Position numbers and translations under genes: made by a program | Assembly (NCBI GenBank): GCA_964431415.1 | Contig: CAYSJS010000001.1 | Location: 1,740-65,739, forward strand | Reading direction: 5' to 3' | Source of the DNA: an uncultured Candidatus Saccharibacteria bacterium | Lineage (GTDB): Bacteria; Patescibacteriota; Saccharimonadia; Saccharimonadales; JACDBH01 | DNA: 64,000 nucleotides | Shown here: piece by piece, positions 1 through 64,000 of the stretch | Layout: each line of letters starts with the position of its first letter | How positions within the stretch are numbered: the first letter of the stretch is position 1 | The notes under the pieces: generated by a model | What the model saw: only the letters and a program-made list of their open reading frames with translations | What the model was told of the DNA's origin: nothing | The model's database searches: none

Positions 1-1149
1 ATTGCAGCCGCGATTGAAGCCGACCAGAGCCGTGACGGCGTTAAAATCTTGAGTGTACTGAGCGCTGCAACCGCTCGCGGTATCCCGGTCAAGAGCTATG
101 GTGTCGACCCCGCAACCGGCCGTCTTGTCGCATCACGCCACCCAGTAGGTGTTATCGCCGCACAAAGTATCGGCGAGCCAGGTACGCAGCTAACTCTAAA
201 GACCTTCCATAGTGGTGGTGTGGCTGGTGCCGACATTACAACCGGTTTGCCGCGTGTTGAAGAGTTGTTTGAAGTACGCGCTCCAAAGGGTCAGGCGTAT
301 GTTTCTGACATCGATGGTGTGGCTAATGTATGGGAAGAGGGCGAAAACTACATTGTGCAGGTTACTGGTGACGAAAACCAAAAGGTTACCTTGCCGCTCG
401 AAGGCCGCACACCAAAAGTCGCCTCCGGATCCGACATTGCGATTGGTGATGTGATTGCCGAAGGTGCTAAGGGTGCAAGCCCGCTGATCGCGCCAATTGC
501 GGGTAAGGTTGACCTAACCGATAAAACAGCAACCATTAGCCCTGCAAAACAAGCGGTTGTGCGCTACGAAATCCCGGGCTTCAAACAAGTGGTTGTTAAA
601 GATGGCGACAAAGTAGTTGCAGGACAGAGATTGACGAACGGTTCTATTAACCTGCACGATCTCATGCGCCTCCAGGGTGTAGAGGCGACACAGCGCTACA
701 TCATGAACGAAATCTTGCGTATCTTCGCAAGCCAGGGTCAGAACATTGCCGACAAGCATTTAGAAATCATCGTGCGCCAAATGTTTGGCCGCGTACAGAT
801 TGAAGATGCGGGCGACAGCGACCTCGTTAACGGTGACGTTGCAAGCAAGCAAGCGGTGCTCGTACTCAACGAAGAGCTCGCTCGTGCAGGCAAGCAGCCA
901 GTGAAGTATAATCAGCTGCTGCTCGGTATTACGAAAGCAAGTCTTTCGACCGATTCGTTCTTGAGCGCTGCAAGCTTCCAAGATACAACGCGTGTGCTTA
1001 TCTCTGCCGCAACCAGTGGTCGCGTAGACTACCTGTACGGCTTGAAAGAAAACGTGATTCTTGGACGCCGCATTCCTGTGGGAACCGGTGCTAAATACAC
1101 CGAAGCCGAACAAGATCGCGCCGACGATCTCGTTACTCAGAACAGCTAA
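1..1149 (+). CDS. rpoC: DNA-directed RNA polymerase subunit beta' (C-terminal part; 5' end lies outside the window)
   Basis: Frame 1 is open from base 1. Translation carries conserved beta' C-terminal blocks (GEPGTQLTLKTFHSGGVAG, LLGITKASLSTDSFLSAASFQDTTRVL, ENVILGRRIPVGTG). Position upstream of rpsL-rpsG is typical. Confidence 0.93.
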   Translation: MAAAIEADQSRDGVKILSVLSAATARGIPVKSYGVDPATGRLVASRHPVGVIAAQSIGEPGTQLTLKTFHSGGVAGADITTGLPRVEELFEVRAPKGQAYVSDIDGVANVWEEGENYIVQVTGDENQKVTLPLEGRTPKVASGSDIAIGDVIAEGAKGASPLIAPIAGKVDLTDKTATISPAKQAVVRYEIPGFKQVVVKDGDKVVAGQRLTNGSINLHDLMRLQGVEATQRYIMNEILRIFASQGQNIADKHLEIIVRQMFGRVQIEDAGDSDLVNGDVASKQAVLVLNEELARAGKQPVKYNQLLLGITKASLSTDSFLSAASFQDTTRVLISAATSGRVDYLYGLKENVILGRRIPVGTGAKYTEAEQDRADDLVTQNS

Positions 1150-1172
1150 TTAGTAAACAAGTTAGCTGGGTG

Positions 1173-1222
1173 CAAGTGAGCAAGTGAAGACTTTTTATAA
1201 AGGGTTGGAACTTGCTCACTTG
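1173..1222 (+). terminator. Perfect 13-bp inverted repeat after rpoC (caagtgagcaagt / acttgctcacttg) with a 24-nt loop; no T-tract follows
   Basis: Read directly from the sequence: arms at 1173-1185 and 1210-1222. The function (terminator or processing site) is not established. Confidence 0.3.
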
Positions 1223-1256
1223 GTGTAAAAAGTAATATACAAGGTAGGATAACAAT

Positions 1257-1496
1257 ATGGGAATGACGATGAAGGGTCTACTTGATCCATATGTTTGTGA
1301 TTATGAATTGTGCCCAAATTTTCAGATAGCATTAGAAGGAGGCATGACTGACGATGAAGCGGCTGGTATTTGTTGTTCGGCTATGAAGCGCATTATAGGG
1401 GGAGACCCTGAAAGATCAGTTACTGCCGCTATGAATGGTGTAGAATGTGGACTTTTTCTAGCTCAAGTAGAAAATAATCAGCAAAAAGCTGAATGA
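1257..1496 (+). CDS. Hypothetical small Cys-rich protein (79 aa)
   Basis: ORF between rpoC and rpsL on the operon strand. No family recognised. Confidence 0.4.
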   Translation: MGMTMKGLLDPYVCDYELCPNFQIALEGGMTDDEAAGICCSAMKRIIGGDPERSVTAAMNGVECGLFLAQVENNQQKAE

Positions 1497-1566
1497 TTTT
1501 TATTTTCTGAAGCTGTTTACTGTGTAGGCTTGACAGATGTCCTAATACCACTTATGTCAATAGGAC

Positions 1567-1595
1567 TTGTGAACAACGAAACAATCTGTTAAAAT
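1567..1595 (+). promoter_or_regulatory. Candidate sigma-70-type promoter for rpsL (TTGTGA-N17-TAAAAT)
   Basis: Hexamers at 1567-1572 and 1590-1595 with a 17-nt spacer. The -35 is weak. Confidence 0.3.
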
Positions 1596-1692
1596 CTAGT
1601 GCAGAGTTTAAGTGTTATTAGATTCCTCGTGCTGAAGAAACTAATGACGCGACACAATTAATTAATAAGCCAGCGTATAGCGTGAGGCGTAT

Positions 1693-1739
1693 AGGGTGTA
1701 GGTAAACTACTTACCCCTAACACCTAACCGCTACACCCT
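1693..1739 (+). promoter_or_regulatory. rpsL leader element with two mutually exclusive pairings
   Basis: agggtgtaggtaa (1693-1705) can pair either with ttacccctaacacc (1711-1724) or with ctacaccct (1731-1739). The element lies just upstream of the GGAG RBS and the TTG start of rpsL. Confidence 0.3.
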
Positions 1740-1761
1740 GTTAAATCGGAGATTTAACACT

Positions 1762-2175
1762 TTGCCAACAATCAACCAACTTGTACGCAAGCCGCGTACC
1801 ATAACTAAGTCCAAGACCAAGAGTCCTGCGCTGCAGCGCGTGACGAACAGTCTTAAGACCAAGTCATACGAAAAAGCCGCTCCTTTTAAGCGCGGTGTTT
1901 GTATTAAAGTAACGACCAAAACACCAAAGAAACCAAACTCAGCCCTTCGCAAGGTTGCTCGTGTTCGTTTGAACAACGGCTACGAAGTGTGGGCATACAT
2001 CGGCGGTGAAGGTCACAACCTCCAGGAACACGCCGTGGTGCTTGTTCGTGGTGGACGCGTGCCGGATCTTCCAGGTGTTCGCTATCACATCGTTCGTGGG
2101 TCGCTTGACCTTCAGGGTGTTGCCAACCGCAAGCGCGGCCGCTCAAAGTACGGCGCAAAGAAGGACGGTAAGTAA
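1762..2175 (+). CDS. rpsL: 30S ribosomal protein S12
   Basis: PTINQLVRK..., [15 protein letters not shown] and [15 protein letters not shown] motifs. TTG start. Confidence 0.97.
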
Positions 2176-2176
2176 T

Positions 2177-2377
2177 ATGTCATACGACGCAAGAGAAGTA
2201 GAAGCCGCTTTAATTAATTATGATCCAGAAACGAGTGCCGCTAGACAGCGTAGGCTAGAGGCTCGAAATAGACTCGCTGCAGCTATGCTCGTTGAATCAA
2301 TTGAAGCTAGCGAAGTCGACAGGCAACAAAGTCCACTGCTTCCAGGTGTAGTGGTTGTCTTGGAAGGAGAAATGTAA
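2177..2377 (+). CDS. Orphan 66-aa protein inserted between rpsL and rpsG
   Basis: The ATG lies 1 nt after the rpsL TAA, and the ORF's own TAA overlaps the rpsG ATG (TAATG). The ORF fills the whole gap. No family recognised. Confidence 0.5.
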   Translation: MSYDAREVEAALINYDPETSAARQRRLEARNRLAAAMLVESIEASEVDRQQSPLLPGVVVVLEGEM

Positions 2378-2853
2378 TGCCACGTAAAGTAACCAAATCT
2401 CTCGTTCGAGAAGTCAAACCAGACCGTAAATACAACAACCAACAGGTAACACGTGTTATTAACCGCGTGATGCAAGATGGTAAAAAGCAAACTGCAGAAC
2501 GCCTTGTCTATGAGGGCATGGAAATTGCAGCCAAGAAGCTCAAAGTAGAAAACCCAGTTGAAGTGTTTGAAAAAGCGCTCAACAACATCAAACCATATCT
2601 AGAAACCCGGTCACGCCGCGTTGGTGGCGCAAACTACCAGATTCCTTTTGAAGTAAAAGGCCAGCGCCAGTATCACCTTATGACCATGTGGTTTGTACAA
2701 GCAGCCCGAAGCCGTAAAGGCATCGGCATGGCGGATCGTATTGCAATGGAACTCGTTGATGCCTTCAACGGCACAGGTACCGCTGTCAAGAAACGTGAAG
2801 ATGCGCACAAGATGGCAGAATCTAACCGAGCATTTGCACACTTTGCGAGGTAG
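2377..2853 (+). CDS. rpsG: 30S ribosomal protein S7
   Basis: MPRK... N-terminus, RVGGANYQIPFEV motif, synteny. Confidence 0.97.
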   Translation: MPRKVTKSLVREVKPDRKYNNQQVTRVINRVMQDGKKQTAERLVYEGMEIAAKKLKVENPVEVFEKALNNIKPYLETRSRRVGGANYQIPFEVKGQRQYHLMTMWFVQAARSRKGIGMADRIAMELVDAFNGTGTAVKKREDAHKMAESNRAFAHFAR

Positions 2854-2856
2854 AAA

Positions 2857-3093
2857 ATGGAAGTTCCTCAAAGTGTAATGAGTTTCGTCCAAAGACGGGT
2901 TGAAGCCGCAACGGGTAGACGTGAGATCTACGAAGGTCGCCTGTCTGTTGACCAAATGCATGGCCTTTCAGTGACGCCTGCTCAAGTTTTAATACGTGGC
3001 GCCCTTTGTACTTTGGAGGCTATTGCACAAGGCACAGAAGAATTTCTGACCTCAGATGAAAAGCTCGATGACTTATTTTCACGAAGAAAGTAA
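2857..3093 (+). CDS. Hypothetical 78-aa protein
   Basis: The ORF starts 3 nt after the rpsG stop on the same strand. No family recognised. Confidence 0.45.
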   Translation: MEVPQSVMSFVQRRVEAATGRREIYEGRLSVDQMHGLSVTPAQVLIRGALCTLEAIAQGTEEFLTSDEKLDDLFSRRK

Positions 3094-3134
3094 ACAGTAT
3101 ATGAAAATTATAAAGCCTGTATTGGCTTGAGGAT

Positions 3135-3344
3135 ATGATAATGAGTGAAGGTACGCCACAAAATGGATTTTCGCTTCTTCCTGAACGCTTCGCTCCGGAA
3201 GACCTTTCTGCGATCAGGGAGCTTGCAAGTGAACTCGATAATCCATCGATGGAAATCGTCAGGGCAGCCCTGGGAAGATTTGAGGAGCATATACTCAGAA
3301 GAAGAAATGAAGGTGGAGAAGGTACACCGCCCCCTACTATGTAG
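3135..3344 (+). CDS. Hypothetical 69-aa protein, weakly ribbon-helix-helix-like
   Basis: The segment FSLLPERFAPEDLSAIRELASELDNPSMEIVRAALGRF has a strand-helix-helix pattern (impression only). The start could instead be the ATG at 3141. Confidence 0.4.
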   Translation: MIMSEGTPQNGFSLLPERFAPEDLSAIRELASELDNPSMEIVRAALGRFEEHILRRRNEGGEGTPPPTM

Positions 3345-3367
3345 GTAGCACTACAGAAAGAAAAGCA

Positions 3368-3634
3368 ATGGCAGAAATTGGAGGAAGACTCAAAGACAAT
3401 GCGTTCACTAATGCTGGCTTTGCCGCTCTGGACGACATTGCTGCTGCAGCTCTAAGGAGAGGTCGTCAGGGCCGGGGCTGTGATATTGAACTGCAACTGG
3501 CTTCCACGGGCGATACGTATCCCCTCGACCCGAGCAGGATTTCAGCCATTCAAGACGCGGTTACCTCCACAACTCTGATGCCAGCTGACGCTGTTAGATG
3601 TGTCGCGATGATTGTTCATGGTGTCATAAAATAA
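3368..3634 (+). CDS. Hypothetical 88-aa protein
   Basis: Same-strand ORF. No family recognised. Confidence 0.4.
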   Translation: MAEIGGRLKDNAFTNAGFAALDDIAAAALRRGRQGRGCDIELQLASTGDTYPLDPSRISAIQDAVTSTTLMPADAVRCVAMIVHGVIK

Positions 3635-3716
3635 TAAAACATGCACGAGAATATCAAGAAGCGCTTTGAAGTGTGACGGCCGAGCATTACCTAATAAAAA
3701 AGTCAGGAGAAATACA

Positions 3717-4064
3717 GTGACACAGCAAGAAGCAGAAAATAGCAGAACCTCCCTTGTATTTGGCGTGTCCAGACAATCGGTAGAAGAGCAGTTTTTAAGC
3801 GGACAGGCCGAGAGTCCGTCGGCTATATATTTTGAGTTGTCGCGCCTCTACGTAGCACTTTCAGGATGTGTCGTAGTCGAGACCGACAATACGTTCTTGT
3901 CCGAAAGTGATTTGGCTACGGCCAAACGAGATGCAGAGGCGGCGCTTGCCTATAGTGTGGCGTATCGCAGTTTTTGCAGCGACACATTTCATAACGACAC
4001 CGTTCAACTTCAACTGCTTGCAGGCTATGTCGATAGCCTACTCAAGGCAAAAGACGAAAGCTAA
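3717..4064 (+). CDS. Hypothetical 115-aa acidic protein
   Basis: A GTG at 3717 is preceded by AGGAG (3704-3708). The longer ORF-track start at 3666 (TTG) lacks an RBS. Confidence 0.45.
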   Translation: MTQQEAENSRTSLVFGVSRQSVEEQFLSGQAESPSAIYFELSRLYVALSGCVVVETDNTFLSESDLATAKRDAEAALAYSVAYRSFCSDTFHNDTVQLQLLAGYVDSLLKAKDES

Positions 4065-4106
4065 AAGTATACGTAACTAGCCCTCCGGGCCAAAGGTAAG
4101 GACACC

Positions 4107-4135
4107 TTTACTACAGGGGTAAGCTGTAGTATAAT
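4107..4135 (+). promoter_or_regulatory. Candidate promoter for fusA (TTTACT-N17-TATAAT, preceded by gACACc)
   Basis: Hexamers at 4107-4112 and 4130-4135 with an exact 17-nt spacer. Confidence 0.5.
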
Positions 4136-4170
4136 AAGCCCCTGAAGGTACTAACGCAATAGATGCGGAA

Positions 4171-4256
4171 GTAGATAGTAGTTAGGAAGATGGCTCAAAG
4201 AAGGTTTTCTTTTATACGCCCTGTTCTATCTACCGCCTACTACCTACTAACTACTA
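4171..4256 (+). promoter_or_regulatory. fusA leader GTAG/CTAC inverted-repeat element
   Basis: gtagatagtagttagg (4171-4186) is complementary to ctatctac within 4226-4234 and to ctaactacta (4247-4256). The arm order A-B...A'-B' makes the two pairings competing or pseudoknot-like. Confidence 0.35.
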
Positions 4257-4274
4257 AATTACGAAGGAAGAACT

Positions 4275-6362
4275 ATGGCAGATAAAAAAACAGCAATGAA
4301 AATGATCCGCAACATGGGTATTATCGCTCATATTGACGCCGGTAAAACGACGACAACCGAAGGTATTTTGTACCGCACTGGCCTAAAGCACAAAATTGGC
4401 GCCGTGCACGAAGGCGAAACTACCACCGACTGGATGGCTCAGGAACGCGAGCGCGGTATTACTATTGTTTCTGCTGCAGTTACCTGTTACTGGAAGGGAC
4501 ACCAGATTAACATTATCGATACGCCGGGTCACATCGACTTTACAGTCGAGGTAGAACGTTCACTCCGCGTACTCGACGGAGCATGTGTTGTCTTTGACGG
4601 TAAAATGGGTGTTGAATCACAATCTGAGACGGTATGGCGCCAGGCTACCAAATACGGCGTGCCACGTATCTGCTTTATTAACAAGATTAACCAAACCGGC
4701 GGCGACTTCTACAAGAGCCTTGAATCTATTCATAACCGCCTCAGCAAGCGCGCATTCCCGGTCCACCTGCCAATTGGCTTTGAGCAGAGCATAAACGGTG
4801 TTGTCGACTTGGTTACAATGAAGGCGTACACCTACAAAGACTTTACCGATCACGAGCTGATCGAAGGCGAAATTCCCGCCGACATGATGGACGAGGTAAA
4901 GCGTTACCGCTCGCTTTTGATTGAAAATGCCGTTGCCGAAGACGAAGCAATGCTTGAAAAGTACTTCGAAGTGGGTGAAGAAGGTTTGAGCGAAGAAGAC
5001 ATCAAGCAGGCGATTCGTTCTGCGGTACTTTCTGGCAACTTCTTTGCAGTTACGGGCGGTGATGGTCGCGGAGTAATTGTAGAAAAACTTCTCGACATGT
5101 TTATGGACTACCTCCCAAGCCCGCTTGACCGCGGCAGCACATGGGGCACGCATCCAAAAACCGGTGACGAAATTGAGCGCCAGCCTGCTGAGGATCAGCC
5201 AATGGCCGGTCTTGCATTTAAGATCACAACCGACCCGTTTGTGGGTAAGCTTGCATATTTCCGTGTGTATTCTGGCAAGATTACGGCCGGGTCATATGTA
5301 CTCAACAGCTCAACAGGCGAAAAAGAGCGTATTGGACGCATTGTTCGTATGCAAGCAGACAAGCGCGAAGATGTGGCAGAAGTGTCTGCCGGTGACATCG
5401 CCGCAATCGTTGGCTTAAAAGGGACGACGACTGGCCACACATTGTGCGACCCAAATAATCCTATCGTACTTGAGAGCATTACCTTCCCAGAGCCTCCGGT
5501 TTCTATCGCTATCGAACCAAAGACAAAATCTGACCAAGAAAAAATGTCGATCGCTATGCAGCGCTTGGCTGAAGAAGATCCAACCTTCCGTATTAAAGTT
5601 GATGACGAAACCGGCCAGACGATCATCAGCGGCATGGGTGAGCTGCACCTAGAAATTATTGTTGACCGTATGAAGCGCGAATTTGACGTTGAAGCAAACA
5701 TTGGCGCACCGCAGGTTGCGTACCGCGAAACGATCCGTAAAGCCGATGTTGAAGCGCAAGGTAAGTTTATTCGTCAGTCTGGTGGACGCGGTCAGTACGG
5801 TGACGCATGGATCCGTATTTCGCCAAATGAGCAGGGTAAGGGCTTTGAATTTATTAACTCGATCAAGGGTGGTGTAATCCCTGGCGAGTACATTAAGCCT
5901 GTTGAAGCCGGTATTGTTGAAGCGATGACGACCGGTACGGTTGCTGGCTATCCGGTAGTAGATGTAATTGTTGAACTGTACGATGGTAGTTACCACGAAG
6001 TTGACTCCAACGAAATGGCCTTTAAGATTGCAGGGTCAATGGCCTTCCAGGAAGCAATGAAGAAAGCTAACCCGGTTTTGCTTGAGCCAATCATGAAAGT
6101 TGTTGTAATTACACCAGAAGAGTTCATGGGTGACGTAATCGGTGACTTAAACAGCAAGCGCGCTCGAATCGAGTCTATGGAAGATCTTCAAGCTGGAATC
6201 AAAGAGATAACCGCCTTTGTACCGCTTGGTGAAATGTTTGGCTACACGACTACGCTTAGAAGCTCTACAAAGGGCCGCGCAAGTTCAAGCATGGAGCTTG
6301 ACCACTACGCCGACGTGCCGAACCATGTTGCAGAGGCAATCGCCAGCAAACGCGCAAAATAA
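4275..6362 (+). CDS. fusA: Elongation factor G
   Basis: AHIDAGKTTTTE, DTPGHIDFT and NKINQ GTPase motifs. 695 aa, with full-length EF-G-like sequence. Confidence 0.97.
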   Translation: MADKKTAMKMIRNMGIIAHIDAGKTTTTEGILYRTGLKHKIGAVHEGETTTDWMAQERERGITIVSAAVTCYWKGHQINIIDTPGHIDFTVEVERSLRVLDGACVVFDGKMGVESQSETVWRQATKYGVPRICFINKINQTGGDFYKSLESIHNRLSKRAFPVHLPIGFEQSINGVVDLVTMKAYTYKDFTDHELIEGEIPADMMDEVKRYRSLLIENAVAEDEAMLEKYFEVGEEGLSEEDIKQAIRSAVLSGNFFAVTGGDGRGVIVEKLLDMFMDYLPSPLDRGSTWGTHPKTGDEIERQPAEDQPMAGLAFKITTDPFVGKLAYFRVYSGKITAGSYVLNSSTGEKERIGRIVRMQADKREDVAEVSAGDIAAIVGLKGTTTGHTLCDPNNPIVLESITFPEPPVSIAIEPKTKSDQEKMSIAMQRLAEEDPTFRIKVDDETGQTIISGMGELHLEIIVDRMKREFDVEANIGAPQVAYRETIRKADVEAQGKFIRQSGGRGQYGDAWIRISPNEQGKGFEFINSIKGGVIPGEYIKPVEAGIVEAMTTGTVAGYPVVDVIVELYDGSYHEVDSNEMAFKIAGSMAFQEAMKKANPVLLEPIMKVVVITPEEFMGDVIGDLNSKRARIESMEDLQAGIKEITAFVPLGEMFGYTTTLRSSTKGRASSSMELDHYADVPNHVAEAIASKRAK

Positions 6363-6363
6363 G

Positions 6364-6391
6364 TTGCATAATTCTTGATTGGTAGTATAGT
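6364..6391 (+). promoter_or_regulatory. Candidate promoter (TTGCAT-N16-TATAGT) placed 11 nt before the ATG at 6403
   Basis: Hexamers read from the sequence. The spacing implies a very short or absent 5' UTR. Confidence 0.3.
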
Positions 6392-6402
6392 TTCTTTCTA
6401 AA

Positions 6403-6999
6403 ATGGCAGAACGTGAAATTGTACGTCTACCGGATGAAATAGAAAATCGCGCACTCACGATCTTGTGCGAAGGCGTGTCGAGCATTCAGGTGTCAATGTC
6501 AAGGCGGAGCATTGCAGAAGTATTTGCGAGTCCTGATTACGACGTAATGGTCGACGGAATTAAAAAGCTAGAGGAGCTTTACAGCATACTCGATCCGCCG
6601 GCTATTGTACTAAGACCGTCTCAAGCTGAAGGTGTGGATATAGATAATCTTCCTTCTCACGACCTAGTCGCCAATGTCGCGAGCGCTATAGCTCTATCAC
6701 AGACCGCGACCTATGATCAAAGAATGGAACTACTAGAAACTTGGGCGGGTATATCGTCAGACGGTCCTTATAGGACTATGCCCTCGCCAGAAGCGGCTTG
6801 GGTTGTTGCACAGGAACAACTTATTGACCAACGGGAATGGGCGACGCTCTCCAGGAATGAGGGCAGGATATTCGAAACAACTGCAATGCTTGAAGAGATC
6901 TACGCGGCCGGTCATCGCCCGAATATAGTAAAACACCTTGGCATACTTGCGAGCGGTGTAATCGGTACACTTGCTCGCGCCGTTTGGTATAGACGTTAA
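6403..6999 (+). CDS. Hypothetical 198-aa protein
   Basis: ORF directly after fusA. No family recognised. Confidence 0.5.
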   Translation: MAEREIVRLPDEIENRALTILCEGVSSIQVSMSRRSIAEVFASPDYDVMVDGIKKLEELYSILDPPAIVLRPSQAEGVDIDNLPSHDLVANVASAIALSQTATYDQRMELLETWAGISSDGPYRTMPSPEAAWVVAQEQLIDQREWATLSRNEGRIFETTAMLEEIYAAGHRPNIVKHLGILASGVIGTLARAVWYRR

Positions 7000-7008
7000 T
7001 TTTTGTTC

Positions 7009-7037
7009 TTTACGGACAGTACAATAAAGCTTATACT
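7009..7037 (+). promoter_or_regulatory. Candidate promoter (TTTACG-N17-TATACT) ending 8 nt before the ATG at 7046
   Basis: Hexamers at 7009-7014 and 7032-7037. The geometry suggests a leaderless transcript. Confidence 0.3.
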
Positions 7038-7045
7038 TACTCGTA

Positions 7046-8278
7046 ATGAAGGGTAAAAGGGTAAAGTTTAACTGGCGCATGATAGCTTTGGCAGCAGCGC
7101 TGAGTTTGTCGGCGTTTATTAGACTGCCGGCAGCTGACGCAGCATGTCCTAACAATGCAGGCACGTATGGTTCTGTAAGCGGAAGCTTTACAATTCCAGC
7201 CGCTGGCACATATAAAGTGTGGAGCCGAATAATGCCCGATGCGTCATCGACTACAAACGATTCTTACACCTTAGAAATAGACGGCACCACCTGTGGGGTG
7301 ACGGTAGGTGATGCCGGTACTCTGCCCGCCAATACATGGACATGGGTTGATTACCAAAACGGCAACACTGCCAGCAAGGTTACGGTAACGCTCTCCGCCG
7401 GTACCCATACATACACGATGTTTGGACGAGAAAGCAATGTCATGGTTGATCGGGTTATCTTTGCTTCTAATGCAGCATGTGTAATTAGCGGTCTTGGCGA
7501 TAACTGCATACCTTCTGCTGGCGATACTACGTATCCTACGGTTTCTCTCACTGCGCCTACCAACGGAAGCACGGTGAGCAACACCGTTACCGTGACGGCG
7601 AACGCAGCTGACAACGTAGGAGTTGCCGCGGTTTCGTTTTACTTAGATGGCTCTGCGACGCCTTTTGCTACAGATTCAACCAGCCCATACAGCGTATCGT
7701 GGGTTACGTCTGGCGTGAGCAACGGCAGCCATACACTTACTGCCAAGGCAGCCGATACTTCCGGACTTGTAACTACTTCTTCCGGAGTGGCAGTTACTGT
7801 CGCAAACACGGTGCCTGACACCACCTCGCCTACCGTATCGTTCACTGCTCCTTCTGTGGGAGCAACCCTAAGCGGTACGACAACGGTTACTATGAACGCG
7901 AGTGACAATGTGGGTGTAACCAGAGTTGAACTCTATGCAGATGGCACGCTTATAGGCACAGATACACAGAGTCCGTATAACTTCAGCGTAAACACTACCA
8001 GCTATACAAATGGCAGCCATACATTTATGGCAAGAGCATATGATACTGCAAATAATACGCCGGGCCAGGCTTCGGTTACGGTAACAGTTAACAATGTTAT
8101 TGCAACGCCGAAGGCAGGTGATGTGAACGGTGACAACAAGATTGATGTGTTTGATGCCTCGATTTTGCTCTCGAACTGGGGCAAATCCGGGATGAGCAAG
8201 GCTCAAGGTGACCTGAATGCCGATGGAACCGTGAATGTGTTTGACGCTTCGATATTATTAGCAAACTGGGGGAAATAA
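7046..8278 (+). CDS. Secreted protein: signal peptide, CBM-like beta-sandwich, two Ig-like domains, C-terminal dockerin
   Basis: The N-terminal hydrophobic signal ends in AADA. Two tandem repeats of about 95 aa are present (PTVSLTAPTNGSTVSNTVTVTANAADNVGV... / PTVSFTAPSVGATLSGTTTVTMNASDNVGV...). The C-terminus has duplicated Ca-binding dockerin segments (GDVNGDNKIDVFDASILLSNWGK / GDLNADGTVNVFDASILLANWGK). Confidence 0.75.
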   Translation: MKGKRVKFNWRMIALAAALSLSAFIRLPAADAACPNNAGTYGSVSGSFTIPAAGTYKVWSRIMPDASSTTNDSYTLEIDGTTCGVTVGDAGTLPANTWTWVDYQNGNTASKVTVTLSAGTHTYTMFGRESNVMVDRVIFASNAACVISGLGDNCIPSAGDTTYPTVSLTAPTNGSTVSNTVTVTANAADNVGVAAVSFYLDGSATPFATDSTSPYSVSWVTSGVSNGSHTLTAKAADTSGLVTTSSGVAVTVANTVPDTTSPTVSFTAPSVGATLSGTTTVTMNASDNVGVTRVELYADGTLIGTDTQSPYNFSVNTTSYTNGSHTFMARAYDTANNTPGQASVTVTVNNVIATPKAGDVNGDNKIDVFDASILLSNWGKSGMSKAQGDLNADGTVNVFDASILLANWGK

Positions 8279-8281
8279 GGT

Positions 8282-9502
8282 ATGGGTGTGGTAAAACGAA
8301 CTAAAGCACTACTGCTTGCAGCGATTATGGTAGTCGTGCCGCTGTTCGCTTCTGGTCACGCAGCCGCTGCAGGCTCGGCAAGCTTTAGTTTGAGTCCAAC
8401 CGGCGGAAGCTTTGTGAAGGGCAGCACGCTTACTGTTACGGTTAATGTATCCAGTTCAGACCAGATCAATACCGTTCAAGCCGACATAACATATGACGCA
8501 GCAAAGCTGCAGTATGCTTCGATTGACGGCTCAGGCAGCGCGTTTGACTTCCCACTGGCTGCATCTGGCGGTGGCGGTTCGGTGCAAATCGCACGTGGAG
8601 TTTCTGGTGGCGCAACAGTAAGCGGAACCAAGAAACTTGCTTCAGTTAACTTCACTGTTTTGGTGTCCGGTACTACTGCAACACTGAGTTTTGCTTCCAG
8701 CTCGGCAATCTTGTCTCCTGGCGGCAGCGGTACGACAAACGTATGGAACGGTAATACTACGGGAGGTTCATATACTTTGACAGCTCCTGTTGAAAGTACG
8801 CCTCCACCAGCTAGCGGTTCATCCGGATCTTCGGGTTCTGGTTCAAGCGGTGGAAACAAGAATAATACGCCAGCCCAGCCCTCTAAGCCGGCACAGCCTG
8901 CCGCCCCCGCACAACCTGCTTCTCCCGAGCAGCCTGTTGTAACCAGCGCCCCAGCTGCGAATACCAAGCATCTTGTGGCAATCAAAGTCGTGGACAAAAA
9001 TGACAAAACCAAAAAATCGCTGGATGTGCGCTTGAACGGGGTGACTGTTAAGACTGATGACAAAGGTATTGCTAGCTTTTCTGATGTGCCAACCGGAACC
9101 CACACGGTGACGGTATTTACCTCAAAGGATGTTTCGACGGATATGACCATAGAGGTAAAAGACGGCGACACTACTGCGGTTCAAAGCTATACATTCAAAC
9201 TACCTCAGTCATCGAGCAAAAAATGGATGTATCTAATACTTATCATCCCTGCAGCAATCCTTATTGTTGGGTTGATTCTGGTGGTACGGAGTAAACTCAA
9301 AAATAAGTTAAAAAATGTATATCAAGGAACGGCTCCGGCTGCGTCGGCAATAACCGGTGATTTTGATGCACGTGCAGCCGGTGTACATAAATCATTAGCT
9401 GAAGAGGGTCAACCAGTGGCCCCGCCTGCAACCGTAATCCGTCCAACTGTAACCAACGAGACAGCCAACGAAACCGAGCACGAAAAAGAAAACGGAGAAT
9501 AA
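8282..9502 (+). CDS. Membrane-anchored cohesin-domain protein
   Basis: Domain order: signal peptide, cohesin-like module, linker, beta-sandwich segment, one TM helix. The cohesin-like module reads SASFSLSPTGGSFVKGSTLTVTVNV...VQADITYDAAKLQY...GTKKLASVNFTV. The linker is rich in Pro, Ala and Ser (PAQPSKPAQPAAPAQPASPEQP). The TM helix is WMYLILIIPAAILIVGLILVV. Confidence 0.7.
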   Translation: MGVVKRTKALLLAAIMVVVPLFASGHAAAAGSASFSLSPTGGSFVKGSTLTVTVNVSSSDQINTVQADITYDAAKLQYASIDGSGSAFDFPLAASGGGGSVQIARGVSGGATVSGTKKLASVNFTVLVSGTTATLSFASSSAILSPGGSGTTNVWNGNTTGGSYTLTAPVESTPPPASGSSGSSGSGSSGGNKNNTPAQPSKPAQPAAPAQPASPEQPVVTSAPAANTKHLVAIKVVDKNDKTKKSLDVRLNGVTVKTDDKGIASFSDVPTGTHTVTVFTSKDVSTDMTIEVKDGDTTAVQSYTFKLPQSSSKKWMYLILIIPAAILIVGLILVVRSKLKNKLKNVYQGTAPAASAITGDFDARAAGVHKSLAEEGQPVAPPATVIRPTVTNETANETEHEKENGE

Positions 9503-9504
9503 GA

Positions 9505-11892
9505 GTGCCGGTTCGGCAAATACAGCAGTCTCATCTTGCTGTTCGTAGAGTCATGACACGTTTTAACATATTCTATACAAGGAATAAGAGGTTTGTCGCG
9601 CCAGCTTTGTTTAGCATTGCCTTTGGTCTGCTTGGTCTTATTACGATTTTACTAACACAAGCGGCATCTACGGATTATTTGATAGAGCCGGAAACAGGGA
9701 CTCTCAGCGGAAATGCTGTATCGGTTAATGACGCCGGAGCATCAAATGGCTCCGCGGTTAAGTTTGCTGCAGCCAACGGCGGTAGCTGGAAGACACTAAA
9801 AATTGGCGCGGGTGGTTTTTTGACAGGGATAGATATGTCCAAAGACGGTACGACCCGTGTGGTCCGCACTGATACATACGGAGCATACATATGGCAAACA
9901 AACGAATGGAAGCAGCTGGTGACCAAATCCAGTATGCCGGCTGATGATATTTTGCCATTCACGGGCGGCGGGGTATTTGAAATCGCGGTCGCTCCATCTA
10001 ACGGTAATAGAATATATATGGCTTGGCACGGCACGGTATATATAAGCGAGAACAAAGGCTCTACCTGGTCTAAAACAACGCTAACCGGTAAGGTTTTTGA
10101 TGGCAATGACGGGTACAGAGTTAACGGCAGGAAGATGGTGGTCGATCCGATTAATCCGGACGTAGTCTACTTTGGAATCCCAAACGATGGCGTTTACGTA
10201 ACCACCAACAAAGGCTCTAGCTGGGCTAAGGTAAGTGCCATACCGGTTGCAAATGATGCAGGATACAGTGGCATGGCTTATTACGAAAACGGTGGCCAGA
10301 CTGCCGGAAAAACAAAGACCCTTATTATTCCGGTCTCTGGCGGTAGTGTATACCGTACTGCCGATGCGGGATCTACCTGGAGTAGCATAGGCGGAATCTC
10401 TGACATACAAACCGCTGCAATGTCTACCAATGGCACGTACTATGCTACGAGCTACCCGAACATTTACCGGTACAAGAATGGCGCTTGGTCTGTGATCCTT
10501 GCAAACACAAATGGAAATATGCATTCCGTAGCCGTGGATCCAAATGATCCAACTCATATTGTCTTAGGCCGTGAAAGCGGTGAGATCATCCAAAGCTATA
10601 ACGAGGGAGCTAGTTGGACGAACATCGCCTGGGACCTTAAACAGCGGGTTGCGACAGACATACCCTGGCTCGCCTGGACGGATGAAAATTACATGTCCAA
10701 TGGATTCATGATGTTTGACACGGCAGTACCAGACAAGCTTTGGTTTGCTCAAGGAATTGGCGTATGGCATCTTAAGCCATCGCAAAACGTAAACTCCTAC
10801 ACGTGGAACTCACAAAGCGCCGGAATTGAACAGTTAGTTATAAACGACATAATAAGTCCGCCTGGCGGTAAGCCGATTATTGCAGTATGGGACCGTGGAC
10901 ATTTTAGGATCAACGACCCCGACCAATACCCTGCGACCCACGGACCTACCAACGCTTTTGACAGCACCTGGGACTTGGATTATTCGGGGGGCACGCCTTC
11001 TTTCTTGGTTGCTAACTCCAGTAATTTTGTGCACAAAACAATCAATGCGGGTTATTCTAGCGATGGCGGTGTGACGTGGCAAAAGTTTGCATCAATGCCA
11101 GCCAATGCCGGAAATAACCCAGATATATATGGATATGGCGGCATTGCAGTTGGCGACACTAACCATATGGTATGGATGGGCGGATCAAGTAAGTGGCCTT
11201 ACTATACTGCCAACAGAGGAGCCTCATGGCAGCCCATATCTATGGCTGGTCTAAACCAAGCGACGGCCGATTTAAGCGGTTTTCAGTGGGGTATGTATTT
11301 GCATCGCCATACGGTCGCCTCCGACAAAGTTACTATGAATACTTTTTATCTGCTCTATCTTGCAGGCAACGACAATCAAATGGGTTTTTACCGTTCTACC
11401 GATGGAGGTGCCAACTGGTCCATTGTGGGCAGCATAGCAAATAACAGCGCAGTGTCTAATGATATACGATGGGCAAGCTATAATGCCGAACTTCAAGCCG
11501 TGCCAGGCAAAGCCGGCCACTTATTCTTTACGCCAGGACATTCCGGCACTAGTCCCGATTCGCTAACTCCTTCTGATCAAAAGTTCATACGCTCTACGGA
11601 TGGCGGAGCCACCTGGACGGCAGTCGGCAACGGCAGCGTAAAAGAAGTATATAAGTTTGGATATGGCAAAGCGAAGGACGCTGGCGGCTATCCTTCGATT
11701 TATATTATTGGATGGGTAAGCAACCAGTACGGCATATGGCGGTCAGATGATGAAGGAGTAACGTGGGCAAAGATTGGTGATTACCCAAACGACAGCCTTG
11801 ACTCCGTTGCGGCTATAAGTGGTGATATGAACACATATGGAACCGTCTACATCGGTCTGGGTGGCTCGGGTGCAGTGTATTACAAACTGTAA
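9505..11892 (+). CDS. BNR/Asp-box repeat beta-propeller protein (GH74/sortilin-like) with an N-terminal membrane anchor
   Basis: About nine Asp-box-like motifs are present (SENKGSTW, TTNKGSSW, TADAGSTW, SSDGGVTW, STDGGANW, STDGGATW, SDDEGVTW and others). GTG start with a GGAGA RBS. An ATG at 9553 is an alternative start. Confidence 0.7.
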   Translation: MPVRQIQQSHLAVRRVMTRFNIFYTRNKRFVAPALFSIAFGLLGLITILLTQAASTDYLIEPETGTLSGNAVSVNDAGASNGSAVKFAAANGGSWKTLKIGAGGFLTGIDMSKDGTTRVVRTDTYGAYIWQTNEWKQLVTKSSMPADDILPFTGGGVFEIAVAPSNGNRIYMAWHGTVYISENKGSTWSKTTLTGKVFDGNDGYRVNGRKMVVDPINPDVVYFGIPNDGVYVTTNKGSSWAKVSAIPVANDAGYSGMAYYENGGQTAGKTKTLIIPVSGGSVYRTADAGSTWSSIGGISDIQTAAMSTNGTYYATSYPNIYRYKNGAWSVILANTNGNMHSVAVDPNDPTHIVLGRESGEIIQSYNEGASWTNIAWDLKQRVATDIPWLAWTDENYMSNGFMMFDTAVPDKLWFAQGIGVWHLKPSQNVNSYTWNSQSAGIEQLVINDIISPPGGKPIIAVWDRGHFRINDPDQYPATHGPTNAFDSTWDLDYSGGTPSFLVANSSNFVHKTINAGYSSDGGVTWQKFASMPANAGNNPDIYGYGGIAVGDTNHMVWMGGSSKWPYYTANRGASWQPISMAGLNQATADLSGFQWGMYLHRHTVASDKVTMNTFYLLYLAGNDNQMGFYRSTDGGANWSIVGSIANNSAVSNDIRWASYNAELQAVPGKAGHLFFTPGHSGTSPDSLTPSDQKFIRSTDGGATWTAVGNGSVKEVYKFGYGKAKDAGGYPSIYIIGWVSNQYGIWRSDDEGVTWAKIGDYPNDSLDSVAAISGDMNTYGTVYIGLGGSGAVYYKL

Positions 11893-11960
11893 TTTGTCTG
11901 ATGCATATACACCTGTTCGCTTTATATCGTATGCATAAGATGCTACGCTAAAAACTGGTT

Positions 11961-12557
11961 ATGGCTAAAAATTTCTTAATGCCAACAAAATATGAAGCGG
12001 CAAGCATGTCGGCTTTTGCGGTGTTTGTTTTATTTGCCTTATCGGCTCCACCAATTATTAAACAATCAAATATAGATGTATATTTATTCTTAAGCGACCG
12101 TTTTAGCGGTTGGATTCACCTGCGCTTAGAAGGTCTCGATACGCCTCTTATTACTTCCGTTGTTACTTTCTTGCTTTGGTCGGTAGTGGGTGCACTCGTA
12201 TATATTCTTTTATGGGCAGGCGTAACGGTCGTGAAAGATCTCGATTCCCATATTTCGCCATTTAGACGACTCATGATCCCGAGAGATATAAAAGTCAAAA
12301 AAAGTATTGGGCTTGCACTTGCGCGTATAGGCGTTAGGTTGACGGCTTGCATTGCGCTTATTGCGTGGATTATCTATAGTTTTGAGGCTATTCTGCCGTA
12401 TGCCGTCTTGCTGTTTGGGAATGCATTTGTACGGATTGACCGCTACAGTCCTGTGCAGTTTATTATTGCGTTCTTGCTTACTATGGCGGTTTTTTATGTA
12501 TCCACTGTATTGGCGCGCTTGATTGCTCTTAGAAGCCGCGTGTTAAAAAGCAGTTAG
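11961..12557 (+). CDS. Hypothetical integral membrane protein (198 aa)
   Basis: Several hydrophobic segments in the translation. No family recognised. Confidence 0.5.
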   Translation: MAKNFLMPTKYEAASMSAFAVFVLFALSAPPIIKQSNIDVYLFLSDRFSGWIHLRLEGLDTPLITSVVTFLLWSVVGALVYILLWAGVTVVKDLDSHISPFRRLMIPRDIKVKKSIGLALARIGVRLTACIALIAWIIYSFEAILPYAVLLFGNAFVRIDRYSPVQFIIAFLLTMAVFYVSTVLARLIALRSRVLKSS

Positions 12558-12600
12558 GTGCGTTTCCAAAAGAAAAGCCTTAAAAGTTATTTGCTAACAC

Positions 12601-12629
12601 TTTACAAACCCTTTACGCTGCGGTATATT
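12601..12629 (+). promoter_or_regulatory. Candidate promoter upstream of tuf (TTTACA-N17-TATATT, preceded by AACAC)
   Basis: Hexamers at 12601-12606 and 12624-12629 with an exact 17-nt spacer. Confidence 0.5.
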
Positions 12630-12856
12630 TAATACATCTCGCGAGAGGGCATTGTTCGATTTGCTAACAAGTAGATCACAATATGGACCGCGAAAAGAAA
12701 ATTACAATATCAACTATCTAAACGATCTTTAATACATCGACACTAGAGACTGTTTTAAGGCCAAGAACTTGAAGGCATTTGCCAGTAAAGTCGCAGCTTT
12801 TGATACACTAGAGTGGGTGATGTAGTAGAATCGTTGAAGATAATAAAGGAGACAAA

Positions 12857-14041
12857 ATGGCAGATAGTTTTGATCGAACAAAGCCACACGTAAACGTCGG
12901 TACTATGGGTCACGTTGACCACGGTAAAACCACGCTTACGGCTGCAATTACAACCGTACTTGCAAAAAGAATGCCAACCGCTGTTAACAAGCCGGTTGCA
13001 TATGACCAAATTGACAATGCACCTGAAGAAAAAGCACGCGGTATAACCATCGCTACTTCTCACCAGGAATATGAGTCTGAAAAGCGCCACTACGCGCACG
13101 TCGACATGCCAGGTCACGCCGACTACGTTAAGAACATGATCACCGGTGCCGCTCAGATCGATGGCGCCATCTTGGTGGTTGCCGCAAACGACGGTCCGCT
13201 GCCACAAACCCGCGAACACGTTCTGCTTGCAAAGCAAGTGGGCGTACCATACATCTTGGTATTCATGAACAAGATGGACCTTGCAGATCCAGAGCTCATC
13301 GAGCTTGTAGAAATGGACATTCGCGAACTGCTTGCAAAGAACGGCTATGACGAAAACGCTCCAATCATCAAAGGTTCAGCAACCAAGGCTATGGCCGGTG
13401 ATGCTGAAGCTGAAGATGCAATCATGGAACTCGTTAAGGCTATGGATGACAACATTCCAGAACCAAAGCGCGAGCTCGACAAGCCATTTTTGATGAGTAT
13501 TGAAGACGTCTTTTCGATCAAGGGACGTGGAACAGTTGCTACCGGTCGTATTGACCAGGGTATCGTTAAGGTTAACGACGAAGTAGAAATCGTTGGTCTC
13601 CGCGACACCAAGAAGTCAGTTGTTACCGGTGTAGAAATGTTCAAAAAGAACCTCGACCAAGGTCAGGCCGGCGACAACGTTGGTATCTTGCTCCGCGGTA
13701 TCGAGCGTGAAGACATTGAGCGCGGTCAAGTTTTGGCAAAGCCAGGCTCGATCACTCCTCACACCGAATTCGAATCTGAAGTATATATCCTTACCAAAGA
13801 AGAAGGCGGTCGTCACACCCCATTCTTCAAGGGATACAAGCCTCAGTTCTACTTCCGTACAACGGATGTAACCGGCGAAGTTGAACTTCCTGCCGACAAA
13901 GAAATGGTTATGCCTGGTGATACTGTCACCTTTAAGGTAAAACTACTTGCTCCGATTGCTATGGAACAGGGTCTTAACTTTGCTATCCGCGAAGGTGGAC
14001 GTACTGTTGGTGCTGGTGTCGTAACTAAGATTACAAAATAG
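12857..14041 (+). CDS. tuf: Elongation factor Tu
   Basis: [21 protein letters not shown] and NKMD motifs. 394 aa. AAAGGAG RBS. Confidence 0.98.
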
Positions 14042-14065
14042 TCTTGCTGTAACGGCTCTAGCCAA

Positions 14066-14105
14066 AGAAGCCTCCTGGGATTTCCCCGGGAGGCTTCTTC
14101 TTTAA
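14066..14105 (+). terminator. Rho-independent terminator after tuf
   Basis: agaagcctcctggg / cccgggaggcttct form a 14-bp stem with one G-U pair, followed by ttctttaaa. Confidence 0.7.
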
Positions 14106-14158
14106 AGAGATACATTAAGCGCCGTTGTATAACTGGCTATTTATTATATATTATACCT

Positions 14159-14506
14159 ATGAATAATAATGAAATAAGCCCTGTTGCTTCGAATGCTGCA
14201 TTTCGGTTTGCAGAGCAAGGGACCATTGGTCGGACATTGGCGGCCACGATTATAGACACTCCTCAAAGCGAGAGAATTGCCCTGGCCGAGTCCTTGGCAA
14301 GTCTATCCGAGACACATGACGAAGAAGGTGTGCGTACGCGTGCCGGCTGGCTTGCCCGTCAGTTAGTCAAAGAAGTAATCGAAGAAGAACCTTTTTTGCA
14401 CTATGTAGCCGACAGAGAACCGACTTCGTATCGTGATAAACTCGGTAGGCGTGCATTTACGAATGGTCGGCATTCTTCAGGCTTTACACAGCACACCAGT
14501 CCTTAA
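14159..14506 (+). CDS. Hypothetical 115-aa protein
   Basis: ORF after the tuf terminator. No family recognised. Confidence 0.45.
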   Translation: MNNNEISPVASNAAFRFAEQGTIGRTLAATIIDTPQSERIALAESLASLSETHDEEGVRTRAGWLARQLVKEVIEEEPFLHYVADREPTSYRDKLGRRAFTNGRHSSGFTQHTSP

Positions 14507-14579
14507 CGAATACCGAAAAATCAGGCGGCTTATTACGTCATGGCGCTAAACTGTGCAAGCGTGTTATGCTTAAGCTTAA

Positions 14580-15290
14580 GTGAAAAAAGTTACAGCAAAC
14601 AATGTTTTGGCGTGCTTTTCGCCGCCTGTTATGATCGCGACCTTTCTCTTGGAAGGCATACTTGCTGTCTATACGTTCATGCAGTACCGCATGAGCACAA
14701 AGACCAGACTTATCATCCTATTACTTATTAATTTATCTTTGTTCCAGCTTGCTGAATTTTTGGTGTGCACAAACAGTAGTGTAGCCACGCAGGCATCGCG
14801 TTTTGGCTATGCATCGATCACCTTATTGCCGCCGCTCGGACTCTATTTGATGTCCGAGCTCACCTATCCAATGCGAAAAATAGCTGCATTGTTCATGTTT
14901 ATGAGTGCCGTAAGTATCATGGCTTACTTTCTGCTTTCTCCGTCTGCGTTTAACAGCTATCAGTGCACCGGCAATTACGTTATATTCCAGATCGGCACTT
15001 CGCAGATGCGTTTATATAGTCTGTACTACTTTGGTTTGATCGGGTTAAGTCTCTGGAAGGGCGCGCGGTTTTTGACCGAGCATCCAAAAGCCGCCAAAAA
15101 AGTTCGATCAGCCGTACGATGGTTTATAGCGGGGTATCTCGTCTTTATTGTGCCGGTTGCTGTGCTGGTAGTTTTTAACCCTAATACGAAAAAAGCGGTG
15201 CCATCTATCATGTGCGGTTTTGCCGTAAGCTTAGCCCTTATCTTAACGGCAAAAGTTGCACCCTATTCTCTTAAAAAACGGACAAACTAG
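14580..15290 (+). CDS. Hypothetical polytopic membrane protein (236 aa)
   Basis: About 6-7 hydrophobic helices. GTG start without a clear RBS, so the start is uncertain. Confidence 0.55.
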   Translation: MKKVTANNVLACFSPPVMIATFLLEGILAVYTFMQYRMSTKTRLIILLLINLSLFQLAEFLVCTNSSVATQASRFGYASITLLPPLGLYLMSELTYPMRKIAALFMFMSAVSIMAYFLLSPSAFNSYQCTGNYVIFQIGTSQMRLYSLYYFGLIGLSLWKGARFLTEHPKAAKKVRSAVRWFIAGYLVFIVPVAVLVVFNPNTKKAVPSIMCGFAVSLALILTAKVAPYSLKKRTN

Positions 15291-15352
15291 ATTTAATTAT
15301 GCTAAGCTTATCTATAAGAAAGATAAGCGTAAGCAATTAAGGAGAAAAAGCA

Positions 15353-15991
15353 GTGAACCCAGACGAACAAAACAACCAATCAGCTCCGGCGGCAGCACCG
15401 GTCGAGCCTTCTGTAAGCCCCGCTGGTCCACAGCCAGCGTCATATCAACCAGTGTCTACGCAGCCCACTACTGCCCCAAAGGGCAAGGGCAAAGGGTTGC
15501 TTATCGCTCTTTTAGCTCTGCTTCTCATCGGCGGCGGATCAGTGGCGGCATACCAAGTATTTATGAAAGATACAGACGAGAGCCCTGCGGCAAATAATAC
15601 CCAGACAACCGAACCTACCGACAGCACAGAGACAGGAGCAAGTTCGACTACGTTTAACGATTCCGCAAGACAAGCAGCGGTTACTGCATTAGTTGCGGAT
15701 CTTGAGCTCTACTATGGCAAGAAAGGTAATTACCCATCTGCTGCAGAAGTTACCAGCACGTCTTTTGCGTCATCGAGCCTGCCCACATTTAAAAAAGCAC
15801 AGGCGGCCTCAACCGAAACACAGGCAATGACGATTTCTGCCACTTTAAGCGACAGCACGTTTGCGTACAAGACAACGCCGGACGGATGCAACAACTCTTC
15901 AAAGCTCTGTAGTGCGTATGAAGTAAGCGTAAAAGTATCCGCGAAGCAAAAAGACGGCTCATACGTTTACAAAAAAGTATCCATGAACTAA
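15353..15991 (+). CDS. Membrane-anchored extracytoplasmic protein with a Pro-rich N-terminus; the segment after the TM helix is faintly pilin-like
   Basis: AAGGAG RBS and GTG start. TM helix LLIALLALLLIGGGSVAAY. ARQAAVTALVADLELYYGKKGNYPSA resembles the opening of pilin/pseudopilin globular domains (impression only). Confidence 0.5.
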   Translation: MNPDEQNNQSAPAAAPVEPSVSPAGPQPASYQPVSTQPTTAPKGKGKGLLIALLALLLIGGGSVAAYQVFMKDTDESPAANNTQTTEPTDSTETGASSTTFNDSARQAAVTALVADLELYYGKKGNYPSAAEVTSTSFASSSLPTFKKAQAASTETQAMTISATLSDSTFAYKTTPDGCNNSSKLCSAYEVSVKVSAKQKDGSYVYKKVSMN

Positions 15992-16006
15992 TCTCTGATA
16001 AAACAC

Positions 16007-16035
16007 TTTAAATACTTCAGCGAATGTTGTACAAT
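16007..16035 (+). promoter_or_regulatory. Candidate promoter for rpsJ (TTTAAA-N17-TACAAT, preceded by AACAC)
   Basis: Hexamers at 16007-16012 and 16030-16035 with a 17-nt spacer. Confidence 0.4.
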
Positions 16036-16114
16036 TAACCGGTAAACTAACGGTGATGACTAAAAGTCGTTACGAATGCTCTCTATAGCACCGTAAAGAT
16101 GTTACATCCACTTT

Positions 16115-16180
16115 GGTAGATAGAAGATAGTAGTAAGTAGATGGTTTAGACCAACTACTATCTACCAACTACTATCTACC
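16115..16180 (+). promoter_or_regulatory. Long imperfect hairpin in the rpsJ leader built from GTAGATAG/CTATCTAC units
   Basis: The 30-nt arms are 16115-16144 and 16151-16180, with loop tttaga. I count 22 of 30 positions complementary. The 3' arm is a tandem duplication of caactactatctac. The structure ends 12 nt before the AAAGGAG RBS. Confidence 0.5.
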
Positions 16181-16204
16181 TTGACACCTGAAAGGAGTCA
16201 TATT

Positions 16205-16555
16205 ATGGCGGAAGCCAAAAAACCAGCAGCACCAGCAGCTGCACCAGCACAAAAACAGCGAATTCGCATTCGTTTAAAGGCATATGACCATAAGGTCATC
16301 GACCAGTCTGCAAAGCAAATTGTCGACACTGCACTGCGTACCGGTGCAAGCATTGCCGGGCCAATTCCTTTGCCAACACGCCGCAATACGTTTACTGTGG
16401 TTAAAAGCCCGCACGTATTCAAAAAGGGCCGAGAGCAATTCGAAATGCGTATCCACAAGCGTCTTATTGACGTTTTTGAGCCAACACCAAAGACAATCGA
16501 CAGCCTCATGAACCTGAGCCTGCCAGCCGGCTGTGACGCCGAAATTAAGATGTAA
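16205..16555 (+). CDS. rpsJ: 30S ribosomal protein S10 with an Ala/Pro-rich N-terminal extension
   Basis: [18 protein letters not shown]... matches S10. The ATG at 16205 follows AAAGGAG. The ORF-track start at 16181 was trimmed. Confidence 0.95.
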
Positions 16556-16579
16556 ATAATCTTATGCAGTAAAGGGCTG

Positions 16580-16610
16580 AATCGGGTGGGGTTATCCACC
16601 CGATTTTTTT
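16580..16610 (+). terminator. Rho-independent terminator immediately after rpsJ
   Basis: aatcgggtgg / ccacccgatt form a perfect 10-bp stem with a 6-nt loop, followed by a 7-T run. Confidence 0.75.
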
Positions 16611-16637
16611 AACTAATTTACAGTAAAGGATGTAGAT

Positions 16638-17141
16638 ATGAGATCGAAACTAATGGTTACAGCAGCAGCTTTAACGGTAGGCGGTGGATTACTGACGGGT
16701 TGTAGTGAGCAACGTGCAAGCAGCAAGGAAGAGGCGAGTAACATGGCCTACGTAAGAGCGGTGGAAGACTTTCAAAAAGCAGACCATAAAGGAAGATATC
16801 GACAGCAGTTTCTAGATGATGATGCATATTTAGAACAAATAGGCGACGATGCTACGTGGTGGAAAAAAGGGAGCGACTGCTTGAGCGGTACAATCTACGA
16901 TACTGAGGCTGGCGCAGAACTCAGTACTGAAGACGATATTTTGATAGTGACACCAAATAGACACGGAGAAACGATACTGTACTTCACGGGAATCACACAT
17001 GCAGATACGGTATTAATCCCAGTTCCAGAAAAGGGTGTTGAAGAAATTTTAGAGAAGTTTAATTGCCCAGATGCATCTGACGTAAGAGAAGTAGCGTCGT
17101 ATGATCATCACCTGCTTGTCATAGATCCAAGAGACGAGTAA
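16638..17141 (+). CDS. Putative lipoprotein (167 aa)
   Basis: Signal peptide with lipobox LLTGC (MRSKLMVTAAALTVGGGLLTGCSEQ). Confidence 0.6.
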   Translation: MRSKLMVTAAALTVGGGLLTGCSEQRASSKEEASNMAYVRAVEDFQKADHKGRYRQQFLDDDAYLEQIGDDATWWKKGSDCLSGTIYDTEAGAELSTEDDILIVTPNRHGETILYFTGITHADTVLIPVPEKGVEEILEKFNCPDASDVREVASYDHHLLVIDPRDE

Positions 17142-17203
17142 GAGCATAGTTGTAATATGGTAGCAACGCTTTCGTCATTTTAGTTTTCTAGTAAACTAAG
17201 TGT

Positions 17204-18109
17204 ATGAATCATTTTGGCGCAAGCTTTTCGTTAATATATGCAAGGGAGATGCGGGTAGAACCAAAGGCCTGTCTTGAGGCGGCATTGGAAGACTTAGGAG
17301 TACGTAGGCTCAGATTAATGAGTTACTGGGACGTGCACGAAAAAACTCGCGGCAGCTATGACTTTACCGAATTAGACTGGCAAATTGACATGGCAGAACA
17401 GCATGGGGCAGAAGTATCGCTTTGTTTGGGCCTGCGTCAGCCGCGCTGGCCCGAAAGTCACTGGCCGGAGTGGGCGCTGCAGCTTCCAGATACAGAATGG
17501 CAAGCGGCTCTCTATAGCTTTATAGAAATAGTAGTAAAGAGATATAAAGACAGAAAGTGCATCATTAGCTATCAGCTTGAAAATGAGGCACTCCTAAAGT
17601 CATTTGGACTGCGGAGTAACTTCGACAGAAAAAGACTGGTACGAGAATTTAAACTCGTAAAGCAACTTGACCCATCTCGCCCGGTAATAATGACGACGTC
17701 CGATGCCTGGGGCATCCCGTGGCGCAGACCTTTGCCCGATATTGTCGGCTTTTCAATCTATCGCTACTTATTTGACGCAAAAAAGAACCGGTACGTAAAA
17801 AGCACAAGACGTGCAAGGTTTTATAGGTTCCGCGCTGTACTTATACGTATACTTCGTTTCAGAAAAACATATATCCATGAGCTGCAAGCCGAACCTTGGG
17901 GACCAAAAGCAACCATCGAATTGCCTGTAGATGAGCAGGCAAAAAGCATGAACCTTGCACATGTTCAGGAGGCCGTCCAGTACGCCCAAGATACAACCTT
18001 GCTTCCGGCAGATCTCTGGGGACTGGAATGGTGGTTCTGGCTGAAAACAAAACACGGCCAAACCGAAATATGGAATTACTTGAAACAAGTTTATAAAAGT
18101 ACACACTAA
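17204..18109 (+). CDS. Putative clan GH-A (TIM-barrel) glycoside hydrolase-like protein
   Basis: W..HE...G.YDF..LD.. opening and YQLENEA (a candidate acid/base NE motif) resemble GH5/GH42-type barrels. Assignment by motif only. Confidence 0.45.
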   Translation: MNHFGASFSLIYAREMRVEPKACLEAALEDLGVRRLRLMSYWDVHEKTRGSYDFTELDWQIDMAEQHGAEVSLCLGLRQPRWPESHWPEWALQLPDTEWQAALYSFIEIVVKRYKDRKCIISYQLENEALLKSFGLRSNFDRKRLVREFKLVKQLDPSRPVIMTTSDAWGIPWRRPLPDIVGFSIYRYLFDAKKNRYVKSTRRARFYRFRAVLIRILRFRKTYIHELQAEPWGPKATIELPVDEQAKSMNLAHVQEAVQYAQDTTLLPADLWGLEWWFWLKTKHGQTEIWNYLKQVYKSTH

Positions 18110-18131
18110 TACGTGTAGAATATACAACAGA

Positions 18132-18161
18132 TTGACAAGTGTTATGTTTCTATGCTAATCT
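18132..18161 (+). promoter_or_regulatory. Candidate promoter for rplC and downstream genes (TTGACA-N18-TAATCT with TG extension)
   Basis: Hexamers at 18132-18137 and 18156-18161. Confidence 0.35.
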
Positions 18162-18287
18162 GTATCAGTATATTAAATTGATGTGCCATTAGAACTTGGT
18201 AAATCAGTGAGTCCACCCCTGTTGGATACTGCTGGTCACCAAGATTTTTGATAGCGTGTCTCATAAAAAATAAGGTTTTATCCAACT

Positions 18288-18905
18288 ATGAAAGCTTTAC
18301 TTACGCGAAAGGTCGGCATGACAAGCCTCGTCTCTCCAGACGGTGTTATGACTGCTGTTACCTTGCTTTCCGCTAGTCCTTGTGTCATTACACAAGTAAA
18401 AACTGCTGAAGCCGATGGCTATCAAGCGGTACAGCTTGGCATGGAAATTGCTAAGCAGCCAACTAAAGCAGCCGAAGGCCATGCCAAAAAGGCTGAAGTT
18501 GCACCATCAAAAGTAGTCCGCGAAATTCGCGTAGACGAAATAACAGAAGATCTGACCGTCGGCACCGAACTTAAGGCCGACGTTTTTAGTGTCGGAGACG
18601 AAGTACAAGTAACTGGAACCTCAAAAGGTAAAGGTTTTGCTGGTACTATCAAACGCCACAACTTCCATCGCCAACGCAAAACACACGGTGGTAAGGGTGA
18701 TACACGTAAGGTTGGTTCAATCGGCTCAATGTACCCACAGCGCATTTTCCGCGGAAAGCGCATGGCCGGACGCATGGGTCATGACCAAGTAACCGTTAAG
18801 GGTCTTAAGGTTGCTCTTGTCGACACCGATCTTAACGTTATTGCCGTAACAGGCGCTGTACCTGGTCCGCGTCACAGCGTCGTTATTCTGAAAGGAGCCA
18901 AATAA
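18288..18905 (+). CDS. rplC: 50S ribosomal protein L3
   Basis: KVGMTS..., GKGFAGTIKRHNFHRQ motifs, synteny. Confidence 0.95.
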   Translation: MKALLTRKVGMTSLVSPDGVMTAVTLLSASPCVITQVKTAEADGYQAVQLGMEIAKQPTKAAEGHAKKAEVAPSKVVREIRVDEITEDLTVGTELKADVFSVGDEVQVTGTSKGKGFAGTIKRHNFHRQRKTHGGKGDTRKVGSIGSMYPQRIFRGKRMAGRMGHDQVTVKGLKVALVDTDLNVIAVTGAVPGPRHSVVILKGAK

Positions 18906-19609
18906 TGAGCGTTCCAACATTTACTAAGTCCGGCACAAAGGCTACAACTGCAGCAAAGCTGCCAAAAGGCATATTTGACCTAGAAGTTACTAATCATGAA
19001 CTTTTGAAGCAGGCTTACACTGCCTATATGTCAAACAGCCGCACTGTAAACGCACGCACACTCACTCGCGGCGAAGTTTCTGGTGGCGGCAAGAAGCCAT
19101 GGAAGCAAAAGGGTACAGGCCGTGCACGTTTCGGTTCAATCCGTGTTCCAATTTGGCGCGGTGGTGGTATTACTTTTGGTCCAACAGGCAACGAAAACTT
19201 CACGAAAGAACTCCCTGTAAAGACCAAGCGTCAAGCTATTCGTCAAGCACTCAGTGTTAAGAATGCAGCAATAATTGTTGTTGAAACATTTGACGTAAGC
19301 GCTGGCAAAGTGGCTCCAGTTGTTACGTTCTTAGAAAAGATTGGCGCAACTCGTAACGTACTCGTTGTTGTAGAAAGCAAAGATGCAATGACTACCCGTG
19401 CCACCAAGAACATCCCTAACCTTAAAGTGGTGCAGGCTCGATATCTGAATGTGTATGATCTGCTCAATGCCGACTCCATCGTAATGACAGAGAAGTCACT
19501 CGATATAGTAGCTGAATGGCTCACACCTACCGGCAAAGAGTTAGGAGACAAGAGTCAGGAGACAAGAGTGGCTTCAAAGATTAGTAAAACAGAGGAGAAA
19601 AACTCATGA
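18905..19609 (+). CDS. rplD: 50S ribosomal protein L4 (with a C-terminal extension)
   Basis: SGGGKKPWKQKGTGRARFGS motif. TAATG overlap with rplC. Confidence 0.95.
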   Translation: MSVPTFTKSGTKATTAAKLPKGIFDLEVTNHELLKQAYTAYMSNSRTVNARTLTRGEVSGGGKKPWKQKGTGRARFGSIRVPIWRGGGITFGPTGNENFTKELPVKTKRQAIRQALSVKNAAIIVVETFDVSAGKVAPVVTFLEKIGATRNVLVVVESKDAMTTRATKNIPNLKVVQARYLNVYDLLNADSIVMTEKSLDIVAEWLTPTGKELGDKSQETRVASKISKTEEKNS

Positions 19610-19655
19610 CTCACAACTCATGCCTCATAACTCTGCGACCAAAGGGAGCATTGTA

Positions 19656-20027
19656 ATGAAAGATTTACATATGATTCCGCGCATTAGCGAAAAGGCTTAC
19701 GCACAGAGCCAGCGCGAAAATATTAAGACATATGTCTTTGAAGTACCCGCTTCTTCAAACAAACACACGGTTGCACGTGCTATTACCGCCCAGTATGACG
19801 TGGTTGTTACAAGCGTAAGAACCACAACCGCAAAGGGTAAAGTGAAACAAAGTTACCGCAAAGGCGGCCGCCCAATCACTGGTGTACGTTCTGATGTAAA
19901 GAAAGCCTATGTTACCCTGCGCGCCGGCGATAGCTTACCGCTCTTTGTTGAAGAAGCCAAAGAAGAGGAAAAGCAAGTAAAGGCTGCGGCTAAGGCTGCC
20001 AAGAAAGCAAAGAAGGAGACAAAATAA
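19656..20027 (+). CDS. rplW: 50S ribosomal protein L23 (Lys-rich C-terminal tail)
   Basis: L23-like core (KTYVFEVPASSNKHTVARAI). The ATG at 19656 follows AAAGGGAG. The ORF-track start at 19620 was trimmed. Confidence 0.9.
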   Translation: MKDLHMIPRISEKAYAQSQRENIKTYVFEVPASSNKHTVARAITAQYDVVVTSVRTTTAKGKVKQSYRKGGRPITGVRSDVKKAYVTLRAGDSLPLFVEEAKEEEKQVKAAAKAAKKAKKETK

Positions 20028-20881
20028 TGGCTATAAAAGCATATCGCCCTACGACTCCTGGCCAGCGCGGCATGACCACGCAGGATTTTGACACGATTAC
20101 CACAAAGAAGCCGCTTAAGAGCTTAGTAGTGGTAAAGAAGAAGATTTCCGGCCGCAACAACATGGGCCGCATTACGACCCGTCACCAAGGTGGCGGCGTG
20201 CGTCAGTTTTATCGTCTCGTTAACTTTAATCTTCCTGCGGGCACTAAGGCCGTAGTAGAAGAAATAGAATACGACCCAAACCGCTCCGCACGTATTGCAC
20301 GCATTAAAGATCAAGACAATAAGTATCACTATATTTTAGCTGGCAGCGGTATCGTACAGGGCCGCACGGTTGAAGCGGGCGAAGATGCTCCTGTAGAAGC
20401 CGGCAATCGTTTGCCACTCAAAAGCATCCCTGTTGGTAGCACCATTTATGCGATTGAGCTTCAGGTTGGCCGCGGCGCACAGCTTGTTCGCAGCGCCGGA
20501 AATAATGCACAGCTTATGGCAAAAGAGGGCGAGTACGCTCAGGTTCGCTTGCCATCAGGCGAAATCCGCAAAGTACTTGTTGACTGCATGGCTACACTTG
20601 GCACCGTCGGTAACGAACAGCACCAAAACATCAAGATTGGTAAAGCTGGACGCAACCGCAAGAAGGGCATCCGCCCATCTGTACGTGGCGTTGTAATGAA
20701 CGCCGTTGATCACCCACACGGTGGTGGTGACGGTGGTCGTCACGGTGTTGGTGGTGGTAAAAACCATGGTGCTGCTCCACGCACACCTTGGGGTATCAAG
20801 ACTCTTGGCTATAAGACTCGCAAGCGTAAGTCAACCAGCAAGATGATCGTAAAGAGCCGACATGCGGCGAAGAGGAAATAA
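20027..20881 (+). CDS. rplB: 50S ribosomal protein L2
   Basis: GRNNMGRITTRHQGGG and HPHGGGDG motifs. Confidence 0.97.
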   Translation: MAIKAYRPTTPGQRGMTTQDFDTITTKKPLKSLVVVKKKISGRNNMGRITTRHQGGGVRQFYRLVNFNLPAGTKAVVEEIEYDPNRSARIARIKDQDNKYHYILAGSGIVQGRTVEAGEDAPVEAGNRLPLKSIPVGSTIYAIELQVGRGAQLVRSAGNNAQLMAKEGEYAQVRLPSGEIRKVLVDCMATLGTVGNEQHQNIKIGKAGRNRKKGIRPSVRGVVMNAVDHPHGGGDGGRHGVGGGKNHGAAPRTPWGIKTLGYKTRKRKSTSKMIVKSRHAAKRK

Positions 20882-20883
20882 TC

Positions 20884-21132
20884 ATGAGCACTTTTGAACA
20901 AACACCAGACAGTTGGAATGCAGGATTTGAAACTGCTCAATTATTTCCATCTACACCAACAAGTTTTGATCCTCAGCGCAGGTTATTTGCTGCCGCTTGT
21001 GAGGCTGCTCAATGCGGTGTCTCTGGCGTTCCTAACGGCGATAGTCTACTTACTGATCAAGAATTTATTGATGGATTCAGAACAGGTCTCATGCATACGA
21101 CCATAGCAGTAGAAGGAGAAGGAAATGTCTAG
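20884..21132 (+). CDS. Orphan 82-aa acidic protein inserted between rplB and rpsS
   Basis: The ATG is 2 nt after the rplB stop. Its 3' end overlaps the rpsS start by 8 nt and contains the rpsS RBS (GAAGGAGAAGG). No family recognised. Confidence 0.5.
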
Positions 21133-21394
21133 ATCATTAAAGAAAGGTCCATTTATCGACCCAAAGCTTGCAAAGAAAATTGCAGCTTTGGGCGCAGAAG
21201 ACCGCACAATCATCAAAACGTGGGCACGCAGCAGTGTGATTAGCCCTGACTTTGTCGGTCGTACACTTGCTATACATAACGGCAAAGTACATGTGCCGGT
21301 ATTCATTACCGAAAACATGGTTGGCCACAAACTTGGTGAATTTAGCCCAACACGTAAATTCCGCTCTCATGGCGGTAAGATGGCGAAAGGTTAA
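21125..21394 (+). CDS. rpsS: 30S ribosomal protein S19
   Basis: [12 protein letters not shown]..., [11 protein letters not shown]. Confidence 0.97.
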
Positions 21395-21399
21395 ACCAT

Positions 21400-21777
21400 A
21401 TGAGCGTTATAGCAATTGCAAAATCAGTCCGCATTAGCCCGCGCAAAGTAAGCGTGGTAGCTAGTTTGGTACGCGGACGAAGCGTTTCTGACGCCCTCGT
21501 GATCCTTTCACACACGCCGCGCAGTTCAGCTACACCAGTGCTTAAGACCATAAAAAGCGCAGCCGCCAATGCAGACCACAACCACAATTACCGCCCAGAC
21601 AGCTTGCGCATCGTTGAAATCAGTGTAACGCCTGGCCCACGCAGCAAGCGATTCCGTCCGGTTAGCCGTGGTATGGCACACCCGTACCAGAAGCGCACCA
21701 GCCACATTCGTGTTGTTGTTGACGGTGAGCAGCGCGCACCCAAGAAGCCGGTAGCGGCAAAGAAAGCGGAGAAATAA
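21400..21777 (+). CDS. rplV: 50S ribosomal protein L22
   Basis: ISPRKVSVVASLVRG motif, synteny. Confidence 0.95.
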   Translation: MSVIAIAKSVRISPRKVSVVASLVRGRSVSDALVILSHTPRSSATPVLKTIKSAAANADHNHNYRPDSLRIVEISVTPGPRSKRFRPVSRGMAHPYQKRTSHIRVVVDGEQRAPKKPVAAKKAEK

Positions 21778-21778
21778 T

Positions 21779-22408
21779 ATGGGACAAAAAGTAAACCCAG
21801 TCAGCATGCGTCTCCAGGTCAATAAAGACTGGCGCAGCAAATGGTTTGTTGGGAAGCGCGAATACGCCGACTACCTAACAAAGGACCTCGAAGTACGTCG
21901 CATGATCACCAAGAAGACCGGTTCACGCGCGGCAATTAACAAAGTAGACATTGAACGCAGCCCGAACCTCGTTACGGTCACTATAGTAACTGCAAAAGCC
22001 GGTGTTGTAATTGGCCGCGGCGGTGCAGGTGCTCAGGAGCTGAAAGCTGCTATTGAGCGCATCTATAAAGTACCGGTTCGCGTTAATATAGAAGAGATCA
22101 AGAAGCCGGAACTGTACGCAAAGCTTGTAGCCGAAAACATTGCACACCAGCTCGAACGACGTATCGCTTTCCGCCGCGCCATTAAGTCAGCTAGCGCTGC
22201 AACTATGCGTGCTGGTGCAAAGGGTATTCGTATACAGATGTCGGGTCGCTTAAACGGCGCCGAAATGAGCCGCCGCGAAAAAGAAGTACAGGGTTCCGTA
22301 CCGCTTCACACACTTCGTGCAGATATTGACTACGCGCAGGTTGACGCCCAGACACCAACCGGCATCATCGGTATTAAAGTCTGGATTTACAAAGGTGAGG
22401 TAGCCTAA
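21779..22408 (+). CDS. rpsC: 30S ribosomal protein S3
   Basis: MGQKVNP..., [10 protein letters not shown] motif. Confidence 0.97.
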
Positions 22409-22409
22409 T

Positions 22410-22823
22410 ATGTTGATGCCTAGCCGAACCAAGTACCGAAAAGTACGAAAAGGCAAGATCCGTGGTGTTGCTACCAGCGGTAACTACATCGCGCACGGTT
22501 CATTTGCCCTTCAGTCACAAGAAAATGCGCGCATCACCTCCCGCCAGATCGAAGCAGCTCGTCAGGCAATGACTCGCTACATCAAGCGTGGGGGACAGAT
22601 CTGGATCCGTATTTTCCCGCATACTCCTGTTACTAAAAAGCCACAGGACGTTAAGATGGGTAGCGGTAAAGGAAGCCCGGAATATTTTGCAGCTAAAGTC
22701 CACGCCGGCACCATTATGTTTGAAATGGACGGCATTAGCGAAGAAATCGCCCGCGAAGCAATGCGCCTCGCCGCACATAAACTACCTGTCAAGACGAAGT
22801 TTCTTGTCAAGGAGGTAAAATAA
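22410..22823 (+). CDS. rplP: 50S ribosomal protein L16
   Basis: [15 protein letters not shown]... N-terminus, synteny. Confidence 0.97.
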
Positions 22824-22825
22824 TC

Positions 22826-23026
22826 ATGAAAATTACTGATATCCGAAAGCAATCCACAACCGAACTCACCGCGCAAGCAACGGCACTCCGCGACGAAATC
22901 GCTGAGCTCAAGCGCCGCATGCATCTTGGCGAAGTTCAAAATGTGCGTGTTGTTCGCCTCAAGCGCAAGGATTTGGCCCGTATCTTAACCGTTCTGAGTG
23001 AGCAGCTCGCAAAGGAGAACATGTAA
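22826..23026 (+). CDS. rpmC: 50S ribosomal protein L29
   Basis: 66-aa helical protein in the L29 position (LRDEIAELKRRMHLGEVQN). Confidence 0.9.
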   Translation: MKITDIRKQSTTELTAQATALRDEIAELKRRMHLGEVQNVRVVRLKRKDLARILTVLSEQLAKENM

Positions 23027-23325
23027 TGGCACGCGTATTAATTGGGAATGTCACCAGCGACAAAGGCGATAAGACTATCGTTATTTCCGTGCATACCCGC
23101 AAAACCCATCCTATATATAAGAAACAGTATTCCGTGACGCAGAAGATTATGGCTCACGACGAAAAGAATGAAGCAAAAGAAGGTGACCGCGTAGAGGTTA
23201 CCGAATGCCGCCCGCTCAGTGCACGCAAGCGTTTCACGCTTACGAAGATCGTCGAAAAGGCTAAGATATTGCATGTTGAACCGGAAGCCACCGCTGAAGT
23301 AAGCAAAGAAGGCGAGGAGGCGTAA
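23026..23325 (+). CDS. rpsQ: 30S ribosomal protein S17
   Basis: [16 protein letters not shown]...[22 protein letters not shown]. Confidence 0.95.
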
Positions 23326-23326
23326 T

Positions 23327-23695
23327 ATGATTCAACAAGAAACACGTCTCGTTGTCGCCGACAACAGTGGCGCAAAGGAAATCCTTTGTATCCGCGTTTT
23401 GGGCGGTACACGACGCCGCTATGCACACGTTGGCGACATCATCGTTGCTACCGTTAAGCAAGCAAACCCAAGCGGCGCAGTCAAAAAGAAATCAGTTGTT
23501 AAGGCAGTAGTAGTACGAACCCGCAACGCCATTCGCCGACCAGACGGCTCAACCATTCGTTTTGACGACAATGCAGCGGTTATCATCGGTGAAGATAAAC
23601 TACCAAAAGGTACACGTATCTTTGGGCCAGTTCCACGCGAACTACGCGACCAAGGATATGCTAAGATCATCAGCCTTGCGCCGGAGGTCCTATAA
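23327..23695 (+). CDS. rplN: 50S ribosomal protein L14
   Basis: [18 protein letters not shown]... Confidence 0.98.
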
Positions 23696-24039
23696 TGAAT
23701 ACTCAAACCAAGAAACAAGCATTCAAGATTCGCCTTAAGGTCGGAGATACTGTTATTGTGCGAAGCGGTAAATACAAGGGTAAGACGGGTAAGATAACCG
23801 CTACTCATCCATTTGAAAACAAAGTTACCGTTGAAGGCATTAATATTGTCAAAAAGCATGTTAAGCCTAACCGCACACATCCCCAGGGCGACATTGTTGA
23901 AATTACCAAGCCTATTTGGGTAAGCAAGGTTGGGATCGTAGAGCCAACCAGCAAGAAAGCAAGCAAGATTGAGCACAAAGTTGACGCTAAAGGTGTAAAA
24001 ACCCGTGTATTCAAGCGCACCGGCAAGGAGATAAAGTAA
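23695..24039 (+). CDS. rplX: 50S ribosomal protein L24
   Basis: KVGDTVIVRSGKYKGKTGKI (KOW motif), synteny. Confidence 0.95.
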   Translation: MNTQTKKQAFKIRLKVGDTVIVRSGKYKGKTGKITATHPFENKVTVEGINIVKKHVKPNRTHPQGDIVEITKPIWVSKVGIVEPTSKKASKIEHKVDAKGVKTRVFKRTGKEIK

Positions 24040-24275
24040 TGGGTAGATTTGAAGTTCAATTGCAACCAGGTGAAGCTTGGGTAAGTGGCGGTTTAAGATA
24101 TGCCGATGGATATATAGGAGCTATGGATAGTAATGACCTAGATACTTTATACGTGCAAAGACGTGCTGCTGAAGAAAGACTAAGGGGTGAGCAGCCCAAC
24201 AATCCGGCTTTGCCGGATGATGGCGCGATGAGCGGGGATATTTCCCGCTCATGGGCCGATAAGGAGATCAAGTAA
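24039..24275 (+). CDS. Orphan 78-aa acidic protein inserted between rplX and rplE
   Basis: Both ends are TAATG overlaps: rplX stop with its own ATG at 24037-24041, and its own stop with the rplE ATG at 24273-24277. No family recognised. Confidence 0.55.
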   Translation: MGRFEVQLQPGEAWVSGGLRYADGYIGAMDSNDLDTLYVQRRAAEERLRGEQPNNPALPDDGAMSGDISRSWADKEIK

Positions 24276-24853
24276 TGGCCACTAAAACTACTACCGTTGC
24301 AACCGGCGCACGCTTAAAGAGTCTGTACAACGACAAATACGCCGCCGAACTCCTTAAGGAGCTTGAGCTTGCAAACGTACACCAGGTTCCTAAACTTCAG
24401 AAGATCACCATCAATGTTGGTCTTGGACGCGCAAAAGATGACAAAAAGTTGATTGAAGTGGCCGCAAATACACTCACTAAGATTACTGGCCAGCATCCTG
24501 TTGAAACCGTCGCCAAGCAGTCTATCGCAAGCTTTAAGCTCCGTGAAGGCAACAAAATTGGCCTTAAAGTTACTCTCCGCGGCGACCGCATGTACGAATT
24601 CATGGACAGACTTGTAAACATCGTACTGCCACGGCTTCGCGACTTCCACGGTGTCAGCGCAAAAGCGTTCGACCGCCAGGGCAACTACGCGCTTGGCCTA
24701 AGCGAACAGTCAGTTTTTCCTGAGCTTACCTTTGAAGAAACCACCACTCCACACGGATTGCAGGTACTATTCACAATTAAGTCAGAAGAACCAGCACATG
24801 CCAGGGCACTGCTCACAAAGTTTGGCATGCCATTTGAAAAGGAGAATAAATAA
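24275..24853 (+). CDS. rplE: 50S ribosomal protein L5
   Basis: [25 protein letters not shown]... Confidence 0.97.
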
Positions 24854-25122
24854 TGGCGAAGAAATCGATTATCGTACGCGATTTGAAGCGACAGAAAATG
24901 ATTAAGCAGTATGCCGCAAAGCGTGCAGAACTTAAAGCACTAGGTGACCTTGAAGGTTTGGCTAAATTGCCACGCAACTCAAGCCCAACCCGCTGGAAGA
25001 ACCGCTGTAGCGAAACCGGCCGTCCACGTGGCTATATGCGCACGTTTGGTCTCAGCCGTCTTAGCTTCCGTGAGCATGCAAGCAAGGGCGAAATCCCTGG
25101 TGTAACGAAAGCGAGCTGGTAA
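24853..25122 (+). CDS. rpsN: 30S ribosomal protein S14 (long form, lacking the Cys4 zinc motif)
   Basis: [24 protein letters not shown]. 89 aa with only one Cys. Confidence 0.95.
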
Positions 25123-25526
25123 TGAGTATAATCACAACCGATCCAATTGCAGACATGCTGACACGTATACGTAACGCCATTGGCGTACGTAAGAGCGTTG
25201 TCACTATGCCGCACAGCAAACTAAAAGAATCAGTAGCAGGCGTCTTAAAGACACAAAATTTTATTGACGACTTTTCTGCAGAAACATCTGACGCGGGCTA
25301 CAAAACTCTGCGCATCGTTATTAACAGCGAAAGCAGCAATGCTCGTATAACCGAAATCGAACGCCTCAGCCGTCCGGGTCGCCGCTGGTACTCTAGTGCC
25401 GACGAGATTCCAGTCGTTAAGCGCGGTCGCGGTATTGTTGTTGTGTCCACCAGCAAAGGCGTGATGACAGGCAAAGATGCCAAAAATCAGCGCTTAGGCG
25501 GTGAATTAATTTGTAAAGTGTACTAA
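25122..25526 (+). CDS. rpsH: 30S ribosomal protein S8
   Basis: TDPIADMLTRIRNA motif. Confidence 0.97.
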   Translation: MSIITTDPIADMLTRIRNAIGVRKSVVTMPHSKLKESVAGVLKTQNFIDDFSAETSDAGYKTLRIVINSESSNARITEIERLSRPGRRWYSSADEIPVVKRGRGIVVVSTSKGVMTGKDAKNQRLGGELICKVY

Positions 25527-25535
25527 GGAGAGCAT

Positions 25536-26075
25536 ATGAGTCGAATAGGAAAACTACCTATCCAAATACCATCCGGTGTGACAATCACTGTCGACCAAGG
25601 TGCTGTAACGGTCAGCGGTTCAAAAGGAACACTGAGTCAGGCATTATTGCCCGGCGTAACGGTTACAGTTAATGACAAAGAAGTAGTCGTAACAAGAGAT
25701 AACGACGAACCAAAAAACCGCGCAAAGCACGGTTTGATGCGTAGCCTCATTAATAATATGGTTGTTGGCGTATCCCAAGGTTTTAGCAAGCAGCTAGAAA
25801 TTAATGGCGTGGGTTATCGTGTTGCGACACAAGGTGCCAACCTCAAGCTTAACCTCGGCTTTTCGCACGATGTCATCTTCGCGATTCCTACGGGTATAAC
25901 AGCCGGAATTGAGCAGAACGTTATTACGATCAGCGGTATAGACAAACAGCAAGTTGGCCAGGTTGCCGCCGATATTCGTAAGCTCAAGAAGCCAGAACCG
26001 TATAAAGGCAAGGGCATTAAGTACGTCGGTGAGCGTATTATTCGCAAGTCCGGTAAGTCAGGTAAGGAAAAATAG
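25536..26075 (+). CDS. rplF: 50S ribosomal protein L6
   Basis: [15 protein letters not shown]... Confidence 0.97.
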
Positions 26076-26077
26076 CC

Positions 26078-26434
26078 ATGAATATTTTAGCTAAAAAATT
26101 ACACAATCGCCGCCAGCGCAAAGCTCGCATCCGAGCATCACTCAGTGGCACCGCTACACGTCCACGCCTGAGCATACACGTAAGTAACCTGCACGTAAGC
26201 GCACAGGTTATTGATGACACGACCGGCAGAACACTCGCAGCCGCAACCACAGTTGGACAAAAAGCACTGAAAGGTACTATGACCGAAAAAGCAACATGGG
26301 TAGGTACGGAAATAGCAAAGAAAGCAAAAGCCGCTAAGATCACACAAGTTGTATTTGACCGCAATGGTCGCGGATATCATGGCCGCGTTAAGGCACTGGC
26401 TGAAGCAGCACGTGCAGGAGGATTGGAGTTCTAA
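26078..26434 (+). CDS. rplR: 50S ribosomal protein L18
   Basis: [20 protein letters not shown]..., [19 protein letters not shown]. Confidence 0.95.
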
Positions 26435-26435
26435 T

Positions 26436-26996
26436 ATGCAACCATCACGAAACGACCACAGAAAACCACAAGAAGCTCCTGAAGAGAAGCAATTCGATGA
26501 AAGAATTATTCACGTTAACCGCGTGGCACGCGTTGTAAAAGGCGGCCGCCGCTTTAGATTCCAGGCGCTTGTCGTAGTTGGTGACAGAAAAAACAAAGTC
26601 GGTATTGGCGTAAGCAAGGGTGCTGACGTTACGGCTGCTGTGACCAAAGCAACCGACGTTGCTAAGAAACACATGATGACCGTAAACCTGTATAAAGGCA
26701 CTGTGCCGCACGAGACCTTTGGACGAGTTGGTGGCGCTAAGATTTTGATCAAACCTGCGGCTCCGGGTACCGGATTGATCGCCGGTGGCGTAGTGCGAAC
26801 TGTTTTGGAAGTAGCTGGTGTTAGCAACGTGCTGAGCAAATCACTTGGCTCAACAAACAAGATCAACACCGCATATGCGACCCTTGAAGCACTTGATGCA
26901 CTAGAACCAAGCAAAAACTGGGTCACGACCAAAAACAGCAAGCCAGCAAGCAAACCGGTCGCAAAAGAAAAAGCAGCCAAGGCAGAGGTAAAATAA
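26436..26996 (+). CDS. rpsE: 30S ribosomal protein S5
   Basis: VNRVARVVKGGRRFRFQALVVVGD. The ATG at 26436 comes right after the rplR stop. The ORF-track start at 26349 overlaps rplR and was trimmed. Confidence 0.95.
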   Translation: MQPSRNDHRKPQEAPEEKQFDERIIHVNRVARVVKGGRRFRFQALVVVGDRKNKVGIGVSKGADVTAAVTKATDVAKKHMMTVNLYKGTVPHETFGRVGGAKILIKPAAPGTGLIAGGVVRTVLEVAGVSNVLSKSLGSTNKINTAYATLEALDALEPSKNWVTTKNSKPASKPVAKEKAAKAEVK

Positions 26997-26997
26997 T

Positions 26998-27471
26998 ATG
27001 AAATTTCACGAACTAAAGACAGTTACCAAAGTAGGAAAAGGCAAGAGCCGCGTTGGTCGTGGTATTGCTGCCGGACAAGGTAAAACAGCTGGTCGCGGTA
27101 CTAAAGGATATGGCTCACGTACCGGCTCGACTCGCCGCCCAGGATTTGAAGGTGGACAGAATCCTCTTATGCAGCGTTTACCAAAACTCCGCGGTTTTGC
27201 AAGCAAGCACCCAAAGCCAGAACTTGTTAAGCTCAGTGATTTAGCAAAAATCAAAGGCACAGTTGACGCTTTTAGTGCATATGAAGCGGGAATTATCAGC
27301 AGTCCCTACGTCATTGTCAAACTGATTGGGAGCGGCACGGTCAGCGGCAAACACACCGTAAAACTTCCTTTGGCTACTAAATCTGCTATCGAAGCAGTCA
27401 CTAAGGCTGGCGGCACCTTTACGGTCACTCCACAGGTTGCACGCACTGCCAAAGAAACCGTCGAAGCCTAA
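26998..27471 (+). CDS. rplO: 50S ribosomal protein L15
   Basis: GRGIAAGQGKTAGRGTKG motif. Starts 1 nt after the rpsE stop, so there is no room for rpmD. Confidence 0.95.
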   Translation: MKFHELKTVTKVGKGKSRVGRGIAAGQGKTAGRGTKGYGSRTGSTRRPGFEGGQNPLMQRLPKLRGFASKHPKPELVKLSDLAKIKGTVDAFSAYEAGIISSPYVIVKLIGSGTVSGKHTVKLPLATKSAIEAVTKAGGTFTVTPQVARTAKETVEA

Positions 27472-27603
27472 AAAGAAAAGTCCTACGGCGAGGCAGGGTG
27501 TTGTTATTCTGTATAAGTACGCAACAAAAGTTTGGCTTTTTACTGATCGTACGGTTAAATAATTAGTAGATCTAAACTAGAGAAAAAGCGAGAGAGGGTT
27601 AAC

Positions 27604-29109
27604 GTGAACTGGAAAACCATTAGTTTGTCATTAAAAAACGGCGATATGCGAAAACGCATCTTTGCAGTCTTAGGCATGCTTTTGGTTTTTCGCTTTTTAG
27701 CACATATACCTATACCACTCAGCAACCCGGAAACACTGAAGCAAATCATAGAAAACGCTTTTAATTCTGCGCAATCCTCATCTTTCGTAAGCTTTATCAA
27801 TGTGCTGAGCGGCGGTGCGCTGGCTAACTTTTCTATAATGCTGGTTGGTATGGGGCCATATATTAATGCGTCCATTATTATTCAGCTTCTTACGCGTGCA
27901 ATTCCAAAGCTTGAAGCCCTCAATAAAGAAGGTGAGTTTGGACGCAAGAAGCTCAACCAATACACCCGCATGTTGGCGTTTCCGCTTGCCATCATCCAGT
28001 CTGTAGGCATGATCTACCTGGTTAGACAGGTCGCTAGCAGCTATAGTGGACTTGGCGATATTACGGCCGGTAGCAGCTTGGCGCAGTGGGTTCTGATGGT
28101 TGCAGCCCTCACCGGCGGGTCAATGATACTTATGTGGCTCGGCGAGTTGATTACCGAAAAAAGCGTTGGCAACGGTATAAGCTTAGTCATTACTGTAGGT
28201 ATTGTCAGCGGTCTTCCAAGCACTATTTCGAGCATTGTGAGCAGCGTATATGACAGCGCACATAAGTGGCACATACTCGGACTCAATCTACCTTTTAACC
28301 GAACGGCTTTTTATTATGCGCTCATTATGTTGGTGGCGGTCATAACCGTAACCTGGCTGGTGGTAAAAATAAATGAAGCCGCTCGCAATATTACTGTTAA
28401 CTACGCAAAACGCGTCCAAGGAAGCAGAGCTTACGGAGGCGTTACTACCACGCTGCCCATCAAGCTCATCGCAGCAGGAGTAATCCCGATTATCTTTGCG
28501 GTTGCCTTCTTAAGCGTACCAAGTTATGTCGGACAAATATTAACGTCCTCTACCACCGAAAAATGGTCAACCCTGGGTACAAACTTGGTTACCTGGTTCC
28601 AAAACCCAAGTTCAACCACCTTTGCGGCTGGCGGATTTACGCCGTACATATATCCGATCGTATACTTTGTGCTGGTAGTAGTTTTTACGTACTTCTATAC
28701 CAGCGTTACCTTTAACGCTAAAGAAATTGCCGAGAACCTGCAGCAGCAGGGCGGCTTTATAGGTGATGTGCGAGCCGGTAAACAGACTGAAAAGTACCTT
28801 ACTAAGGTCGTTAACCGACTTACCCTTTTTGGTTCGTTCAGTTTGGGCTTGCTGGCGCTCATGCCAATCTTAGCTCAGGCGTTCCTGAAAGTTAACATCG
28901 CTATCGGCGGTACAAGCATTCTCATCTTAGTTTCTGTCGCTCTTGAGACTCTGCGAGCAGTTGAATCCAGGGCACTGATGGTAACGTATGACCAGTATTC
29001 TGAACCGAGCTACCTTGTGGGTGAAGATGATGGGCCGGTTGAGAAAAAGCGTCGCTTCATGCGTTTTAAGACGAGATCGGCCAAGAAAAAACCGAAAGCT
29101 AAAAGCTAG
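27604..29109 (+). CDS. secY: Preprotein translocase subunit SecY (with a basic C-terminal extension)
   Basis: About ten hydrophobic helices. SecY-like blocks (LGMGPYINASIIIQLL, GNGISL). Synteny after rplO. Confidence 0.93.
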   Translation: MNWKTISLSLKNGDMRKRIFAVLGMLLVFRFLAHIPIPLSNPETLKQIIENAFNSAQSSSFVSFINVLSGGALANFSIMLVGMGPYINASIIIQLLTRAIPKLEALNKEGEFGRKKLNQYTRMLAFPLAIIQSVGMIYLVRQVASSYSGLGDITAGSSLAQWVLMVAALTGGSMILMWLGELITEKSVGNGISLVITVGIVSGLPSTISSIVSSVYDSAHKWHILGLNLPFNRTAFYYALIMLVAVITVTWLVVKINEAARNITVNYAKRVQGSRAYGGVTTTLPIKLIAAGVIPIIFAVAFLSVPSYVGQILTSSTTEKWSTLGTNLVTWFQNPSSTTFAAGGFTPYIYPIVYFVLVVVFTYFYTSVTFNAKEIAENLQQQGGFIGDVRAGKQTEKYLTKVVNRLTLFGSFSLGLLALMPILAQAFLKVNIAIGGTSILILVSVALETLRAVESRALMVTYDQYSEPSYLVGEDDGPVEKKRRFMRFKTRSAKKKPKAKS

Positions 29110-29133
29110 CTCGTTTTTAAGGTAATAAAACAC

Positions 29134-29163
29134 TTTACAAACAGCGGTTAACTCTGTTATAAT
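29134..29163 (+). promoter_or_regulatory. Candidate promoter for infA (TTTACA-N18-TATAAT, preceded by AACAC)
   Basis: Hexamers at 29134-29139 and 29158-29163. Confidence 0.5.
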
Positions 29164-29178
29164 CCCAAGTTGATATTT

Positions 29179-29400
29179 ATGGCCAAAAACAAGGAAGTCA
29201 TTGAGCTAGCCGGTACGATCACCGAGACATTACCGGGCACACAGTTTCGTGTCCAACTTGAGAATGGCCATCAAATCATAGCCCACGTTGCAGGCAAAAT
29301 GCGCAAGCACTTTATCCGCATCGTCCCGGGTGATAGCGTAACGGTTGAGTTAACCCCATACGACCTTACCAAAGGACGTATCACTTACCGTAAGAGCTAA
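29179..29400 (+). CDS. infA: Translation initiation factor IF-1
   Basis: [45 protein letters not shown]. The ATG at 29179 was chosen over the TTG at 29170. Confidence 0.95.
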
Positions 29401-29537
29401 AAGAGGTTAGTACTTTCACAGTTAGGCACCAGGGCTGGAGATTACACTCCGAATTGTGCCTTTTTGTGAAGATACTTTCAAAGTATTTATTAATAATTTA
29501 ACGCAGTGTGTCACTTCTTTAGAAAGGAGAGATCCGT

Positions 29538-29654
29538 ATGAAAGTACGTGCGAGCATCAAAAAGATCAGCCCGGACGACAAAATCGTTCGCCGCAAAGGA
29601 CGTTTATACGTCATAAACAAGTTTAAACCAAAGCATAAGCAGAGGCAGGGTTAA
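29538..29654 (+). CDS. rpmJ: 50S ribosomal protein L36 (38 aa; below the ORF-track cutoff)
   Basis: Manual translation gives [38 protein letters not shown]. An AAAGGAGAG RBS lies at 29523-29531. Located between infA and rpsM as expected. Confidence 0.9.
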
Positions 29655-29656
29655 AT

Positions 29657-30043
29657 ATGGCACGTATAGCTGGTGTAACCATTCCTTCAGAAAAGCAGAT
29701 TGGCATTGCCCTTACATATGTATACGGCATCGGTCCAAAAACTGCAGCAAGTGTCTTAGCAAAAGCAAAAGTCGACACGACAGTTCGCGTGAAGAATCTT
29801 ACCGACGATGAGCTAGGCCGTATTACTGATGTTATTGCCGCCGACCTCACCGTTGAAGGTGAGCTGCAGCGCATCGTAACTGCAAATATCAAGCGCCTTA
29901 AGGACATTAAAGCATATCGTGGCCTACGTCACGCCGCTAACCTTCCATCGCGCGGACAGCGCACGCGCACTAACGCGCGCACACGCCGCGGCAAGAAGGT
30001 TACTGTCGGTGGAACCGCTAAAAAAGTAGCTTCGAAGACTTAA
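29657..30043 (+). CDS. rpsM: 30S ribosomal protein S13
   Basis: MARIAGVTIP...YGIGPKTA...YRGLRH. Confidence 0.97.
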   Translation: MARIAGVTIPSEKQIGIALTYVYGIGPKTAASVLAKAKVDTTVRVKNLTDDELGRITDVIAADLTVEGELQRIVTANIKRLKDIKAYRGLRHAANLPSRGQRTRTNARTRRGKKVTVGGTAKKVASKT

Positions 30044-30061
30044 AAGGAAAGGAAATAGCAT

Positions 30062-30514
30062 ATGTCTGATACAACTCCCACCACTCCTGCAGAAGTCACG
30101 CCAGCTACCGTTGAAGCAGCAACTCCTGCCGTCGCCGCACCAAAACGCAAAAAACTGAAGCGCTCGGTGCCATTTGGTCAAGTACACATTCTTGCAACAT
30201 TTAACAATACCATCATTACCGTCACCGACCCTAAAGGCGGCGCATTGACTTTTTCTAGCGCCGGCGCATGCGGTTTCCGCGGCTCTAAAAAAGGTACTGC
30301 TTATGCAGCCCAGGTAGCAGCAGAAAAAGCACTCGGCGAAGCAAAACAGTCTCATGGACTCGTAAAAGCTGACGTGTACGTTCGCGGCATTGGTCTTGGC
30401 CGAGAAGCCGCTATCCGCGCAATGCAGGTAGCAGGTATAGCTGTAGAAGGTATACACGATGTAACCGGCGTGCCACACGGTGGTGTTCGCCCGAAGAAAG
30501 CACGAAGGGTTTAA
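30062..30514 (+). CDS. rpsK: 30S ribosomal protein S11 (Thr/Pro/Ala-rich N-terminal extension)
   Basis: HILATFNNTIITVTDPKG...GFRGSKKGT. Confidence 0.96.
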   Translation: MSDTTPTTPAEVTPATVEAATPAVAAPKRKKLKRSVPFGQVHILATFNNTIITVTDPKGGALTFSSAGACGFRGSKKGTAYAAQVAAEKALGEAKQSHGLVKADVYVRGIGLGREAAIRAMQVAGIAVEGIHDVTGVPHGGVRPKKARRV

Positions 30515-30517
30515 ACT

Positions 30518-31129
30518 ATGAGCAAAGCATCTATTGTTAAACAGAGCCGCCGCGAAGGTTACGCGCTGCACCCTAAAGCCCTAAAGGCAATGGTGAAGCG
30601 CACCAGTCTTCCTGGCGTACAGGGTGGACGCAACCAAAGAGCAAAATCAAGCCAGTACTCACTGCAGCTCCGTGAAAAGCAAAAAGTGAAGCGGCTGTAT
30701 GGGCTTTTGGAGAGACAGTTCGAAAATCTCATGAAAGAAGCCAGCCGTACTGAAGGTCAGTCAGGACAGACACTTCTTCGTTTTTTGGAGCAGAGACTTG
30801 ACAACGTTATCTACCGCGCAGGATTTGCGCCAAGCCGCCCAGCTGCTCGTCAGCTCGTGACTCACGGACACTTCATGCTGAATGGCCGCCGTGTTGACAT
30901 TCCTTCTATTCGCGTAAAGGCCGGCGACGAAATCGTTGCACGACCACATAGCGCTAACAACAGTTACTTCCAGCGGCTTGATGAAGTAAGCCCCAGCGCC
31001 GAAACAAGCCTCAGTTGGATGAAAGTGAATCGCAAGAAGCTAGCCGTTACTGTAACTGGCCAGCCGACAAGAGATGAAGCTGAACCTGAGATCAAAGAGC
31101 AATTAATTGTAGAATACTACTCACGCTAG
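30518..31129 (+). CDS. rpsD: 30S ribosomal protein S4
   Basis: S4-domain block LERRLDNVIYRAGFA...ARQLVTHGHF. Synteny. Confidence 0.96.
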   Translation: MSKASIVKQSRREGYALHPKALKAMVKRTSLPGVQGGRNQRAKSSQYSLQLREKQKVKRLYGLLERQFENLMKEASRTEGQSGQTLLRFLEQRLDNVIYRAGFAPSRPAARQLVTHGHFMLNGRRVDIPSIRVKAGDEIVARPHSANNSYFQRLDEVSPSAETSLSWMKVNRKKLAVTVTGQPTRDEAEPEIKEQLIVEYYSR

Positions 31130-31149
31130 GGAGGCGGGGAACAATCACT

Positions 31150-32088
31150 ATGTCAAAACAGATCCACACACCAACACTCAGCAAGGTCGACGACCACACT
31201 ACTACGAGCAGTACTTTCGTTATCGAACCTTTGCACACCGGCTACGGTATGACCCTCGGTAACTCTATCCGCCGCGTTTTGCTTTCAAGCATTGCCGGCG
31301 CAGCAATTACCGCTTTTAAGATCGAAGGCGCAACCCACGAGTTTACAACCGTTAAGGGCGTAAAAGAAGATGTCGTTGACATCATGCTGAACCTCAAGGG
31401 CGTTCGCTTCCGTGTATACAGCCAGGAACCACAAACCCTGCGTATTGTTAAAAAAGGTAAGGGCGTTGTTACTGCTAAAGATATTCAGCTGAATGCCGAT
31501 GTCGAAGTAGTAAACCCAGGCCATGTAATTGCTACGGTTGACGATGACAAGACCACCTTTACTATGGACCTCGTCGTCGAAACAGGCCGCGGCTACCGCT
31601 CTATAGACGAAAGCGCAGCCAAAAAGGCGAGCGATATGATCGCACTTGACGCAATCTTTAGCCCGGTACTCCGCGTTAGGTACAAGGTAGAGAACACCCG
31701 CGTTGGTCAAACCACTGACCTCGACAAGTTACTTCTTACTGTAGAGACTGACGGTTCGATCACCCCACGCGATGCCTTTGAAGAGGCAAATGCGATTTTG
31801 GTCAACCAATATACAGCTCTTGCTGGTCAGACCCGCGTTGAAGCACCTGCACCGTTAATCGACAGTGCTGCAAAAACCGGTGAAAGCGGCGACGAAGCAC
31901 CCGCACTCATGACTCCAATCGAAGACCTGAACCTGAGCGCACGCACTACCAACGCACTCATCAATAACGAAATTCACACACTGAAGGACTTATTTAGCCT
32001 TGGTGATGCCGAACTTCGCGACCTAAAAGGTTTTGGCAGCAAAGCACTTGATGAAGTCAAAGAAAAAATGGCGGAGTTGGAGCTTTAG
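31150..32088 (+). CDS. rpoA: DNA-directed RNA polymerase subunit alpha
   Basis: IEPLHTGYGMTLGNSIRRVLLSSI..., C-terminal domain LNLSARTTNAL. Synteny. Confidence 0.96.
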   Translation: MSKQIHTPTLSKVDDHTTTSSTFVIEPLHTGYGMTLGNSIRRVLLSSIAGAAITAFKIEGATHEFTTVKGVKEDVVDIMLNLKGVRFRVYSQEPQTLRIVKKGKGVVTAKDIQLNADVEVVNPGHVIATVDDDKTTFTMDLVVETGRGYRSIDESAAKKASDMIALDAIFSPVLRVRYKVENTRVGQTTDLDKLLLTVETDGSITPRDAFEEANAILVNQYTALAGQTRVEAPAPLIDSAAKTGESGDEAPALMTPIEDLNLSARTTNALINNEIHTLKDLFSLGDAELRDLKGFGSKALDEVKEKMAELEL

Positions 32089-32090
32089 AT

Positions 32091-32546
32091 ATGCATCGAC
32101 ACGGATATAAAGGCCGCAAATTCGGCCGTGAACGAGATCAGCGCGCCGCCCTCATTAAGGGCTTGGCTTCTGCGCTCGTTGATCATGGAGCAATAGAAAC
32201 CACACTTCCAAAAGCAAAAGCTGTAGTACCCTACACAGAAAAACTCATCACTAAAGCTAAGCGCGGCGATCTTCACAACCGCCGCCAAGTGATTAGCTCA
32301 CTAAACACGCTCGCGACCGCTCACAAGCTCGTTGACGAGATAGCACCAAAGCTAACCCACCGCGTAAGCGGACACTTGCGCATCGAAAAGATCGGCACAC
32401 GCCGCGGTGACAACAGCGACATGGCACGCGTAAGTTTTGTTGATGACCTAAAGCAGGCTCCGGTGGCAAAGCCAGCCGCGCCAGCAGAGTCAAGAGTCAA
32501 GAGTAAAGAGTCAAGAAAAGCTCCAAAGACAAAGGAGACGAAATAA
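32091..32546 (+). CDS. rplQ: 50S ribosomal protein L17 (C-terminal low-complexity extension)
   Basis: MHRHGYKGRKFGRERDQR...TTLPKAK. Confidence 0.95.
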   Translation: MHRHGYKGRKFGRERDQRAALIKGLASALVDHGAIETTLPKAKAVVPYTEKLITKAKRGDLHNRRQVISSLNTLATAHKLVDEIAPKLTHRVSGHLRIEKIGTRRGDNSDMARVSFVDDLKQAPVAKPAAPAESRVKSKESRKAPKTKETK

Positions 32547-32986
32547 TGAAGACTTATTCTGCTAAACCAAGTGACGTAACCCGAGCATGGTACATTGTTG
32601 ACGCTTCAGAAGCACCGCTCGGACGCGTTGCTACCAAGATCGCAACTCTGCTGACCGGCAAAGGTAAACCAATGTTTACAAAACACATCGACTGCGGCGA
32701 CTACGTTGTCGTCATTAACGCCGACAAAGTTGTGGTAACCGGCAAAAAAACCGAAGATAAGATGTACTACCACCACAGCCAATTCCCAGGTGGGTTAAAA
32801 GAGCTTCGCCTTAAAGAAGTTATGGTGAAGGATCCAACCAAGGTACTCACAGAAGCAGTTCGCGGCATGTTGCCTGTTAACAAACTTCGCCCAGAACGCT
32901 TGCAGCGTCTTAAAGTATATGCCGGTGCAGAACATAATCACGCCGCACAGCAACCCATTGCAGTGAGCGTGAAAGGAGATAAATAA
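32546..32986 (+). CDS. rplM: 50S ribosomal protein L13
   Basis: WYIVDASEAPLGRVATKIATLLTGKGKP... Confidence 0.96.
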   Translation: MKTYSAKPSDVTRAWYIVDASEAPLGRVATKIATLLTGKGKPMFTKHIDCGDYVVVINADKVVVTGKKTEDKMYYHHSQFPGGLKELRLKEVMVKDPTKVLTEAVRGMLPVNKLRPERLQRLKVYAGAEHNHAAQQPIAVSVKGDK

Positions 32987-32988
32987 TT

Positions 32989-33384
32989 ATGGCGAAAGAT
33001 ACCTATTTCTACGCTCTAGGCCGTCGTAAGCGCGCTACAGCTCGTGTCCGCCTCCAGAGCGGCAAAGGCTCTATTGTGATCAACGACAAGCCTGCAGAAG
33101 AATACTTGAGTGGCAGCGAATATCTGCTTACTGAGCTTAAGCAGCCATTTGCCGTGATTGAAAAAGATGCTTTTGACGTAACCGTCAGAGTTGACGGCGG
33201 CGGCTTGGCCGGCCAAGTTGATGCAATCCGCTTAGGAATTGCCAAGACTCTTGCTGCCATGAATGAAGATCTAAAAGGCACGTTGAAACGTGCAGAACTT
33301 CTTGGACGCGATCCTCGCGAGAAAGAACGCAAGAAGTTTGGTCTGAAGAAGGCCCGCAAGCAACGCCAGTTCACAAAACGCTAG
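32989..33384 (+). CDS. rpsI: 30S ribosomal protein S9
   Basis: GRRKRATARVRLQSGKGSIVIN... with C-terminal ...KKARKQRQFTKR. Confidence 0.96.
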   Translation: MAKDTYFYALGRRKRATARVRLQSGKGSIVINDKPAEEYLSGSEYLLTELKQPFAVIEKDAFDVTVRVDGGGLAGQVDAIRLGIAKTLAAMNEDLKGTLKRAELLGRDPREKERKKFGLKKARKQRQFTKR

Positions 33385-33435
33385 TTTGGCTTCATATTTT
33401 CGGCTGATAGCATTGTCTAATTCTGTGTTCCTCCT

Positions 33436-33455
33436 GGCTGTATAAATATACAGCC
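33436..33455 (+). other. Perfect 9-bp palindrome ggctgtata-aa-tatacagcc after rpsI
   Basis: Read directly from the sequence. No T-tract follows. Confidence 0.3.
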
Positions 33456-33487
33456 ACTTGCGGTACTCGAATTACCCGCGCTACAGC

Positions 33488-33566
33488 CAAAAATCTGTAA
33501 CCCAAACATCGCATTTTAGGAATAACCAACCATCAAAGAAATTTGATTGAGGTGGTTTTTTCTTTT
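33488..33566 (+). repeat. Unit A of a duplicated element of about 77 nt that ends in a terminator-like hairpin
   Basis: caaaaatctgtaacccaaacatcgcattttaggaataacc... is followed by an imperfect hairpin (aaccaaccatcaa / ttgattgaggtggtt) and a T-run. Confidence 0.5.
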
Positions 33567-33641
33567 GGCTTTGCTCAAATACGGCAAGCTGCGCTCAAAT
33601 CCACCAAGATTCCTTATCTTTTTGCAGCTCGTGATAACAAA

Positions 33642-33718
33642 CAAAAATCCGTAACCAAAAACACCGCATTTTAGGGAGAACCACCTCGAAGTAAAATACG
33701 GGGTGGTTCTTGTTTTTA
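33642..33718 (+). repeat. Unit B of the same duplicated element
   Basis: caaaaatccgtaaccaaaaacaccgcattttagggagaacc... is followed by a hairpin (agaaccacc / ggtggttct) and tgttttt. Confidence 0.5.
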
Positions 33719-33765
33719 TACGTAATACTATATACGAAATACGGCATACGTTTTATACTTTAGGT

Positions 33766-34029
33766 ATGTTTAAGCATGAGCGTATACGCGAAGAGGACTA
33801 CTGGCTCTTTCTTATTGTTTTTATCAATATTCTGTCTGGCGGGATTGCCATGTATGCTTCGGTTCTGACATTTCGTCTACCGGCTCTTATTTTGTTCTGT
33901 CTCGGTTTATGGTTCACTTCAAACAAGATCCGTAGAGACTACTCGCCAAAAAGAGGACGCATTCATGTTGTATCTACTATTTTGCTTTCCGCCCTCCTCA
34001 CGCTCGGCGTACACGTATTGACAAATTAA
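33766..34029 (+). CDS. Hypothetical small membrane protein (87 aa)
   Basis: The ATG at 33766 was chosen because the ORF-track start at 33703 lies inside repeat unit B. Two or three hydrophobic helices. Confidence 0.45.
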   Translation: MFKHERIREEDYWLFLIVFINILSGGIAMYASVLTFRLPALILFCLGLWFTSNKIRRDYSPKRGRIHVVSTILLSALLTLGVHVLTN

Positions 34030-34146
34030 TAGTATAGAAGTAAAGTTACGCATCATGACAGCACTGAACAAAAAAGCCTATTGGTTTACCGACACACTCG
34101 TGGCGGTTTGTTCTGTGCGCTCCTAAAATAAGAGAATATTGATTAC

Positions 34147-34172
34147 ACCGCCACCAAGCAAGGCGGTTTTTT
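34147..34172 (+). terminator. Candidate rho-independent terminator
   Basis: accgcc / ggcggt form a 6-bp stem with a 9-nt loop, followed by a T6 run. Confidence 0.45.
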
Positions 34173-34187
34173 AATTTTAAGGAGAAA

Positions 34188-34364
34188 ATGACGATGGAAT
34201 CAGTAGAAAAAGTACGAGAAGAACTAAACCCGGATCTGCGGCTTGCGGTTAACGCCGCGCTAGAAGATGTGCGTGTTACACCAGTAACACCAGAAGATCC
34301 GCAAGATTCGCTTAGACGCTCTGTCGGCGTAACGGGTACCACACTTTTTACGGTGGATATATAG
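34188..34364 (+). CDS. Hypothetical 58-aa protein (below the ORF-track cutoff)
   Basis: Manual translation gives MTMESVEKVREELNPDLRLAVNAALEDVRVTPVTPEDPQDSLRRSVGVTGTTLFTVDI. A strong AAGGAG RBS lies 6 nt upstream. Confidence 0.4.
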   Translation: MTMESVEKVREELNPDLRLAVNAALEDVRVTPVTPEDPQDSLRRSVGVTGTTLFTVDI

Positions 34365-34419
34365 CTAGAATGGCTGGATTAATCTTTAATGACAATAACT
34401 TACGTTATAATGAAAGCAT

Positions 34420-35592
34420 ATGAGTAAAAAAGTAATTTTAACAGGTATTAGAGCCAATAACGATCTTACGATCGGTAATTATTTTGGCGCAATTATGCCC
34501 ATTATAGACATGGCTAAAAGGCGTTCGGAAGAATATCAAGTTAATCTGTTCGTACCTGACCTTCATAGCTTCACAACGCCCATCGACCATGCGGCTCTGC
34601 AGGCTCAAATTATGCATAACTTACGCATTTTTGTTGCGGCTGGCTTACCCTTAGACAAACCGGATGTGCATATTTACCGCCAAAGTTATATCCCGGCCCA
34701 TAGCGAGCTCACCTGGATCTTGGATTGCTTTACAGGAATGGGTGAGCTGGAGCGCATGACGCAATATAAAGATAAATCAGGTTTCCAAAACAACTATGAA
34801 CAGGCTTTGATGGAGCAGTTAGCTGCCGGTGACTATGGGTTTGAAGTGAAGCAGTCGAGCACTCCGCAAAATCCTGATTTTGTTATCAGAGACGAAAACG
34901 GCAACTACTTGAGCGTAGAAATTAAAGTTAAAAGGCAGATTGGACCAAGTGTGGGGTTGTTTAATTATCCTGTGCTTATGGCCGCGGATATTCTGTTATA
35001 CGACACCACGTATGTACCGGTCGGCGAAGACCAGACACAGCACCTTGAATTTACCCGCGATATTGCTGAGCGTATGAACGCAAAGTTCGGCAAGCTATTC
35101 GTAATCCCAGAAGCAGTAAAAAAACAGCACGAGTTTTTCGGGAAGGACCAGGGGCTTCGCATTAAAGATCTGCAGGATCCGTCTAAAAAAATGAGTAAGA
35201 GTGACGAAACAGGCAAGGGTGTTATATTCCTGGGCGACACCCCGGAAGCTGCAGCAAAGAAAATTATGAGTGCTACCACAGACTCACTGGGAGCGATACA
35301 CTTTGACTGGCAAAATCAGCCGGGCATTACTAACTTATTGCAAATTCTGGCTCTTGCTACAGAGAGGCCGCAAGAAGACGTCGTGAAACAGTGGGAAGGT
35401 AAGGGCGCGTACGGCGAGCTAAAGAAAGCTGTTGCCGAAGCCGTGACTGGCTTTTTGCAAGGCCTTCAGGGTCAGTTAAACAATGTAGATAGTGCGGCTA
35501 TTACCAAGAAACTTGAAGAATCCGAGGAACGCATGTGCGAAAAAGCAGGGGAAACATTACTACGGGCACAGAAAGCAGTTGGCTTACGCTAA
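34420..35592 (+). CDS. trpS: Tryptophan--tRNA ligase with an internal insertion
   Basis: TIGNYFGA (HIGH-equivalent, as in E. coli TIGN), YPVLMAADILLY, VPVGEDQTQHLEFTRDIAERMN and KMSKS motifs. Confidence 0.9.
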   Translation: MSKKVILTGIRANNDLTIGNYFGAIMPIIDMAKRRSEEYQVNLFVPDLHSFTTPIDHAALQAQIMHNLRIFVAAGLPLDKPDVHIYRQSYIPAHSELTWILDCFTGMGELERMTQYKDKSGFQNNYEQALMEQLAAGDYGFEVKQSSTPQNPDFVIRDENGNYLSVEIKVKRQIGPSVGLFNYPVLMAADILLYDTTYVPVGEDQTQHLEFTRDIAERMNAKFGKLFVIPEAVKKQHEFFGKDQGLRIKDLQDPSKKMSKSDETGKGVIFLGDTPEAAAKKIMSATTDSLGAIHFDWQNQPGITNLLQILALATERPQEDVVKQWEGKGAYGELKKAVAEAVTGFLQGLQGQLNNVDSAAITKKLEESEERMCEKAGETLLRAQKAVGLR

Positions 35593-35602
35593 ATACAATC
35601 AT

Positions 35603-36472
35603 ATGCCAAGACAATGGATTACCGTTACCGAAGAATTAGCCGGCAAAAGAACTGACAAATTAATTGCCGACTATTTTCCGTCATATCCGCGAACAGCACT
35701 GCATAAACTGTTTGCAAGTGAGCACGTCCTTTTAAACGGCAAGGTAACTAAACCGGGAATCAAGGTACGCCTTAATGACACCCTACGGGTTGACCTTTCG
35801 CCGCTCGAAATTACCATTGCCGATATAGATCTGCCAATCCTCTACGAAGACAAGGATGTACTAGTGATAAATAAACCATCTGGTGTTATATCTCATGCAC
35901 GAGGCAGGTATTTTGACGAACCATCGGTTGCTTCATTCGTCCGCCAAAAAGTTGCCGAGCTAACCGGCGAGCGCAGCGGTATCGTCCACAGGCTCGACAG
36001 AGCAACCAGCGGCGTCATGATTTGTGCCAAGAACACCGATGCGCTGAGCTGGCTGCAAAGACAATTTAGCGAGCGAAAGGTGCAGAAAACGTATATGGCA
36101 GTCGTATTCGGCTCACTGCCCACAGAAGAGGGTTTAATAGACATGCCGATTGCCCGGAATCCTTTAAAACCAGTAACCTTCCACGTGCACGAAAGCGGAA
36201 AGCACGCCACCACTCACTACCGTGTTATAAGCCAGAATAACGGCTATAGTTTAGTGGAACTAAAACCAGTTACCGGCCGCACCCACCAGCTCAGAGTGCA
36301 TCTAGCTCAACTTGGTCATCCGATTGTGGGCGACGACCTATACCACGGCGAAAGCGCAGAACGTCTGATGCTGCATGCGCATTCGCTTACCATCGCCCTT
36401 CCATCAAAAGAAATAGTCACATTCGAGGCGCCGCTGCCCGAAGCATTTAACCGCTACTATGTAAGCCCATGA
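35603..36472 (+). CDS. RluA-family (RluD-like) pseudouridine synthase with an N-terminal S4 domain
   Basis: HRLDRATSGVMICAKN catalytic motif. The ATG at 35603 comes after the trpS stop. The longer ORF-track start overlaps trpS. Confidence 0.85.
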   Translation: MPRQWITVTEELAGKRTDKLIADYFPSYPRTALHKLFASEHVLLNGKVTKPGIKVRLNDTLRVDLSPLEITIADIDLPILYEDKDVLVINKPSGVISHARGRYFDEPSVASFVRQKVAELTGERSGIVHRLDRATSGVMICAKNTDALSWLQRQFSERKVQKTYMAVVFGSLPTEEGLIDMPIARNPLKPVTFHVHESGKHATTHYRVISQNNGYSLVELKPVTGRTHQLRVHLAQLGHPIVGDDLYHGESAERLMLHAHSLTIALPSKEIVTFEAPLPEAFNRYYVSP

Positions 36473-37344
36473 ACAGCCAGCTTCTTATTCATCCCCGGAC
36501 AGCCTCGCAGCTCAAAAGATTCATATTAGACCAACATCATGGTCTCATCCTTGCCGGGCCGGAAGGATCAGGCAAAGAAACACTTGCCATGCACGTAGCC
36601 GCCGAGTTGCTTGGTATTTCGCCAAAAGCATTACAACAGTACCCCTATTACACGGTGGTGAATCCAAAAGAGCAGTCTATATCGATCGACGAAGTAAGAG
36701 CCGCCCAGAAGTTACTCACTCTCCGCACCCCGCACACCGCTCAAGTAATCAGGCGCGTAATTCTGGTCATAAATGCCGAACGAATGCGCTCCGAAGCTCA
36801 AAATGCGTTCCTAAAGAGTTTAGAGGAACCACCCGAGGACACATGTATTATTTTTACGACCGCGTCCGTTACCGGTTTACTGGACACCATACGTTCCCGG
36901 ATGCGTACCATTGAAGTATTGCCCATCGACATAGTCGCAGCAAAAACACATTACCGCACAAAAGGAATCTCTGCCGAATCAGTAGAGAAGAATTATGCGC
37001 TATCACAGGGTCAGGCCGGACTACTTCATTCGCTACTAGACGGCAGCGAGGCGCATGAGCTAAAGGAGTGGGTCTTGGCCGCAAAACAACTGCTTGCCAA
37101 GACACCTGGCGAAAGGCTTATGGACATAGACGAGCTAAGTAAAGACAAGGGCTCGGTTTTGCTACTTTTAAATGCGCTTGGACGGATGACGCACGCTGCT
37201 TTGTTGCATGCCGGAAGAACCGGCGCCCGTGCCAGTATTGAAAGATGGAGCAAAAGTTCGGAGGCTGTACTTGCCGCCAAAGAATCAGTTCGGATGAACG
37301 TAAACACGAAACTCGTGCTTGATCAGCTTTTCCTTAATCTGTAA
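36469..37344 (+). CDS. holB: DNA polymerase III delta'-like AAA+ clamp-loader subunit
   Basis: LILAGPEGSGKETLA Walker-A-like motif and TIRSRMRTIEV (SRC-like) motif. Confidence 0.6.
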   Translation: MNSQLLIHPRTASQLKRFILDQHHGLILAGPEGSGKETLAMHVAAELLGISPKALQQYPYYTVVNPKEQSISIDEVRAAQKLLTLRTPHTAQVIRRVILVINAERMRSEAQNAFLKSLEEPPEDTCIIFTTASVTGLLDTIRSRMRTIEVLPIDIVAAKTHYRTKGISAESVEKNYALSQGQAGLLHSLLDGSEAHELKEWVLAAKQLLAKTPGERLMDIDELSKDKGSVLLLLNALGRMTHAALLHAGRTGARASIERWSKSSEAVLAAKESVRMNVNTKLVLDQLFLNL

Positions 37345-37408
37345 AAGACGTGGGCGCCGCCACAAGGAACGCTACCCTCTAAGCGTAAAATGCGATATAC
37401 TACCATAC

Positions 37409-38062
37409 ATGCTTGAATTAGCGTTTGTTGTTGGTTTTGGTTTTTTAGCCTTCCGCAGCTCTAAAGTTAAAGAAACCGAACTTTCTAATGTTTCTCTCCG
37501 TATTAGCGACCGTATGAGTAAACTCTGGGATATTGCCCAGGCAGGCATGCGTGAAAACCGCTTTCTCCGCGCCGAAAAGGCGTTGCTTACCATCCTAAAA
37601 ATCGACCAAAAAAATGCCGCTGCCTACAACCGACTCGGTATTTTGTACGCTAAACAAAAGGAATACAAGGATGCTATCGACTGCTTTGAGATCGCTAGCT
37701 CCATTCAACCGAGCGCATCTTCTCTCCATAACTTAGGTCTTATTTACTTCGAAACGGAAAACTATGAAAAGGCCGCTTTGGCATTTGAGATGGCTCTCAA
37801 TCTAGAAAGCAACCTTGCTGCCCGGCACATCGCCTATGCCAAAGTCCAGGAAAAGTTAGGCAACCAAAAACTGATGATTATCGAGCTCGAGAAGGCAAGT
37901 GAACTAGAACCCAACCCCGAAACGTTTGGCCTGCTGCTACGGGCATACGAGGCAAATGATATGCAGGCCGAGGCCGACGTAATCAAAGCAAAGCTAGACA
38001 AGCTAATCATGCCTGCCGGGAAGCCGCGCCGGGTACTACGACCGCGCAAGGTAGTAATATAG
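37409..38062 (+). CDS. TPR-repeat protein with an N-terminal TM helix
   Basis: Consecutive TPR-like 34-mers (AAAYNRLGILYAKQKEYKDAIDCFEIASSIQP...). The ATG at 37409 was chosen. Confidence 0.65.
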   Translation: MLELAFVVGFGFLAFRSSKVKETELSNVSLRISDRMSKLWDIAQAGMRENRFLRAEKALLTILKIDQKNAAAYNRLGILYAKQKEYKDAIDCFEIASSIQPSASSLHNLGLIYFETENYEKAALAFEMALNLESNLAARHIAYAKVQEKLGNQKLMIIELEKASELEPNPETFGLLLRAYEANDMQAEADVIKAKLDKLIMPAGKPRRVLRPRKVVI

Positions 38063-38143
38063 TCGGCATTATAACCGCGCTTCGATGATGTGGCTTGACC
38101 ATGTGCGTTTAACTAGGGTATAAGTTGTTCTAAAGGAAAGTAC

Positions 38144-39118
38144 ATGGAAAACCAAACACACTACATGCAAACGCCCTTGTGGGCAAACATAAAAAAACAG
38201 TATGGTTGGAAAAACTATCAAGTTGTTGTGCCCGAGCTTCCGGCCGGTTCGGTTACCGTCTATACAAGGCGGGTGCCCGGGCTTGGAACAGTGTGCTATG
38301 CTCCGGGTTTATACGGTATAAACGAGAAAAATGTTACAGCGCTTACCGAAGCCATCAAAAAAACGGCACCAAAAAGTGCTTTTGTGTTTCGGCTGGAGAG
38401 CAACGACCGTGCTTCCAATGAAGTTCTGTCGGCACTTCAGCAGGCAGCCTGGAAGAAAACCGCCAAGCACGTACAGTACCGGCATACGGTACAACTAGAT
38501 CTAACCCTGCCAGACAACGACTTATGGATGAGCCTAAAATCGCGCGGACGTTACGAAATTTTGCAAGCCGAGAAGTTTGGCGTAGTGCCAGAAGAAGTTG
38601 AAACAACAGACGAAAACCTCGAAAAGATGTATGAACTTATGCAGATAACCTCAAGCCGTAATGCATTTTTTATCCGGGATAAAGATTTTACCATGGCGTA
38701 TTGGAAAGCCTTCCGTGAAGCAGGCCAGCTGCGGCTATTTTTTGCCTCGCACGAAGCCGATACGCTTGCAGGCGCCGTCGTAATAACAAATGGTATACAT
38801 GCGTGGTATAAAGACGGTGGTTCGGTACGTCTTAAGTCTAAACTCATGGCCGCTCGATTACTCCAGTGGGACATTGTAAAAACACTCAAAAAACAAGGCT
38901 TCACACAGTATGACCTAGGCGGCATACCAGAACCCGACACACATCAAGACAGCTCAATGAAGGGTATTTACGTCTTTAAAACCGCCTATTCAAAGGACAC
39001 AATCTCATTATTACCGACACTGGAACTCCCGCTTTCCAAAAGTTACACATTGTGGCCAAAAGCAGAAAAACAGTGGCTCCGCGCCTATAACTTCTTCGCT
39101 CACAATCTTTGGTGGTAG
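38144..39118 (+). CDS. FemAB-family peptidoglycan interpeptide-bridge aminoacyltransferase-like protein
   Basis: Length and blocks (QTPLWANIKKQYGW..., RGRYEILQAEKFGV..., YKDGGS) resemble FemX/FemAB family proteins. Confidence 0.6.
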   Translation: MENQTHYMQTPLWANIKKQYGWKNYQVVVPELPAGSVTVYTRRVPGLGTVCYAPGLYGINEKNVTALTEAIKKTAPKSAFVFRLESNDRASNEVLSALQQAAWKKTAKHVQYRHTVQLDLTLPDNDLWMSLKSRGRYEILQAEKFGVVPEEVETTDENLEKMYELMQITSSRNAFFIRDKDFTMAYWKAFREAGQLRLFFASHEADTLAGAVVITNGIHAWYKDGGSVRLKSKLMAARLLQWDIVKTLKKQGFTQYDLGGIPEPDTHQDSSMKGIYVFKTAYSKDTISLLPTLELPLSKSYTLWPKAEKQWLRAYNFFAHNLWW

Positions 39119-39167
39119 ATGTTAATTAAGTATTGACTTAATTAAGCCATTTGCTTATCATGGGCAT

Positions 39168-39473
39168 ATGGATAAGTTTTACGCGCTCGCAGCCCCAATA
39201 CGCCGAGAAATCATCGCACTGTTATCGGACGGCGCACAACTAAACGCCACTACAATTGCCGAGAAGTTCGACCTTACCGCTCCGGCAATATCTCAGCACT
39301 TGAAAGTTTTACTCGACTGTAAACTGGTGCGTATGCACAAACAGGCGCAAAAACGAATTTATGAACTTAACCCCATTGCTATTGCCGAGGTAGAATCTTG
39401 GGCGCGCGAAATTGCAAAACATCTGAACCCACTCCCTAGCAGTTCCAGTCAAGACAATAGAAAAAGCGCATAA
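39168..39473 (+). CDS. ArsR/SmtB-family winged-helix transcriptional regulator
   Basis: LAAPIRREIIALLSDG...ATTIAEKFDLTAPAISQHLKVLLDCKLV. Confidence 0.85.
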   Translation: MDKFYALAAPIRREIIALLSDGAQLNATTIAEKFDLTAPAISQHLKVLLDCKLVRMHKQAQKRIYELNPIAIAEVESWAREIAKHLNPLPSSSSQDNRKSA

Positions 39474-39478
39474 ATCTT

Positions 39479-40675
39479 ATGTTAACTCTTCCCAATGAAA
39501 CTCCTTTTACGCACACCTCACAGGAGGCCACTCTGCCTGATGGCGTAACAAATGAGCTATTTGGTATTAATGTAGACGCTCTCTTACGATTTGGCAGAAT
39601 TGCCGTTGACTCTACTCTTATGCCAAGCGGCGTCGAGAGGGGACTGCGCTTATTACCGCAAGCCGTGAAATTCGTGCCACTTATAGAATCAATCCAAACC
39701 GGTTCTTCGCCAAGTCCAGAAGAACTCCAACCCTACAGACAAGTAGTCCGGGAAACGTTTGTTCCGATAGCATTCGTAGAAAAGGTTGCTGCAAAACTGG
39801 GCGAAAAGGTATCGGGTGCGCTTAACAACAAATTAGACGCAAAAATTGTTGCAAAAACCGAAGAAGCCACCTACAAAACAAGCGAAACTATCAAAGAACA
39901 CCTCGAAGACGTGCAGCATGTGGCCGGTTTTGAGAATCCAAGAGAACAGTTTGCAACCGAAATAAGCCTGCTCTCTCGTACGGTGAGCGCAGCCATACGC
40001 CAGGAACGCAATGCACGCATCAGTGGTGCCGTGAGCAAACAAGAAGCCATCCCTGGTTTTAAAGGAGTGGCGTTGAAAGTAATACAGAAAGTAAAAGGTT
40101 TCTTTAAGCGACTCTTTGGAAAAAAGGCACCTCAGACGGAGATCACTGCTTACGATGCGGGGCTCGGTATTCATAAAGTGGTGCAGCAGTTTAAAGAGTT
40201 CCCGGATGTTATGGGCAGCGAAAATAGATTTCCTCTTTTGAATCGATTTATTCAAAAAGCAATACCGAAAACGAGAACTGTCTATCCGGACTATTACGCA
40301 GTGGCAGCTCCGGAAATCTTAAGCTTCCTATATTCGGGCGGGCGCCCGGAAGATTATGACTCTGAACTGGTCGCAAGCATCACTCGTAACCCTCACGATG
40401 TACGGTTTATTACCCGGTACGGGCGTCTTGCTGATCGCTTAGCCAGGATCCGAAACGCATCACACACCCTTATCCCCGCTTTTAAAGAGTTACTACCTGA
40501 ATCTAACAAGCAGATTTTAGATGCGCTTCATAAAGCACAGGTATTCTTCCGTCCTAAACCATATTGTATCCCTGATGCCACGAACAAAGAAAACAATACA
40601 GCTCCGCAGCCAATAACCGCACGCGCTAAATCTTTCTTCGCCAGAATCGGTAAGAAGTTTAGACAAAAGAAATAA
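39479..40675 (+). CDS. Hypothetical 398-aa protein
   Basis: Long ORF 5 nt after the ArsR gene. No family recognised. Confidence 0.55.
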   Translation: MLTLPNETPFTHTSQEATLPDGVTNELFGINVDALLRFGRIAVDSTLMPSGVERGLRLLPQAVKFVPLIESIQTGSSPSPEELQPYRQVVRETFVPIAFVEKVAAKLGEKVSGALNNKLDAKIVAKTEEATYKTSETIKEHLEDVQHVAGFENPREQFATEISLLSRTVSAAIRQERNARISGAVSKQEAIPGFKGVALKVIQKVKGFFKRLFGKKAPQTEITAYDAGLGIHKVVQQFKEFPDVMGSENRFPLLNRFIQKAIPKTRTVYPDYYAVAAPEILSFLYSGGRPEDYDSELVASITRNPHDVRFITRYGRLADRLARIRNASHTLIPAFKELLPESNKQILDALHKAQVFFRPKPYCIPDATNKENNTAPQPITARAKSFFARIGKKFRQKK

Positions 40676-40676
40676 C

Positions 40677-41861
40677 TTAGCCGCCGGTGTAGCCGCCGAC
40701 AAACTGAATTAAGTAATAACACCAAAGCGCTGCATACACCGCCAAGACCGGCCCGTATAGTGCCTTGTAGCGGCGCAGAACCTCGAGAACCATCCAATGC
40801 AGCGGAAATGCCATAAGAATGTAGCGGCTAAATCCGTCAAAGTTACCACTAATAAGCGGCGTCAGCGCGTACAACATAAGATATATAACGTAGCTCCACC
40901 GCTTTCGCTTCACGAAGTACCAGACGCTCGCCATCAGCAGCAAGAAGCCGAGTACGCTGACCGCGCTTACAGTATCGCCCAGTGTGGCAAAATAGTTACT
41001 TCCAAAGCGGTTCCACGCCTTTTCGGCAACCAAAAATTGCAGCGGGTTCCCAAACTCTTTCATCAAGAAAACCATATACATACCAAGGGGTATAAGTCCG
41101 GCCAGCCCATACATAATAATCTTTCTCAGCTGATACTTTGCTTCTAGGAGCAGCAAAAGTACAAACAAGAGTAAGAAAAGCCCGTTGAGCCTTGTGGTGC
41201 ATGCGAAGGCTGCAAACCCCACTGCCCACACCGGCCGTTTCTGCAGAGCAAAATATATGGCTCCGAGCGCTAGTGCAGCAAATAAACTTTCCGTATAGAC
41301 GCCGACACTAAACACCGCTGTCGGAAAGAATAGAAATAGACAGGCCGCAATAATATAATCTTCTAGTTTTTTCAGACGAAATAGCCTGCTCACTATTTTT
41401 AAGTAAAAGTACACAGCAAAAACAAGACTCGCCCAGCTCACCAACGCAGCACCTAAAAGATACGAGCCGACAAAATACGACACGATGCTCCCGAGTAGTG
41501 GATAAAGCGGGAAAAAGGCGGTATGGACAGACTCAAGATAGCCATATTTGGCGATACTTAAATAAAATCTACTATCCCACTTGGCGAATGAGTTTAGAGA
41601 ATTAGTTACTTCATAGGGGTAATTTGCTGTAGCGGCAATATTCGAAGGCACAACATTTTTTGTATAAAGCCCCAGGCAAATCGTAAAGACAATATATAGT
41701 AGCGTAATTAAAAGGCTCAAAGACAGTATAGGGTGGCTTTTTACATACTCGAGCACTTGTTTTCTCATGCCAGACAGCGTGCTTTTCATATAGCGATAGT
41801 ATAAAGGGTGCGAAACGAATTCACGAATTTTCACTAGAATAGTATGGTTGTTTAGACGCAC
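40677..41861 (-). CDS. Polytopic membrane protein, GT-C/PIG-V-like glycosyltransferase candidate
   Basis: About 10 TM helices. The first loop contains KWDSRFYLSIAKYGY, reminiscent of PIG-V/mannosyltransferase-type GT-C enzymes. Confidence 0.45.
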   Translation of the reverse strand: MRLNNHTILVKIREFVSHPLYYRYMKSTLSGMRKQVLEYVKSHPILSLSLLITLLYIVFTICLGLYTKNVVPSNIAATANYPYEVTNSLNSFAKWDSRFYLSIAKYGYLESVHTAFFPLYPLLGSIVSYFVGSYLLGAALVSWASLVFAVYFYLKIVSRLFRLKKLEDYIIAACLFLFFPTAVFSVGVYTESLFAALALGAIYFALQKRPVWAVGFAAFACTTRLNGLFLLLFVLLLLLEAKYQLRKIIMYGLAGLIPLGMYMVFLMKEFGNPLQFLVAEKAWNRFGSNYFATLGDTVSAVSVLGFLLLMASVWYFVKRKRWSYVIYLMLYALTPLISGNFDGFSRYILMAFPLHWMVLEVLRRYKALYGPVLAVYAALWCYYLIQFVGGYTGG

Positions 41862-41919
41862 TTCAATCGTCGAGGCGCAACTTGGGAGAAGTAATCACTG
41901 GCAAGAAACGACTTCCTAA

Positions 41920-41948
41920 TTGTCAGCGGCCGCCACATCTGTTAAAAT
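41920..41948 (+). promoter_or_regulatory. Candidate promoter for the tRNA-Thr/Tyr pair (TTGTCA-N17-TAAAAT)
   Basis: Hexamers at 41920-41925 and 41943-41948. The tRNA begins 13 nt downstream. Confidence 0.45.
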
Positions 41949-41960
41949 GCCTCGGTACGC

Positions 41961-42035
41961 GCCGCCTTAGCTCAGTGGTAGAGCAACAGTTTTGTAAACT
42001 GTGGGTCGTCGGTTCAAATCCGACAGGCGGCTCCA
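41961..42035 (+). tRNA. tRNA-Thr (anticodon UGU), CCA encoded
   Basis: Manual cloverleaf: acceptor GCCGCCT/AGGCGGC, anticodon arm ACAGT-TTTGTAA-ACTGT, T arm GTCGG-TTCAAAT-CCGAC. Confidence 0.9.
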
Positions 42036-42051
42036 ATTACTTTAAAAATAT

Positions 42052-42137
42052 GCAGGGTTAGTGAAGCGGTCAAACACGACAGACTGTAAATCTGTTGGCA
42101 TTCGCCTTCGTAGGTTCGAATCCTACACCCTGCACCA
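42052..42137 (+). tRNA. tRNA-Tyr (anticodon GUA) with a long variable arm, CCA encoded
   Basis: Acceptor GCAGGGT/ACCCTGC, anticodon arm ACAGA-CTGTAAA-TCTGT, T arm GTAGG-TTCGAAT-CCTAC. Confidence 0.9.
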
Positions 42138-42182
42138 TATAGCTCATACATAGCGGACTTCTCTGTTTGTTATGATAAAGGC

Positions 42183-42653
42183 ATGAAGTATTTTGTCGTA
42201 AGACATGCACAAACCGATGCAAACAGAATAACTCGAGCTGCATTTGGCGTGGAAGGTGCGCCGATTAATGACACCGGCAAAGAACAAGCTAAATCATTAA
42301 AGCGCATATTACTAGAGAAAGGCATCGACCCCGAGACAGAACCCGTGGCAGTATCCGAGCTTTTACGAGCAAGACAGACAGCAGAGGTTGCTGGCTTCAA
42401 ACGGATTTTTATAAACGGTTTGCTTAATGAAGTAAACGCAGATAATCCGGAAAAGACTTTAGACCTAATCTCTCAAGCAAAAGTTCCGGAAATGGCAGCT
42501 AGAGCCGCTCAAGCACTTATAGCCAACCCGCCATCAGAACAAGTATGGGTAACCCACGGACTACTAATAGCAGCCCTTGAATCTGAATTAGGAATTTCTA
42601 ATATGGACAAGTTTATTCCGGACTATTGCGAAGTACGAGAAATTGAATTCTAA
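42183..42653 (+). CDS. Histidine phosphatase (phosphoglycerate mutase-like) family protein
   Basis: N-terminal VVRHAQTDAN (RHG-type motif) and later THG. Confidence 0.7.
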   Translation: MKYFVVRHAQTDANRITRAAFGVEGAPINDTGKEQAKSLKRILLEKGIDPETEPVAVSELLRARQTAEVAGFKRIFINGLLNEVNADNPEKTLDLISQAKVPEMAARAAQALIANPPSEQVWVTHGLLIAALESELGISNMDKFIPDYCEVREIEF

Positions 42654-42738
42654 GATAAAGAGCGATAACTTTTATCCTACTTGAGCATTAAACTCAAAAA
42701 AATTGTAATGTTATTGTCAAAATTATATAATTAGCTTT

Positions 42739-43086
42739 ATGTCAAAGCATGAAGTAAATGTAGATCGTATTGCCAGTTACTTAACAAGACACCGCAACGT
42801 GCCACCAGAGCGCGAAGGCTGGTTTTCGCCTTATGAAATTAGTGTGGGACTTCGACAAGATGAGGGGAGAGGAATAAGTTCTTTCAAGCTTTTTCCTGCG
42901 TTAGATCTTCTACTAGCGGCTGAACCGCCTGTCATAGAAGACACTTGGATGCAGACTGACTCAGAAGAAAACCCAATAACAGAAGTAAGGTTCACTCATC
43001 CGGATCAGCCAAAAGATGCGCGTCGATACTATCGAGCACTAGGGAATGTACAGAATTGCGTAACAGTAGTTAATCCGCCAAACTAA
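42739..43086 (+). CDS. Hypothetical 115-aa protein
   Basis: ORF only. No family recognised. Confidence 0.45.
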   Translation: MSKHEVNVDRIASYLTRHRNVPPEREGWFSPYEISVGLRQDEGRGISSFKLFPALDLLLAAEPPVIEDTWMQTDSEENPITEVRFTHPDQPKDARRYYRALGNVQNCVTVVNPPN

Positions 43087-43165
43087 ACTATAAACCTTGC
43101 ATGGTAATTATAGAACTATTTGCCACCGGTACCTCACTGCGATACGACCCTGGTATACTTAATGC

Positions 43166-43381
43166 ATGAACTGCCCTAGCTGTGAAAAACCAATGCGAAA
43201 AGTTCAGTGGGGAATAACCAATAACTTTAAAGTTGGCAAAGACTTTAAGGAATACGACAAGTTTACGTACGAATGTAAGGCTGATGACACCTGGGTAACG
43301 GTCGAGACGCCACTTGCTGAGAAAAAGTCCTCAAAACACACTGCAAGCCCGGCCCCCGAAAAGAGCAGTAAGCACAAATAA
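43166..43381 (+). CDS. Hypothetical 71-aa protein with an N-terminal CxxC
   Basis: MNCPSCEKPM... plus one later Cys (YECK). An incomplete zinc-ribbon-like pattern. Confidence 0.4.
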   Translation: MNCPSCEKPMRKVQWGITNNFKVGKDFKEYDKFTYECKADDTWVTVETPLAEKKSSKHTASPAPEKSSKHK

Positions 43382-43383
43382 TT

Positions 43384-43860
43384 ATGATCCACGCTGTCGC
43401 ATACATTTTATTTATACTTCCTTTTACTGCCTGGCTCGGACATGAGCTGAAACGCCCCTATATTTTGTATAAACACTGGGGCTGGTTGGCGGGCGCCTTC
43501 ACGACAGGCATTGTCGGCGCAGTGCTTTCATACGTCTATGATGATAAGTTCGGTAACTTTTTACTGCATGCTAGCGGCGGTTTTGCGAGTTGCTTGTTAT
43601 ATATATACCTGCTTAAAACATTAAAGCTGCGTTTTACCTGGTCGCTTACTATAGTATTACTATTTGGATTTGTCTCTGCTCTTGGCGTACTAAACGAGCT
43701 CTTTGAATACGCATATGAGCTACTACACTTAGGAACGATGAGTTTTGACACGCACGACACCTGGAGAGACTTCGTCGCAAACACCACAGGCGCTATATTC
43801 GCATGGATGCTTTACCGCGTTGTAATTTTGGCACGCCGTTCATTCGCTCATAAACGGTAA
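43384..43860 (+). CDS. Hypothetical membrane protein (158 aa)
   Basis: Four to five hydrophobic helices. Starts 2 nt after the previous ORF. Confidence 0.5.
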   Translation: MIHAVAYILFILPFTAWLGHELKRPYILYKHWGWLAGAFTTGIVGAVLSYVYDDKFGNFLLHASGGFASCLLYIYLLKTLKLRFTWSLTIVLLFGFVSALGVLNELFEYAYELLHLGTMSFDTHDTWRDFVANTTGAIFAWMLYRVVILARRSFAHKR

Positions 43861-43905
43861 TAACAACATGCGGGAAAGAAGGATTTACGGTTCAGGCTCA
43901 ACACC

Positions 43906-43934
43906 TTTCATAAAGGCGTCTAACACGGTATAAT
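43906..43934 (+). promoter_or_regulatory. Candidate promoter for tRNA-Thr(GGU) (TTTCAT-N17-TATAAT, preceded by AACACC)
   Basis: Hexamers at 43906-43911 and 43929-43934. The tRNA starts 16 nt downstream. Confidence 0.5.
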
Positions 43935-43949
43935 ATGCAGGTTATTTAG

Positions 43950-44024
<75 letters not shown>

Positions 44025-44082
44025 GTATAACTAATTTCAATGTTCGTTTTACCTATACTCGAAATGCCACTGGCATTTCTCC

Positions 44083-44119
44083 GGTCTCGGGTTCAAGTCC
44101 CGATCGTGGCTCCAGTATA
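44083..44119 (+). repeat. Exact 37-bp duplicate of the tRNA-Thr(GGU) 3' portion (variable region, T arm, 3' acceptor, CCA, plus 5 nt)
   Basis: ggtctcgggttcaagtcccgatcgtggctccagtata occurs at 43993-44029 and again at 44083-44119. It is preceded by a perfect 8-bp hairpin, gaaatgcc-act-ggcatttc (44061-44079). Confidence 0.85.
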
Positions 44120-44128
44120 CTTGTATAT

Positions 44129-44443
44129 ATGACTTCAGAATTCTTACCCATAGGAGACCCAATTCTTCAGGCCCGAGACATACAGCGTCACTCAGGTTGG
44201 GCTGCGCTTGGACTTTTGGGTACCGGAGCCGTGAGCATATGTGCCAGCGTGCGCTACGGTGACACTACTCTCGGTCTGTTAGGCATGGGGCTTGTTACTG
44301 GCGCGGGCATGGCTTTCGCACCCTGCGATGAAGCAACAGAATATACCGACAGACAGGTAGAGAGCGAGCTTACGGCACTTACAACCGACCCAAGCGAAAG
44401 AGCAGCGTGTGCATTACAAGTATGGGGCGTTCAAGAAAGCTAA
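44129..44443 (+). CDS. Hypothetical 104-aa protein with hydrophobic segments
   Basis: The ATG at 44129 was chosen. The ORF-track version (43964) reads through the tRNA and its duplicate. Confidence 0.4.
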   Translation: MTSEFLPIGDPILQARDIQRHSGWAALGLLGTGAVSICASVRYGDTTLGLLGMGLVTGAGMAFAPCDEATEYTDRQVESELTALTTDPSERAACALQVWGVQES

Positions 44444-44453
44444 GCGGCCCCTC

Positions 44454-44482
44454 TTGGCAAAGAGTAGCCGATCTGTTACAAT
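44454..44482 (+). promoter_or_regulatory. Candidate promoter for rpmG (TTGGCA-N17-TACAAT)
   Basis: Hexamers at 44454-44459 and 44477-44482. Confidence 0.4.
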
Positions 44483-44524
44483 AGCTGGTAAAGCTTTATT
44501 AATTTGAATATATAGGTAATAGTA

Positions 44525-44728
44525 ATGGCTAAAAAAGGCGAAAAACGGAAGATTATCGGTATGGTGAGCGAACTTTCTGGTCACCGCACGTACTACACAA
44601 CCAAAAATACCATGAACACTCCAGAGAAACTTCGTTTAAAGAAGTATGATCCGGTAGCACGCACCCATGCATGGTACGAAGAAACCAAGAAAAATCTTGG
44701 CCGAAACACCGTTAACCCAAAGAAATAA
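44525..44728 (+). CDS. rpmG: 50S ribosomal protein L33 (Cys-less form with a C-terminal extension)
   Basis: [46 protein letters not shown] aligns with the L33 core. The four zinc-binding Cys positions are replaced. Confidence 0.85.
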
Positions 44729-44746
44729 GTCGCGGATATCATAAGG

Positions 44747-44776
44747 AAAACCGAGCCATCGTGCTCGGTTTTTTAT
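44747..44776. terminator. Bidirectional rho-independent terminator between rpmG and zwf
   Basis: aaaaccgagc / gctcggtttt stem with a 6-nt loop, flanked by an A-run and a T-run. Confidence 0.75.
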
Positions 44777-44780
44777 TTCT

Positions 44781-46187
44781 TTACGGATATAGTACTGATA
44801 CATCCGGGCCCTTGCTGCCTTTTTCGTATTCTATAAGCCCATCGCTAGAACGCGTCCAGGCTTCTACCGCAGGCGTTACGACCCGCCAAGACTCACGTAT
44901 CTCATCCGCGGTCGCAAACAAGGTATGATCACCCCTAAAGGCATCTACAAGTACCCGCTCGTACGCCGTCGGCTTGAATTCTACGCCCTCAAAAGCGGTT
45001 TTATAATTAAAGTTCATTTCAACGTGCTGCACTTCGTCATCAAAACCGGGCTTTTTTACTCTTAGACTCAGTTCTATTCCTTCCTTGGGGAAGATACGAA
45101 AACTTAAGACGTCATGATGCGGCGAGTTTTTGGTCGGCTTGAATACGACATTTACTTCGCTGACTTTATGCTCAAGAGCCTTGCCTGAAGAAACAATCAG
45201 GGGTACATCGTGCCACCGCTCATCGCTTGACGTAAATCGAAAGGCCGCAAACGTCTCTATGCGGGAATCTGGATTAGACACCTCATCCTTGTAGCCAACG
45301 TACTGCCCCCTTACCGCATCCGTATGCGGATCGGCCTGGCTCAGCAGTTTAAGCGCCGCCAGCTTTTTGTTGTGTATGAGATCCGACGTGAGTTCGTCCG
45401 GCTGCTCCATAATAATAAGCGCCAATATCTGCAGCAGATGACTCTGAATAAGATCGCGTACCGCACCGGTTTGTTCATAAAACGCAACCCGGCCTTCTAT
45501 ATCTAAACGTTCGTTGGCAATTACCTCTATGTATTCGATGTAGTGCTTATTCCATAGCGGTTCAAAAATTGGGTTACTGAACCGAAAGGTGAGGAAGTTT
45601 TGGACAGTTTCTTTGGCGAGATAATGATCAATCCTGAAAATCTGCTCCTCAGAGAAATATTGAGCCGTTCTTTTTATGAGATCTTCAGCGTCTGCCAGGT
45701 TGCCGCCAAAAGGTTTTTCGGCCAACAGACGCGTTTGTGCGCTGCCAGACTGCGCAACTCCATGCAAGCCGTTTTGTCCTAGCTTTTCAATAATCTGTCC
45801 TGCTGCTGCCGGCGGCACAGACAGATAAAATAACCGGTTCATTGGCAGGCCATGCTCTGCTTCCACGGAATCTAAGTGCTGCTTAAGCTGCTGATAGGCT
45901 GCGTCATCCGCCACGTCCATATGACGAAGCGTTAAGCGCTTCTTTAGCTTTTGTACTGCTGCTGGGTCGCATATGCCATCCACCTCACTCACGCACAGTT
46001 CAATGCTCGCCAGGAGATCGTCTAATTGCATATCGCCTCTGGTAAGGCCAATAATCTCCGTGTGGTCGTCCAACATGTCATACTTTACGAGATGGTACAG
46101 AGAAGGAAGAATATACCGTTTAGCAAGATCGCCCGTGATCCCAAAGACGACTAATATGCCCGGTTCTACCACCTTTTCTGAACTCAT
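44781..46187 (-). CDS. zwf: Glucose-6-phosphate 1-dehydrogenase
   Basis: FGITGDLAKR, EKPFGGNLADAEDL and RIDHYLAKE motifs. Confidence 0.93.
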   Translation of the reverse strand: MSSEKVVEPGILVVFGITGDLAKRYILPSLYHLVKYDMLDDHTEIIGLTRGDMQLDDLLASIELCVSEVDGICDPAAVQKLKKRLTLRHMDVADDAAYQQLKQHLDSVEAEHGLPMNRLFYLSVPPAAAGQIIEKLGQNGLHGVAQSGSAQTRLLAEKPFGGNLADAEDLIKRTAQYFSEEQIFRIDHYLAKETVQNFLTFRFSNPIFEPLWNKHYIEYIEVIANERLDIEGRVAFYEQTGAVRDLIQSHLLQILALIIMEQPDELTSDLIHNKKLAALKLLSQADPHTDAVRGQYVGYKDEVSNPDSRIETFAAFRFTSSDERWHDVPLIVSSGKALEHKVSEVNVVFKPTKNSPHHDVLSFRIFPKEGIELSLRVKKPGFDDEVQHVEMNFNYKTAFEGVEFKPTAYERVLVDAFRGDHTLFATADEIRESWRVVTPAVEAWTRSSDGLIEYEKGSKGPDVSVLYP

Positions 46188-46189
46188 GG

Positions 46190-47149
46190 CTACGCTTCCT
46201 CTTTTTTTGAGCCGGTATTTAAAACCTGACCACTGGCTATAATCTCTTCCACATTTACCGCATGTCCGCCAAATTTGTTCCTGAGCGCCGCAAGCAGCTT
46301 AGTAGAAAAGTTCGTTGTGCCATTCTGGCTCTCCAGTCGCACATCAAAAGACGCCTGTATAGCCGCCAGAAGAACGCCTAATGCTTGTGCGGTTTCTAAC
46401 GCCCAGCGAGCTTCGCCACTTTCTGCCACAACTCCATCGTTACCGGTGAGCTCCGGATTTTCCCTGAGGACATCACGGCACAGCTCATTCAGCCAAGATG
46501 TTACGACGCTATGATGCTGCCAGACATCACCAGCCGCACCTAGGTCTATATTTTGGTATGGGCCTTCTTTTAGCAGCCTATATCCTTCTGCTAGGGACTC
46601 CATCATGCCGTATTCTACTGCGTTATGTACCATTTTTACGTATTGTCCGGCTCCGCTGTCACCGAAGCGAAAGTAAGCACCTTCCGGCTGAGCGAGCGTC
46701 TGAAATACTGGTTCTACCGCATTAAATGCAGCCTCTTCGCCGCCGATCATCATTGAAAAGCCGTTTTGGTACCCCCAGACCCCGCCACTCGTACCACTGT
46801 CTAAAAGTGTTGAACCGGCAGCAGCCACTTTTTCGGCACGCTGCCTGGTAAGACGATAGTCCGAGTTGCCGCCATCTATTATAATGCTCCCTTTTGGTAC
46901 TATGGCCAGCCATTCGTCTAACTGGGTATCTATGACATCAGCCGGGACCATAACCCACACAACAACCTGGGCGTCACCGAACGCGGCCACAGCATCCGCC
47001 TTCTGATAGGCAGCGGTCGCCCCATAGGTAACCGCCTCATCGACCTTATCTTTGCTGCGGTTGTGAGCGATCACGGTATGACCGCCTTCACTAAGCTTAC
47101 GCGCCACCTGCATTCCCATACGTCCCAGTCCGGCAACAGCTATTTTCAT
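46190..47149 (-). CDS. gnd: 6-phosphogluconate dehydrogenase, short (about 300 aa) decarboxylating type
   Basis: MKIAVAGLGRMGMQVARKL Rossmann N-terminus and GAGQYVKMVHNAVEYGMM block. Confidence 0.85.
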   Translation of the reverse strand: MKIAVAGLGRMGMQVARKLSEGGHTVIAHNRSKDKVDEAVTYGATAAYQKADAVAAFGDAQVVVWVMVPADVIDTQLDEWLAIVPKGSIIIDGGNSDYRLTRQRAEKVAAAGSTLLDSGTSGGVWGYQNGFSMMIGGEEAAFNAVEPVFQTLAQPEGAYFRFGDSGAGQYVKMVHNAVEYGMMESLAEGYRLLKEGPYQNIDLGAAGDVWQHHSVVTSWLNELCRDVLRENPELTGNDGVVAESGEARWALETAQALGVLLAAIQASFDVRLESQNGTTNFSTKLLAALRNKFGGHAVNVEEIIASGQVLNTGSKKEEA

Positions 47150-48288
47150 GAATTTTCCTTTGTGATTATGTTTGCCACCGTGCTCGCAACCCGAGGATCA
47201 AAAACACTGGGGATAATGCAGTCCGGCGTTGGATCATCAACTAAAGAGGCAATGGCTTTAGCGGCCAATAATTTATGGTTATCGGTAATTTTTCCAACCT
47301 TATTATCGAAAGCACCTCTAAATATTCCTGGAAAAACCAATACGTTGTTTACTTGGTTCGGAAAGTCGCTTCGCCCGGTTGCCACCACAAGCGCACCGGC
47401 ATTTTTTGCGTCTTCAGGCATAATTTCCGGAACAGGGTTCGCCATTGCAAAAATAATGGGGTTAGGCGCCATGGTTTTAATCATGTCACCGGTCAATAAC
47501 CCAGCCTGTGAAAGCCCGATGAATACATGCGCTCCTTTTAGAGCATCTTCAAGACTTCCATCTATCCCAGCAATGTTAAGATCAAGCAGCTTCTTTTTTT
47601 CGTCGTTTAGGTCGGTGCGCTTAGGACCAATAATTCCTTTGCTGTCCACCATCAAAATATCGGTAGCTCCGGCTTTTTCAATCAGCCGCGCAACTGCCGT
47701 ACCTGCGGCACCAGCGCCCACAACCACAATCCTGCATTCCTCCAGTTTATAGCCACCACTTTTGAGTTTTAATGCGTTATAAAGAGCGGCGAGGGTTACG
47801 ATAGCGGTTGCGTGCTGATCGTCATGCATAACCGGTATATTCAGGCTGGCTTTTAGCCTATCTTCTACTTCAAAGCAGATAGGTGCCGCAATATCTTCAA
47901 GGTTGATACCTCCAAAACTTGGCGCAATTGCTTGAACGGCAGCAACAATTTCGTCGGCCGTGTGGACATTTAAAACAATCGGCACCGCATCAACCCCGGC
48001 AAAGTGTTTAAAGAGCATCGCTTTGCCTTCCATCACCGGCATCGCACCTTCTGGCCCAATATCACCAAGCCCCAGCACTGCAGAACCGTCTGAAACAATT
48101 GCTACAAGATTGTTCGTCCAGGTATAGTCACGCAGGGTTTCGGGATGCTGTGCAACATAGCTCGAGACCGCTCCCACCCCCGGGGTATAAAAAAGTTTTA
48201 AGGTTTCCGGCGTCACCTCGCCGCGCAGCCCGGTAGTAATCTTGCCTTTTAGGTCTTTGTGAAGTTTTAGTGCAGCTTCTTCGTTCAT
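47146..48288 (-). CDS. NAD(P)-dependent malic enzyme (short form without a PTA domain)
   Basis: YTPGVGAVS, DGSAVLGLGDIGP, FGGINLEDI and VVGAGAAGTA motifs. Confidence 0.88.
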   Translation of the reverse strand: MNEEAALKLHKDLKGKITTGLRGEVTPETLKLFYTPGVGAVSSYVAQHPETLRDYTWTNNLVAIVSDGSAVLGLGDIGPEGAMPVMEGKAMLFKHFAGVDAVPIVLNVHTADEIVAAVQAIAPSFGGINLEDIAAPICFEVEDRLKASLNIPVMHDDQHATAIVTLAALYNALKLKSGGYKLEECRIVVVGAGAAGTAVARLIEKAGATDILMVDSKGIIGPKRTDLNDEKKKLLDLNIAGIDGSLEDALKGAHVFIGLSQAGLLTGDMIKTMAPNPIIFAMANPVPEIMPEDAKNAGALVVATGRSDFPNQVNNVLVFPGIFRGAFDNKVGKITDNHKLLAAKAIASLVDDPTPDCIIPSVFDPRVASTVANIITKENS

Positions 48289-48953
48289 AGTGCTCCTATT
48301 TGGTTATTGAATATGGTAACGCTGGGTAAATGTCGGAATATCTGGGCGGGCTGTTCATACAGAGGCACCATCTCATCGCGAAGGCGCTGCAGTGCAGGCA
48401 TCTTTTCTGGGCCGAATGCTCCCGCAAACGCTTCTTTAACATGCGACAGGGCAAAGGGAGTAAGCGTGATTCGCCGATACGTACCGGCGTCGTACCCCAC
48501 CACCCATTTTTCGTCCGCGGTAGCAGCGGGCGACTGCGGCAATATACCGGCAGTGTGTCCGTCTGCCCCCATCCCAAAGAACCCGATGATATGCTCGGCA
48601 TCTGTAAATGCGCGCGCATATGCGTCTTCGGCGTTTTGTACCGTTGTGTCAAAATCTTGGCCGGTAAGCATATCTTTAAACCGAGCACTACTTGGATCAA
48701 ACCCGGCCTTAATAAGCTGAGCATAGTTTGAATCCGGGTGACCGGGGCTACCGTAGCGTTCGTCGGTCAGCATGACCGTAAGGTGTGCGGTTAGTTCGGC
48801 TGCGATGTTATCCATAACGGCAACTGCAATCGCAATATTTGAGCCGCCTGGTATGAGCCACAGCACTTTTCTTTGCTGCGTCAAAGATTCATTTAGCGCC
48901 GCAAGTAATGCACGTTCTAGGCCTGCCGTTCCCTCACTTTTTTCAAACTGCAT
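48285..48953 (-). CDS. pgl: 6-phosphogluconolactonase
   Basis: LIPGGSN..., MLTDERYG and GADGHTAGILP motifs. Overlaps the malic-enzyme gene by 4 nt. Confidence 0.75.
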   Translation of the reverse strand: MQFEKSEGTAGLERALLAALNESLTQQRKVLWLIPGGSNIAIAVAVMDNIAAELTAHLTVMLTDERYGSPGHPDSNYAQLIKAGFDPSSARFKDMLTGQDFDTTVQNAEDAYARAFTDAEHIIGFFGMGADGHTAGILPQSPAATADEKWVVGYDAGTYRRITLTPFALSHVKEAFAGAFGPEKMPALQRLRDEMVPLYEQPAQIFRHLPSVTIFNNQIGAL

Positions 48954-49025
48954 GTATCTAGTGTACTACTATGACCCGCCCAACTGCTATACGTATTGCC
49001 GATAACGTTATACGATATAAAAAGC

Positions 49026-49424
49026 ATGGCAGGATACAGCGATAAACCCCTCATAGACAAGCTCGGCTTCAAGAAAGGGCAGCTTGTGTACTTCAAGAAT
49101 GCTCCACCAGAATACACGGATGCGCTTGGTAAAATTCCGGAGGGCATATTTATCGCTAAACGACTCAACCGACCGGTTGATGTGATGCACTGTTTTTATA
49201 CTCAGGCGAAAGATCTTGCGAAAGACACAACCGCATTTATGCAGTACCTTGAACTTAACGGCATGTTATGGGTAAGCTGGCCGAAGAAAAGTTCGGGCGT
49301 CAAAACGGACATTACCGAACAGACACTACGCGATATATTGTTGCCGCTTAATCTGGTGGATATAAAAGTATGCGCCGTTACCGATGTGTGGAGTGGTCTT
49401 AAATTTGTATGGAGAAAAAGTTGA
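49026..49424 (+). CDS. DUF3052-family protein
   Basis: YSDKPLIDKLGFKKGQ... and LWVSWPKKSSGVKTDITEQTLRD...VDIKVCAVTDVWSGLKFVWRK match my recollection of DUF3052. The ATG at 49026 was chosen. Confidence 0.65.
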   Translation: MAGYSDKPLIDKLGFKKGQLVYFKNAPPEYTDALGKIPEGIFIAKRLNRPVDVMHCFYTQAKDLAKDTTAFMQYLELNGMLWVSWPKKSSGVKTDITEQTLRDILLPLNLVDIKVCAVTDVWSGLKFVWRKS

Positions 49425-49807
49425 GCGGCGATCCGCTTGCCTCAATAACCCCTGAGTGGCTTTTCGTGTATTCCGTCGACCATGACGTACCCCCAGAACG
49501 ACTCAAGGACACCGAAAGACAGCTGCATGACTTTGACGCCTCGCTTCTGCCTTTAGGCGAGGGTCTTGTAAAGATGGCTCTGCATTCTTGTCTAGCAAGC
49601 CAAGCGGACGCACTTGCGGTCACCTATTACTCCCTGCGTATCGCTCTTCGGCGTGCAAACGCCGAACCAATAGAGATAACTGAAGTTTTTGCGCGGCACA
49701 TCAGCCATGAAACCTCTACCAGACGCCTCCCGCACGTCAAACTCTCCTCTATGCTGCCTCGCCTAGACTTTGAGTTTACTACCTTTGCTGACATAGAAGC
49801 TTTATAG
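49409..49807 (+). CDS. Hypothetical 132-aa protein
   Basis: Overlaps the upstream gene by 16 nt. No family recognised. Confidence 0.45.
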   Translation: MEKKLSGDPLASITPEWLFVYSVDHDVPPERLKDTERQLHDFDASLLPLGEGLVKMALHSCLASQADALAVTYYSLRIALRRANAEPIEITEVFARHISHETSTRRLPHVKLSSMLPRLDFEFTTFADIEAL

Positions 49808-49808
49808 C

Positions 49809-51155
49809 CTAAAAGTCCTTTACTGCACCAAAGGCGATGCGGTCGAGGATCTCGCCTTGCATATCCATCATGGTTGCCGGCGTCACTACAAACTCGCCGT
49901 AACGGTTATTTATGCCGTCTAGCGCATCACTCAGGCGGCGCTCGGCACTCATCGAACGCAGGCGCTTCACCTCGTTTGTCATAATACTTGTATCAACCGT
50001 CTCAAAAAGGTTCAGCTGTTCCGGGTCGACCGGCTCTAGGTCAAAAGCGGTAATCGCCATGCCGCGAACCTTGTTATATATCTCCGCTTGGTCGAGCAAG
50101 TGCTTGGCGGCCTGAAAAACGCTCGCCGTGCTATATATTCGGTATCCAACCTTCTCGCCATGATGCCACGCCCGCTTGCTGGCTAGGTTCTCGCCGCCTA
50201 AAAAGCCATTTGTTCGTTCGCCCATTTCCTGATAGTTTATAAAGCTCAAATACAAGTGGATGCCGCCAGCTGTTACACCCGACTTGCGGATACGCCGACC
50301 GACTTTTTCACATAGTTTAAGCAGGAGCCGCGCCAGCTCGTCGCGGTCCCAGGTTTTATGAGGCAGGGCATATTGATGCCCAATCTGCGTCCGCTTGCTC
50401 TCGTAACGGTCGACTTCGTACCCACGCAGGCGTAAGTACCAATGTCTCCCGTTGATACTCTGAAACACGACTTTTTGCAGCATACGCATGTCTGCATGCA
50501 AAAAGTCTAGCGGCGTCATAATGCCATACATCTGGAGCCGCCGTCTGTACCGCACGTTAATGCCAGGCAGGTCTACTAGATCCATGTTACAGTAACGGTC
50601 CTCTAGATTGGCGTGGTCAATGGTTAACATGCCGTCCGGTTTACCAAACCCAGCCGCGTACTTTGCCAAAAAGCGGTTGGGACCAATACCGATGTTTACC
50701 GTTACCGCTTCACCGAGCCGCTCACGGATCTTTTGCTTAATTTCGGTTCCAATTTCTTCCATCGTTTTCCCGCTGCGAAGAGCGGGTGAGCCGCTTAAGT
50801 CCAGCACAAATTCATCAATCGACTTCGGCACAACGTCGCTGGTGTATTCCAGCATGAGTTCTTTAAAACGCCGATGCGCTTCGCGGTACTTAGCTGGATC
50901 GGGCGTCATAATGACGATGCCCGGGCACATTTCCCGCGCCTCCCGCACATTAACCCCTAGCTTCACGCCAAGCCGCTTAGCCTCGTAGCTGGCCGCTAAA
51001 ACAAAACCCTTGGGCGTATCGTAAGCCGCCACCCCAATCGGCCGCCCTCGAAGCAATCGGTTGGCTTGTTGCTCGATAATGGCAAAGCACGAGTTAAGGT
51101 CAATATGCATGACCCGTGCTGGAGCAGTATTATATGAAAGCACATTATTGTTCAT
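49809..51155 (-). CDS. Y-family (UmuC/ImpB-like) translesion DNA polymerase
   Basis: MHIDLNSCFAIIEQQANRLLRGRPIGVAA (catalytic Asp block) and SIDEFVLDL (DE block). The N-terminal pattern is closer to UmuC than to DinB. Confidence 0.85.
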   Translation of the reverse strand: MNNNVLSYNTAPARVMHIDLNSCFAIIEQQANRLLRGRPIGVAAYDTPKGFVLAASYEAKRLGVKLGVNVREAREMCPGIVIMTPDPAKYREAHRRFKELMLEYTSDVVPKSIDEFVLDLSGSPALRSGKTMEEIGTEIKQKIRERLGEAVTVNIGIGPNRFLAKYAAGFGKPDGMLTIDHANLEDRYCNMDLVDLPGINVRYRRRLQMYGIMTPLDFLHADMRMLQKVVFQSINGRHWYLRLRGYEVDRYESKRTQIGHQYALPHKTWDRDELARLLLKLCEKVGRRIRKSGVTAGGIHLYLSFINYQEMGERTNGFLGGENLASKRAWHHGEKVGYRIYSTASVFQAAKHLLDQAEIYNKVRGMAITAFDLEPVDPEQLNLFETVDTSIMTNEVKRLRSMSAERRLSDALDGINNRYGEFVVTPATMMDMQGEILDRIAFGAVKDF

Positions 51156-51276
51156 AGTCGTACTTTGTTATTGAAGACGTCGCTGACCGCCCAAGACCAC
51201 CCGAAGGGCTTGGCATTATCACTCTAGAGATCTGCCGATTTGTGTTAGACCACACCATGCCCGTCGACACGCCCTC

Positions 51277-51468
51277 CTAACGTTCCTCTTTAGTCGCACC
51301 GGTTTCGATCGATTGACGGGCGCGCTGCATCACCTCGTTTAGCCGCAATACCGAATGACTCTCGGCCACATCTTCATAATGCAGGCGATAATCTTTAAGC
51401 TCGTTCCGCATGGCCGCCAGCATACGGCGCACTTCTTGACGCTGTGTTCTGTTTTTTCGGTTTTTCAT
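51277..51468 (-). CDS. Hypothetical 63-aa basic helical protein
   Basis: ORF co-oriented with, and 121 nt upstream of, the polymerase gene. Confidence 0.4.
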   Translation of the reverse strand: MKNRKNRTQRQEVRRMLAAMRNELKDYRLHYEDVAESHSVLRLNEVMQRARQSIETGATKEER

Positions 51469-51653
51469 AACTTTATCCTTCTTTCTTCCTTAGTATTTAC
51501 CCATCTGTCTAAACCGCTTCGTCTCATGCTGTTGTCCTTTCGTATTCAACTACGTACCTTACGTTGGTACTTGTAAGCAAACTGTTATGGGTGGATGTAG
51601 CCCAGGACGAAAGGCGAGCACCGGAGCGCAGCCTTTCGCCCGGAATACGCCGC

Positions 51654-51944
51654 TCATGCAGTTTGCCTATACTCAACGACCATATCGCTAGCTGTCATAT
51701 ATTCCTCCAATGTCCACTGTAACGTGTCGGTGTTGAGAGCAAGCTTAAAATACGCTTGCCCAAGTATGTCGGCGATAGAAAAGTGGTGAACAAGCAGATC
51801 ACCCTGTTTCGTCTTATGCCAAAAATCTATTTTTCCCAGCGCGTATTCCTGACCGTTCCAGTTCAGACGATGCGGCTTGAAGCTACGGCTTTTTGCGTTG
51901 TAGAACCATATAACACTTACGGGTTCATCTAAACTTTCCCTCAT
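51654..51944 (-). CDS. Unknown 96-aa protein, paralog A
   Basis: Shares the pattern W..Q.Y.LG...FW....G..LVHH......G.Y.F.LA..T..L.W.LE with the 52245-52556 product. The ATG at 51944 follows AAGGAGG. ATGA overlap with the upstream small ORF. Confidence 0.6.
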   Translation of the reverse strand: MRESLDEPVSVIWFYNAKSRSFKPHRLNWNGQEYALGKIDFWHKTKQGDLLVHHFSIADILGQAYFKLALNTDTLQWTLEEYMTASDMVVEYRQTA

Positions 51945-52132
51945 AATGACATGCACCTCCTTGTCCTGCTTCTTGGCAGAGCCAAGAACCCGCCAAGGAT
52001 TTTGCCATATCGCGGCGTTGCCGATTGTGCTGCTCGTTCACCGTATACTAAATACGCCTCACTGCGCTGCTCATCGGCGCCTAGCGCTATTGGCAAATGC
52101 ATGCCATTCTGCGCGAAAGTACTTTCTCTCAT
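51941..52132 (-). CDS. Hypothetical 63-aa protein coupled to paralog A
   Basis: Same 32-nt RBS and first-codon block as paralog A (MRES...). Its stop overlaps the start of paralog A. Confidence 0.4.
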   Translation of the reverse strand: MRESTFAQNGMHLPIALGADEQRSEAYLVYGERAAQSATPRYGKILGGFLALPRSRTRRCMSL

Positions 52133-52244
52133 GATGACACGCACCTCCTTGTGGAGATTGCAGGGTATAGCGGATAGCGTTTAGGGTTTAGCAAAGCCGC
52201 AGCTACTTCACCCTGACCGCTGCACGCCGCACGCTTGTCTTGGC

Positions 52245-52556
52245 TCATAATGCACCTACCAATCTCTGACTGTTCCAAAGCGGCGCCCGGCTAGGCGTAA
52301 GTGGCGTAGCCTTTTCGAGCTTCCAGGTAAGATTTTCCGTTTCCATGGCAAGCTGAAAGGTGTACGTACCGGCTGTATCACCCACTGTGTAGTGATGCAC
52401 TAACGCGTTGCCTTTGTGTTCGGCATACCAGAACTGCACACCGCCTAAATCATAATTTTCATCCTGCCAACGCAATTGCACAGGCCTGGTGTAACCGTCT
52501 ACAAAAGAGAAGTGAACTTCAACCCCAGAACTAGAATTTTTATTTATTTCCCACAT
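52245..52556 (-). CDS. Unknown 103-aa protein, paralog B
   Basis: The ATG at 52556 is 5 nt from GGAGG. Paralogous to the 51654-51944 product. Confidence 0.6.
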   Translation of the reverse strand: MWEINKNSSSGVEVHFSFVDGYTRPVQLRWQDENYDLGGVQFWYAEHKGNALVHHYTVGDTAGTYTFQLAMETENLTWKLEKATPLTPSRAPLWNSQRLVGAL

Positions 52557-52599
52557 AGAAACCTCCAAATATAACTAACCTTCTATGGCTCATGCAACT

Positions 52600-52636
52600 C
52601 ATCAGCAGTATCGGCAAAGCCGATCCTCAGCTGATG
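52600..52636 (-). promoter_or_regulatory. Nested stem-loop in the 5' region of the paralog/polymerase operon
   Basis: catcagc/gctgatg (7 bp) enclose atcggc/gccgat (6 bp). Read directly from the sequence. Confidence 0.35.
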
Positions 52637-52680
52637 ATCTTGGATAATCGCTGCGTTGGCTTACTGCGGTACTCACTTCA

Positions 52681-52696
52681 CCGTATTTGAATACGG
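52681..52696. promoter_or_regulatory. 16-bp palindrome CCGTATT-tg-AATACGG, a candidate operator
   Basis: 7+7 perfect inverted repeat, 125 nt upstream of the paralog B start. Confidence 0.3.
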
Positions 52697-53028
52697 CTCG
52701 TTGCGTTCCTCGTTGCCGCCTTGCGCTTATTCCAAGTGCAAAACCCATATTTTTAATGAAAGAAGTTGCCATTTTTAACAAAATGACGAAAAATATTTGG
52801 AAACTTGTATGTAGGAACCCTTTATGTCCCGGAGGACGGGAGCACATACATCGTTTGATGTAAGCCTGCAAGGAGGAGACTTTTAAAAGTAGCCCTCACA
52901 TGACTAGCTTTAGTATACACCCACACTAACCATATGCGTCAACACAAACATGGTTTAACTTTTACATCAATGATAGAGCAAAGCTGAACGCTTTTGGTTA
53001 TAAATATAGACGGTGATAAAGTACTGTT

Positions 53029-53802
53029 ATGTCTCCTAAAAAACGCGACCCAAAAGACGAAAATACCAAGAAAGAGCGAAACGTCAAGAAGGCTCTTGTA
53101 GAGTTACGTCAGACGGCACCCAGCAGCGAATTTAGTACAGATTTTATTGACAGAATGCTATTCCATATGGGCGGTCGTTCTTACGACAAATATGGCGCAG
53201 TAGCCGAAAGATACCCCAAGAAAGAGCAGGCGTTACAAAAGATAGTCGATCGTTTTACGAAATATTTGTACACACGCAACCGCAAGTTCCTTATAGACGC
53301 AGCAAACTTTAGCATGATTGAATTCATGCACCCCAGTATAGAAGGAGCATTCTTTGCCGGTACTGATTCAGATGCAAGTCCGGGCAGAATTATGGATGGC
53401 GGCGAACAAAGCGCCAGAAGGAACCAGGATATTGAGCAGGCAGTCACCGCCAAGCCCAACCCAATTAAAATAGTTATCGAGACAGAAACGCCCGACTCAG
53501 AGTATCAAGTATCATTCTTTCAGGGCATGATCAATAGAATGGGGGTATCATTTGCTAAATATGGTGCCGTTAAAGATGGCTATCCTTATGATGTAAATGC
53601 AGCCGAAAGCATACTGCTGAGAATCAAGAAATATGAAGATTCACAGAACACAGAGTTCCTTATAGACGTAGCTAACTTCTGTATGATCGAGTACATGTTC
53701 CCGTCATTGGTAAGGACGCACTATAATCCTATAGAAGACCTGAGTACGGTCGGCAGGGCTGCGGTGAGTAGTGTTGTTGCGCAAAATATCGCGACGATAT
53801 AG
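53029..53802 (+). CDS. Unknown 257-aa protein made of two tandem homologous helical domains
   Basis: Internal repeat: FIDRMLFHMGGRSYDKYGAVAERYP...NRKFLIDAANFSMIEFMHPS versus FFQGMINRMGVSFAKYGAVKDGYP...NTEFLIDVANFCMIEYMFPS. Confidence 0.6.
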   Translation: MSPKKRDPKDENTKKERNVKKALVELRQTAPSSEFSTDFIDRMLFHMGGRSYDKYGAVAERYPKKEQALQKIVDRFTKYLYTRNRKFLIDAANFSMIEFMHPSIEGAFFAGTDSDASPGRIMDGGEQSARRNQDIEQAVTAKPNPIKIVIETETPDSEYQVSFFQGMINRMGVSFAKYGAVKDGYPYDVNAAESILLRIKKYEDSQNTEFLIDVANFCMIEYMFPSLVRTHYNPIEDLSTVGRAAVSSVVAQNIATI

Positions 53803-53852
53803 CAGGTGACATTATTTTAAGTTTTCGGTACACTGTTACAGGTTACAAACAA

Positions 53853-53928
53853 AGGGGAGTAGCTCAGCTGGTAGAGTACCGGTCTCCAAAACCGATGGTC
53901 GCAGGTTCGATCCCTGTCTCCCCTGCCA
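53853..53928 (+). tRNA. tRNA-Trp (anticodon CCA), CCA encoded
   Basis: Acceptor AGGGGAG/CTCCCCT, anticodon arm CCGGT-CTCCAAA-ACCGA (one C-A mismatch), T arm GCAGG-TTCGATC-CCTGT. Confidence 0.88.
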
Positions 53929-53939
53929 AGCATAAGCAC
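53920..53939 (+). repeat. Copy 0 of the direct repeat (tRNA-Trp 3' end plus 11 nt): cccctgccaagcataagcac
   Basis: Read directly. Also forms the left arm of a hairpin, caagcataagcac/gtgtttgtgcttg (53927-53964). Confidence 0.7.
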
Positions 53940-53998
53940 TTTGACAATGGAGTGTTTGTGCTTGCAAGTTCTATTGCATACTGGTAACATTCATCCTT

Positions 53999-54289
53999 AT
54001 GGCAACACATGAATCAGTAAATGCCGCAATTATAGCGATAAATACATATCAAAAAGATCATCCAGTTAGAACAGCAACTTGGGCAGGCCAAGTTATTGGG
54101 GTAGTAGGAGTTAAGGCTGAAGACGGAACCCCAGGATATGGTATAGGCATAAGTGAATCTACTATGAGGCCACATACAGCCCTCTATGACAAAAGAATAT
54201 CTAGAATCTTGGCGAGTAAAGGACTAGCCGATGTATCGGTTCATGTTATAGAGGTGGATCCTTATTATTTGGATCCTAATTGGCAGTGA
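53999..54289 (+). CDS. Hypothetical 96-aa protein
   Basis: ORF only. Confidence 0.45.
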   Translation: MATHESVNAAIIAINTYQKDHPVRTATWAGQVIGVVGVKAEDGTPGYGIGISESTMRPHTALYDKRISRILASKGLADVSVHVIEVDPYYLDPNWQ

Positions 54290-54357
54290 TTTCTAATCCT
54301 TATATTGAATAAAGTTCCAAAAAGAGTCGACTAGCTCCTGCCAAATATAAGTAGTTT

Positions 54358-54387
54358 AAAAAGAACTTCGTCTGGAGTTCTTTTTTG
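54358..54387. terminator. Bidirectional terminator between convergent genes
   Basis: agaacttc / ggagttct form an 8-bp stem with one G-U pair and a 4-nt loop. Flanked by an A-run and a T6 run. Confidence 0.6.
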
Positions 54388-54390
54388 TTA

Positions 54391-54927
54391 TTATTTTACC
54401 AATAAAAAAGTAGATACGTTCCAAATAATAACTAGCAACAATAAAGGAGATTCCCAATACCCAGCTTTTAAGATACTTCTTAGTACATATTGCACTATTA
54501 AGAGGAGGACAGTAGAAACTATTATCACAATACTGATCGTGTTATTGATGGTATGAATTTGAAAAGTCAGTAAACACATACCCAGAGTTATTAAGGCAAC
54601 ACTGGCTTGAACTAGTTTTCTGTGAAGAATAATATGTTTTGTTACAACTATAGAAGAAGCTATCAAGAGAATGCTGCCAGCCAACATTAAACTACTGATT
54701 GCTTGTTTATGTTCAATGTTCAAAGTCTCAATAATATAGAGCGCATAAAAAAGCTGAAGGGTAGTAAATACAGAAATTACAACTATAAACCTTGTTTTAC
54801 TCCGCTTGCTCTTAGCTAAGGCCGAGATAGGTTTTTTTAATAAACTATATCTTTTATCTAACGATGCAAGCCATATTAAGCTCAAAACAATAAAGAGTAT
54901 ATTAAAAATACTAAGATAAACAAGCAT
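54391..54927 (-). CDS. Hypothetical polytopic membrane protein (178 aa) in a visibly AT-rich segment
   Basis: Five to six hydrophobic helices with Ile/Leu/Lys-rich, AT-biased codons. Confidence 0.5.
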   Translation of the reverse strand: MLVYLSIFNILFIVLSLIWLASLDKRYSLLKKPISALAKSKRSKTRFIVVISVFTTLQLFYALYIIETLNIEHKQAISSLMLAGSILLIASSIVVTKHIILHRKLVQASVALITLGMCLLTFQIHTINNTISIVIIVSTVLLLIVQYVLRSILKAGYWESPLLLLVIIWNVSTFLLVK

Positions 54928-55037
54928 TACGGATATAATACCAAAGCATCAGATAATGCTTAAGTTTCTTGCTATAACTACAATCTTAAACATTTCAAGC
55001 ATGTTTTTCTTAACAATGTTCCTTCTCATTCCTGCTT

Positions 55038-55057
55038 GCCCTACCAAGCATAAGCAC
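55038..55057 (+). repeat. Copy 1 of the tRNA-Trp 3'-end repeat: gccctaccaagcataagcac
   Basis: 18 of 20 nt identical to copy 0. Confidence 0.65.
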
Positions 55058-55130
55058 GTTGTGCAAGAACAAAGCATTTATGGCATAAGTTATGCTTTAC
55101 TATTAAGCCAGTATATTTTATAATATAAAT

Positions 55131-55523
55131 ATGTCACAAAATAGCTGGATACCGATGGGCGATTCTGAACGTTTATTCGACCTGACCGAAGGGGCGATTG
55201 TTAGCCATTTAGCTTTACCTCAAGGTACTGATATGGATCGAATCCTGGTGCATGGCGGCCGCCTAGAGAGATTAACGCGGTGGGCAGGCGCAAAACAATT
55301 AGTTTTAGCCGGGGCAGATTTAGGATACGAGCGTCCCGATATGGCCGATATAGATGCCGCCGCCGATGGAGTCACAACTTTAATAGGACTCAGAAAACAG
55401 CCGAAACAAGATTTATCGAGCCCTCAATACATCGACGACAACAATCCGGTTCGCAGAAACCCAGTTGACGGCTTGATGCGAGGAACGAACCAAATACCAA
55501 GCATGGTATTTGGCAGCTTATAA
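55131..55523 (+). CDS. Hypothetical 130-aa protein
   Basis: ORF only. Overlaps the next ORF by 14 nt. Confidence 0.45.
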   Translation: MSQNSWIPMGDSERLFDLTEGAIVSHLALPQGTDMDRILVHGGRLERLTRWAGAKQLVLAGADLGYERPDMADIDAAADGVTTLIGLRKQPKQDLSSPQYIDDNNPVRRNPVDGLMRGTNQIPSMVFGSL

Positions 55524-55974
55524 AGCAGATTCGTTGGTATTGCACTTAGATAAAGCCGGTTTGGCTGACCGAGTTAAAGATGACCCAAAAAATGAAAAAT
55601 CATTTATAGACGAAACGATTTGGGCCAAACATTTAGATAAAGAGGTTCGAAACGGTATTCTCACAGGAGCAGAAGCTAGATACGTTGGCGATCATCGGCT
55701 GAACGCCGCATTTCTTGCATTAGCTAATGCCTATTACATTAAGGACATCTACACTATGTTCACCACAGGCCAGCCGACAGGCTGGGGCATGGGTGTATTA
55801 GCCGCGAAGACTGTCCAGATGATGGTAGGCACTTATCGCATCAGAACAGGAGAAGCGACAGCGAGAGATCACAACTGGACAGCACTCATCATTCCAGAGT
55901 ATCGAACAGACAGGTTACTGATGACTGCGTTATGCTCTAAAATGGGCGGTAAAGTAATAAAAGCTGCTGCCTGA
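55510..55974 (+). CDS. Hypothetical 154-aa protein (TTG start)
   Basis: ORF only. Could be the 3' part of a frameshifted single gene together with 55131-55523. Confidence 0.4.
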   Translation: MAAYKADSLVLHLDKAGLADRVKDDPKNEKSFIDETIWAKHLDKEVRNGILTGAEARYVGDHRLNAAFLALANAYYIKDIYTMFTTGQPTGWGMGVLAAKTVQMMVGTYRIRTGEATARDHNWTALIIPEYRTDRLLMTALCSKMGGKVIKAAA

Positions 55975-55999
55975 AATTGTTACAAAAGCACTCGACTAA

Positions 56000-56019
56000 C
56001 CCCTGCCAAGCACAAACAG
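56000..56019 (+). repeat. Copy 2 of the tRNA-Trp 3'-end repeat: cccctgccaagcacaaacag
   Basis: 17 of 20 nt identical to copy 0. Confidence 0.6.
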
Positions 56020-56063
56020 CATAGAAGAGGACATCGTTAGGTCTCTTTTGGTATTATTAAGCT

Positions 56064-56459
56064 ATGCAAAACGGTCGGCTCATACGGCTCATTAGTTCAG
56101 AAGATCATGACATTTCCCGTGATGAATTAGTGAATATCATTAGAAAAACCGGCACAGACAGGTATGACCGGAGGCGGAAACATATATTTTTTGATTTTTA
56201 CGGCAAACACGACTTTGACTTTTTTGCCGGCAGATCTAGCACCGAGAGTCTCGAGGAAGATATTAAGGAAGCGGTACGTTTATTCCCCGAAAGAACCAAA
56301 GGCGACAGAGGCAATGCGGTACATCCAGACATCGTGATTATCTACGACAGCAGCAAGTGCACCGAACTAGACGGCGTCTATGATTATAAAAGCGGCAGCG
56401 ACTGTTTTAAGTTCAAAACAAACCCGCTCGATGCTTTGGTTGAGGTGAGGGTTGTTTAA
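56064..56459 (+). CDS. Hypothetical 131-aa protein
   Basis: ORF only. Its last 52 nt are repeated at 57703-57754. Confidence 0.5.
   Translation: MQNGRLIRLISSEDHDISRDELVNIIRKTGTDRYDRRRKHIFFDFYGKHDFDFFAGRSSTESLEEDIKEAVRLFPERTKGDRGNAVHPDIVIIYDSSKCTELDGVYDYKSGSDCFKFKTNPLDALVEVRVV
56401..56452 (+). repeat. 52-nt direct repeat, copy 1 (3' end of the 56064-56459 gene)
   Basis: actgttttaagttcaaaacaaacccgctcgatgctttggttgaggtgagggt. Confidence 0.8.
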
Positions 56460-56479
56460 GTCTGTCACGAGCCATTATG

Positions 56480-57565
56480 TTAATAGCTTTCGACAGCCCC
56501 ATCAGTGAGAGCACGAATGAAGTCATCAAGCTGCGTTTGCACGGCACTGGTATAGATGCCTTTACTTGCGTTAGCAAAATACGTTTTTACTTTACTGTCG
56601 TATATATTTTGTGCTTCTTGTGAACTTTCATTGAGTCCTTTTGCTTTTATTTCATCAAGTACGGTCTTATATAAAGCGTCAAATTCAGGATCGGTTGGCT
56701 TTAAGTTAGCATATACGACCTCGGTGTTCTCGCCATTAGTGGCTACAACGTACATTGTAAACTCAGTCAAACTAGTATCTAGGCTGCAACACGTATGGTG
56801 GGACGCAACAAGAACGCCCTTAAGACTTCCCGAGGTATTCATTACAGTTTCCATCCGTTGCATGTCTACAGGACCGTCGCTTGCCTGGAACAGCCACTGA
56901 AATTGTGGCCCATACTCTGCTAGTACATTCTTTTTATTCTCTGATACCTTGTTTAACAGATTGTATATGCTCTGATTACCAATACTTTTTTCACCTGCCG
57001 CATCATGCAATACATAGGTCGTTTTACTTCCAAGCATATTGAATTTCACCTCTCCATGCTTCTCTGAAGAATCGGTCAGCGATGTCTTGCTAACCATAAA
57101 ATAGGCATTCTCAGAGTCACTCGCATAATACACATTGCGTTTATAGTTCACTTTTGTCTCATACAGCCACTTTGAATTGGGTTTGAGTGTGAGTGATATT
57201 TTGTCTTTTTTTAAGATAACCGTCCCTGGAGATTTTACAAAACCCGCTTCAGTTTCTTCTTTGACTTTTTCTTTGGTTGCGCCATTCTGGTCAGCGTTCG
57301 AGCTAGTATCCGTCTCAACGTTTTGATCATTTGTTGCATCCGGCAGAATTACCTTGCTATCTGAGTTTTGAGATGCGTTTTTCCCGCCATATGCAATTAC
57401 TATAATCATTGCCACTACGAATAGTGATGCTATGACTGCAGCTACAATAAGCCTCTTTTTTGTAACAAGTTTTTTGAGTGGTTCAGACTTCGTAACCGGA
57501 TCCTTAACGAAACCGCTGCTTTGATCCAGAGCAGCATTTATATTCTCGTCGTTTTTATCCTCCAT
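56480..57565 (-). CDS. Hypothetical membrane-anchored extracytoplasmic protein (361 aa)
   Basis: Acidic N-terminus, single TM helix (LIVAAVIASLFVVAMIIVIAY), then a large C-terminal domain. Confidence 0.55.
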   Translation of the reverse strand: MEDKNDENINAALDQSSGFVKDPVTKSEPLKKLVTKKRLIVAAVIASLFVVAMIIVIAYGGKNASQNSDSKVILPDATNDQNVETDTSSNADQNGATKEKVKEETEAGFVKSPGTVILKKDKISLTLKPNSKWLYETKVNYKRNVYYASDSENAYFMVSKTSLTDSSEKHGEVKFNMLGSKTTYVLHDAAGEKSIGNQSIYNLLNKVSENKKNVLAEYGPQFQWLFQASDGPVDMQRMETVMNTSGSLKGVLVASHHTCCSLDTSLTEFTMYVVATNGENTEVVYANLKPTDPEFDALYKTVLDEIKAKGLNESSQEAQNIYDSKVKTYFANASKGIYTSAVQTQLDDFIRALTDGAVESY

Positions 57566-57702
57566 ATATAATCCGTATTTAAGTTTATACTGTCATATTA
57601 CCATAACCATCTTTAACACAATATGCATGAGGATAAACAGAACACTTACATTATCTTGGCTGACACCAGCAACCCACAAACAAGATGCCGCTTTACATAA
57701 AA

Positions 57703-57754
57703 ACTGTTTTAAGTTCACAACAAATCCGCTCGATGCTTTGGTTGAGGTAAGAGT
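57703..57754 (+). repeat. 52-nt direct repeat, copy 2 (4 mismatches), inside a short remnant ORF (57627-57809)
   Basis: actgttttaagttcacaacaaatccgctcgatgctttggttgaggtaagagt. Both copies translate to CFKF.TNPLDALVEVRV. Confidence 0.8.
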
Positions 57755-57856
57755 AATCCATTCAGAAAGAAAACACCAGACACAGTCATCCCCGCTTTCA
57801 CAAGGCTAGACAATACCTCTTTTGTTTAAAACAAACGGCATATGTATTCTTGAACT

Positions 57857-58693
57857 ATGTCAAACCCCAATGCCTACTTACAAAACCTTCATGCCCGGCT
57901 GGAAGAACTTCGGACTGGAGATAGGGCATACCAACTTGCTAGTGACGCAATAGTAGAAACCCTTCCCTATGTTCACGCAAACGCCGTTGAAACGGAAAAT
58001 CAACGTTTGCTCGACGTAGGCTGTGGCCTGGGTTTTTTATCTGTAAGACTGGCAGAACGGGAAAACGCCGAAGTGGTAGGCATAGATCCATCTGCCGAGG
58101 CTATTGAACTAGCAAGAAAAGAGCATGCACATGTTACTAATGTGAGGTATTACACCGCAGCAGCTGAAGAGTTTCCGGAGATGATGAAACGCCTTGGAGA
58201 AGAACCATTCGACAGGGCAGTTTTAAACATGGTACTACACTCTTTAGATGATAAAGCTTGTCTCGACGCCCTAAGCGGCGTACACCGAGCATTAGTTCCT
58301 TATGGAGGGGTTACACTTGTTGTACCCGACGAACTTTGGACAATGAGGAAGCTCATACAGCACGCCCAGCGCCAGGGAATGGAGCGCGACGAAGGCATGG
58401 CTTGGGTACGTGACATGCTTGGCGAAAAATCGGTCGAAATAGATATAGCAATACATGGTCATGAGCCATGGCCAGAACCTATTACAATATACAATCGTAG
58501 CGTTCAAGATTATGGCAGTTTGCTGAATGCTGCGAACTTTGGTTTCGAAATAGCTTTTGAAACCGAAACGGACGGAGTAGCAACGAGGACGACAAAGGAA
58601 GTCGACTACTGGGAGTTTAAAGACTACTTGAGTGGATTTGAACTAAGCATACACGATAGACACATTCTTGTAAGTGCGGCATGTCCTAAATAG
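57857..58693 (+). CDS. Class I SAM-dependent methyltransferase
   Basis: Motif I LLDVGCGLGFLS and post-I VVGIDPS. Confidence 0.75.
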   Translation: MSNPNAYLQNLHARLEELRTGDRAYQLASDAIVETLPYVHANAVETENQRLLDVGCGLGFLSVRLAERENAEVVGIDPSAEAIELARKEHAHVTNVRYYTAAAEEFPEMMKRLGEEPFDRAVLNMVLHSLDDKACLDALSGVHRALVPYGGVTLVVPDELWTMRKLIQHAQRQGMERDEGMAWVRDMLGEKSVEIDIAIHGHEPWPEPITIYNRSVQDYGSLLNAANFGFEIAFETETDGVATRTTKEVDYWEFKDYLSGFELSIHDRHILVSAACPK

Positions 58694-58789
58694 CTATGAA
58701 AAGCATTGAGTAGCGGTGCAGTCTCTTGGCATAGGCCGATTCGGAACTTTATTGCGCTAAACACATTCGTCAGATACCATACACTTATA

Positions 58790-59488
58790 ATGAATATAAC
58801 GAACAAAACAATCCTTATCAGTGGCGCTAGCGATGGTATAGGCAAATCTATAGCTCTCGCTTTGTCTAAATGTAATGTCAAACTCATACTTCTTGGCAGG
58901 GACGAAGCTAAGCTCTCTGACGTAAAAAACCAGTGTGAAGCCAATGGCTCGCAAGCAGAATACCACGCTTTTGATATCACCAACGGTGCAGCGCTTGAAG
59001 CAGCGGCCAATAACATAAAACAAAATGGCTCGGTAGATGTGATCATTAACAATGCAGGCATTTGGCACAAATCCACCCCGCTCGGGCAACTTGATCCAAC
59101 CCTTATTGAAAACGTTATCGCTACCAACCTTACTGCTCATATGCAGCTCACGCGGCTTTTTATCGACGACATGAAAAGCCAGGAAACGGCCATCATAAAT
59201 ATCGTCTCTAGCGCCGGAATGCAGGGCAAAGCAGGCCGAACAGCATACGCTGCCAGCAAGTATGGCGTACGCGGCTTTACTGAAGCGCTCAGGGACGAAA
59301 CGTATGGTGATCCGATTCGAATAGGTGCGGTATTTCAAGGCGGCACCAACACGCAGATGTTCAATAAAGCCGACGAACAGATGAACCTAGAAAAATACAC
59401 CAACCCGGATGACCTGGCTGATGTGATCGCATTTATGCTCACGCGCCCGCCAAAACTATGGATCAACGAAGTCCACGTGAGCTACTAA
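58790..59488 (+). CDS. Short-chain dehydrogenase/reductase (SDR) family oxidoreductase
   Basis: ISGASDGIGKS (TGxxxGxG-type), NNAG and YAASKYGVRG (YxxxK) motifs. The ATG at 58790 was chosen. Confidence 0.85.
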   Translation: MNITNKTILISGASDGIGKSIALALSKCNVKLILLGRDEAKLSDVKNQCEANGSQAEYHAFDITNGAALEAAANNIKQNGSVDVIINNAGIWHKSTPLGQLDPTLIENVIATNLTAHMQLTRLFIDDMKSQETAIINIVSSAGMQGKAGRTAYAASKYGVRGFTEALRDETYGDPIRIGAVFQGGTNTQMFNKADEQMNLEKYTNPDDLADVIAFMLTRPPKLWINEVHVSY

Positions 59489-59638
59489 GATGCCGCTTGA
59501 TATTGGGGTAGGACTACTGCTCGGGGCTGATAGCTGCCGTAGTATTTGCGTACTAACTCGTACTTAGGCGCGGGTTATGCTTGCAACACGAACACTTTAT
59601 GCGCTTTAATACAATCCAAACTATAAAAGGGATAAACC

Positions 59639-60028
59639 ATGGTAGAAATTTTTGAGCAAGGTCTTCCACAGATACCAGGAACTGTTAACAACGAAAACGT
59701 ACTGGTCGAAGCATCGGCAGATACAGCAGTCGAAGCAACAGTTTCGAGAAGGCCTACGCTTACTGAGCTACACCGGATCGCCGACGGGCTTCTGGAAGCA
59801 GACCCAGAGTCTCCTTACGTCCAACAAACCGCTAGCTCTCTGCTCCGCGCGGTAGAGCTGATAAAAACTTTTGGCCACCAAGGGAGCAGCGACGCAGAGG
59901 ATCTCCCCGTAGACGAAGCCGTATGTGCCCAAGGCATTCAAAGATTCCTTCATAGAGCTACCATCGAGGAAATGAGGGCATCCCATAGCGCCAAACCAGC
60001 ATTCCCATACGACATTTTTGACCTCTAG
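59639..60028 (+). CDS. Hypothetical 129-aa acidic protein
   Basis: ORF only. Confidence 0.45.
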   Translation: MVEIFEQGLPQIPGTVNNENVLVEASADTAVEATVSRRPTLTELHRIADGLLEADPESPYVQQTASSLLRAVELIKTFGHQGSSDAEDLPVDEAVCAQGIQRFLHRATIEEMRASHSAKPAFPYDIFDL

Positions 60029-60099
60029 AAGCGGACCCTGGCTCGTTACTCCGATTTCTTTCTTTATTTACTTTATGGCGCCCCATTCAAGCATTAAAA

Positions 60100-60921
60100 A
60101 TGCTTAAGGCTATTGCAATATTGTTCGATTGGCCAATAATAGGCAGCATGAAAACACAACATGTACTTACTTCAATAAAACGGGCGATCATATATTCTGT
60201 TGTGGTAGGCGGATCCTTGTTCGCATACAGCCACTATATTAGCGATAAACCGGTGGATTTCGAATGGGCGTGGTATGCAGCCGTCATTACATCATCGATG
60301 ATAGTAGTGGCAATCAGCGCCGTTTTGTGGAATAAAGTTTATAAAAAGTATGAATTTCTTACACAGGAGCATGGCTTCGACATAGACAACGCTTTAGTGG
60401 ACTACTATGCAGCGGATTGGGGGAAAAGTGTAATACCGCCAAAAAGCGCGGTAAACTCTGCCATTGAGCTTATCTTTGCAGAGCAGAACGGCGTGTTAAA
60501 ATTTATCGAAAAGTACCGAGATTCACAAAAAGTTATTAATACTTTTGAACTTCCGCTAACCGCTATCAAAAAAGTGCGTCAACGTCCCTCGACGACAGGC
60601 GATGGTGGTGGCGGAGCTTATGAACAGCTACTTTATATTGAGGGATTGTCGGAAAAACTCAGTGATACTACTCGATCACATGATCATTTAGTATGGGGGA
60701 ATATTGTACGAGACGACTTTAATATGGTGCATGCATCTGCGTTAATTTCAATTGGCAGGAACACAAGCACGCAAGCCTGTAAAAGAATTCTCATAAAGGG
60801 TATGGTACAAAAACTTAATATAGACTTTTCAACAAGACATAGCGGCATCCGTAGAGAGACGACATTTGAAAAAGAACATTTAAACGGCCAGGCCGACTTC
60901 TGGTCCGATTTGCGTCCGTAA
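60100..60921 (+). CDS. Hypothetical protein with two N-terminal TM helices (273 aa)
   Basis: ORF plus hydrophobic segments. An ATG at 60148 is an alternative start. Confidence 0.5.
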   Translation: MLKAIAILFDWPIIGSMKTQHVLTSIKRAIIYSVVVGGSLFAYSHYISDKPVDFEWAWYAAVITSSMIVVAISAVLWNKVYKKYEFLTQEHGFDIDNALVDYYAADWGKSVIPPKSAVNSAIELIFAEQNGVLKFIEKYRDSQKVINTFELPLTAIKKVRQRPSTTGDGGGGAYEQLLYIEGLSEKLSDTTRSHDHLVWGNIVRDDFNMVHASALISIGRNTSTQACKRILIKGMVQKLNIDFSTRHSGIRRETTFEKEHLNGQADFWSDLRP

Positions 60922-61118
60922 TGAATTAATTTTATACGATATCTCCCTTATACCAACACTTACGCATGCCCCTCGTATTCAAAAACGTTGAAGTGCTGCT
61001 TAAAGAAATTGACAAAATAGCCCGCGCCTTACGATCAGCGAGTTATGCCAAAACGGCGTAATATGCAGGGCTTTTTTGCTTATAACGAATATGCGAAAAA
61101 CAGTAATCATGTAGAATA

Positions 61119-61715
61119 ATGCTTATGGCGCTGCAAAACATACTAGACGAAGCATCGGACTATAAATTAATAGATGCCGTATCGTATGTTCGGCCAGCGG
61201 TTTTGGACCTTGGCCTATCACCAGAGCAGATAGCTTATGTGCTCCTTTCGAGAAACTTCTACATCTCCGCACTCTACGCGGGAGTAGTAGACTACCGCGC
61301 CTCATTTACAGCGCTCAGCAATAGTGATATGCATCGGCTCACGCAGCATATACACGAAATGGGCGTCAATATCGAAGAACAGACAATCCGCACGATACTC
61401 CTGAAAGAATCGGAGTATGCGAAAAGCATCAAAGCGGTACCGGACAATTATGTTGTTTTTGATCTGGACGAAAAGGAGTTGGAGGGACAAAAAGAACATG
61501 TAGTACCCCAAGAACTTCTTGGACAAGCCACGCCATTTTCGCGCATGGATGAAATCTTCCATTCTACAAAAGAGACACACGAAAAGACCGCTATAGAAGA
61601 TGACGCCACGCAACATGCAGCACTAAAATACATTATCGCCGGCGTCTTAATCGCGCTAATTGACTTTTTCTATATTATTCCAGGCCTAACCGATTTTATC
61701 GCGAGGAGATTATAA
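61119..61715 (+). CDS. Hypothetical 198-aa protein with a C-terminal TM helix
   Basis: ORF only. Tail-anchor-like ALKYIIAGVLIALIDFFYIIPGL. Confidence 0.5.
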   Translation: MLMALQNILDEASDYKLIDAVSYVRPAVLDLGLSPEQIAYVLLSRNFYISALYAGVVDYRASFTALSNSDMHRLTQHIHEMGVNIEEQTIRTILLKESEYAKSIKAVPDNYVVFDLDEKELEGQKEHVVPQELLGQATPFSRMDEIFHSTKETHEKTAIEDDATQHAALKYIIAGVLIALIDFFYIIPGLTDFIARRL

Positions 61716-61716
61716 A

Positions 61717-62145
61717 ATGAGCGTAGAAGACGTAAAGACGCGCGGTGAAATACGAGCTAAGAAGGCGTTTTATTCTTTCCTGGGGGTAATTCTTGTTATT
61801 ACTGTACTGGCAGTAGCAACCAACATATCCCACACTCGCTATTCCTTAAAGATACAAGAAGCAATTCCGAAGTTTTGCCCGGGAGCGACAAACTTAAAAG
61901 TGCACGTAAAATTTCATCGACGTCAATATTATGTAGAGAGTGTGGACTGGACTATGCCAGACCATGCATATATCCACTGGGAGCCATCTCAGCAGAAGAT
62001 GCCTAAGCCAATGCTACAAGCGATAGTTGACTGTCAACAGTATTGGGATAAGTGCGAAAAACAAGATCTGCAATTTGTATGCACAAGGAAAGACGGGCTA
62101 GAATACACCGAATCGATAGACGATTATATTCTTAATTATTTATAA
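61717..62145 (+). CDS. Hypothetical 142-aa protein with an N-terminal TM helix and a Cys-containing ectodomain
   Basis: Starts 1 nt after the previous stop. Confidence 0.5.
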   Translation: MSVEDVKTRGEIRAKKAFYSFLGVILVITVLAVATNISHTRYSLKIQEAIPKFCPGATNLKVHVKFHRRQYYVESVDWTMPDHAYIHWEPSQQKMPKPMLQAIVDCQQYWDKCEKQDLQFVCTRKDGLEYTESIDDYILNYL

Positions 62146-62179
62146 GTCAGTCCAGGCCAAAAACCACTTTAAACGTCGT

Positions 62180-62207
62180 TTGAAAATATTTTCATCTGTT
62201 ATACAAT
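62180..62207 (+). promoter_or_regulatory. Candidate promoter (TTGAAA-N16-TACAAT)
   Basis: Hexamers at 62180-62185 and 62202-62207. Implies a leader of about 105 nt before the 62320 ATG. Confidence 0.4.
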
Positions 62208-62319
62208 AGGTGAATGATACTATTCCCAAGCAGAAGAGTTGTGGCAACGCCTGTGAACTCCGACCATACTCTATCTTTTTGGAAAACACCGACACAAAGA
62301 AGGGAAGCGTAATACCAAA

Positions 62320-62982
62320 ATGGAAAAAATTGTGCCTGAAAAACCATGCTTAATACTCTTGTACGGCTTTCCTGGAGCAGGTAAAACATACTTTTCTCGC
62401 CAGTTCTGCGAAGAAGTTCAGGCAGCTCATCTAGAAGAAGATCGCATTCGGTTTGAGTTATTCGAGAAGCCGCGGTACACCAAGCAAGAAAACTACGCGC
62501 TTAGCCGCATTATGGAATATATGACCGGGGAGTTTTTGACCGCAGGCGTGAGCGTAGTGTACGACACAAACGCCATGCGCTTAAGTCAACGGCGAGCATT
62601 GCGAGAAATCGCCCGCAGGCAAAAAGCCGAGGTGCTGGTGGTATGGTTCCAGCTCGATGCCGACACAGCATTTATCCGCAACTACAAACGCGACAGACGG
62701 CGTCTAGACGATCGCTTTGCCGCAGGCTATAACGCCGATCAATTCAAAGAACTGGCGGCTCACATGCAACAACCCGAACCTACCGAAGATTTCGTAGTGA
62801 TAAGCGGCAAACACACCTATGTCTCCCAGCGCAGTGGCGTGATCAAAAAACTCTCTGACATGCGCGTCGTTCGCCCCTCGGCGGCAATGCATAAAATGAT
62901 CAAACCCGAGCTTGTGAATCTTATTCCGAACGGACAAAGACAACACCACCCCGACGGACGCCGGTCTATTACCCTTAACTAA
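62320..62982 (+). CDS. P-loop ATPase/kinase (AAA_33 / zeta-toxin-like fold class)
   Basis: Walker A in LLYGFPGAGKTYFSRQF. About 170-aa core followed by a basic tail. Confidence 0.6.
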   Translation: MEKIVPEKPCLILLYGFPGAGKTYFSRQFCEEVQAAHLEEDRIRFELFEKPRYTKQENYALSRIMEYMTGEFLTAGVSVVYDTNAMRLSQRRALREIARRQKAEVLVVWFQLDADTAFIRNYKRDRRRLDDRFAAGYNADQFKELAAHMQQPEPTEDFVVISGKHTYVSQRSGVIKKLSDMRVVRPSAAMHKMIKPELVNLIPNGQRQHHPDGRRSITLN

Positions 62983-62984
62983 TT

Positions 62985-63692
62985 ATGTCGAGTAAAGACG
63001 TCGAACTAGACGGCATAGGACTGGTTCGCATTATAAAGCGACGCGGGAGCCGTACTATTCGACTTACGTTTGACGAAAAGGGCGATGTGCGCGTCAGCAT
63101 ACCATACTGGATACCATTTAGCTCGGGAGTAGCTTTTGCCAAAGAACGGAAAGAATGGATAATAAAGCATCGCCCGGAGCGTGGTAGACTTTTTGCATCA
63201 GGGGACAAGATCGGCAAAGCTCATCATATGACGATCGAGGGCTCACCTGTGTACACCACCGTACAAGTGCGACTCAAAGGCAGCGAGATCCTGGTAAAAC
63301 ATCCAAGTTCAAAGGCTGCTAACGACCCAAGTGTGCAGGCCGCGGCCGAAAGAGGAGCCAAGAAAGCCCTCCTTAAAGAAGGTAACCGACTACTGCCGCA
63401 GCGTCTGAGCATTCTTGCCGAACAACACGGATTTCGGTTTCGCTCTGTTACGGTAAAGCAACTAAAAACCAAATGGGGCAGCTGTAACCAAAATCATGAA
63501 ATTACTTTAAATTACTACCTGCTGCAGCTCCCGTGGAACTTAATAGACTATGTACTTATCCATGAGCTCGTGCACACCGAGCACCTCAATCATAGCGAGG
63601 CATTTTGGCAGCGGTTTGAACAAGCGCTCCCGGGTGCCAAAAAAATCCGCAAAGAACTCCGCACATATAAAACATCCGTTATTGCAAAGTAG
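62985..63692 (+). CDS. YgjP/DUF45-type zinc metallohydrolase
   Basis: KWGSCN followed by the HExxH motif in VLIHELVHTEHLNHSEAFW. Confidence 0.75.
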   Translation: MSSKDVELDGIGLVRIIKRRGSRTIRLTFDEKGDVRVSIPYWIPFSSGVAFAKERKEWIIKHRPERGRLFASGDKIGKAHHMTIEGSPVYTTVQVRLKGSEILVKHPSSKAANDPSVQAAAERGAKKALLKEGNRLLPQRLSILAEQHGFRFRSVTVKQLKTKWGSCNQNHEITLNYYLLQLPWNLIDYVLIHELVHTEHLNHSEAFWQRFEQALPGAKKIRKELRTYKTSVIAK

Positions 63693-63697
63693 CGAGA

Positions 63698-63892
63698 TTA
63701 CCTTTGGGTTACAATTTTGACAAGATTATATAGTGAAAAGCCACCACCAATAAAAATGCATCCAGTGCCTAATTCTTGTAGTGCTTCACTATCTTGATTT
63801 TTTAGGATACATCCAAGCGCCACTACACCTAAACCCGCACATAAGGCCTTCCTATTTGTATAGCCACTATCGGCTGTGGGTTCTCTGTTCAT
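63698..63892 (-). CDS. Hypothetical small membrane protein (64 aa)
   Basis: Two hydrophobic segments. Convergent with the DUF45 gene. Confidence 0.4.
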   Translation of the reverse strand: MNREPTADSGYTNRKALCAGLGVVALGCILKNQDSEALQELGTGCIFIGGGFSLYNLVKIVTQR

Positions 63893-64000
63893 GACGCTAT
63901 ATTATTATATAATACCAAATCCTGCAAACTTATGTAGTTACCGGTGATATATCCGTAATCTAACAGGTCATCAGTCTATATTATCACTGTACTACTTGCA

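Follow-up and report, generated by a model that had tools for sequence, protein, structure and literature searches.

The window analyzed here is a 64,000-nt stretch of an uncultured Saccharibacteria (CPR) genome with 47% G+C, which carries rpoC, rpsL, rpsG, fusA, tuf, and an S10-spc-alpha ribosomal cluster that is broken by several non-ribosomal genes. Immediately upstream of the ribosome-binding site of rpsJ, the gene for ribosomal protein S10, lies an imperfect hairpin of 66 nt (16115-16180), both arms of which are built from 7-nt units. The hairpin, the leader elements around it, and the other heptad-repeat copies of the window are collected in Table 1.

Table 1. Positions of the rpsJ leader elements and of the heptad-repeat copies in the window
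Feature	Position	Strand	Make-up or basis
rpsL-leader heptad foldback	1672..1739	+	different unit family (AGCGTAT/AGGGTGT ... CCTAACA/GCTACAC); z -4.3; rpsL start 1762
Promoter-like site, fusA leader	4107..4135	+	
fusA-leader copy	4170..4257	+	5′ arm 4170-4192, loop of about 30 nt, 3′ arm 4224-4257 (CTACTAA x3); weak hairpin
fusA start codon	4275	+	ATG
Promoter-like site, rpsJ leader	16007..16035	+	TTTAAA, 17-nt spacer, TACAAT; consensus scan only
Conserved Saccharibacteria S10-leader motif	16053..16111	+	P1, invariant UGACUAAAAGUC, P2 hairpin (variable), invariant GAUGUUACA, P1 3′ strand
rpsJ hairpin, 5′ arm	16115..16145	+	GGTAGAT AGAAGAT AGTAGTA AGTAGAT GGT
rpsJ hairpin, apical loop	16146..16149	+	UUAG; fold
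rpsJ hairpin, 3′ arm	16150..16180	+	ACC, then CAACTACTATCTAC twice, exact; zero G
SD mini-hairpin (UGAC..GUCA)	16181..16200	+	Shine-Dalgarno AAAGGAG at 16191-16197; fold; directly adjoins the long hairpin
rpsJ, ribosomal protein S10, 116 aa	16205..16555	+	ATG 16205; Pfam Ribosomal_S10 on an identical protein; 80 homologous loci
rplD-rplW junction heptad foldback	19536..19633	+	z -3.7; TRF period 14 in both arms
One-armed heptad array	32486..32516	+	AGAGTCA, 4.4 copies; inside the rplQ 3′ end, upstream of rplM
Heptad foldback outside the ribosomal cluster	52151..52240	-	units resemble the rpsL copy; followed by SD AGGAGG and ATG 52131 of a small gene

The full rpsJ leader comprises three independent structural domains (z -4.9): (i) a conserved motif, (ii) the heptad hairpin, and (iii) a mini-hairpin that holds the Shine-Dalgarno (SD) sequence. 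The heptad hairpin fills a variable slot, the P3 position, between the covarying motif and the SD mini-hairpin; it lies in the 5′ UTR and contains no ORF. In isolation, it folds as a single unbranched hairpin with an MFE of -27.3 kcal/mol, 24 pairs, and 31-nt arms. None of 200 dinucleotide shuffles is as stable (z -5.9), and a separate shuffle run gave a z of -5.1. The 5′ arm has a period of 7, with a self-identity of 0.71 at lag 7, and contains stop triplets in all three frames. On the 3′ arm, TRF reports a period of 14 with 2.2 copies and 100% matches, which is the exact duplication of CAACTACTATCTAC, as well as a period of 7 with 4.4 copies, i.e., tandem 7-nt units in at least three copies. 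The hairpin is therefore real and statistically solid, and the preliminary description, made from the letters of the window, was accurate on its main points: folding confirms a 66-nt imperfect hairpin upstream of the rpsJ ribosome-binding site (z -5 to -6), the tandem duplication of the 3′ arm is exact, and a count of 22 complementary positions out of 30 is about right. Its figure of 12 nt for the distance between the hairpin and AAAGGAG has to be corrected to 10 nt.

The motif upstream of the hairpin behaves differently from the hairpin in related genomes. It is kept in 40 of 80 related Saccharibacteria loci, which were fetched via the S10 protein, and in the alignment of these 40 leaders, compensatory double changes occur in 8 of the 16 predicted pairs. 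Both P1 and P2 covary strongly; one P1 pair alone is found as CG (18 leaders), AU (14), GC (4), GU (3), and UA (1). Many related loci also have a -10-like box, similar to that of rpsJ, about 25 nt upstream of the motif. Other loci carry a second leader variant (GAGAACU ... AGGUUAC) in place of the motif, and neither version is matched by Rfam 15. A conserved, covarying leader RNA, as envisaged in the preliminary description, is thus present, but it lies at 16053-16111, and the long hairpin itself is not conserved. This motif is more plausibly the candidate ribosomal regulator than is the heptad hairpin.

Searches for known RNA classes leave the hairpin without a match. Against Rfam 15 at gathering thresholds, the whole window yields four tRNAs only, and in E-value mode the hairpin attracts only sub-threshold miRNA-precursor hairpins on the minus strand and no bacterial family. 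No terminator-like site was found on the + strand between 15900 and 16300, and the hairpin is followed by UUGACACC instead of a 3′ U-tract; with the U-tract missing, it is not an intrinsic terminator or attenuator. In E. coli, L4 uses hairpin HE in the S10 leader. The rpsJ leader has a comparable layout, with about 165 nt, a long hairpin before the SD, and a conserved covarying motif directly upstream, so that the heptad hairpin might be the attenuator or pause hairpin of an L4-type circuit, in which a ribosomal protein bound to the motif would stop transcription or block translation. Such a role is improbable given the missing U-tract, the missing terminator-like site on the + strand, and the many motif-bearing genomes in which the slot is free of a hairpin.

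The slot between motif and SD is indeed variable, and most of the 80 related genomes have a hairpin of 15-25 nt there or nothing. A slot hairpin of 66-75 nt is found only in the window and in five related loci (L001, L007, L012, L056, and L075); L069 has a long hairpin with a weak fold, and in L024 and L033 only one arm is present. All long versions have 7 as their best self-similarity period, and analogous GAC..GGAGUC mini-hairpins stand 3′ of the heptad hairpins in L001, L007, L012, L056, L069, and L075. Altogether, of roughly 55 Saccharibacteria S10 leaders, about 7-9 contain a long slot hairpin, which does not amount to conservation at the same locus. On a rough tree built from seven proteins, the hairpin-bearing genomes are scattered and their sisters have no long hairpin: in L036, the sister of L001, nothing separates the conserved motif from the SD, and the same holds for L073, the sister of L007 and L012. 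Because it is patchy and missing from sister genomes, the long hairpin does not belong to the core of the S10 leader. No relative both close to the window strain and distinct from it was found. Ten contigs from other samples that encode an identical S10 protein have the same hairpin with an unchanged repeat number, these contigs being 99.9-100% identical overall and essentially one strain.

The sequence words of the rpsJ hairpin recur in the fusA leader, an observation of the preliminary description that holds up quantitatively. With at most one mismatch, GTAGATAGTAG occurs seven times in the window compared with 0.54 expected, and all occurrences fall in the rpsJ leader or in the fusA leader (4171-4254). 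Aligned arm to arm, the two copies match over 20 of 24 nt (5′ arm) and 18 of 20 nt (3′ arm). The alignment scores 30, whereas the window background averages 13.9 (sd 2.3) and peaks at 29. The fusA and rpsJ copies are paralogous, which explains the words common to both leaders. The fusA copy folds poorly, both alone (z -1.7) and within its whole leader (z 0.25). As a marker for the element, the shared 20-nt word was rejected: a scan of metagenome contigs found it in at least 120 contigs in very mixed contexts, and among the matches listed 24 are foldbacks and 15 lie in CTA trinucleotide satellites. The word is low-specificity simple sequence, and CTACTA-type units are widespread in metagenomes.

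A bound protein would give the preliminary suggestion a concrete form. HutP binds UAG-N4-UAG-N4-UAG, and an oligomeric protein of the HutP or TRAP type could recognize NAG triplets spaced by 7 nt in the rpsJ and fusA 5′ arms and control their fold. NAG-type triplets do stand at a regular 7-nt spacing in seven rpsJ 5′ arms, and the fusA copy has similar words. Such binding is nonetheless very unlikely: other members of the class have 5′-arm units without NAG, such as AAACTCC and CCATTTA, the hairpin is missing from sister genomes with otherwise intact leaders, the fusA copy barely folds, and there is no terminator or alternative structure to be controlled.

The rpsJ and fusA copies are two of six heptad array sites in the window. 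Two pairs of these sites are related in sequence, namely rpsJ/fusA and rpsL/52.2 kb, the last of which folds no better than its shuffles (z 0.1). At the rplD-rplW junction, the foldback is threaded by reading frames: rplD reads through the 5′ arm and the loop to a TGA at 19607-19609, and an ATGA overlap at its end opens a mini-ORF of 16 codons that runs through the 3′ arm and the SD to a TAATG on the rplW start (19656).

Beyond the window, heptad arrays outnumber every other kind of tandem repeat in Saccharibacteria ribosomal loci and often form inverted pairs directly upstream of an SD and start codon. The sample consists of ribosomal-cluster loci from the 80 related genomes, about 20 kb per genome and 1.37 Mb in total, and the link to gene starts could partly reflect this sampling. 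In the 1.37 Mb, TRF reports 59 arrays of at least 2.8 copies with period 7 and at most 10 with any other period. A lag-identity scan gives 145 clusters for period 7, 13 for period 8, and 5 for period 5. An inverted, reverse-complementary partner lies within 130 nt of 65 of the 145 arrays, compared with 21 at a control position 1 kb off. The arrays cluster in some ten genomes that are scattered on the tree (the window, L005, L007, L024, L033, L050, L063, L073, L075, and L078), and in a matrix of 21 genes by 81 genomes, elements stand upstream of 17 of the 21 genes, again in about ten genomes. An array precedes rpsJ in 8 of 76 cases, rpsC in 7 of 65, rplF in 5 of 49, and fusA in 4 of 59; further genes with upstream heptad hairpins are rpsL, rpsG, tuf, rplD, rplW, rplB, rplP, rpsQ, rpsN, and rpsH. 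The units themselves vary between copies and between genomes and include GTAGATA, ACAGTNN, CTAGGTT, CCATTTA, AATTAGY, GAGACAA, and more.

Within single genomes, near-identical paralogues stand at different junctions: rpsC and rpsQ in L007, rplB and rpsN in L075, and rplD and rpsC in both L050 and L063. The L007 element at rpsC and rpsQ is about 115 nt long with few mismatches between the copies, and the copy in the L007 rpsJ 5′ UTR is related to these intercistronic ones. A 9-mer word search for extra copies within each locus returned mostly noise. Between rpsG and fusA of L033 and L024, a 23S_rRNA_IVP gene (PF05635, E 1e-37) is enclosed by two heptad arms; in the loci searched, no further gene of this family flanked by heptad arms was found. 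A transposase or other mobility factor was not found in the loci, fixed-sequence terminal inverted repeats were not seen, and there is no target-site duplication besides ATG. These observations bear on the preliminary suggestion that the rpsJ and fusA leaders share a cis-regulatory or protein-binding RNA element, which is not supported by the wider comparison, as sister genomes are without the hairpin, similar hairpins with other units precede many genes, and paralogues sit at other junctions. The opposite case, that the words are a dispersed repeat unrelated to leaders, is correct in its first half, since the class is dispersed, but not in its second, the copies being tied tightly to translation-start regions.

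How the copies sit in these regions is seen most clearly between cistrons. In 14 pairs of filled and empty junctions from sister genomes, the element is inserted precisely 3′ of the old ATG. Filled junctions retain at their 5′ edge the old SD and the old ATG, which overlaps the upstream stop codon, and the 3′ end of the element supplies a new SD and a stop that overlaps the true start (TAATG or TGATG). The ends of the element, from ATG to ATG, are sharp in these 14 comparisons, whereas the 5′-UTR copy of the window is without clear ends. From the old ATG, a mini-ORF extends through both arms over about 16-85 codons, in most cases 30-50. Over the 110 nt preceding the start, 30 intercistronic elements contain 101, 18, and 100 stops in the three frames, and the frame ending on the start codon has zero stops in 23 of the 30. 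Sixteen copies are located in 5′ UTRs or at the head of an operon, including rpsJ, fusA, and rpsL of the window; they have stops in all frames (50, 43, and 37), and in none does an open frame run up to the start codon. The contrast between intercistronic and 5′-UTR copies shows selection for translation across the intercistronic copies, and the most economical reading is that translational coupling would be relayed across the insertion. A separate idea, in which the stop-rich arm would always lie 5′ and stop translation in any frame, was discarded, with 152 stops in 5′ arms and 160 in 3′ arms.

Whether the fold matters as RNA was approached through strand asymmetry. The antisense strand of the rpsJ hairpin is more stable than the sense strand (-31.8 vs -27.3), and among 43 hairpins the sense strand is the more stable in 19 and the antisense strand in 23. 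G-U pairs are similarly divided, with 141 in the sense and 164 in the antisense direction. This symmetry, which is a crude test, argues against strong RNA-specific selection for pairing. The symmetric internal-loop mismatches are purine-rich on the sense strand (58 A.A vs 31 U.U and 12 G.G vs 2 C.C), and the mismatches are therefore not strand-neutral. Seven rpsJ-slot hairpins from different clades can be aligned; they measure 66-75 nt, each arm comprising about 4.5 heptads, and the loop is a tetraloop in four. Their 5′ arms share R-G at a 7-nt spacing, as (N)AG or (N)GG, with about five triplets each, and compensatory changes occur in their pairs. The copies of the window and L056 are collinear, both 66 nt long, and differ by three double changes in a manual count. 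MAFFT with RNAalifold recovers 8 pairs only from the seven hairpins, since the repeat arms slip, and a by-eye alignment anchored on the loop is more informative. The shape kept over the seven hairpins looks like long-term maintenance and could mean an rpsJ-specific function. The rpsJ copy may be old and maintained in some lineages, or its arms may have been kept alike by arm-to-arm copying.

The same strand symmetry of pairing would be expected of an element acting at the DNA level, whether as a phase-variable SSR, a cruciform or recombination hot spot, or an operator array, with the RNA having no role. As Mrazek (2007) is quoted in PMC4679880, heptanucleotide repeats are a classic slippage-prone class and the most abundant long SSR class in most SSR-rich prokaryotic genomes, possibly through polymerase slippage. 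Set against this are the constant repeat number in the ten contigs, a weak test given their near-identity (99.9-100% overall), the open frame of the intercistronic copies, which shows selection at the level of translation, and a 7-bp spacing that misfits the helical repeat for double-stranded DNA binding. There is little probability that the element acts purely as DNA.

A further possibility is a role in RNA processing. With 24 bp and internal loops, it would be a plausible RNase III substrate and could tune mRNA stability or expression. A stronger version holds that it is a selected RNase III expression-tuning site, where cleavage would separate the coding part of rpsJ from the leader motif or alter mRNA stability or translation; this overlaps the reading as a tolerated insertion set out below but claims a selected function. 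rRNA intervening sequences are excised by RNase III, and the heptad arms flanking the 23S_rRNA_IVP gene in L033 and L024 have the layout of such sequences. The paired length, the position in the 5′ UTR, the construction from heptamers, and the shape kept in seven genomes all fit. The closest tested analogue is the 5′ UTR of H. influenzae hmw1A, where one arm of a long hairpin consists of ten ATCTTTC repeats and cleavage of the hairpin by RNase III raises expression (PMC12721329). Both cases have tandem heptanucleotide units in a 5′ UTR (transcription being inferred for rpsJ) and a long hairpin just upstream of the coding region. They differ in that hmw1A has its repeat array on one arm only, opposite a G-rich arm, whereas both arms of the rpsJ hairpin are arrays, and in that hmw1A is a phase-variable adhesin contingency locus, whereas rpsJ is a housekeeping ribosomal gene with no repeat-number variation seen in near-identical contigs. 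A selected site of this kind is unlikely, as the hairpin is missing from sister genomes, the sense strand is not enriched in G-U, and the RNase III signature motif is found nowhere in the window or in the ribosomal-cluster loci of its relatives.

Other known systems resemble the class in part. REP/BIME, Correia elements, and other MITE-like elements are dispersed bacterial stem-loop repeats. With the heptad foldbacks they share short length, palindromic form, multiple copies, a place in transcribed intergenic DNA, and paralogues at unrelated sites; the Saccharibacteria elements, however, have internally periodic arms, are inserted exactly at start codons, and carry an SD at the 3′ end, and no transposase is seen. 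In comparison with 23S rRNA intervening sequences, the arms of L033 and L024 likewise flank an IVP gene, but they do so in the rpsG-fusA spacer of an mRNA and not in rRNA, and the copies of the window have no gene in the loop. Autoregulatory S10 leaders, such as that of E. coli, which is bound by L4, and the Firmicutes S10 r-leader (PMC7247131), likewise precede rpsJ in the 5′ UTR of its operon. In being conserved and covarying, the motif at 16053-16111 resembles such a ribosomal leader, and the heptad hairpin differs in being neither conserved across the clade nor matched in Rfam nor associated with a terminator.

Heptamers near start codons have been described in several other groups. Marine Beggiatoaceae, cyanobacteria, and Bacteroidetes have TAACTGA direct repeats just 5′ of start codons, among them those of fusA, L3, and S4. 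The Beggiatoaceae repeats stand before fusA and several ribosomal protein genes, each of them internal to a standard operon; their function is unknown, no structure is predicted for them, and there is one indirect repeat among 170 sets (PMC4679880). Heptamer repeats near start codons are also reported for cyanobacteria (Nostoc; bioRxiv 10.1101/2022.06.06.494920), as are GGGNATC repeats in Xanthomonas and Nostoc (PMC4692102). The TAACTGA type shares with the Saccharibacteria class the 7-nt unit, many copies per genome, a position from a few to tens of nucleotides upstream of starts, and a patchy phylogeny. It has one fixed, unstructured direct-repeat unit, whereas the Saccharibacteria units vary, their inverted pairs fold, and their intercistronic copies contain a mini-ORF. 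In the literature searched, neither heptad foldbacks nor insertions at start codons with coupled mini-ORFs are described for Saccharibacteria, the candidate phyla radiation, or any other group.

On balance, we lean towards the reading that the rpsJ hairpin is one 5′-UTR copy of a lineage-restricted, dispersed family of heptad foldbacks and a tolerated, self-contained insertion and not a regulator. Protein-binding, attenuator, and purely DNA-level roles are less likely, and a role in RNase III processing or mRNA stability is possible. As a dispersed foldback, the element would have grown its arms through replication slippage by 7 nt, and the complementarity of the arms would be kept via arm-to-arm copying or selection. 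Similar flanking SD-ATG sequences may then have allowed copies to move from one start region to another, each copy being tolerated only where expression is undisturbed. Between cistrons, this would be achieved by translating the copy, which relays translational coupling. In a 5′ UTR, a compact, self-contained stem-loop would keep the leader motif and the SD close together and add no long unstructured RNA. Because the rpsJ hairpin folds back on itself, it can sit in the permissive slot of the S10 leader, and in the rpsJ mRNA it would be a structural expansion and not the regulator.

A bolder proposal, which we put forward tentatively, concerns the class as a whole. The elements may constitute an undescribed, self-propagating class of foldbacks of about 70-150 nt, which consist of 7-nt repeats, insert exactly at start codons, bring their own SD, and contain between cistrons a read-through mini-ORF that relays coupling. 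The rpsJ and fusA hairpins would then be 5′-UTR copies of this class that have long been retained at the S10 leader as modules for RNA processing or ribosome loading.

Taken alone, the rpsJ hairpin is a curiosity of one uncultured genome, and the class behind it is more informative. It indicates that heptanucleotide repeats can form inverted pairs and colonize the translation-start regions of essential operons. A by-product of the comparison is a strongly covarying S10-leader RNA that is missing from Rfam. The occurrence of an open frame between cistrons and of a compact hairpin in 5′ UTRs is a natural experiment on what ribosomal operons tolerate, and this contrast makes translational coupling, and possibly surveillance by Rho or RNase III, testable in Patescibacteria.

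The foldbacks that lie between genes, in which both arms of the hairpin are built from 7-nt units, contain a mini-ORF, mostly 30-50 codons in length. Its start codon is the old ATG, in overlap with the stop codon of the upstream gene, and its own stop codon forms part of a TAATG or TGATG that includes the start codon of the next gene. The overlap frame is free of stops in 23 of 30 foldback elements between cistrons, and the other two frames of these elements hold about 100 stops each when summed. Set against the empty sites of sister genomes, i.e., matching junctions without a foldback, the insertions are precise.

Heptad arrays also reach into the ends of coding regions. In the window they code for a tail at the C-terminus of both L17 and L4. 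In the related loci L033 and L024 the array is in frame, with an upstream ATG on one side and the usual L24 start on the other. A very long array region with units AAGTTTC and AATGCCA/AATGACA lies upstream of rpsG in L007, another related locus; because a run of N interrupts it, heptad arrays appear able to break assemblies.

Coordinates of the features described (the L-numbered loci in this table are ribosomal-cluster DNA of related Saccharibacteria)
Feature	Locus	Coordinates	Remark
Foldbacks with mini-ORF	L007	15223-15341, 16688-16804	
Foldback with mini-ORF	window	19606-19658	
Foldbacks with mini-ORF	junctions in L050, L063, L075, L033, L024, L073		
Heptad arrays reaching coding ends	window	32486-32516, 19536-19609	
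Heptad array reaching coding end	L033	18189-18239	
Heptad array reaching coding end	L024	18765-18809	
Long heptad array region	L007	4522-4799	
Heptad arms flanking 23S_rRNA_IVP gene	L033	5293-5736	PF05635
Heptad arms flanking 23S_rRNA_IVP gene	L024	4955-5395	PF05635
Tandem small genes	window	51940-52135	minus strand
Non-ribosomal block	window	2857-4064	rpsG/fusA
Non-ribosomal block	window	6403-12557	fusA/tuf
Non-ribosomal block	window	14159-15991	tuf/rpsJ
Non-ribosomal block	window	16638-18109	rpsJ/rplC
Repeat coding S10 extension	window	16222-16250	
S10-leader RNA motif	window	16053-16111	also upstream of rpsJ in L001-L078 (alignment A1)

L033 and L024 further carry a 23S_rRNA_IVP gene, placed between rpsG and fusA, between two heptad arms spaced about 400 nt. 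This layout is intervening-sequence-like, but the host is an mRNA spacer.

Among the metagenome matches listed (L091-L210), foldbacks with heptads of the GTAG/CTAC type occur in many unrelated contigs, the GTAG-rich arm preceding the CTAC-rich arm in 23/25, a bias that is strand-independent; several, e.g., those of L102, L108, and L111, are directly adjoined by an ATG. Near 52 kb, the window holds a tandem pair of paralogous small genes with a near-identical start region ahead of both, AGGAGGTGC(A/G)TGTCAT(C/T)ATGAG(A/G)GAAAGT, and a heptad foldback upstream of only the first.

The str and S10 clusters of the window are broken up by non-ribosomal gene blocks, and none of eight ORFs from these blocks matched in a Pfam scan. 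The translations of two other ORFs of the blocks, 7046-8278 and 8282-9502, have signal-peptide-like N-termini, the former product being a long, repetitive, Thr/Ser-rich protein. The N-terminal extension of S10, which differs in length between related genomes, is coded by a CAG/CCA-rich tandem repeat with a period of 9 or 12.

The conserved S10-leader motif consists of helix P1, an invariant UGACUAAAAGUC, the variable P2 hairpin, and an invariant GAUGUUACA. Both helices show strong covariation across 40 Saccharibacteria genomes, and the motif has no entry in Rfam 15. Other genomes possess a second variant (GAGAACU ... AGGUUAC). The motif is likely a new ribosomal-protein leader candidate.

Follow-up and report, generated by a model that had tools for sequence, protein, structure and literature searches.

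The window analysed here, a stretch of 64,000 nucleotides from an uncultured Saccharibacteria genome, carries on its plus strand a complete S10/spc string of ribosomal protein genes, which appear in the list of open reading frames as rplC, rplD, rplW, rplB, rpsS, rplV, rpsC and so on. The gene for uL2, rplB (20027..20881; Pfam Ribosomal_L2_N, E 8e-23, and L2_C, E 7e-51), stops with the TAA at 20879-20881, and the gene for uS19, rpsS (21125..21394; Pfam Ribosomal_S19, E 5e-34), starts with the ATG at 21125. Between them, on the same strand, lies an ORF of 82 codons (20884..21132), referred to here as ORF82, which runs from an ATG at 20884 to a TAG at 21130-21132 and is the sole ORF bridging the two genes. 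Two nucleotides (TC) separate the rplB stop from its ATG, and at the other end it overlaps rpsS by 8 nt (ATGTCTAG, 21125..21132, plus strand), so that its TAG is formed by rpsS codons 2-3, the layout of a termination-reinitiation junction. The last codons of rplB, AAG AGG AAA TAA, hold a putative Shine-Dalgarno for the next cistron, AAGAGGAAA (20870..20878, plus strand), in which GAGG stands 8 nt before the ORF82 ATG and which would be the ribosome-binding site of ORF82. The Shine-Dalgarno for rpsS, GAAGGAGAAGGAA (21112..21124, plus strand), is encoded by ORF82 codons 77-81 (E-G-E-G-N, the protein ending ...AVEGEGNV) and lies directly 5' of the rpsS ATG. With a Shine-Dalgarno in the upstream gene and an overlap or a spacing of a few nucleotides on both sides, ORF82 has the organisation of a translationally coupled cistron and, as the coupling is read from the sequence, it is coupled at both ends. 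When the junctions of 80 loci were compared, the AAGAGGAAA motif was found in the insert-free relatives at 1-3 nt plus the stop codon before the rpsS ATG.

Two relatives of ORF82 were recovered, with 80% and 77% amino acid identity, making three clusters in all in a search of 5.8 billion proteins. Both of them (L009 and L010) lie between rplB and rpsS and have exactly 82 codons (246 nt) with no indel or stop, and both retain the GAAGGAG at 21112-21118, the bases after it being variable. Compared with these relatives, ORF82 has a dS of 0.38, a dN of 0.12-0.13 and a dN/dS of 0.31-0.34 on the long branch; for the rplB and rpsS flanks of the same relatives dS is 0.29-0.39 and dN is 0.006-0.027, uL2 being 97-99% and uS19 98% identical. 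The synonymous divergence of ORF82 equals that of rplB and rpsS, and its protein evolves 10-20 times faster than uL2. Over the three lineages there are 20 synonymous changes on 56 sites and 27 nonsynonymous changes on 190 (omega 0.40, binomial p=0.002), and 58 of the 82 residues are invariant, including the blocks RLFAAACE and FIDGFRTGL. Omega rises to 0.88 between the two closest lineages, a value based on only 20 changes (5 synonymous and 15 nonsynonymous), and for this reason the constraint may be weak or relaxed. The sequence-only reading of this DNA had given the 2-nt gap after rplB, the 8-nt overlap with rpsS and the rpsS Shine-Dalgarno within the last codons, all of which proved exact. 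It had also named two signs that would speak against a gene, a frame not conserved in related genomes, or a segment that is both missing from relatives whose operon is otherwise the same and devoid of expression evidence. The frame is kept in L009 and L010 with a dN/dS below 1; the nearest insert-free relative (L011, uL2 90%) does lack the segment, which is half of the second sign.

Strong coding periodicity is evident in the GC1, GC2 and GC3 of ORF82 (0.56, 0.51 and 0.23, respectively), and the substitutions across 20884-21132 are codon-periodic in frame 0. An ORF in the +1 frame (20894-21106) is open in all three lineages and was rejected as a candidate, the synonymous bias being in frame 0. 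The segment has no Rfam match at E up to 1 and a folding z-score of -0.41 in single-sequence folding, which makes an RNA element unlikely here. Nor is ORF82 an assembly artefact, since several independent assemblies contain the identical protein, on 22 contigs in all and without exception in the same context. A frame open without indels and a dN/dS below 1 are what is expected of a protein-coding sequence under selection, and by its pattern of substitutions ORF82 is judged to be a true protein-coding sequence under moderate constraint. It is a real but very young-looking gene.

The predicted product has 82 amino acids, a pI of 4.1, a net charge of -8 and three predicted helices. The sequence-only reading described it as an orphan, and this was borne out: when 1.84 billion cluster representatives were searched exhaustively with a HMMER profile, only its own cluster came back beside three matches that were discarded, and no domain was recognised. 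The best matches in Pfam (E 0.15) and among PDB sequences (E 0.18) were to unrelated families, NCBIfam gave no match, and across Pfam, NCBIfam and PDB chains ORF82 fell into none of the known ribosomal or ribosome-associated families. It had no match in PHROGs or PADLOC, and no relatives were found in viral contigs, phage records or plasmid records. The three discarded matches (P0004-P0006) are long repeat proteins with repeat-inflated scores; P0004 and P0005 match the profile only through a short SGVPVGDxL-like motif, many times (nine) over. Searches of the 64-kb window with blastn, tblastn and tblastx found no paralogue or source sequence for ORF82, which occurs there once and lacks both repeats and a target duplication. 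Its occurrence, with about 15 billion proteins considered, is limited to three near-species clusters. A structure prediction had been suggested as a means of looking for a folded domain; the AF2 model, built from the three-sequence alignment, is poor, with three helices at low confidence (pLDDT 41.7).

The segment had been described by eye as AT-richer than its neighbours, and this holds strongly at third codon positions, where GC3 is 0.23 against 0.38-0.56 in the ribosomal genes (host ribosomal value 0.46), but only mildly for total GC, which is 0.44 in ORF82, 0.52 in rplB and 0.46 in rpsS. When 1059 windows of 82 codons were drawn from 51 long ORFs of the same DNA, their GC3 averaged 0.48 and was 0.28 at the lowest, always above that of ORF82, and both relatives share its low GC3. 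The two flanks, taken as the final 150 nt of rplB and the initial 60 nt of rpsS, have their closest match in the nearest relative, L011, and no foreign tract that would indicate import by recombination through conserved flanks was detected in these stretches. Low GC3 is not proof of foreign origin, since dS equals that of the flanks, the flanks are closest to L011 and low GC3 is class-wide. The suggestion of a different origin for the segment is thus not supported by the present data: all 24 slot ORFs described below share the low GC3, dS is that of the flanks and there is no donor match. In rpsS the window has TCT as its Ser codon where L011-L014 have AGT, and TCT is not associated with inserts overall.

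The main new result of this study is that ORF82 occupies a recurrent slot at the rplB-rpsS junction. A uL2 scan with one genome per GTDB species gave matches only in Saccharibacteria (TM7, Patescibacteria), at 66-90% uL2 identity; it returned 80 species genomes, the window species not being one of them, and the closest was L011 (uL2 90%). The survey covered the 78 species genomes with both rplB and rpsS and took any gap of at least 90 nt as an insert. Such gaps (100-511 nt) occur between L2 and S19 in 23 of the 78, about 30%, and each of the other junctions downstream of rplC had 0-9 of them in the same survey. All 23 are filled by one ORF of 31-172 amino acids. Adjacency of rplB and rpsS, which the sequence-only reading had taken as nearly universal, therefore fails in this group, and the insert of the window is one case of a recurrent slot and not a singular event. 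In the literature searched, ORFs at this junction are nowhere described for Saccharibacteria or Patescibacteria, which is not proof of novelty.

The slot ORFs share much of their design. Most have their start no more than about 10 nt beyond the rplB stop; for L028, L048, L057 and L062 the longest ORF already begins 4-20 nt 5' of the stop, and in L028, L048 and L057 there is an in-frame ATG a few nucleotides after it. At the 3' end they overlap rpsS by ATGA (4 nt) or ATGAGTAG (8 nt), or end 1-3 nt before rpsS, and a GGAG-like motif is found 6-10 nt 5' of the rpsS ATG in all slot ORFs of other species. In insert-free genomes the AAGAGGAAATAA end of rplB stands 1-3 nt before the rpsS ATG, and in insert-bearing genomes the same motif precedes the slot ORF. 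The 3' end of rplB is alike with and without an insert, and no co-variation with uL2 or uS19 was seen. A fully open frame was found in 22 of 24 slot gaps against 0.69 expected from mononucleotide shuffles (about 3% per gap), the other two ending 1-3 nt before rpsS. This count, together with the frame kept without indels in two diverged lineages, bears out the earlier view that so open a spacer is unlikely to arise by chance. In all 24 slot ORFs GC3 is below that of the ribosomal genes of the same host (mean 0.33 against 0.51, Wilcoxon p=5e-7); GC1 and GC2 are ribosomal-like, and GC3 partly follows that of the host. Of 25 slot ORFs (ORF82 plus 24 of other loci), 24 have a predicted product that is net acidic. 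In a neighbour-joining tree built from seven ribosomal proteins the insert is present in 24 of 78 leaves with a very patchy distribution, and the clade of the window (L011, L012 and L013) is without it. The history of the slot requires at least 18 state changes, or 19 if only gains are allowed and 30 if only losses are allowed. Because presence is so patchy, and because the nearest insert-free relative lacks the gene, the product is dispensable.

As far as can be detected from their sequences, the occupants of the slot in different species appear unrelated to each other. No between-species matches among them were obtained with tblastn or blastp, and tblastn with ORF82 found nothing beyond its own clade. 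Pairwise Smith-Waterman scores exceed those of shuffles only weakly, with a mean z of 4.6 and with 8 pairs at a score of 40 or more where 2 are expected, and in a leave-one-out HMM test p was below 0.05 for 3 of 22 sequences and 0.38 for ORF82. One subgroup (L015, L030, L034, L042 and L046), found in three separate clades, has a common N-terminal MLxFxxxPP and a G-x-x-x-G-x-x-L core. ORF82, which starts MSTFEQTPD, bears a loose N-terminal resemblance to it, the phenylalanine at position 4 being isoleucine in L009 and L010. Membership of ORF82 in a common slot family with this subgroup found no support (hhalign probability 1.1%, the leave-one-out p of 0.38 and no tblastn match outside its clade). 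Phenylalanine at position 4 in 7 of 21 slot sequences has a nominal p of 2e-5 for a motif picked after viewing the data, and a 'G-aromatic' motif, enriched about two- to threefold and likewise defined post hoc, is a lead only. A profile search of the database with the MLxFxxxPP subgroup recovered its own members and two relatives of the L046 ORF, both in the slot (L091 and L092). This L046 family (L046, L091 and L092) has a dN/dS of 0.09-0.12 and a dN about 10 times that of uS19, and its moderately confident AF2 model (pLDDT 72.5, pTM 0.64) is an N-terminal hairpin with a helical bundle, for which there was no match among PDB folds at E up to 0.001. The low dN/dS and the model of this family suggest that slot ORFs can be real folded proteins. 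At such rates, common ancestry of the slot ORFs would be erased at the distances sampled.

Inserts at the other ribosomal junctions place the openness of the slot in perspective. Across the fetched loci, one ORF that adjoins or overlaps both neighbours covers 86-100% of each gap of 90 nt or more, whichever ribosomal junction the gap lies in, and at junctions other than the slot the frame is fully open in 34 of 41 gaps against 6.8 expected. Many of the short inserts are repeated elements, the clearest of which (model R1) has about 110-124 nt and two hairpins, with compensatory changes in 11 of 24 predicted pairs; it was found at differing junctions in L045, L056 (twice), L057 (twice), L070 and L084, with further covariance-model matches in L030, L034 and L063, and has no match in Rfam. 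In the window, the 3' half of another frame, ORF78, is a short-insert repeat. The R1 covariance model found no copy in 20884-21132, and ORF82 as a structured junction repeat of the MITE or RPE kind was ruled out by this, by its single copy and by its folding z-score. At these junctions an open frame says little by itself in favour of a functional protein, because even structured RNA repeats inserted there are always open and coupled. To be open and coupled looks like a survival condition for anything inserted at these junctions. Charge separates the inserts by length. The 36 inserted ORFs of at least 55 amino acids have a net charge per 100 residues of -7.1 and are all negative; for the 29 shorter ones the value is +6.1, with 24 positive, close to the +6.7 of random-sequence peptides, and for 51 ordinary window proteins it is +0.4, with 27 negative. 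The acidity of the long inserts and a dN/dS below 1 mark the long ORFs, ORF82 included, as what their sequences indicate to be selected proteins. ORF82 fills its gap, is coupled at both ends (offsets +2 and +8), exceeds 55 residues and is acidic with low GC3, and so belongs to this class of acidic junction ORFs.

Taken together, these results lead us to favour, with a probability of roughly 0.55, the view that ORF82 is a genuine gene restricted to about the genus level, which encodes a small, acidic, mostly helical protein and which became wedged into the S10 operon, where it is translated in relay between rplB and rpsS. Ribosomes ending rplB would restart 2 nt further on at the ORF82 ATG by means of the AAGAGGA at the end of rplB, a motif that would serve rpsS directly in relatives without an insert. 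ORF82 would bring a new GAAGGAG for rpsS in its own last codons and, by terminating at the TAG within rpsS codons 2-3, would hand the ribosome on to rpsS. If so, the ORF82 protein should be produced about as abundantly as ribosomal proteins. Selection would act against an insert that is not translated or not coupled, since rpsS and the genes after it would then lose their coupling, and coupling would in this way force every insert to stay open. The acidic product may serve the very basic ribosomal proteins encoded next to it, acting on them or close by, as an escort or a partner against aggregation; this is the weakest step and is suggested by charge and position only. Occupants that are non-homologous and range from 31 to 172 amino acids fit poorly with one specific molecular partner, and caution about an escort role is needed since the product is dispensable, the occupants are not homologous and no co-variation was found. 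A broader reading, to which we assign a low probability, is that the slot is a dedicated and maintained expression site where unrelated small acidic proteins keep being born or swapped in, are made through relay translation at ribosomal stoichiometry, and serve as escorts of the ribosome or its basic proteins or as shields against ribosome-targeting attack.

Three other explanations differ from the favoured one mainly on the origin of ORF82 and on whether its protein matters. ORF82 could be a translated spacer without protein function, in which DNA that landed at the junction survives only since, being open and coupled, it lets rpsS and the downstream genes still be translated, and the peptide is a tolerated by-product, its acidity and solubility being kept because basic or hydrophobic peptides at ribosomal-protein abundance would do harm. 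We regard this as unlikely, if worth serious attention. It accounts for the filling of all inserts of at least 90 nt by one ORF, even where these are structured RNA repeats with random-like charge, and agrees with the rapid evolution of ORF82 relative to uL2, the omega of 0.88 on the short branch, the poor AF2 model, the absence from the nearest insert-free relative and the patchy distribution. Yet avoidance of stops takes away only a few percent of nonsynonymous changes and cannot yield an omega of 0.3-0.4 (p=0.002), and 58 residues are invariant in three lineages. Another slot family, that of L046, has an omega of about 0.1 and a foldable model, and it is not obvious how a toxicity filter alone could render all of the 36 long inserts acidic yet leave the short ones basic. 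It is also conceivable, though we doubt it, that ORF82 is the local descendant of one ancient Saccharibacteria gene, diverged past recognition and lost many times, rather than an insertion. Position, coupling design, acidity and low GC3 are common to all occupants; the slot dN exceeds that of uS19 about 10-fold and that of uL2 10-20-fold, which would erase similarity at the sampled distances, and there remain the pairwise scores weakly above shuffles (mean z 4.6) and the phenylalanine at position 4 in 7 of 21 sequences, found also in the MSTFEQTPD start of ORF82. This residue is not conserved even inside the ORF82 family (isoleucine in L009 and L010), however, and the motifs were picked after viewing the data. 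The hhalign value of 1.1% between the ORF82 family and the MLxFxxxPP group, the leave-one-out result (p=0.38 for ORF82; 3 of 22 sequences at p<0.05), the roughly 30 independent losses required and occupant lengths of 31-172 amino acids further argue against a single ancient gene.

Exchange between genomes is a rather improbable source of ORF82. The junction would then be a hotspot of gain, replacement and loss of accessory cassettes between Saccharibacteria, for instance acidic inhibitor or immunity proteins against basic toxins that target ribosomes or RNA; ORF82 would be one such allele, and the cassettes would ride on the strongest operon of the cell. A history of gains only needs 19 events against 30 for losses only over the 78 leaves. 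The sisters L060 and L084 share a homologous acidic ORF at the L23-L2 junction (Smith-Waterman 183), and no similarity was detected between their L2-S19 occupants, a pair that is not among the 45 best-scoring pairs. The spread of the MLxFxxxPP group over three separate clades, the low GC3, small size and fast evolution that are a classic signature of ORFans and horizontally acquired genes, and the mobile structured repeats that colonise these same junctions all fit with exchange. ORF82 itself, however, is single-copy, without repeats or target duplication, and it had no match in searches of phage, plasmid, viral-contig, PHROG and PADLOC collections. Its dS equals that of the flanks, which are closest to the nearest relative, and there is therefore no sign of recent import or of a recombination tract. 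We know of no cognate toxin for ORF82, and the immunity idea is an analogy only. A segment that is no gene at all, being a cis-regulatory or structured RNA spacer or an artefact of assembly, is very improbable: structured RNA repeats are present elsewhere in these operons, at other junctions, but this possibility is contradicted by the lack of an Rfam match, of a folding signal (z -0.41) and of an R1 copy in 20884-21132, by substitutions that are codon-periodic in frame 0 and by the same protein on 22 contigs of independent assemblies.

Comparison with known systems helps to place the favoured reading of ORF82 as a genuine, lineage-restricted gene. Bacterial ORFans are said to have been described by Daubin and Ochman in 2004 as short, A+T-rich and fast-evolving. 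ORF82 resembles them in being short, in a GC3 far below that of the genome, in an amino acid rate 10-20 times that of its neighbours, in its narrow distribution and in having no domain match. It differs from them in that it lies inside the most conserved operon of the cell and not in an island, is coupled on both sides, has a synonymous divergence equal to that of its flanks and belongs to a position-specific, uniformly acidic class in which the same slot holds different genes. Translationally coupled overlapping cistrons, with ATGA or TAATG junctions and termination-reinitiation, are known from trp and ribosomal protein operons, and as in these each Shine-Dalgarno lies in the last codons of the preceding cistron, the start of ORF82 follows the rplB stop by 2 nt and its own stop overlaps the rpsS start. 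The middle cistron is here, unlike in those operons, a non-conserved newcomer, which seems to have taken the old rpsS ribosome-binding site and re-created one. Extra non-ribosomal ORFs are also held by archaeal S10/spc clusters, for example the gene for the RNase P protein subunit and unnamed ORFs in Methanococcus. ORF82 is likewise a non-ribosomal frame embedded and co-transcribed in the S10/spc string, whereas the archaeal ORFs belong to conserved families that lie at other junctions and have known or conserved roles, and the occupant at rplB-rpsS varies by species.

Two further comparisons concern the repeats and the charge. Rickettsia palindromic elements and other in-frame MITE-like repeats are the subject of a review (PMC10969869). 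The short inserts at the neighbouring junctions appear similar to such elements in being repeated, hairpin-forming and always read in frame. ORF82 would differ from them in being single-copy and acidic, with no hairpin signal and under purifying selection, and the repeat peptides found here are random-like and basic. Dedicated acidic partners of basic proteins include the eukaryotic ribosomal protein chaperones Yar1, Tsr2 and Acl4 and inhibitors or immunity proteins such as barstar and the colicin E3 immunity protein. By analogy with these, ORF82 is small and strongly acidic and would be expected beside basic RNA-binding proteins; unlike them it showed no sequence or fold similarity in our searches and shares its slot with mutually non-homologous occupants, so the likeness may be taken as a lead and not as a classification.

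Ribosomal protein operons are regarded as the most rigid gene strings of bacteria and are used as markers for placing uncultured lineages. ORF82 alone is a modest curiosity, and the weight of the finding lies in the recurrent slot, the rule that inserts are always translated and the rule that long ones are all acidic. In Saccharibacteria, which are among the most genome-reduced phyla, lineage-specific mini-genes are tolerated at, or recruited to, a preferred junction of the ribosomal operons, which is a practical warning for marker-gene pipelines that assume rplB-rpsS contiguity. The inserts obey the strict rule of being translated throughout and coupled to both neighbours, and this provides a natural experiment on the weight of translational coupling. 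That the long inserts are acidic without exception would reflect either a role together with the basic ribosomal proteins or a strong toxicity filter acting on new peptides that are made in large amounts. Gene birth under forced high expression could be modelled on this slot. If the reading of a dedicated expression site were true, ORF82 would be one allele of an undescribed class of ribosome accessory factors that is defined by position and not by sequence.

Within the S10/spc string of the window, rpsJ is separated from rplC by two ORFs, one of 167 aa with a lipoprotein-like N-terminus (..LLTGC; window 16638-17141) and one of 301 aa with a weak glycoside-hydrolase match (window 17204-18109). 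This S10-L3 gap exceeds 1 kb in all 56 of the 56 Saccharibacteria loci that have both genes, with a median of 1408 nt. The str operon of the window is likewise broken up by six small ORFs (window 1257-1496, 2177-2377, 2857-3093, 3135-3344, 3368-3634 and 3666-4064), of which one lies between rpoC and rpsL, one at the rpsL-rpsG junction and four between rpsG and fusA. The rpsL-rpsG ORF is acidic and 66 aa long, starts 1 nt past the stop codon of rpsL and overlaps the ATG start codon of rpsG. All six have a net acidic charge, their GC3 ranges from 0.27 to 0.47, and similarity was detected neither among them nor between any of them and ORF82, the 82-aa acidic orphan ORF between rplB and rpsS.

In ORF82 itself the +1 frame holds a 70-codon TTG-initiated ORF (window 20894-21106), which is open in all three lineages carrying the ORF82 family, at 70, 72 and 70 aa. 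Since the substitution pattern at ORF82 favours frame 0 over the +1 frame, the +1-frame ORF is probably a by-product of AT-rich third positions. As regards local structure, the minimum-free-energy fold of window 20870-20952 predicts that the ORF82 ribosome-binding region (GAGGAAAUAAU) is paired with AUUAUUUCC, approximately 60 nt downstream and within ORF82. Taken as a whole, the ORF82 region folds no better than shuffles.

Related genomes also carry inserts at other junctions of the ribosomal operon. The sister genomes L060 and L084 share a clearly homologous acidic ORF between rplW and rplB (L23-L2; 103 and 108 aa, Smith-Waterman score 183), and no similarity was detected between the two ORFs of 129 and 96 aa that occupy their rplB-rpsS slot, a pair outside the 45 best-scoring pairs. 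Besides the two-hairpin repeat considered below, two more short repeat families occur at ribosomal junctions. One has two copies in L084 ('ITKHQSPSNNQMTND..LVIGTCGLVIPTEGRL'), at the L22-S3 and S17-L14 junctions, and the other is AT-rich and found at several junctions of L021, L022 and L051; all copies of both are open and end in the Shine-Dalgarno-coding residues 'EGG' or 'EGR'. The public contig titles of L033, L045 and L082 name Burkholderiaceae, Nevskiaceae and Nomurabacteria MAGs. Their ribosomal operons are nevertheless Saccharibacteria-like, with uL2 identity to the window of 68-73%, so the titles probably reflect faulty binning or labelling in public records.

A second inserted ORF in the S10/spc string, ORF78 (78 aa, net charge -5; window 24039-24275), lies between rplX and rplE, overlaps each by 1 nt and has no Pfam match. 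Because a copy of a structured repeat with two hairpins makes up its 3' 109 nt (window 24172-24280), ORF78 looks like a composite of this repeat and a unique 5' part. The copy scores 70.9 bits with the covariance model, but it was itself part of the training alignment. The repeat is about 110-124 nt long, with compensatory changes in 11 of its 24 predicted pairs and no Rfam match. Copies are present in related loci at L045:9620-9743, L056:9412-9538 and 6512-6626, L057:3880-4006 and 8991-9117, L070:7766-7886 and L084:5351-5477, with further matches at L030:49-159, L063:4683-4802 and L034:7339-7435. The ribosomal-gene junction occupied differs from genome to genome; in every copy the reading frame runs straight through, giving a peptide of roughly 37 aa ('REKSSQS..LRDEKNRRFV'), and an AAGGAG motif lies close to the 3' end. 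The repeat looks like a mobile structured element that has become adapted to operon junctions.

What the first reader, a model, noticed from the sequence alone, without database searches (positions are those of the whole stretch)
24039..24275. Orphan 78-codon ORF between rplX and rplE, TAATG-coupled at both ends
Both boundaries are 1-nt stop/start overlaps (rplX TAA with its ATG, and its TAA with the rplE ATG). Ribosomes finishing L24 would therefore be expected to translate it and then L5. The product (MGRFEVQLQPGEAWVSGGLRYADGYIGAMDSNDLDTLYVQRRAAEERLRGEQPNNP...) has no family I recognise. Double coupling inside the spc operon is the strongest sequence-level hint that these inserts are real, stoichiometrically co-expressed proteins. 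I infer they may be lineage-specific ribosome-associated factors in a genome that lacks L30.
Basis: partly seen in the sequence, partly recalled or inferred. Interest (0 to 1): 0.72.

Follow-up and report, generated by a model that had tools for sequence, protein, structure and literature searches.

The report
Translated insertion cassette between rplX and rplE
The 78-codon ORF is real and very probably translated, but it is not a lineage-wide ribosomal factor: it is an insertion made of a small, selectively constrained protein domain fused to a conserved two-hairpin nucleic-acid module, one member of a large and apparently undescribed family of elements that sit exactly at stop/start overlaps of ribosomal-protein and RNA-polymerase operons in Saccharibacteria.

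Summary
ORF 24039-24275 shares TAATG with rplX and with rplE, and the same insert occurs in independent assemblies.

- **It is an insertion.** 76 of 80 related Saccharimonadales genomes have rplX and rplE directly overlapped. The double TAATG comes from a 23-nt direct repeat of the SD-stop-ATG junction flanking the insert.
- **Codons 1-48 encode a real peptide.** Against the full-length homologue in L099, pS is 0.81 and pN is 0.27. AlphaFold predicts four strands and a helix, pLDDT 75-85.
- **Codons 49-78 are a nucleic-acid module.** This 67-nt two-hairpin module is conserved as nucleotides (pS 0.05). It is 81-94% identical across genomes whose r-protein genes are 58-78% identical, and its stem changes are compensatory.
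- **The module belongs to a family.** It aligns with a ~75-nt element family: 31 copies in the loci I fetched and 533 translated protein clusters. All copies are sense-oriented and sit at coupled junctions (S10/spc operons, once rpoB-rpoC). Related copies are read in another frame.
- **Pass-through is general.** 84 of 96 junction inserts are pass-through ORFs, against 9 expected.

No known protein or RNA family matches. Nothing supports ribosome association or a link to L30 loss. The insertion mechanism and the peptide's function are unknown.

The parts
23695..24039 (+). rplX (L24), upstream gene. Its last 20 nt carry the SD that now serves ORF78.
   Evidence: Pfam ribosomal_L24 9.5e-19 and KOW; ORF list.
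24020..24042 (+). Junction copy 1 (CCGGCAAGGAGATAAAGTAATGG): SD AAGGAG 24025-24030, rplX stop TAA 24037-24039, ORF78 ATG 24039-24041. This is the ancestral rplX/rplE junction.
   Evidence: Direct repeat D3. The same GGNAAGGAGATNAARTAATGGC junction is uninterrupted in 76 of 80 relatives.
24039..24275 (+). ORF78, a pass-through ORF of 78 codons plus stop.
   Evidence: Open in 0.5% of interior shuffles.
24039..24182 (+). Codons 1-48: protein-constrained N-terminal domain ('cargo'), predicted as four beta strands plus a helix.
   Evidence: Against L099:3001-3144, 58% amino-acid identity, pS 0.81, pN 0.265, Fisher p = 9e-8. Period-3 composition G1 0.47, GC3 0.17. AlphaFold pLDDT 75-85 for residues 1-50.
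24180..24252 (+). Two-hairpin nucleic-acid module. Conserved single-stranded GGGGTGAGCAGCC 24184-24196. Hairpin 1: outer helix 24194-24198 / 24221-24226, inner stem-loop 24202-24218. Linker GCGCG. Hairpin 2: 24228-24252.
   Evidence: Covariance model R1, 65 bits, E = 7e-13. 81-94% identical in 5 other genomes. Covariation. Fold z = -3.7.
24256..24278 (+). Junction copy 2 (CCGATAAGGAGATCAAGTAATGG): duplicated SD AAGGAG 24261-24266, ORF78 stop TAA 24273-24275, rplE ATG 24275-24277.
   Evidence: Direct repeat D3, 20 of 23 identical, spacing 236 nt.
24275..24853 (+). rplE (L5), downstream gene.
   Evidence: Pfam Ribosomal_L5 and L5_C.

Best explanation
ORF78 is an insertion cassette that landed in the ancestral one-base rplX/rplE overlap. 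It has two layers.

(1) Its 3' third is a ~70-nt sense-strand module with two hairpins. The module belongs to a widespread family of small elements in Saccharimonadales. These elements occupy stop/start junctions of translationally coupled, highly expressed operons.

(2) Its 5' two-thirds encode a ~48-residue peptide domain ('cargo') that is under purifying selection.

The insertion duplicated about 20 nt of the junction (SD, stop, ATG), so it is translationally transparent. Ribosomes ending L24 restart at the overlapping ATG using the old rplE SD. They read through the 78 codons, melting the hairpins, and stop at a TAA that overlaps the rplE ATG behind a fresh copy of the SD. L5 synthesis therefore stays coupled.

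Shown here: the insertion status, the junction duplication, the two different selection regimes, the family membership of the module, the sense-only orientation, and the general pass-through property.

Inferred: that the cassette is or was mobile (mechanism and enzyme unknown), that it is translated at r-protein-like rates, and that the structure acts on the sense strand, as mRNA or as single-stranded DNA. The peptide's function is unknown. Its patchy, swappable distribution fits an accessory or element-associated product better than a ribosome component.
For: **Ancestral state.** The rplX-rplE gap is -1 in 74 loci. Two more apparent gaps (L019, L082) are start-codon calls, so 76 of 80 genomes have no insert.

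**Junction duplication.**
- The window has a 23-nt direct repeat flanking the insert.
- The same 15-22-nt junction-specific repeats flank copies in L001, L059 (two different junctions, each matching its own upstream gene end), L066, L080, L099, and the rpoB-rpoC copy L095.

**Module conservation.**
- It is 67 nt long in all six genomes and 81-94% identical. The neighbouring L22 and L5 genes are 58-78% identical with synonymous sites saturated.
- Module pS is 0.05 against a flank pS of 0.72 (p = 1e-9).
- It occurs at two different junctions: L24-L5 and L22-S3.

**Structure.**
- 15-sequence alignment: 97% of cells paired, 13 of 21 pairs with compensatory changes, 0 of 500 shuffles as good, slid controls 35-49% paired.
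- 31-copy alignment: 96.7% paired, 15 pairs compensatory.
- Six window-type copies: 95% paired, 7 pairs compensatory.
- G.U 20 versus A.C 4 in paired columns.

**Family and context.**
- All 31 copies in the fetched loci are on the operon sense strand at junctions.
- A profile of the family's translated mini-ORFs finds 533 protein clusters.
- 7 of 7 context look-ups give S10/spc junctions, or rpoB-rpoC, with exact overlaps.
- The reading frame differs between the window-type (GAG CAG CCC) and the main family (G AGC AGC C).

**Pass-through.** 84 of 96 junction inserts are pass-through ORFs, against 9.0 expected.

**Cargo.** Against L099, pS 0.81, pN 0.27, p = 9e-8. AlphaFold gives residues 1-50 pLDDT 75-85 and residues 51-78 below 50.
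Against: - No transposase, integrase or reverse transcriptase was found, and I could not search for one.
- No terminal inverted repeats were seen.
- Direct repeats of 15-22 nt are atypical for bacterial MITEs, and about half the family copies lack a clear repeat.
- The window holds a single copy.
- No empty-versus-filled site polymorphism within one species was seen.
- Window, L001, L096 and L099 all have the module at the same junction, and module similarity roughly tracks host relatedness. Within this clade, vertical inheritance with strong nucleotide constraint explains the data as well as recent mobility does. Such constraint could mean a host function.
- Purifying selection on the cargo rests on one orthologous pair.
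- Translation has not been observed.
Confidence: 0.6

Rival explanations
1. Host cis-regulatory RNA. The two-hairpin module is a functional mRNA element of r-protein and RNA-polymerase operons. It could be a processing or stability site, or a binding site for a global regulator or an r-protein. It was recruited repeatedly or spread by gene conversion. The ORFs exist only so that ribosomes can traverse it.
For: - All 31 copies are sense-oriented, although the antisense orientation would often be open too.
- Single-stranded motifs (GAGCAGCC, GCGCGATGAG) are invariant and the stems covary.
- G.U is in excess over A.C.
- Copies are restricted to r-protein and rpoBC operons in 7 of 7 unbiased look-ups.
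- Module pS of 0.05-0.2 where the flanks are saturated implies long-term nucleotide constraint.
Against: - The distribution is sporadic. Most genomes and most junctions lack the element, and its position differs between genomes.
- Copies within one genome resemble each other more than copies elsewhere, and a tandem dimer exists. This looks like proliferation.
- Junction-specific direct repeats point to insertion events.
- Several unrelated repeat families share the same niche.
- No Rfam family matches, and there is no terminator or promoter signal.
Confidence: 0.2
2. ORF78 is a lineage-specific ribosome-associated protein, co-expressed stoichiometrically with L24 and L5, possibly compensating for missing components such as L30.
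For: - Its position and coupling predict r-protein-like expression.
- The N-terminal 48 residues are under purifying selection and predicted to fold.
Against: - It is absent from 76 of 80 related genomes at this junction.
- The N-domain has homologues only in the 50%-identity cluster that includes L099. Otherwise none were found among 1.84 billion representatives and 5.8 billion clusters.
- The closest relatives carry unrelated N-halves.
- The C-terminal 30 residues are not protein-constrained and are predicted disordered.
- There is no similarity to any ribosomal or known fold.
- L30 absence is general in the group (PMC9297842) and does not co-vary with the insert.
Confidence: 0.1
3. A non-coding spacer that is open by chance or through annotation bias.
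For: Codon-usage score is low for a real gene (6th percentile of genuine gene windows). The protein is an orphan.
Against: - Open in only 0.5% of shuffles.
- Strong period-3 composition (chi-square p = 0.0014).
- Purifying selection on codons 1-48.
- 84 of 96 junction inserts are pass-through, against 9 expected.
Confidence: 0.03

Closest known systems
Rickettsia palindromic elements (RPEs; Ogata et al. 2000, as reviewed in PMC10969869)
   Same: Small (~100-150 nt), structured, multi-family repeats. They are tolerated because they stay open and are translated together with essential genes. The peptides they encode are by-products of nucleotide-level elements.
   Different: RPEs insert inside coding sequences as in-frame fusions. 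The elements here sit exactly at stop/start overlaps and form separate mini-ORFs, with the SD-stop-ATG junction duplicated. There is no sequence similarity. All copies here are sense-oriented. Some carry a selectively constrained peptide cargo.
Bacterial MITEs and structured intergenic repeats co-transcribed with operons (Correia, ERIC, BOX, RUP; PMC10969869, PMC3184786)
   Same: Short, non-autonomous, hairpin-forming, multi-copy repeats that are often co-transcribed and occasionally carry small ORFs.
   Different: No terminal inverted repeats were detected. The flanking repeats are 15-22 nt rather than 2-10 nt. Copies are strictly junction-specific and orientation-specific. No parent IS is known.
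Integron gene cassettes (small promoterless ORF plus a 3' structured attC site)
   Same: The architecture is a variable small orphan ORF followed by a conserved folded element. Orientation is fixed relative to transcription. The upstream ORF appears exchangeable.
   Different: The module has two separate hairpins rather than one long R''/L''-L'/R' bulged hairpin. No GTTRRRY core sites and no integrase or attI were seen. The cassette is embedded in essential operons and fused in frame to the module. Junction duplication is not a feature of attC recombination. This comparison rests on my own knowledge of integrons.
Translational coupling by termination-reinitiation at overlapping stop/start codons (PMC12548453)
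   Same: Both ends of ORF78 have the TAATG geometry and an SD 8 nt upstream, the configuration in which coupling is most efficient.
   Different: Here the coupled unit is an inserted relay ORF rather than two bona fide operon genes.

Membership tests
Conserved ribosomal or ribosome-associated protein of the S10/spc cluster | Present at the same operon position across the lineage | tested here: not met
   76 of 80 Saccharimonadales loci have rplX and rplE directly overlapped. The other four carry different elements.
Conserved ribosomal or ribosome-associated protein of the S10/spc cluster | Protein-level conservation over the whole length | tested here: not met
   Only codons 1-48 show purifying selection, and only against L099. 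Codons 49-78 have pS 0.05 and pN 0.23. L001 and L096 have unrelated N-halves.
Conserved ribosomal or ribosome-associated protein of the S10/spc cluster | Physical association with ribosomes | not testable with these tools
   Needs ribosome proteomics or cryo-EM.
Any curated protein family (Pfam, NCBIfam, PHROGs, PDB) | Significant profile, sequence or fold match | tested here: not met
   No hits. Best Foldseek PDB match has E = 1.5.
Any curated RNA family (Rfam 15) | Covariance-model match to the module | tested here: not met
   Nothing at gathering thresholds in the window or in 14 related loci. Only noise at E <= 10.
Junction two-hairpin element family defined here (model R1) | Match to the covariance model: GAGCAGCC, hairpin 1, GCGCGATGAG, hairpin 2 | tested here: met
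   Window 24180-24252, 65 bits, E = 7e-13. The window copy was one of the 15 seed sequences. The independent copies L096, L097 and L099 score 59-65 bits.
Junction two-hairpin element family defined here (model R1) | Sense orientation, located between two co-oriented coupled genes, spanned by a pass-through ORF | tested here: met
Junction two-hairpin element family defined here (model R1) | Flanking duplication of the local SD-stop-ATG junction | tested here: met
   24020-24042 against 24256-24278, 20 of 23 identical.
MITE | Terminal inverted repeats | tested here: not met
   The inverted-repeat search of 23600-24700 found only the internal hairpins and weak chance pairs. The element ends GGGAAAAGAGCAGCC and GTCTCAT are not complementary.
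MITE | Short target-site duplication (2-10 bp) | tested here: not met
   The direct repeats are 15-23 nt.
MITE | Multiple copies per genome | tested here: inconclusive
   One copy in this 64-kb window. Two or three copies per 10-kb locus in L059, L062, L080, L090 and L095. Whole genomes were not available.
Diversity-generating retroelement variable region | A template repeat similar to the variable segment, plus a reverse transcriptase nearby | tested here: not met
   No second copy of 24040-24182 in the window or the fetched loci. This covers only 64 kb of the genome.
Integron cassette / attC | Single bulged hairpin with R''/R' core sites (GTTRRRY), next to an integrase | tested here: not met
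   The consensus structure is two separate hairpins without such cores. Integrase presence elsewhere in the genome was not tested.

The most novel reading that the evidence does not exclude
These are a new class of site- and orientation-specific mobile cassettes. A sense-strand structured module, acting as RNA or single-stranded DNA, directs integration at SD-stop-ATG junctions of essential, highly expressed operons while duplicating the junction. It can carry exchangeable small protein cargos that are thereby expressed at ribosomal-protein levels. This would be a hitch-hiking strategy distinct from MITEs, RPEs and integrons. ORF78's N-domain would be such a cargo, possibly a small nucleic-acid-binding protein acting on the module.
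Probability: 0.3. Interest if true: 0.85.

Novelty: new variant of a known kind. Interest (0 to 1): 0.68.

Why it matters
- It explains a recurrent annotation puzzle: hundreds of 'hypothetical' 33-80-residue ORFs inside Saccharibacteria r-protein operons. It also warns against reading tight double coupling as proof of a new ribosomal component.
- It suggests a way for inserted DNA to colonise very constrained sites in a reduced genome. The insert stays translationally transparent by duplicating the SD-stop-start junction and remaining open. This bears on how translational coupling constrains operon evolution.
- It shows one ORF under two selection regimes: a protein-constrained 5' part and an RNA/DNA-structure-constrained 3' part.
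- It provides a structured element family with strong covariation and no Rfam entry.
- It shows small orphan proteins placed under r-protein-level expression. These are candidates for new accessory functions in episymbiotic bacteria.

Tried and rejected
- **Protein and RNA libraries.** Pfam, NCBIfam, PHROGs, PDB sequences and Rfam (gathering and E <= 10) gave nothing.
- **Public-collection DNA scans.** The exact 20-mer GAGCAGCCCAACAATCCGGC gave three hits in JGI metagenome contigs, all in unrelated high-GC contexts and judged to be chance. It gave none in viral contigs.
- **My first estimate was wrong.** I first put window-versus-L001 flank identity at about 85%. The computed value is 71-78%, with saturated synonymous sites.
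- **My first reading was revised.** I initially took the whole peptide to be an unconstrained by-product. I revised this when the profile search found the full-length homologue P0132/L099.
- **DGR idea.** No template-repeat-like second copy of the variable half exists in the window.
- **Tandem duplication extending into rplE.** A weak 19-nt similarity (D5) does not generalise. The 5' spacers do not resemble downstream gene starts.
- **Stop-avoidance only.** This cannot give G1 = 0.47 with T1 = 0.17 (my own calculation).
- **Orientation bias from stop codons.** Rejected, because 13 of 16 antisense copies have at least one open frame.
- **Codon-usage log-likelihood.** Inconclusive.
- **Promoter and terminator scan.** None found.
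- **Fold search.** No match with E below 1. Weak PC4/Sub1-like and MqsA-N hits were not used.
- **False inserts.** The L019 and L082 'gaps' at this junction are start-codon calls, not inserts.
- **Spurious hits.** P0123 and P0124 from the representative search are repeat-protein noise.
- **Literature.** Searches found no description of these elements.

Full report
**1. Observation**

The window carries rplX (23695-24039) and rplE (24275-24853), identified by Pfam. Between them lies an ATG-started ORF of 78 codons at 24039-24275.

- Its ATG shares one base with the rplX stop, and its TAA shares one base with the rplE ATG.
- Shuffling the interior of the insert leaves such a pass-through ORF in 0.5% of trials.
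- The same sequence, differing by one base in the ORF and two bases in 6,040 nt overall, occurs in an independent ENA assembly (L003).
- No Pfam, NCBIfam, PHROGs, PDB or Rfam family matches.

**2. It is an insertion into a conserved overlap**

A scan of species-representative genomes with the window's L5 protein returned 80 Saccharimonadales loci. I located 20 operon genes in each locus by tblastn and measured every junction.

- At rplX-rplE, 74 loci have a gap of -4 to +2. Nearly all show the same ...GGNAAGGAGATNAARTAATGGC... overlap.
- Two apparent gaps (L019, L082) are alternative start calls.
- Only four loci have inserts, and these belong to other element families.

The ancestral state is therefore a direct TAATG overlap.

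In the window the insert is bracketed by a 23-nt direct repeat of that junction. The two copies are 24020-24042 (CCGGCAAGGAGATAAAGTAATGG) and 24256-24278 (CCGATAAGGAGATCAAGTAATGG), 20 of 23 bases identical. This duplication, not independent selection at each end, accounts for 'TAATG at both ends'. It also gives both ORF78 and rplE an SD at the right distance.

**3. The 3' third is a structured nucleic-acid module**

The first protein search found only a 99% identical copy and a 65-residue ORF at the same junction in Logan contigs (L001/L002). That ORF shares only the C-terminal 33 residues.

*Nucleotide conservation.*
- Between window and L001 the flanking r-protein genes are 71-78% identical, with synonymous sites saturated (pS 0.6-0.8). 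The last 31 codons of the insert are 90% identical, with pS 0.2.
- The same 67-nt core is 91-96% identical in L018, which sits at a different junction (rplV-rpsC) in a genome whose L5 is 77% identical in protein.
- Further copies came from an exhaustive phmmer search and a profile search: L096 (rplX-rplE), L097 (rplV-rpsC) and L099 (rplX-rplE).
- All six cores are exactly 67 nt long and 81-94% identical. The adjacent L22 and L5 genes are 58-78% identical.

*Structure.*
- The differences fall in loops or are compensatory in stems. Examples are ATCCGGC/GCCGGAT to CTTCGGC/GCCGAAG, and GAGCGGGG/CCCGCTC to GAGAGGGG/CCCCTCTC.
- Over the six copies, 95% of cells are paired and 7 of 23 pairs carry double changes.
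- The window module folds at -43.6 kcal/mol, z = -3.7.

**4. The module belongs to a large family of junction elements**

I extracted all 110 gaps of 60 nt or more between r-protein genes in the 83 loci plus the window. Several repeat families appeared.

*Family A and its structure.*
- One family ('Family A', ~75-nt core) shares with the window module the invariant blocks GAGCAGCC, GCGCGATGAG and CTCAT, and the same two-hairpin architecture.
- On the 15-sequence alignment, 97% of cells pair and 13 of 21 pairs have compensatory changes. None of 500 shuffles reach the observed values, and slid controls pair at 35-49%.
- A covariance model (R1) finds 31 copies in the fetched loci. All are on the operon sense strand and all lie at gene junctions.
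- The 31-copy alignment, which is fitted to the model, keeps 96.7% pairing with 15 compensatory pairs.
- G.U pairs outnumber A.C by 20 to 4. This suggests the fold is read on the sense strand.
- The antisense orientation would have an open frame in 13 of 16 copies. Stop codons therefore do not explain the orientation bias.

*Reading frame.* The window-type is read GAG-CAG-CCC (Glu-Gln-Pro). Family A is read G-AGC-AGC-C (Lys-Ser-Ser). The homology is at the nucleotide and structure level, not the protein level.

*Distribution.*
- A profile of Family A's translated mini-ORFs hits 533 protein clusters of 33-64 residues, all unnamed or 'hypothetical'.
- Seven context look-ups, chosen only for long contigs, gave rplD-rplW, rplV-rpsC (three), rpmC-rpsQ, rplE-rpsN, and one tandem dimer between rpoB and rpoC. 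All have exact stop/start overlaps.
- Rfam has no match in 14 such loci.
- I found no description in the searchable literature.

**5. Junction duplication and pass-through are general**

- For Family A and window-type copies, the 3' end of the insert repeats 15-22 nt of the local upstream gene's end.
- This holds for two copies at different junctions in one genome (L059) and for the rpoB-rpoC copy (AACAAGGAGGCAAAATAATG / AACAAGGAGGCAGAATAATG).
- About half the copies lack a clear repeat. Other families carry their own SD.
- The duplication does not extend past the ATG.
- Of 96 inserts, 84 are pass-through ORFs, against 9.0 expected from interior shuffles. Most exceptions are at rpsH-rplF, which is not overlapped ancestrally.

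**6. The 5' two-thirds encode a constrained peptide**

Codons 1-48 have a strong period-3 composition: G1 0.47, GC1 0.62, GC2 0.45, GC3 0.17 (chi-square p = 0.0014). All 29 long non-repeat junction ORFs show this pattern to varying degree. Stop avoidance alone cannot produce it; this is my own calculation.

The decisive result is P0132/L099, a 78-residue homologue at the same junction in a more distant genome (L5 75% identical, L24 71% identical).

| Region (window vs L099) | pS | pN | Amino-acid identity |
|---|---|---|---|
| Codons 1-48 | 0.81 | 0.265 | 58% |
| Codons 49-78 | 0.05 | 0.23 | 60% |
| Flanking genes, pooled | 0.72 | 0.16 | 71-84% |

- For codons 1-48, Fisher p = 9e-8 for synonymous against nonsynonymous change.
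- For codons 49-78, synonymous change against the flanks gives p = 1e-9.
- With the three-sequence alignment, AlphaFold gives pLDDT 75-85 for residues 1-50 (four strands plus a helix) and below 50 for residues 51-78. This matches the boundary between the two selection regimes.
- The fold has no significant PDB match.

The closer relatives L001 and L096 (L5 87% identical) carry unrelated N-terminal halves in front of the same module. The cargo therefore appears to have been replaced, or to have lost constraint, in those lines. The evidence for purifying selection rests on one orthologous pair.

**7. Interpretation**

- ORF78 is best read as a translationally transparent insertion cassette. It combines a small protein cargo, a sense-strand two-hairpin module and a duplicated SD-stop-ATG junction.
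- Termination-reinitiation at overlapping stop/start codons with an upstream SD is the configuration in which coupling works best (PMC12548453). The cassette preserves that configuration on both sides.
- The closest known analogues in behaviour are Rickettsia palindromic elements, which survive as in-frame translated insertions (PMC10969869). The elements here differ in forming separate mini-ORFs at junctions, in their long junction duplications, in their strict orientation, and in sometimes carrying a constrained peptide.
- They fail the MITE definition on terminal inverted repeats and on target-site duplication length. They lack integron attC features.
- A host regulatory role for the module cannot be excluded. 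Orientation, conserved single-stranded motifs, operon restriction and long-term nucleotide constraint all fit such a role. Against it stand sporadic placement, within-genome similarity, a tandem copy, junction duplications, and several unrelated families using the same niche.
- The ribosome-associated-factor idea has no specific support. The insert is missing from most relatives. The N-domain has no homologues beyond one 50%-identity cluster. L30 absence is general in the group (PMC9297842), whereas the insert is sporadic.

**8. Unexplained**

- The insertion mechanism and enzyme.
- The function of the N-domain.
- Why window-type copies always carry a 34-48-codon cargo while Family A copies have only 3-20 nt in that position.
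- Why GC3 of the window's cargo (0.17) is below that of every host gene (median 0.48) and below intergenic GC (0.405).

Noticed in passing
window 20884-21132: A second orphan pass-through ORF (82 aa, GC3 0.23, no family hit) lies between rplB and rpsS. The rplB-rpsS junction holds 178-585-nt orphan ORFs in about 16 of 80 related loci. These are mostly unrelated to one another, although L024, L029, L051 and L052 share an N-terminal 'F.NFPPK..ED' motif.
   Followed up: partly
window 2857-4064 and 1257-1496: About 1.4 kb with four orphan ORFs (78, 69, 88 and 132 aa; no Pfam hit) is inserted between rpsG (2377-2853) and fusA (4275-6362). A 79-aa low-GC3 (0.26) orphan ORF lies upstream of rpsL.
   Followed up: partly
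L018:1255-8184 and L078:167-7954: Two genomes carry ~100-190-nt pass-through inserts at nearly every S10/spc junction. They come from several other repeat families, for example the translations 'SFQFTISN..LLPSL.I.NCKLLI', 'MSDYRIQITDYR' and 'MSKMLQHFRSEEIGVRSEKRLHLLSSDSALLASRLKGA'. Some of these families bring their own SD (GAAAGGAGC).
   Followed up: partly
L095:2001-2195: A tandem dimer of the Family A element forms a 64-aa pass-through ORF between rpoB and rpoC. It is flanked by a 20-nt repeat of that junction.
   Followed up: yes
L059:3585-3786: A Family A copy at rpmC-rpsQ is interrupted by a nested insertion of about 90 nt just before hairpin 2, and it is still open as one 67-aa ORF.
   Followed up: no
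This is the usual state in this bacterial group (PMC9297842) and is unrelated to the insert.
   Followed up: partly
rpsH-rplF junctions in L030, L033, L035, L051, L065, L066, L071: Most of the 12 of 96 junction inserts that are not pass-through ORFs lie at rpsH-rplF. This is the one junction with an ancestral 10-25-nt spacer rather than an overlap.
   Followed up: partly
window 53999-54927 and 63698-63892: Three more ORFs have unusually low GC3 (0.26-0.29, against a median of 0.48). They may be foreign DNA.
   Followed up: no
L099:3821-4045 and L099:4731-4901: The genome that carries the ORF78 homologue also has orphan ORFs of 74 aa (rplE-rpsN) and 56 aa (rpsH-rplF). Neither matches model R1.
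   Followed up: no
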